This document shows, one piece after another, positions 1-15,144 of a DNA stretch of 15,144 bases. Every line of letters starts with the position of its first letter. Position 1 is the first letter of the stretch. Under the pieces are notes generated by a model, which had not been told where the DNA came from, made no database searches, and was given only the letters and a program-made list of their open reading frames with translations. The translations under genes and the position numbers were made by a program. Origin of the DNA: an uncultured Thermococci archaeon (GTDB lineage: Archaea; Methanobacteriota_B; Thermococci; Thermococcales; Thermococcaceae); NCBI GenBank assembly GCA_964615185.1, contig CAZTOS010000057.1:1-15144 (forward strand), in the 5' to 3' direction.

Positions 1-432
1 GTCTACAATCACAATATCCCTCTCAGAAAGCAAGACATGCATTAAAAAAGCTCTTGCAAGGGCTATTGCTGGACACAGGCAACCTTCTTTGCTCTGCTCT
101 ATGCTTCCAACAACGACAAGCTTTAAATTTGGCTTTATTGCTATACCGTATTGGTCGGCCAAATCATCAACCTTCGGGGTTAGCGAGAATAGAACTCCCC
201 AGCCCTCACCTGGCCTTGCTCCGGTCCTTTCCTCTGCAAGCTTTTCATTTCGCGAAAGTGGAACAATTTCTAAAGCTTCCTCGAATGGGATTCCCAAACT
301 TTGAGCAAGATTGGGGACTGAATCTGTGTCTAAAGCCAATATGTTATACCCTTTGTCGGCCAAGATATGGGCCAATAAAGCCGAAATTGTAGTTTTTCCA
401 ACTCCCCCTTTTCCAGCAACGAGTATCTTCAT
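1..432 (-). CDS. cooC: CO dehydrogenase nickel-insertion ATPase CooC (5' part; runs off the left edge of the window)
   Basis: Not in the ORF track; translated by hand from the ATG at 432: MKILVAGKGGVGKTTISALLAHILADKGYNILALDTDSVPNLAQSLG...EGCLCPAIALARAFL...DIVIVD. Has the deviant Walker A (GKGGVGKT), DxD and the CxC Ni-binding motif (GCLC). A GGGGG RBS lies upstream, and the gene directly follows cooS. Confidence 0.95.
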   Translation of the reverse strand, partial: MKILVAGKGGVGKTTISALLAHILADKGYNILALDTDSVPNLAQSLGIPFEEALEIVPLSRNEKLAEERTGARPGEGWGVLFSLTPKVDDLADQYGIAIKPNLKLVVVGSIEQSKEGCLCPAIALARAFLMHVLLSERDIVIVD

Positions 433-486
433 TTTAGTGCCCCCAATGATTAAATCGTGCTTCTTCTATAATTGCTTTTTCAAAAT

Positions 487-506
487 TAAAAACCAAAAAG
501 GAAAAA
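487..506 (-). terminator. Oligo-T tract after cooS (possible archaeal terminator or attenuator)
   Basis: Minus strand reads TTTTTCCTTTTTGGTTTTTA immediately after the cooS stop codon. Confidence 0.45.
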
Positions 507-2408
507 TCAAACAGGCCATTTAAGCTTCTTCCTTTTCTCAATTATCACATTGTATATTGTTTCCGCTGCTTTTACTGGGTCTGGCTCAACGTAGAATTTT
601 CCTCCAATGAGATCCTCAATGTCATCCGTGAGGAGTTTTGTAACCTTCTGGCTTCCAAGCACAGGTGGAACTACTCCTAAGTGGGTGAACACACCGCTTG
701 CAACGAAGTAGGTTCCGATTGATACTGCTTTTTCACTCATCCATTCCGGAGCAGAGCCGGCTGCAGGCAAGTCTGGAATATCAACCCCCAATGCATCTGC
801 CAGAGCTCCAAGAACAATCAGGATTCTTGAACAGTCAACACAGCTTCCCATGTGCAGACATGGTGGAATTCCAAGTGCCTCACACACAGCTTTAAGTCCG
901 TCTCCTGCCATCTTTGTCGCTTCAGGTGTTAATAAACCGTCCATTGCTGCAGCAATTCCCCAGCAACCAGTTCCAACTACCAAAATGTCTCTCTTTATGA
1001 GTTCTTTGGCTATTGTTACATGACTGTGATTGTGTTTAACCTTTGGATTGTTACACCCAACGATTCCAACAACTCCTTTAATTGTCCCCTCTTTAAGTGC
1101 ATTAATGAGAGGCTCAAGGGTTCCTCCTAAAGCCTCAAGAATTGCCTCGACACTGAAGCCTGCAACGACTTCACTCTTGTGTTTTGGAATGTAAACTCTC
1201 TCCTTTGGTCTGTTCTGGAAGTTTTCAATTGCGATTTTGATTATCTCCTTGGCAATTTCATCTGCTTTCTCTGGTTTGAACTCTATGTGCACTGCTCCAG
1301 GTATGTGGCCTTTTGGTTCGGTTGTGATTATCTTTGTGTGATAACAGCCGGCTACATCAGTCAATGCAGGCATTAAGCACTGGTAATCCACAATCATGGC
1401 CTCAACAGCACCTGTTATTATTGCTAACTCTTGCATCAGGAAGTTTCCGGCCGGAGGAATACCAAGTCTCATCAAAACTTCATTTCCGGTACAGCACATT
1501 CCTACAACGTTTACTCCCTTAGCCCCATATTTTTTGGCCAATTTCTGCATCTCCTCACTTTGAGCGACTTCAACTATCTTCATTGAGAGCACTGGATTGT
1601 GGCCGTGAACAACTATATTCACATAATCCTCTTTGAGAACACCTAAGTTTGCAACAGTTTTAATCGGTTTTGGTGTTCCGAAGAGGATGTCGCTTAGATA
1701 AGTAGCCATCATTGAGCCACTCCAGCCATCAGCCAATGCTGTTCTAACGCCGTGAAGGAGAAGTGAAGCTGGATCTGCATCGACACCTATATGTGTTCTG
1801 TGCATGCATTCACAAATTTCCCTATCTATTGCTCTTGGCAGGACTCCAAGCCTCTCCCACACTTTAATCCTCTTCTTAGGCGCCGTTGCCATGAGTAGCC
1901 TCATTGGCTCATCATCAGGCTTTCCAAACTCCCATTCTAAGATGTGTGCAACTTCTAAGGCTATCTCACTCTCAGTTTTCCCTTCTACATCTATTCCCAA
2001 AGCTTGAGCTAACCCCTTAAGCTTCTCAACGTCAGTCAGCTTGTACCCCTTGAACTCCCCCGTTGCTGCTCCTTTAAACACATGAACGATATCTCTTGCA
2101 TGATCGCTGTGTGCTGCAGCACCAGCTGCAATCATCCTCAAAAGGTTTCTTGCAACTATTGTATCAGCATCTGCTCCACAAACACCTCTGGTTGGCCCAG
2201 CGCCAAATGGGTCAATCCTACATGGACCCATGTTACAGTTTCTACAACACACTCCCAGAAGACCAAAGCCACATTGGGGTTGCTGTTCTAAAAAGCGGTG
2301 CCAAGCAGTCTTCACACCCTCCTCCTCAGCCTTCTCAATCAGGTCAGCAACTCCCTTGGTTTCGGAAACCTGCTTTGCAGGAACCTTAAACTTTATGTAT
2401 TCCGCCAT
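507..2408 (-). CDS. cooS: Anaerobic Ni,Fe carbon monoxide dehydrogenase catalytic subunit
   Basis: D/B-cluster motif QCGFGLLGVCCRNCNMGPC...C; AAHSDH histidines; C-cluster ligands in HGHNP, MCCTG, DYQC, GCNN, TGCW and GSCVD; SEKA lysine. ATG at 2408 is preferred over GTG at 2417 because GAGGTG (2420-2415) then serves as the RBS. Confidence 0.98.
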   Translation of the reverse strand: MAEYIKFKVPAKQVSETKGVADLIEKAEEEGVKTAWHRFLEQQPQCGFGLLGVCCRNCNMGPCRIDPFGAGPTRGVCGADADTIVARNLLRMIAAGAAAHSDHARDIVHVFKGAATGEFKGYKLTDVEKLKGLAQALGIDVEGKTESEIALEVAHILEWEFGKPDDEPMRLLMATAPKKRIKVWERLGVLPRAIDREICECMHRTHIGVDADPASLLLHGVRTALADGWSGSMMATYLSDILFGTPKPIKTVANLGVLKEDYVNIVVHGHNPVLSMKIVEVAQSEEMQKLAKKYGAKGVNVVGMCCTGNEVLMRLGIPPAGNFLMQELAIITGAVEAMIVDYQCLMPALTDVAGCYHTKIITTEPKGHIPGAVHIEFKPEKADEIAKEIIKIAIENFQNRPKERVYIPKHKSEVVAGFSVEAILEALGGTLEPLINALKEGTIKGVVGIVGCNNPKVKHNHSHVTIAKELIKRDILVVGTGCWGIAAAMDGLLTPEATKMAGDGLKAVCEALGIPPCLHMGSCVDCSRILIVLGALADALGVDIPDLPAAGSAPEWMSEKAVSIGTYFVASGVFTHLGVVPPVLGSQKVTKLLTDDIEDLIGGKFYVEPDPVKAAETIYNVIIEKRKKLKWPV

Positions 2409-2418
2409 CTCAACCACC

Positions 2419-3054
2419 TCAATACCACTTAACCTCTAAGTAAGCTGTATAAACATCCATCGGACTGACTTTCTCTTCCTTTTTCTTTTCCTTAACAACT
2501 GGCTCCACGTATACAATGCCCGGAACTTTCAAGCCCGAAGTTAGTTCCTCCGCTCTTTCTTTTCTAATCTCATTAAGAATTTCTTCAAGGGTTCCAAACT
2601 TCAATGCATTGGTGGGGCAAGCCTCTACACATGCCGGCTCTCTGCCTTCCCTAACTCTCTCAATGCATGAATCGCACTTTAGAACAACCTTGTACTCTGG
2701 TTCATATTTCGGATGTCCAAATGGACATGCCATAACACACATCAAACAACCAATACATTTGTTGGCATTGAGTATTACAAAGCCCTCCTCGCTCTTCTTT
2801 ATTGCTCCAGTTGGGCAGACTTTTATACATGGAGCATCTTCACAATGCTGACATCTCAGCGGAACATTGAAGAAATCTGCAACTACGACCTTTAGTCTTG
2901 GTTTGGGCGTTGGTTTTTCGAAGATTGCTCCGAATAATGTTTTGCTCATTGAATGCTCCACTGCACATGCTATTTCACAAGACCTGCATCCCATGCACTT
3001 CTTTGGATCAATGTAAATTGTTGGTCTCTCTAAATCTGTTCCAAGAAGCGACAT
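2419..3054 (-). CDS. cooF: 4x[4Fe-4S] electron-transfer subunit CooF
   Basis: Cys motifs CMGCRSCEIAC, CQHCEDAPCIKVC, CIGCLMCVMAC and CDSC...PACVEAC; lies directly upstream of cooS. Start moved from 3147 to ATG 3054, which follows a GAGGTGA RBS (3066-3060). Confidence 0.93.
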   Translation of the reverse strand: MSLLGTDLERPTIYIDPKKCMGCRSCEIACAVEHSMSKTLFGAIFEKPTPKPRLKVVVADFFNVPLRCQHCEDAPCIKVCPTGAIKKSEEGFVILNANKCIGCLMCVMACPFGHPKYEPEYKVVLKCDSCIERVREGREPACVEACPTNALKFGTLEEILNEIRKERAEELTSGLKVPGIVYVEPVVKEKKKEEKVSPMDVYTAYLEVKWY

Positions 3055-3088
3055 TGCTATCACCTCAAGAGTTAGGTAAACAAAGGAG

Positions 3089-3156
3089 ATTAATAAGGAG
3101 ACCGTGTTCGGCAAATAACTCAAAAATTCCTTAATTTGTTCATGCACAGAAACACG
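3089..3156 (-). promoter_or_regulatory. Putative cooFSC promoter: TATA-like TTATTAAT with an upstream imperfect inverted repeat
   Basis: TTATTAAT on the minus strand at 3096-3089. Inverted arms CGTGTT (3103-3108) / AACACG (3151-3156) enclose an inner AAATT-cctt-AATTT (3124-3137). Confidence 0.5.
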
Positions 3157-3158
3157 TT

Positions 3159-4280
3159 TCAGTATTCATAAAGTGATACTATTGCTTTTTCTCTTATTTC
3201 CCTGTACTCCTTTAGGAGGTCTTTAGCAAACTCTGTTAGAATTGTTATTCCTTTTTTCCTGCCCCCTCTGACAGATATAATCAGAGAAATGCCCAGTTTT
3301 TCTTCGAGACTTCTTATTTTTTCCCAATACGTCGAAGGAGAAACCCCAAGAGCTTTACATGCAGCTCTAAATGAATTAACCTGGGAAATTAGTTCCAAAA
3401 GTTCCAAAATCTCCCCAGGGATCTCAACACCCTCTTTTGTCACGAATGAGACCCGTATCTTAGGTGAAAGTCCAACGACGTTTCGATTTATTGCACAGGG
3501 TGAAAAGAGCATTTTTCTTAGATCTTCTCTTGTTATTCTCTTATAATTCACTTCAAATCTTGAAAGTGGGCATTTTGAGAAGTTCCCATATGGATTCAAG
3601 TACAGGGCTTTACAGTTCTCAGCACTTGGAGAGGTCAGTAGCGTTACTGGATAATTGTCTATGAAGACTTTAATGGCATTGTAGAAATATTTCTTTCCAT
3701 AATGAAGACCAATTTCAACGTTTTCTTTTTTCGCAATTTTTTCAAGAAACTTATCTGCATATGGAGATGCATAAAGCTTTGGTCCTAACGTTATCTTTAA
3801 CCCATAACTTTTGCATACTTCAATTGTTGAAAGGATTTCAGCAAAGTCAGAGTTGGAATCCAGCAAAATATACGCCTCAAGGTTGTCTATACCCTGAGAA
3901 AGGAGCATTTTTACTGTCTGAAGGTTTGACTTTAAATCTTTATAAGAGGGTGTAATTAGAGAAATAAAATCAACGTTCTCAAGGGAAGTTTTGTGAAGGA
4001 AATTTCTTGAAACAGAGACTGGAATGAAGAGGGTAAGCTTTCTGCAGAGTTCCATAGTTTGCCGGATTATGACATCAATCTTTGGATGAAGGAGGGGATT
4101 TGGACATATCAAAAGCCCCTCATCAAATTTAAAATCCTCAAGGTGAGAGGTGAGTATTTCCAATGCCTCAAGAGGAAGCATTATCCCGGCACAGCCAAAT
4201 TTCTCTTTCCAGGGACATATCAGACAACTACCGTCACATTTGCTTGAAGGTTGAACTGCTAAGATGCCCATATTCCTCAC
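3159..4280 (-). CDS. corR: CO-responsive transcriptional regulator CorR (C-terminal ModE/LysR-type winged HTH; N-terminal Cys-rich domain)
   Basis: C-terminal ELLELISQVNSFRAACKALGVSPSTYWEKIRSLEEKLG...RGGRKKGITILTEFAKDLL matches the HTH_1/ModE N-terminal pattern. Position between a V4R gene and cooF matches the corQR-cooFSC order of carboxydotrophic Thermococcus. The GTG start overlaps the corQ stop (GTGA); an alternative ATG is at 4271. Confidence 0.85.
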   Translation of the reverse strand: MRNMGILAVQPSSKCDGSCLICPWKEKFGCAGIMLPLEALEILTSHLEDFKFDEGLLICPNPLLHPKIDVIIRQTMELCRKLTLFIPVSVSRNFLHKTSLENVDFISLITPSYKDLKSNLQTVKMLLSQGIDNLEAYILLDSNSDFAEILSTIEVCKSYGLKITLGPKLYASPYADKFLEKIAKKENVEIGLHYGKKYFYNAIKVFIDNYPVTLLTSPSAENCKALYLNPYGNFSKCPLSRFEVNYKRITREDLRKMLFSPCAINRNVVGLSPKIRVSFVTKEGVEIPGEILELLELISQVNSFRAACKALGVSPSTYWEKIRSLEEKLGISLIISVRGGRKKGITILTEFAKDLLKEYREIREKAIVSLYEY

Positions 4281-4837
4281 TCAAATATTACTTCAAATCC
4301 ACAGAAGGAGTTGCCAAGTCCCCAGCAGTAGATTTCACGAGTTACATTCTTTCCAACGAGTTCTTCCATAACTCCTTGAATAAGCCCTGCTTCAAAGTCA
4401 CATAGGATTCTGCCAATAGGAGGTGCTCGGTAACAACTGATACACTCATATATGTTCACTTTCATCTTGCTGAATGACTCATCTACAATATCAAGAAGCC
4501 CTATTTTTTGATTTAGAAACACTTTTGGCAGATCATCAATGCTCCTAATCTCTCCGGTTTCTATCAATCTGCGAGCTAAATTATATCCAGCACCCCTCAA
4601 AATTAGAGTCCTCAAAGATGGGCTGTATTCAAGCATGCCATACAAAATCATTCTGAATGTTCTCACGTATTTCCTGTCCTCCGGAGAGATTTTCACGAAA
4701 AACGGACGTACGACATTAAAGTAATTTTCTGGGGTTAGTCTAATCTCTTCTCTGTGTTTCTTTTTGCTTTTAACCTCCTCTTTGTAAATTTTCCTCCACT
4801 TTTCTATTAAAACACTAATATCCTCCGTACCAATCAC
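4277..4837 (-). CDS. corQ: V4R-domain regulatory protein CorQ
   Basis: V4R motifs YECISC...CDFEAGLIQG...EIYCWGLGNSFCGF; overlaps the start of the downstream wHTH regulator, upstream of the CODH genes. Confidence 0.85.
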   Translation of the reverse strand: MIGTEDISVLIEKWRKIYKEEVKSKKKHREEIRLTPENYFNVVRPFFVKISPEDRKYVRTFRMILYGMLEYSPSLRTLILRGAGYNLARRLIETGEIRSIDDLPKVFLNQKIGLLDIVDESFSKMKVNIYECISCYRAPPIGRILCDFEAGLIQGVMEELVGKNVTREIYCWGLGNSFCGFEVIFE

Positions 4838-4862
4838 CTAAATGAAATTATTTGCATATATC

Positions 4863-4894
4863 ACTTTAAGATTTTTGGTCAAAAATCTTTTCAA
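4863..4894. promoter_or_regulatory. Back-to-back divergent BRE-TATA promoters (corQ / sfsA) forming a 10-bp inverted repeat
   Basis: AAGATTTTTG-GT-CAAAAATCTT at 4868-4889. The minus strand reads AAAAATCTTAAAG about 30 nt before the corQ start, and the plus strand reads AAAAATCTTTTCAA about 30 nt before ATG 4918. Confidence 0.55.
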
Positions 4895-4917
4895 TGAAAA
4901 AATTTATGCTGTTTATT

Positions 4918-5613
4918 ATGATACTCCTAAAGCTTCCCATTATTGAAGGGGAGTTCATTGAGAGAATAAACAGATTCGTTGGATTGGTCAGAATAAACGG
5001 TGAAGTTAAGCGAACCCTTATAACAAACACTGGACGCTTGGAGGAATTTATGGTTAAAGGTAGAAAGTGCTTCTGCACTCCAAAACAAGGAGGAAAAACA
5101 GACTTTGTTTTAGTTGCTTTTGAAGATAGAAATTCTAAAGGTGCAGTAATTGATACAAGAACTCAAATGAGGGCATTTGAGAGGATTATCGAGCTTGGAT
5201 TAATTTCATGGCTGAGAGATTGCCACATTAAAAAGAGGGAAGTCAAAATTGGGGCTTCTCGACTGGACTACCTTTTGGAGTGTAATGGAGAAGAAATCTG
5301 GATTGAAATGAAAAGTGCTGTTCTCAGGGAAGGGGAATATGCAATGTATCCCGACTGTCCAAGCTTAAGAGGTCAGAAGCACATCAGAGAGCTCATAAAA
5401 CTCCGAGAGGAGGGCAAAAGGACAATGGTTGTTTTTATTGGAGCTCTGCCAGATGTCAAGAGGTTTAAGCCTTATGCTAAAGGGGACCCAGAAATTGCAA
5501 GGCTTTTAAAGGAAGCAAAAGATAGAGGAGTTGAAATAAAAGCCTTGAGTATAGCTCTCTTACCCTCAGGGGAAGTTGTTCTTGAGAGGGATAATCTTGA
5601 GGTTGAAATTTAG
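4918..5613 (+). CDS. sfsA: DNA/RNA nuclease SfsA (sugar fermentation stimulation protein homologue)
   Basis: Motifs FIERINRF, NTGRLEE, SRLDYLL...WIEMKS (PD-(D/E)xK), YPDCPSLRGQKH and PYAKGDP. The start is uncertain: ATG at 4894, 4906 or 4918. Confidence 0.92.
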   Translation: MILLKLPIIEGEFIERINRFVGLVRINGEVKRTLITNTGRLEEFMVKGRKCFCTPKQGGKTDFVLVAFEDRNSKGAVIDTRTQMRAFERIIELGLISWLRDCHIKKREVKIGASRLDYLLECNGEEIWIEMKSAVLREGEYAMYPDCPSLRGQKHIRELIKLREEGKRTMVVFIGALPDVKRFKPYAKGDPEIARLLKEAKDRGVEIKALSIALLPSGEVVLERDNLEVEI

Positions 5614-5686
5614 GAGAGTTTTTAAAGCCCATAGAGTTTAACACTCCTTAGGGGGTAACACCCCCAAGCTTAAAGAGGTGTCTGGA

Positions 5687-6541
5687 ATGACGATTGTGGA
5701 TGTTAGAATTTTAGTTGAAGGTGCGAGCGACGTTGAGGTTGTTAGCAAAGCTCTGCAAGGTCTTGCTTTAGGAAGTGAATACAACATAACGATTTCCTCA
5801 ATAATTCCAACGACGAATTTAGAAATTGCAAAAAGTGCAGCAGCTGGAGCAGATTTGCTTATAATAGCAACTGACGCCGATAGAGTTGGAAGAGAACTTG
5901 CAGACAGGCTCTTCAGAGAGCTCAGCGAATTAGTTGGACATGTTGAAAGAATGAAAATCCCACTAGGACACGACTTGGAGCACATAGATGTCGAGCTTGT
6001 GAGGAAAGAGCTCAAAAATACTCTCGTGAGAGCAGGATTGAAGAGTCTGCAACTTCTCCCAGAATACATGGCCCTCAGAAATCAGTTGCTTGACTTGAAA
6101 GGAAAATATGAGATGCTTGAACAAGAGAAACAGAAGCTTGAAAGTCAGCTCCAGGAAATTGAGCAGAACTATGAAGAACTTAGGCAGGAATATCAGAGGT
6201 TAAAGGATGAAAATGAAAACCTAAAGATACTTCTTGATAAGAGGAGCAATTTAGTTAGGATTGAAGATGCATGGAAGCAGATTTTCCCAGCAGAAGAGGT
6301 TCCAGACGAAGAAATCATAGGGGAAGCCGTTGAAAGGCTCGGGTTACAAGGTAGGGTAATTGTCGGTCAAGGATACATCTATGCAGAGGAAGAGAAACTG
6401 ATTGAAGAACTCCTAAAAATTGTATACCTTACCATGACAATTGCAAAACCGGAAGAGCAGGAAAAACCAGAAGAGAAAACTGAAGAAAGCGAGAAAATAG
6501 AAGAAACCGAGGCCTTTCATGAAAAAATAGAAGAGCTTTGA
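5687..6541 (+). CDS. Archaeal TOPRIM-domain protein with central coiled coil (COG4026-like)
   Basis: N-terminal ILVEGASD and IATDADRVG TOPRIM motifs, a long heptad-rich E/K/Q/L segment and an acidic tail. GAGGTG RBS precedes ATG 5687. Confidence 0.8.
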   Translation: MTIVDVRILVEGASDVEVVSKALQGLALGSEYNITISSIIPTTNLEIAKSAAAGADLLIIATDADRVGRELADRLFRELSELVGHVERMKIPLGHDLEHIDVELVRKELKNTLVRAGLKSLQLLPEYMALRNQLLDLKGKYEMLEQEKQKLESQLQEIEQNYEELRQEYQRLKDENENLKILLDKRSNLVRIEDAWKQIFPAEEVPDEEIIGEAVERLGLQGRVIVGQGYIYAEEEKLIEELLKIVYLTMTIAKPEEQEKPEEKTEESEKIEETEAFHEKIEEL

Positions 6542-6570
6542 CCCTTTATCCCCTTTTTTCGTGATGAATC

Positions 6571-7404
6571 ATGGACACGATTGAAGAATTTGAAATGTAT
6601 CTTGAATTGGAAGGCAAGAGTCAGAATACAGTTAGAATGTATTCCTATTACGTGAGGAAGTTTTTAGAAGAGGGAAATGACTTAAATGCCCGCTCTGCCC
6701 TTCGCTTCTTGGCAATGCTTAAAAAGAGTGGATATTCAAATAAAAGTTTAAATCTTGTTGTTCAGGCTTTAAAAGCTTATTTCAGATTTGAAGGACTCGA
6801 AGAGGAGGCTAAAAAAATTAAATCTCCAAAAGTTCCCAGAAGTTTGCCAAAAAGCCTAACAAAGGAGGAAGTTAAAAAACTCCTGAGTGCAATTCCACCA
6901 ACAAGGAAAAGGGATAGGCTTATTGTGTTACTGCTCTACGGTTCTGGACTTAGGGTCAGCGAACTCTGTAACTTGAAAATTAGAGATATTGACTTTAAAC
7001 GCTCTTTAATTATCGTCAGAGGTGGAAAAGGGGCAAAAGACAGAATCGTGCCTATTCCAAAAGCTCTCCTCAAGGAAATTGAAGATTACTTAAAAATGAG
7101 AAATGATAACAGTGAATATCTACTTGTTGAAGAAAGAAGGAATAAAAAAGACAAGCTCTCACCAAAGACCGTATGGTACATCCTTGACAAATATGGGAAA
7201 AAAGCCGGAATTAAAGTTACACCGCATATGCTCAGGCACAGCTTTGCAACTCATATGCTTGAAAATGGGATTGATATTAGAATCATTCAAGAAATTTTAG
7301 GACATTCAAACCTCTCAACGACCCAAATCTACACTAAGGTTACCGTTGAACACTTAAGGAGAGCACAAGAAAAAGCAAGGCTGATTGAGAGTTTGATTGA
7401 GTAG
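6571..7404 (+). CDS. xerA: Tyrosine recombinase XerA (chromosome dimer resolvase)
   Basis: Catalytic R-K-H-R-H-Y set in [24 protein letters not shown] and [12 protein letters not shown]; 277 aa; no attached tRNA or other element genes. Confidence 0.9.
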
Positions 7405-7413
7405 CAATCGAAA

Positions 7414-7429
7414 TTTTTATTTTATTTTT
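7414..7429 (+). terminator. Oligo-T terminator after xerA
   Basis: TTTTTATTTTATTTTT about 10 nt after the stop codon. Confidence 0.5.
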
Positions 7430-7439
7430 GAGTTTTGAA

Positions 7440-7749
7440 ATGGTGGCTTTGAGGATTATTGGGGTTGTGATTTTGATATTCCTAATAACCTTTGCATTGG
7501 GATGTACTGAAAAAGGAAACAGTCCCACAACGGGTTTGCAGAGCCCTTCAATTTCGCATCAACCTTTAAAGCCCGAAATTCAAAACATCAAAATTAACCA
7601 AGCAGGACCGCGAGATTCGGGCAAAAGCTGAGAGCATAATCCTTGAAATGGAAACACCTTTGGGAGTGAGGAACTACACGATGGAAAGAGCTGGAGAGAT
7701 TTTCACTTTAAAGCTCAAAACAGATGAAGGTGTGTACAGAGGGTTCTAG
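7440..7749 (+). pseudogene. Frameshifted, probably truncated lipoprotein gene
   Basis: Signal peptide with lipobox-like ending (MVALRIIGVVILIFLITFALGC) and a P/T/S linker; this frame stops at 7631. Protein-like sequence continues in the +1 frame (QDREIRAKAESIILEMETPLGVRNYTMERAGEIFTLKLKTDEGVYRGF*) to TAG 7747-7749. Confidence 0.55.
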
Positions 7750-7771
7750 CACCCATTCTGGTCTATCACGT

Positions 7772-9046
7772 TCATCCAATATCCAGCAGAAACTTCCACA
7801 GCGGAACGACCTTCACCGTTGTCCACGCGGTTTCCATCTCTTTTTCCTCGTCGAGCGTTACGATGGTGAGGTTTCTGCATCTCAGCTTTCTTCCAGCCTC
7901 GACAAGAGCCAGGACTTCCCTATCTTTGCTCTCAGACAGATTTTGAGTGACCTGAATTAGCTCCACCACCCTTCCAGACTCAACGAGCACGAAGTCCACT
8001 TCTCTCTCCCCGGAGCCGCCGTAATAGTAAATCTTGAGCAGGGAGTTGCGGTAGTACCTGCGCCTCATCAGCTCAAGGAAAACGGTGTTCTCCATGTCCC
8101 TCGCAATGTCTTTGCGTGAGAACAGTGAGAATCCCGTATCCACAAGGTAGACCTTCTTGGGTGCTCTCTGGGATTCCTTCTTGGAACGGGCGTATTTTGG
8201 CAGGAAGAAGACAAAGAACGAATCCTCAAGGGCCTTGAGGTATTCGAGGGCGGTCGTCTTCGATGTCCCAAACTCAGACTTCAAAAAGCCGTGTATGGAG
8301 CTATAAGAGGTGTACTTGGCATAGCTTGAGAGGAGCAGCTTGATAACGCTTTCTATAAGGGCAATGTTCCGAATTCTGTGCCTCTCAATGATGTCCTTGG
8401 TTATCATTACAGACAGGTACTCCTCAAGGATTCTGACCTTATCCTTCATAAGAGCAACTTCTGGAAATCCCCCGAACCTGAGATACTCATCAAGAAGCTT
8501 CTTTACCCTGTGAACCTTCCGGCCGTAGAGGTCGCGTCTTTCAATTTGGAAGCCCTTAAACCTCAGAAACTCCCTGAAGGAAAGGGGCAGGATGGTGTAC
8601 GTTACCGCCCGACCTCTGAGCTGAGTTGCTATCTCCCTTGAGAGGAGCCTTGATGATGAACCGGTAACCCCAACCCTGAAGCCCTCATCCGTGAGATACC
8701 TGACCCCAACCTCCCAGTCCGGGACGTTCTGCACCTCATCGAGGAGAAAGATAATCTCTGTCCCAATGTTCTCGGGATAAAGGTCAAAGTACGCGTCGAG
8801 AATTTTTGGAAAGTCCCTGCCGGTTATTCCAAACAAGAGAGGGTTTTCGAAGTTGAGGTAAATATATCGCTCTTTCTCAACTCCAATCATGGAATACAGG
8901 AGGTATGTCTTTCCGGAGCGCCTTGGTCCGATTATTGCGGTTGCCCTTCCCCCGACAAGAGCTGGCTGAACTTCTCTCTCAATGACCTCTGGCAAATCCC
9001 TCTCGTGGAATAGGCGAATGTAGCGTTTTATGTCCTCCAGATCCAT
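7772..9046 (-). CDS. AAA_14-type ATPase with wHTH and C-terminal DUF4143/PD-(D/E)xK nuclease-like domain (COG1373)
   Basis: Walker A GPRRSGKT, Walker B FLLDEVQ, VTGSS, YLRFGGFPE, KKVYLVDTG, ENTVFLEL and REVDFV...LIQV. ATG 9046 is preferred because it lies 30 nt from the TATA box. Confidence 0.9.
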   Translation of the reverse strand: MDLEDIKRYIRLFHERDLPEVIEREVQPALVGGRATAIIGPRRSGKTYLLYSMIGVEKERYIYLNFENPLLFGITGRDFPKILDAYFDLYPENIGTEIIFLLDEVQNVPDWEVGVRYLTDEGFRVGVTGSSSRLLSREIATQLRGRAVTYTILPLSFREFLRFKGFQIERRDLYGRKVHRVKKLLDEYLRFGGFPEVALMKDKVRILEEYLSVMITKDIIERHRIRNIALIESVIKLLLSSYAKYTSYSSIHGFLKSEFGTSKTTALEYLKALEDSFFVFFLPKYARSKKESQRAPKKVYLVDTGFSLFSRKDIARDMENTVFLELMRRRYYRNSLLKIYYYGGSGEREVDFVLVESGRVVELIQVTQNLSESKDREVLALVEAGRKLRCRNLTIVTLDEEKEMETAWTTVKVVPLWKFLLDIG

Positions 9047-9083
9047 GGTACAGTATACTGTACCAATATTTATAAATTTTTGG
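9046..9083 (-). promoter_or_regulatory. BRE-TATA promoter plus perfect 20-bp palindromic operator for the ATPase gene
   Basis: CCAAAAA-TTTATAAA on the minus strand (9083-9069), followed by TGGTACAGTATACTGTACCA (9046-9065), whose end coincides with the A of the start codon. Confidence 0.8.
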
Positions 9084-9102
9084 TTCATTGGACAGTACTA
9101 CA

Positions 9103-10485
9103 TCAGTAAATTCCCTTTCTCCTTAACAAAGCAAGATAGCTTGTGAAAGCTCCCGCTGAAATGGTATCTCCAAGCCCTACTGTTGATACTGGGTTTTTAA
9201 CCAGTCTTGTTGGAATGATGACAACTTTATATTCCCTCGTTCTCAGTTTTCTCTTTGCCTCTTCAAATCTAAGCTTCACGAATTCACCATATTCGTTATA
9301 TGGCACCTTCAATCCAACTTTAAAGTCCTCTGGACTCTTTATGTCTCCAAGAGAAGCCCTTGCTGCTGCAAGTGTTGTTGCAATCTCCAAGCTCTGCCTA
9401 AGTTCATCTTCACTGAGCGGGTTGTCTTTGTGAGTAATATACATGAGATAATAAATCGTGTGAATTTGAAGAATCTCAAGATTGAGCTCGTCAAGAATAA
9501 TTTTCCCACCCAAAACTGTGTCTTCAATTCTATTGTAGTTGAATATTCTGTCTGCAAGCTTTGGATAGCCGAGAGAGTTGAGAATATGAGCAATCTCTGA
9601 CTCATCCATTCCAACGCTATCAGCTAAGGGGAAGATGTTGTAAATGACTTTCTTCCTCAGCTCTCTGTCCTGAATTGATGCAAACTCAACGTGAACCCTG
9701 ATGTCCTTGTTTTTCTTAAGAAGTCTTATATCCTCCTTTGCCTTCCTTAAGTAATAGTTGGCATCTTTTCCATCAGAATATCGTTTTTTAATTCCTTGAT
9801 ATCCAGATAAAATAGCCCCGTCCACAAGCTCACCAATTTCCGGCAAAAGCTGCTTTAAGTCTTCCTTGGTCTCAATCCTAATGCTCTCGAAACGGGAAGC
9901 AACAATAAAGCGACCAGAATGAGGAACTTCTATAACCTCATTGCCCAGTTTAAATCTTGTTCCTTTTCTAAATTCAAAGATTCTGTTCACCTTTATGGGG
10001 TCATTTTCACGATACGCTTCAATGGGCTTTTTTAAAACCAGCTTTCCATTCTCAACAACAGGATAAAGAAGATTCGATTTGTTAACAAACATTTGAGCTT
10101 GTCTCTTAGCTAAAATGGGAGAATATGCTATAACCTTTTTAAAATCAAGATTAGCAAGAAGGTTGGCAATAATTCCAACTTGACCTCCCATTCTCTCCAC
10201 ATCGTACTTAAATCTCTCATCAAACCATGTGTGCATTTCCTCATTTACAAGAGGAACAGCCATAGGTTTTCCAGTTTTTAAAGCATGAATAAGACGAGCA
10301 ACGAAATCAATTGGTTCGTTGATTTCTCTTGGATACTCTTCCATTCTCTTCTTTATGTTTTCTGCCCCAAGCTCGTTGATCAGCTTTTCAATATGTTCCC
10401 TTTTTAGATAAACTATTGCATCCACGTTGATATTATACGCTAAGTATAAGCTGAGCTTTTGGGCATCTTGAAAAACATCAATCAT
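9103..10485 (-). CDS. pfkC: ADP-specific phosphofructokinase
   Basis: LAYNINVDAI, ERMGGQVGIIAN, NRIFEF, HVEFASI, SVGMDESE and PVSTVGLGDTISAGAF (ribokinase-fold catalytic Asp). The sequence resembles Thermococcales ADP-PFK more than ADP-glucokinase. GAGGGTGA RBS precedes ATG 10485. Confidence 0.9.
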   Translation of the reverse strand: MIDVFQDAQKLSLYLAYNINVDAIVYLKREHIEKLINELGAENIKKRMEEYPREINEPIDFVARLIHALKTGKPMAVPLVNEEMHTWFDERFKYDVERMGGQVGIIANLLANLDFKKVIAYSPILAKRQAQMFVNKSNLLYPVVENGKLVLKKPIEAYRENDPIKVNRIFEFRKGTRFKLGNEVIEVPHSGRFIVASRFESIRIETKEDLKQLLPEIGELVDGAILSGYQGIKKRYSDGKDANYYLRKAKEDIRLLKKNKDIRVHVEFASIQDRELRKKVIYNIFPLADSVGMDESEIAHILNSLGYPKLADRIFNYNRIEDTVLGGKIILDELNLEILQIHTIYYLMYITHKDNPLSEDELRQSLEIATTLAAARASLGDIKSPEDFKVGLKVPYNEYGEFVKLRFEEAKRKLRTREYKVVIIPTRLVKNPVSTVGLGDTISAGAFTSYLALLRRKGIY

Positions 10486-10488
10486 TGG

Positions 10489-10505
10489 TATCACCCTCGG
10501 TGAGT
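10489..10505. promoter_or_regulatory. Thermococcales glycolytic motif (TGM; TrmBL1/Tgr site)
   Basis: TATCAC-CCTCG-GTGAGT against consensus TATCAC-N5-GTGATA. It lies downstream of the pfk BRE-TATA (CGAAAACATTTTAAA, minus strand, 10544-10530) and overlaps the RBS. Confidence 0.7.
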
Positions 10506-10596
10506 ACTAATCCAAAGTTAAGAGTTCGGTTTAAAATGTTTTCGCTGCGATTACTGGACAAATGTCAATTTGAGCTGTGGAAGAAACAGAAATACT

Positions 10597-11310
10597 TCAA
10601 TATTCCATGAAGAGCTTCCCAAGCCATGGAATCTTTTCTCGAACATCCAATTCTCTTAAGGCAAGCCATAACGATGCTTGATTGCTCGTAACAACTGGTA
10701 CCCCTAAATCCCCTTCAAGAGCTTCAATTATATCGAAAGTCCTTAAATTGGTGCAGCTTATGAAAACTGCATCCACATCATCAATGAACATTGCCTTAGC
10801 CATGCGATAAGCTTCATAGGGTTCAAGTTTTCCCACCTGAAGGTTATCAACAATTCCAAGTCCTCTAATATCAAGAACTTCAAATTCGTTAGCCTCAAGA
10901 AATTCCTTCTCTCTCTGATTTATCTCATCAGTATAGGGGGTTATTACCATTATCTGCTGGGCATCTAACATCTTCAGTGCCTCAACAACAGCCGTGCTTG
11001 TTGTTACAACCGGAATGTTAACTTCTCTTTCAATTTTTTCCTCAAGTTCAGCCTCAAAGTTAATTCCGCCTATAAAAGAACCACTTGTACATCCATAAAG
11101 GATTAAATCGACATTTGCATCTTTCAAAAGTCGTGCACTCTCAACCGCAAGAGAACTCATTTTTAAAAGCTCTTCCTCTGTGATACCCTTTAACGGCATT
11201 CTCGCTGTGTGAAGGGAAACACCCTCAGGCAGGGCAGAGTGGAGCTCCATCTCCATTGTGGTGTTTGATGATGGAACTATCAGTCCAATCCTCCCTCTCC
11301 ATCCATACAT
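10597..11310 (-). CDS. Maleate cis-trans isomerase / arylmalonate decarboxylase family protein (Asp/Glu racemase superfamily)
   Basis: GRIGLIVPSSNTTME, YGCTSGS and FISCTNL (two catalytic Cys), TPY and PVVTSNQA. AGGTGGG RBS precedes ATG 11310. Confidence 0.88.
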   Translation of the reverse strand: MYGWRGRIGLIVPSSNTTMEMELHSALPEGVSLHTARMPLKGITEEELLKMSSLAVESARLLKDANVDLILYGCTSGSFIGGINFEAELEEKIEREVNIPVVTTSTAVVEALKMLDAQQIMVITPYTDEINQREKEFLEANEFEVLDIRGLGIVDNLQVGKLEPYEAYRMAKAMFIDDVDAVFISCTNLRTFDIIEALEGDLGVPVVTSNQASLWLALRELDVREKIPWLGKLFMEY

Positions 11311-11406
11311 GAATCCCACCTAAAAGAAGTTCTCAGGGCATTACTTAAACCTTTGGTTCACAAAAGGTTAATTAGCTAAAAACATAACGTTAAGACGGTG
11401 ATTTTC

Positions 11407-12012
11407 ATGGAATTAAGTGAGGCAATAGCTAAGAGAACTTCCGTGAGATTTTATGAGGAAAGAGAAGTTGATGAGGAAACTTTAAAGGAGCTAATTAAAG
11501 CTGCTATAAGAGCACCAACTGCAAGCGGATTGGAGAACTGGCTTTTTGTAGCATACAAAAGTAAGGACATTCAAGAAAAAATCTATGAGCTTATAAAGCA
11601 GGGACATATTGAGTATTTTACTGAAAGAGGATTACCAGAGGAAAAAATGGAGAAGCTGCTGAAAAGATTTGAAGAAGGAATGTACAAGGCCCCGCTCTAT
11701 TTAGGGGTATTCATTAACAAAAATGTTAAAGCACTACAAGATGAGAAATACAGCAAGTTGGAGTTTTGCTTTTCATTAGAAAGTGCTGCGATGGCAATTG
11801 AAAACTTAATGCTAAAGGCTGTTGAGCTCGGATTAGGAACATGCTACATAGGGGTTGCATGCTTCGAGGACATAGAAAAAGAGCTTAAGAAAATGGCCGG
11901 TCTGGGAGAGGAGTACTTCCTTGTGGGGTTGATAACAGTAGGATATCCCAAAAGAAAAGTTATACCAAGAGAAAGAAAGAAGGATGTTGATGAAGTTTTG
12001 AGGGTACTTTAA
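11407..12012 (+). CDS. Nitroreductase family (NAD(P)H-flavin oxidoreductase)
   Basis: AIAKRTSVRFY, APTASGLENW, AIENLMLKAVELGLGTCYIG and ITVGYP motifs. GGTGA RBS precedes ATG 11407. Confidence 0.92.
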   Translation: MELSEAIAKRTSVRFYEEREVDEETLKELIKAAIRAPTASGLENWLFVAYKSKDIQEKIYELIKQGHIEYFTERGLPEEKMEKLLKRFEEGMYKAPLYLGVFINKNVKALQDEKYSKLEFCFSLESAAMAIENLMLKAVELGLGTCYIGVACFEDIEKELKKMAGLGEEYFLVGLITVGYPKRKVIPRERKKDVDEVLRVL

Positions 12013-12061
12013 GGAATCTTTTTATTAAACCTCCACCCATTAATACGTCAATGGTGAAAAA

Positions 12062-12382
12062 ATGATTGAGTTTGTGATACTGCTGGGTCTTATTGGTGGA
12101 TGGTTAATCTTTGCATCCACACTATTTTTAATGCTCGCCTTAGGTAAGATGTGGGGATTATTCGGGATTATCCTTCTAATTGCTGGAATTGAAATAAACC
12201 ACAAACTGAAGGCAAAGTACATGAAAGCGGTTATGGATTATTCTCCAAGAGCAAAAGAACTCGCAATGCATATATTTGAGATGAATGAGCTTATATTAAT
12301 GTCCTCTTACGTAATAGCCCTATCCCTCTACGCAGTCCTCCAAAGATACATAGAGATCATGATAAAACTACCCACGGTGTGA
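12062..12382 (+). CDS. Small membrane protein of unknown function
   Basis: Three hydrophobic segments; GGTGA RBS; ends 4 nt before thiI, so probably co-transcribed. Confidence 0.75.
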   Translation: MIEFVILLGLIGGWLIFASTLFLMLALGKMWGLFGIILLIAGIEINHKLKAKYMKAVMDYSPRAKELAMHIFEMNELILMSSYVIALSLYAVLQRYIEIMIKLPTV

Positions 12383-12386
12383 GAGT

Positions 12387-13532
12387 ATGTTCAACTGTTT
12401 GATAATTCGATATGGAGAGATCGGAACAAAATCGAAACAAACAAGAAGATGGTTTGAGAACGTATTAGCCAATAACATTAGAGAGGCGTTGGTCAGCGAG
12501 GGAATTGGCTATAAAAGTATCTTTGCGAAACATGGAAGGATAATAGTCAAAACAAATAAAGCAAGGGAGAGTGTGGATGTTTTAAAGCGGGTATTTGGTA
12601 TTGTTTCCCTTTCTCCAGCGATGGAAGTTGATGCTGAATTAGAAAAAATTAACAAGACTGCTCTAAGGCTCTTCCGCAAAAAGAAGAGAGAGCTTAATTT
12701 GGAAAAGCCCAAGTTCAGAGTTACAGCAAGGCGAATTACAAAGGAGTTTCATCTGAAAAGTCCAGAAATTCAAGCTAAAGTTGGTGAATATATCTTGAAG
12801 AATGAAGAGGCTGATGTAGATTTGAAAAACTATGACATAAATGTTGGCGTTGAAATTATGGAAGGCAAAGCCTACATCTTTGTTGATAAAATAAAAGCTT
12901 TTGGCGGCTTACCCATAGGGACGCAGGGAAAAGTCGTTGCCTTGCTCAGTGGAGGCATAAACTCCTCAGTAGCAGCTTTTTTAATGATGAAGCGTGGATG
13001 TGAGATTATACCCGTCCATGTTTACATGGGTGAAAAAACCCTTGAAAAAGTCAGAAAAATATGGAATCAGCTGAAAAAGTACCATTACGGCGGGAAGAGT
13101 GATTTAATCGTAATCAAGCCAAAAGAAAGAGAAAGAATTCTCCAAAAGCTTAAAGAACTTGGGAAAGAGAACTACACCTGCATTTTTTGCAAGTTCATGA
13201 TGGTCAAAAATGCTGATAAGATAGCGAGAGAATTTGGGGCTAAAGGTATCGTTATGGGAGACTCCCTCGGACAGGTCGCTTCTCAAACATTAGAAAATAT
13301 GTATATAGTCAGCCAAGCGAGCGATTTACCTATTTACAGACCGCTCATAGGACTGGACAAGGAAGAAATAATAGGAATAGCAAAAGAAATAGGCACTTTT
13401 GAGCTATCAACGCTTCCAGAGGATGAAGTTTCATTCATTCCAAAGCACCCAGTGATTAAAGGCTCTTGGGAAGAATTCAAAAAGCTCTACAGAGAAATCT
13501 TTGGAGAAGAACCCAAAAAGAGGGGGTGCTGA
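12387..13532 (+). CDS. thiI: ThiI/TtuI-family tRNA 4-thiouridine synthetase, full length (NFLD + THUMP + PP-loop) with degenerate catalytic motifs
   Basis: IIRYGEIGTKS N-terminus, THUMP region FRVTARR, GGLPIGTQGKVVALLSGGINS, CIFC, GDSLGQVASQT and RPLIGLDKEEI. Confidence 0.9.
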   Translation: MFNCLIIRYGEIGTKSKQTRRWFENVLANNIREALVSEGIGYKSIFAKHGRIIVKTNKARESVDVLKRVFGIVSLSPAMEVDAELEKINKTALRLFRKKKRELNLEKPKFRVTARRITKEFHLKSPEIQAKVGEYILKNEEADVDLKNYDINVGVEIMEGKAYIFVDKIKAFGGLPIGTQGKVVALLSGGINSSVAAFLMMKRGCEIIPVHVYMGEKTLEKVRKIWNQLKKYHYGGKSDLIVIKPKERERILQKLKELGKENYTCIFCKFMMVKNADKIAREFGAKGIVMGDSLGQVASQTLENMYIVSQASDLPIYRPLIGLDKEEIIGIAKEIGTFELSTLPEDEVSFIPKHPVIKGSWEEFKKLYREIFGEEPKKRGC

Positions 13533-13536
13533 AATA

Positions 13537-14130
13537 GTGAAGGCCGTTGCTTTGCTCAGCTCAGGAATAGATTCACCCGTAGCTATCTACTTGATGCTTA
13601 AGAAGGGATTAGAGGTTATTCCAATCCACTTTAAACAAGATGGGGGCAAGTATAGGAAAGTCCAAAAAATTTGGAAGCAGCTGAAAGAACTCTACCCTGA
13701 AAGGCTGAAAGAATTAGTCGTCGTTGATGTTTATGAATACCAAGCTCCTATTTTTGAAAAGCTAATCGAGCTGAAAAAAGAGAAATGGATTTGTGTATTC
13801 TGCAAGTTCACGATGTACAAGAAGGCAACAGAGATAGCAAGAGAAAACGGGGCATTAGCCCTTATAACTGGAGATTCTTTAGGGCAGGTAGCCTCCCAAA
13901 CCCTTGATAACTTGCTTATAATTTCACTGGCAACTGATTTACCAATCTTAAGGCCTCTTATTGGATTAGATAAAGAGGAAGTTGTGAGTATTGCTAAGGA
14001 AATTGGAACTTTTAATATAAGTATTGAACCTGAAGAAGGTTGCCCATTTGTACCAAAGCATCCAATAATCCGAGGATCACTGGGAGAATTCAAGAAAATT
14101 TATAAAGAAGTTTTTGGAACTTCCTGTTAA
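13537..14130 (+). CDS. ThiI-like PP-loop catalytic-domain-only protein (no THUMP)
   Basis: KAVALLSSGIDSPVA, CVFC, GDSLGQVASQT, RPLIGLDKEE and GCPFVPKHP. GTG 13537 follows a GGGGGTG RBS at the end of thiI and is preferred over TTG 13501. Confidence 0.88.
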   Translation: MKAVALLSSGIDSPVAIYLMLKKGLEVIPIHFKQDGGKYRKVQKIWKQLKELYPERLKELVVVDVYEYQAPIFEKLIELKKEKWICVFCKFTMYKKATEIARENGALALITGDSLGQVASQTLDNLLIISLATDLPILRPLIGLDKEEVVSIAKEIGTFNISIEPEEGCPFVPKHPIIRGSLGEFKKIYKEVFGTSC

Positions 14131-14171
14131 TTACATACTTTTGTATATTATTGCTCTAAAAGAAACACTTA

Positions 14172-14368
14172 ATTGACCAGATTGTTGAAATAACCTAAAG
14201 GTGCCATAAAAACTGCAAGAAGTGACGATATTTTGATAGACTGGTGCTGTCGTAAGAGGTCTGGAGAAGGTTAGCGACAAATACACCGGGACAACAGTGT
14301 TGATATTCCCTGACGATGGATTTAAATATGTTGAGATATTTGAAAGATACTTGAGTGGCAAAATATGA
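14172..14368 (+). pseudogene. Decayed 3' remnant of a cysteine synthase (PLP fold-type II) gene
   Basis: Three successive frames give IDQIVEIT* / GAIKTARSDDILI / TGAVVRGLEKVSDKYTGTTVLIFPDDGFKYVEIFERYLSGKI*, matching the CysK/CysM C-terminal pattern (..G.SSGA....V.IFPD.G.KY). Its TGA overlaps the next ATG (ATGA). Confidence 0.75.
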
Positions 14369-14661
14369 AATTGACTGTATATTTGCTGTTTCTTCAAGCT
14401 TTCTTTTTATTGTACTACTATGTTAGTGAGAACTCCTTAATATACTTAACATTTGGTCTGCTAAATTTTGTTTTGGCTTGGGCTATTTTTAAAGGAGAGA
14501 GCAGGGCGGTTAAAATTACTCTGGTTTACAAAGGCTTAGACTTATTTTTCTCAATTTTAATGTTAATGAGTGGAGTTCTAAGTGCTGGAATCAGCGGATT
14601 GATAGACTTTTTGATTATCCATGACTTAGTTGGGCTGTTTGGAAAAAGCAGAAACCCTTAG
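14365..14661 (+). CDS. Small membrane protein of unknown function
   Basis: 98 aa with 3-4 hydrophobic segments; translationally coupled (ATGA) to the cysteine synthase remnant. Confidence 0.65.
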   Translation: MKLTVYLLFLQAFFLLYYYVSENSLIYLTFGLLNFVLAWAIFKGESRAVKITLVYKGLDLFFSILMLMSGVLSAGISGLIDFLIIHDLVGLFGKSRNP

Positions 14662-14889
14662 CATTGTCGGCTTTTCTATCGAACATGAAGTTTACAGCAT
14701 TAGTTTATGTCAATGAGTTTGTATGATTTTATGAAAAACTCCAAGGAAAATTTCGTTATTTTCCCTAACAGGAGGTTCTTTCATCTCTCACAAGCTGAAA
14801 AACAAAAGACCCTGTTTATTGAGTAGTCGCTCTTTGACATAGTGCCTATACAAGAAGATTTTTATCCATTAATACCAAAAGCTTCTTTC

Positions 14890-15144
14890 ATGAAAAAACT
14901 GTATCTCATAATGATCGCTGGATTCTTTGCAATACTTGGCTCAACCATGAGCAAATCTCCTACGTTACCCCTCTATGCACAAAGTTTGGGGCTAACAAAA
15001 GGAGAAATTGGATTGGTGGCTTCAGCATCAACGGTAACAGGAATTCTTGTTAACTTTGTTTCAGGTATTTTAAGTGACATCTACGGAAGAAAAAAGCTGT
15101 TAAAACTCAGCGGATTTGTATTCTTCTCTGCTCCTCTCCTTTAC
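14890..15144 (+). CDS. MFS transporter (5' part; runs off the right edge of the window)
   Basis: Not in the ORF track; translated by hand: MKKLYLIMIAGFFAILGSTMSKSPTLPLYAQSLGLTKGEIGLVASASTVTGILVNFVSGILSDIYGRKKLL. Contains MFS motif A (GxLSDxxGRK). Confidence 0.9.
   Translation, partial: MKKLYLIMIAGFFAILGSTMSKSPTLPLYAQSLGLTKGEIGLVASASTVTGILVNFVSGILSDIYGRKKLLKLSGFVFFSAPLLY

Follow-up and report, generated by a model that had tools for sequence, protein, structure and literature searches.

A tandem pair of ThiI/TtuI paralogues in Thermococcaceae as a candidate two-gene tRNA U8 sulfurase

Thermococcus, Pyrococcus and Palaeococcus are the named members of the Thermococcaceae, a family of deep-sea, heat-loving archaea. 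A stretch of 15,144 nucleotides from an uncultured member of this family (contig CAZTOS010000057.1, hereafter the window; host assembly of 138 contigs, 95.6% complete) carries two tandem paralogues of ThiI/TtuI, here called L (long) and S (short) (Table 1). An initial annotation placed them 4 nt apart, and the coordinates, the AATA gap and the codons that it cited are all correct. L has the tRNA-binding domains ascribed to it (Pfam ThiI_fer and THUMP, followed by ThiI), and S, which is 56% identical to L over the catalytic domain, matches ThiI only. The motif assignments hold as well: L has an altered PP-loop, in which Pro194 is changed to Ser in addition to the Asn codon already described, and Val at the third-Cys position next to an intact CxxC, and S retains its PP-loop and all three Cys residues.

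Table 1. Features of the L and S genes and the adjoining gene remnant, as positions in the window
Feature	Position	Strand	Remark
L, long ThiI/TtuI paralogue, 381 aa	12387-13532	+	
L NFLD (aa 5-76) and THUMP (aa 83-167), tRNA-binding domains	12399-12887	+	Pfam PF22025, PF02926
L PP-loop pyrophosphatase (PPase) domain, aa 178-370	12918-13496	+	PF02568; bears predicted dimer interface
L PP-loop SGGINSS, aa 188-194	12948-12968	+	Asn192 (AAC, 12960-12962) and Ser194 are a local allele
L CxxC, Cys265 and Cys268	13179-13190	+	kept
L Val348 (GTT) at third-Cys position	13428-13430	+	
L C-terminal Cys381	13527-13529	+	tail contacts S in model
Candidate ribosome-binding site of S, GGGGTG in the last codons of L plus the 4-nt gap	13523-13536	+	putative
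S, THUMP-less catalytic-domain paralogue, 197 aa, GTG start	13537-14130	+	NCBIfam PRK08349
S PP-loop SSGIDSP	13558-13578	+	
S CxxC, Cys86 and Cys89	13792-13803	+	
S third Cys, Cys169 (TGC)	14041-14043	+	
PLP-enzyme gene remnant, last 42 codons	14240-14365	+	PALP family PF00291; 71% identity to residues 236-277

The two proteins divide the features of a TtuI between them. L joins NFLD, THUMP and PP-loop PPase domains in one chain and passes the NCBIfam ThiI equivalog model TIGR00342 (341.7 against a cut-off of 264.5), but Val348 breaks its set of three cluster Cys residues. S has all three (C86, C89 and C169) together with SSGIDSP, lacks NFLD and THUMP, matches PF02568 only, and stays below the TIGR00342 cut-off at 196.9 bits; it passes PRK08349, an uncharacterised family named “hypothetical protein” (331.6 against 251). 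L ends 11 residues past PF02568, with no Pfam match to the C-terminal rhodanese domain of E. coli-type ThiI. Judged by sequence, the pair would resemble a [4Fe-4S] TtuI in its action, with neither chain alone showing all of the defining features.

The close spacing is local to the host. Close relatives have a longer L-S spacer with a separate GAGGTGA, which is absent in the host, and in most of the family a DUF998 gene separates L from S. In relatives, as at locus L160 of genome G090, the L stop is followed by about 17 extra bases, with GAGGTGA between two TGAAATA copies; the host has just one TGAAATA, which fits a deletion between the short repeats, with the final L codons then serving as ribosome-binding site. 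The PLP-enzyme gene, which is presumably cysteine-synthase-like, follows S in many relatives, and its full orthologue was not found in the host assembly. Upstream, at 10597-12382, an Asp/Glu racemase-family gene (minus strand), a nitroreductase gene and a gene for a 106-aa membrane protein precede L in an order common to many relatives. The five minus-strand genes at 1-4837 we take to be a carbon monoxide dehydrogenase cluster (CooC-, CooS- and CooF-like proteins, an HTH regulator and a V4R protein), and 4894-10494 presumably encodes an SfsA-like nuclease, a Toprim coiled-coil protein, a Xer-type recombinase, an AAA+ ATPase and an ADP-dependent sugar kinase. A sigma-70 promoter scan of the locus, which uses a bacterial model unsuited to archaea, gave matches at chance level.

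Across the family, 97 genomes were searched with L, S and a third paralogue, B, and proteins were extracted from 160 loci. These cover every listed orthologue locus of L and of S; of the 44 B genes, 20 are included. The L alignment has 74 rows, fragments from G053, G065 and G067 being excluded. The initial annotation had raised the loss of both the third Cys and the PP-loop Asp as potentially systematic features of L. For the third Cys this is borne out, as 71 of 74 Thermococcaceae L orthologues lack it (Ile in 57, Val in 13, Met in 1 and Cys in 3). The Asp is kept by 73 of 74, which rules out its loss as a family trait. The counter-explanation offered at the same time, that L orthologues keep all catalytic residues and the changes are strain-specific decay, thus applies to the Asp and fails for the third Cys. 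In the 73 proteins compared, L active-site positions are 99.3% conserved versus 88.7% for the rest of the catalytic domain, and further active-site lesions occur in only five of the 74 (G000, G080, G084, G088 and G091). S is stricter still: its third Cys is present in 77 of 77 aligned rows, and 75 unbroken copies show no change at 17 scored catalytic sites. Deviations at these sites are confined to the broken copies of G029 (internal stop, locus L117) and G042 (frameshift, L103); a third genome, G015, has a remnant (L101), and two of the three have B. Outside the family, 20 related genomes gave one match each, none above the S family (PRK08349) cut-off.

The host PP-loop is a real allele. A protein 98% identical to L (P0018) reads SGGIDSP at this place, and contigs from two sequencing runs of other studies (X2 and X3) span 12960-12968 with no other letter, excluding an assembly error at 12960. 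A second trait of L is its last residue, which is Cys in 63 of 63 proteins with an intact S in the genome and in five of nine without (G088 aside). The terminal codon is TGC in 50 cases and TGT in 20, and the upstream codons vary. That this Cys is a by-product of the ribosome-binding site of the next gene can be rejected, since both codons are used, those ahead of them are not fixed, and that site is located beyond the stop codon of L; the residue therefore appears to be under selection at the protein level.

The distribution of the genes ties S to a THUMP-bearing partner. Among 80 genomes at least 90% complete, the common profiles are L+S+B (31), L+S (27), P+S (six), B only (four) and P+S+B (three), where P is a degenerate long form and S2 a second type of short gene, both described below. 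Rarer profiles are L with the third Cys alone (two) and L with a broken S and B (two, G029 being counted as broken), and there are single cases of P+S2+B, P+S2, L+B, L with a broken S (G042) and L alone (G059). An intact S or S2 occurs in 69 of the 80, always together with L or P, and S is likewise missing from the four genomes that have neither L nor P, which retain B alone. THUMP and a complete triad coexist, in cis or in trans, in 78 of 80 genomes, and in 34 of 80 they do so in trans only, through two genes; the genomes are kin, and none of these counts is independent.

Loss of the third Cys had also been expected to track the presence of S, and it does so in part. All three genome-linked L proteins with a third Cys come from genomes in which no S was found (G035, complete; G068, 99% complete; G046, 74% complete), and in G035 the flanking genes close over the place of S. 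Two genomes are exceptions: G042, with its frameshifted S, and G059 (90% complete), from which S is cleanly absent, have a Cys-less L, no intact S and no B found. In quick trees, the Cys-bearing L proteins fall at several spots among Cys-less ones. Starred branches force one change only, and a common origin for the EDEC-type L proteins, which bear the Cys, is rejected only at the borderline (p-AU 0.044), so that no number of independent Cys regains is claimed. Locus L107 of G046 and proteins P0108-P0110 represent a divergent full-length L-type lineage with the third Cys in an EDPC loop and the terminal Cys missing; the G046 protein is placed by its catalytic domain with L and S2 and not with S, contrary to what an L/S chimera would predict. 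A metagenome scan recovered one contig with an EDECWC-type L (L199), which is uninformative on S because it ends before the place of S.

In a subset of genomes the long protein is plainly dead. P, the PH1313 type, keeps THUMP and has lost PP-loop, CxxC and tail; it occurs in nine of nine genomes of genus g3 (Pyrococcus-type) and in four others, G001, G051, G056 and the partly assembled G065. Loss of the catalytic motifs across orthologues, which L does not show, is thus found in 12 P-type proteins. In g3, P is accompanied by an unlinked S. In the other P genomes, P is directly followed by S2, a short catalytic gene that is closer to L than to S and keeps the third Cys, the two genes being adjacent or overlapping in place of L. 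This order is seen at loci L070, L071, L072, L146 and L223, the last on a metagenome contig. The P-S2 pairs look like the outcome of a duplication of the L catalytic domain that gave a second split. A short catalytic gene accompanies 12 of 12 complete dead long proteins, and no B was found in eight of the 12 P genomes (six of g3, G051 and G056). Independent origins of P are unsupported (p-AU 0.31 for one clade, and deletions held in common).

What P retains is also uneven. Agreement of the 12 proteins with the L consensus is highest at the 36 modelled interface positions (55%), lower over the remaining catalytic domain (34%) and lowest at the 14 active-site positions (18%). PH1313 of Pyrococcus horikoshii itself (PDB 1VBK) is the best PDB match of L (E 7e-106) and is nested among L orthologues in an NFLD/THUMP tree; it has lost the PP-loop, CxxC and C-terminal 70 residues, all of which L keeps apart from the third Cys. 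The accessible passages of a review describe its crystal as a homodimer and state that its activity “has not been confirmed” (PMC9957541). Given the homodimer, retention of the interface in P does not single out S as the partner. The literature searched yielded no s4U data for Pyrococcus lacking B.

B is a full-length paralogue with all motifs intact, about 44% identical to L and present in 44 of 97 genomes. It adjoins an upstream ThiF-family gene in 20 of 20 loci (L081-L100), and the gene often found 3' of it is, we assume, a SufC-like ATPase, neighbours hinting that B has its own sulfur supply route. Neither B nor an orthologue-level match to its flanking genes was found in the host assembly (best 35% and 34%). 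All five genus-mates at 99% completeness have B, so a host copy may lie in an assembly gap, and the local decay of the L PP-loop may reflect backup by B instead of S. PF1288 of P. furiosus is probably of the B type, given that g3 yielded no full-length triad protein other than B.

Evidence on function comes from T. kodakarensis, an archaeon amenable to genetics. A 2026 preprint, in the text available, states that s4U8 of tRNA-Trp “disappeared upon disruption of ... thiI; Tk0366” (bioRxiv 10.64898/2026.08.09.743744). In the accessible part of a published gene table, TK0366 (576 nt) and TK0368 (1146 nt) lie on one strand, with similar counts in library column C (996 vs 1144) and a primary start site of its own for TK0366 (PMC4247193). 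TK0368 is the L orthologue by size and order, and TK0366 is the S orthologue, a 191-aa protein (P0001) deposited as BAD84555.1, “ThiI-related protein.” Given these lengths, the gene reported to be required for s4U8 is the THUMP-less S. The genome that encodes P0001 (G024) has L and lacks B. The lengths of the other tags in the same preprint passage agree with their names (TK2135, 1254 nt; TK1671, 1002 nt; TK0981, 996 nt), as judged against the sizes that we assumed for them. The disruption reportedly goes back to Hirata 2019, which the preprint cites, and is thus a second-hand report, in one sentence and on one tRNA, that S is required for s4U8, to which a polar effect on TK0365 might have contributed. 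The modification is present in total RNA of the organism, according to the available text of a further source (PMC12124282).

The architecture of known ThiI proteins suggests how such a pair might work. In T. maritima ThiI, RNA is gripped by one subunit's NFLD and THUMP domains with U8 at the partner's PPase site, the dimer interface is mainly PPase-PPase, and a CCA-THUMP ruler sets U8 (PMC4041423, accessible passages). Archaeal TtuI requires a [4Fe-4S] cluster on CxxC plus a third Cys, and an M. maripaludis mutant of the third Cys retained 62% of s4U in vivo (PMC9825150, likewise in the passages available), so that loss of this residue need not kill L. A model of the L:S complex reaches an ipSAE of 0.92 versus 0.01 for the best of three controls (99% of contacts common to runs, partner pLDDT 92), a score that, because solved ThiI homodimers exist, shows likeness and compatibility only and not binding of these copies. 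The mark used for such models is reached by 116 of 157 solved pairs and 2 of 215 mismatched pairs, and these counts hold only roughly with own alignments. The modelled interface consists mostly of PPase residues, and L residues 378-381 touch S. Predicted by AlphaFold as a monomer from an alignment of 20 sequences, L gave a poor model (pLDDT 66.8, below 50 in the tail).

The reading that we consider probable, if well short of assured, is a tRNA U8 sulfurase of the TtuI/ThiI type in which L (or P) and S form an asymmetric pair and S is the catalyst. L and S would dimerise through their PPase domains, the NFLD and THUMP domains of L would grip the acceptor stem and CCA end of the tRNA and offer U8 to the active site of S, and there ATP would adenylate U8 and a [4Fe-4S] cluster on CxxC and Cys169 would deliver sulfide. 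Because S lacks THUMP, no tRNA would be offered to the site of L within the heterodimer. L could therefore lose its third Cys, and some lineages could lose the whole site of the long protein and keep the dimer surface, as in the PH1313 type; the asymmetry seen between L and S is what is predicted if only the S site receives tRNA. The L site is still under selection in Thermococcus-type genomes, implying that L keeps some role, which may be nucleotide or metal binding, or hand-over of sulfur or cluster through the C-terminal Cys.

A division into a tRNA-binding long and a catalytic short subunit, as the initial annotation had it, is well supported by the Cys loss, the co-occurrence of the genes, the trans architecture of ThiI, the dead long forms and the reported knockout of S. 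Its term “pseudoenzyme” is overstated for the Thermococcus-type L, which cannot be a plain pseudoenzyme when 73 of 74 orthologues keep the PP-loop Asp. The conserved C-terminal Cys of L and the intact paralogue B had escaped that annotation. An obligate L:S heterodimer and the assignment of roles within it are what we infer from these lines together. Several observations sit poorly with this asymmetric sulfurase: the 99.3% conservation of an active site that a purely passive L would not need, the 62% of s4U kept by the M. maripaludis mutant (PMC9825150, accessible text), the Cys-less L of G042 and G059, the separate start site of S in T. kodakarensis and its unlinked position in g3, and the homodimeric PH1313 crystal (PMC9957541, accessible text).

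The T. maritima ThiI-RNA complex (PDB 4KR6) belongs to the same fold family as L (E 3.6e-57), and its use of THUMP and active site in trans is the basis of the model; T. maritima ThiI lacks CxxC and, as a symmetric homodimer, has two sites, whereas L:S would have one productive site. The TtuI proteins MMP1354 of M. maripaludis and PF1288 of P. furiosus (He et al. 2022, PMC9825150) have the NFLD-THUMP-PPase order, the PP-loop and the CxxC plus C motif found here, a motif that is complete in S and B. In each of them a single gene encodes one chain with every part, unlike the L/S pair, in which no chain has both THUMP and three Cys residues. Among tRNA-modifying enzymes, ADAT2/ADAT3 and Trm6/Trm61 are heteromers of an enzyme and a pseudoenzyme. 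As with L and S, their subunits are paralogues descended from a homo-oligomer, with catalysis on one and RNA binding on the other. They differ in chemistry and folds; in the present case, entire RNA-binding domains have been lost from the catalytic subunit, and within a single family the state of its partner runs from almost intact to dead.

A bolder version of the asymmetric sulfurase, speculative and in our view unlikely as a whole, would see a graded series from homodimer to heterodimer with all stages extant, and the C-terminal Cys of L as a sulfur or cluster arm serving S across the dimer. The stages would be an intact single gene, a nearly intact L with S, a dead PH1313 type with S, and S2 beside a dead copy. 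The Cys arm would do, in minimal form, what the rhodanese domain does in E. coli ThiI.

Both genes could instead be needed with L as the catalyst, its cluster held by CxxC and the C-terminal Cys (or by two Cys only) and S in an accessory role, loading sulfur or cluster or activating L. The 99% conservation of the L active site, the protein-level selection on the terminal Cys and the in vivo activity of the M. maripaludis mutant (62%; PMC9825150, accessible text) speak for this proposal, and the Tk0366 knockout fits it equally well. It is unworkable, however, in the 12 genomes whose long protein lacks PP-loop, CxxC and tail, eight of them without a B found. In addition, the terminal Cys is lost in four of nine L proteins without an intact S, including the Cys-less G049 and G060, which is where a substitute Cys in cis is most needed, and the L tail reaches S in the model. 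L may be the catalyst in Thermococcus-type genomes, which cannot hold for P genomes, and as a general account we think it unlikely.

Quite improbable is a self-sufficient homodimeric TtuI made of L alone, with S thiolating another substrate or position, an option the initial annotation had left standing for S. L does pass the ThiI equivalog cut-off and its conservation is strong, S is transcribed from a promoter of its own and adjoins the PLP-enzyme gene in many genomes, and in G042 and G059 L persists with no intact S. Yet s4U8 was reported, in the preprint text available, to be lost on disrupting Tk0366 with L present, which disfavours another substrate for S. Moreover, S never occurs without L or P (69 of 69 near-complete genomes), and the third Cys is found in L only where S is missing.

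Conversely, S might be an enzyme with no need of L, acting as a THUMP-less homodimer or borrowing another THUMP protein, with L and PH1313 in a separate RNA-binding job. A THUMP-only protein of 160-180 aa is present in five of five genomes checked, S can be unlinked and separately transcribed, and the knockout fits. The CCA-THUMP ruler that sets U8 in ThiI (PMC4041423, accessible text) argues against it, as do the joint loss of S and L in four genomes, the PPase dimer surface retained by dead long proteins, and the adjacent or overlapping P-S2 pairs in place of L; we regard this alternative as highly improbable. That S is QueC (7-cyano-7-deazaguanine synthase), as suggested by many database names (including those of P0001, P0005 and P0007) and weak PF06508 matches, is effectively refuted by its score of 31.9 against the TIGR00364 cut-off of 150.3, by a true QueC elsewhere in the host (C19:6913-7557, 164.4 bits) and by its grouping with ThiI paralogues.

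No description of a two-gene ThiI was found in the literature searched, most subscription papers and preprint supplements being outside its reach. In its accessible part, one review remarks that Pyrococcus has several ThiI homologues and proposes distinct roles for them (PMC9957541). If correct, the asymmetric L(P):S sulfurase would be the first two-gene s4U8 synthase in that literature. It would give a job to PH1313, a solved structure without confirmed activity, explain several long-puzzling genes, and correct the common mis-annotation of the short protein as QueC. The T. kodakarensis knockout would be re-read, the required “thiI” being a protein without a tRNA-binding domain, and a TtuI with one active site would be a clean tool for dissecting the trans mechanism. 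For the family as a whole, it would mean that about four in ten near-complete genomes (34 of 80) make s4U8, if at all, only with two proteins.
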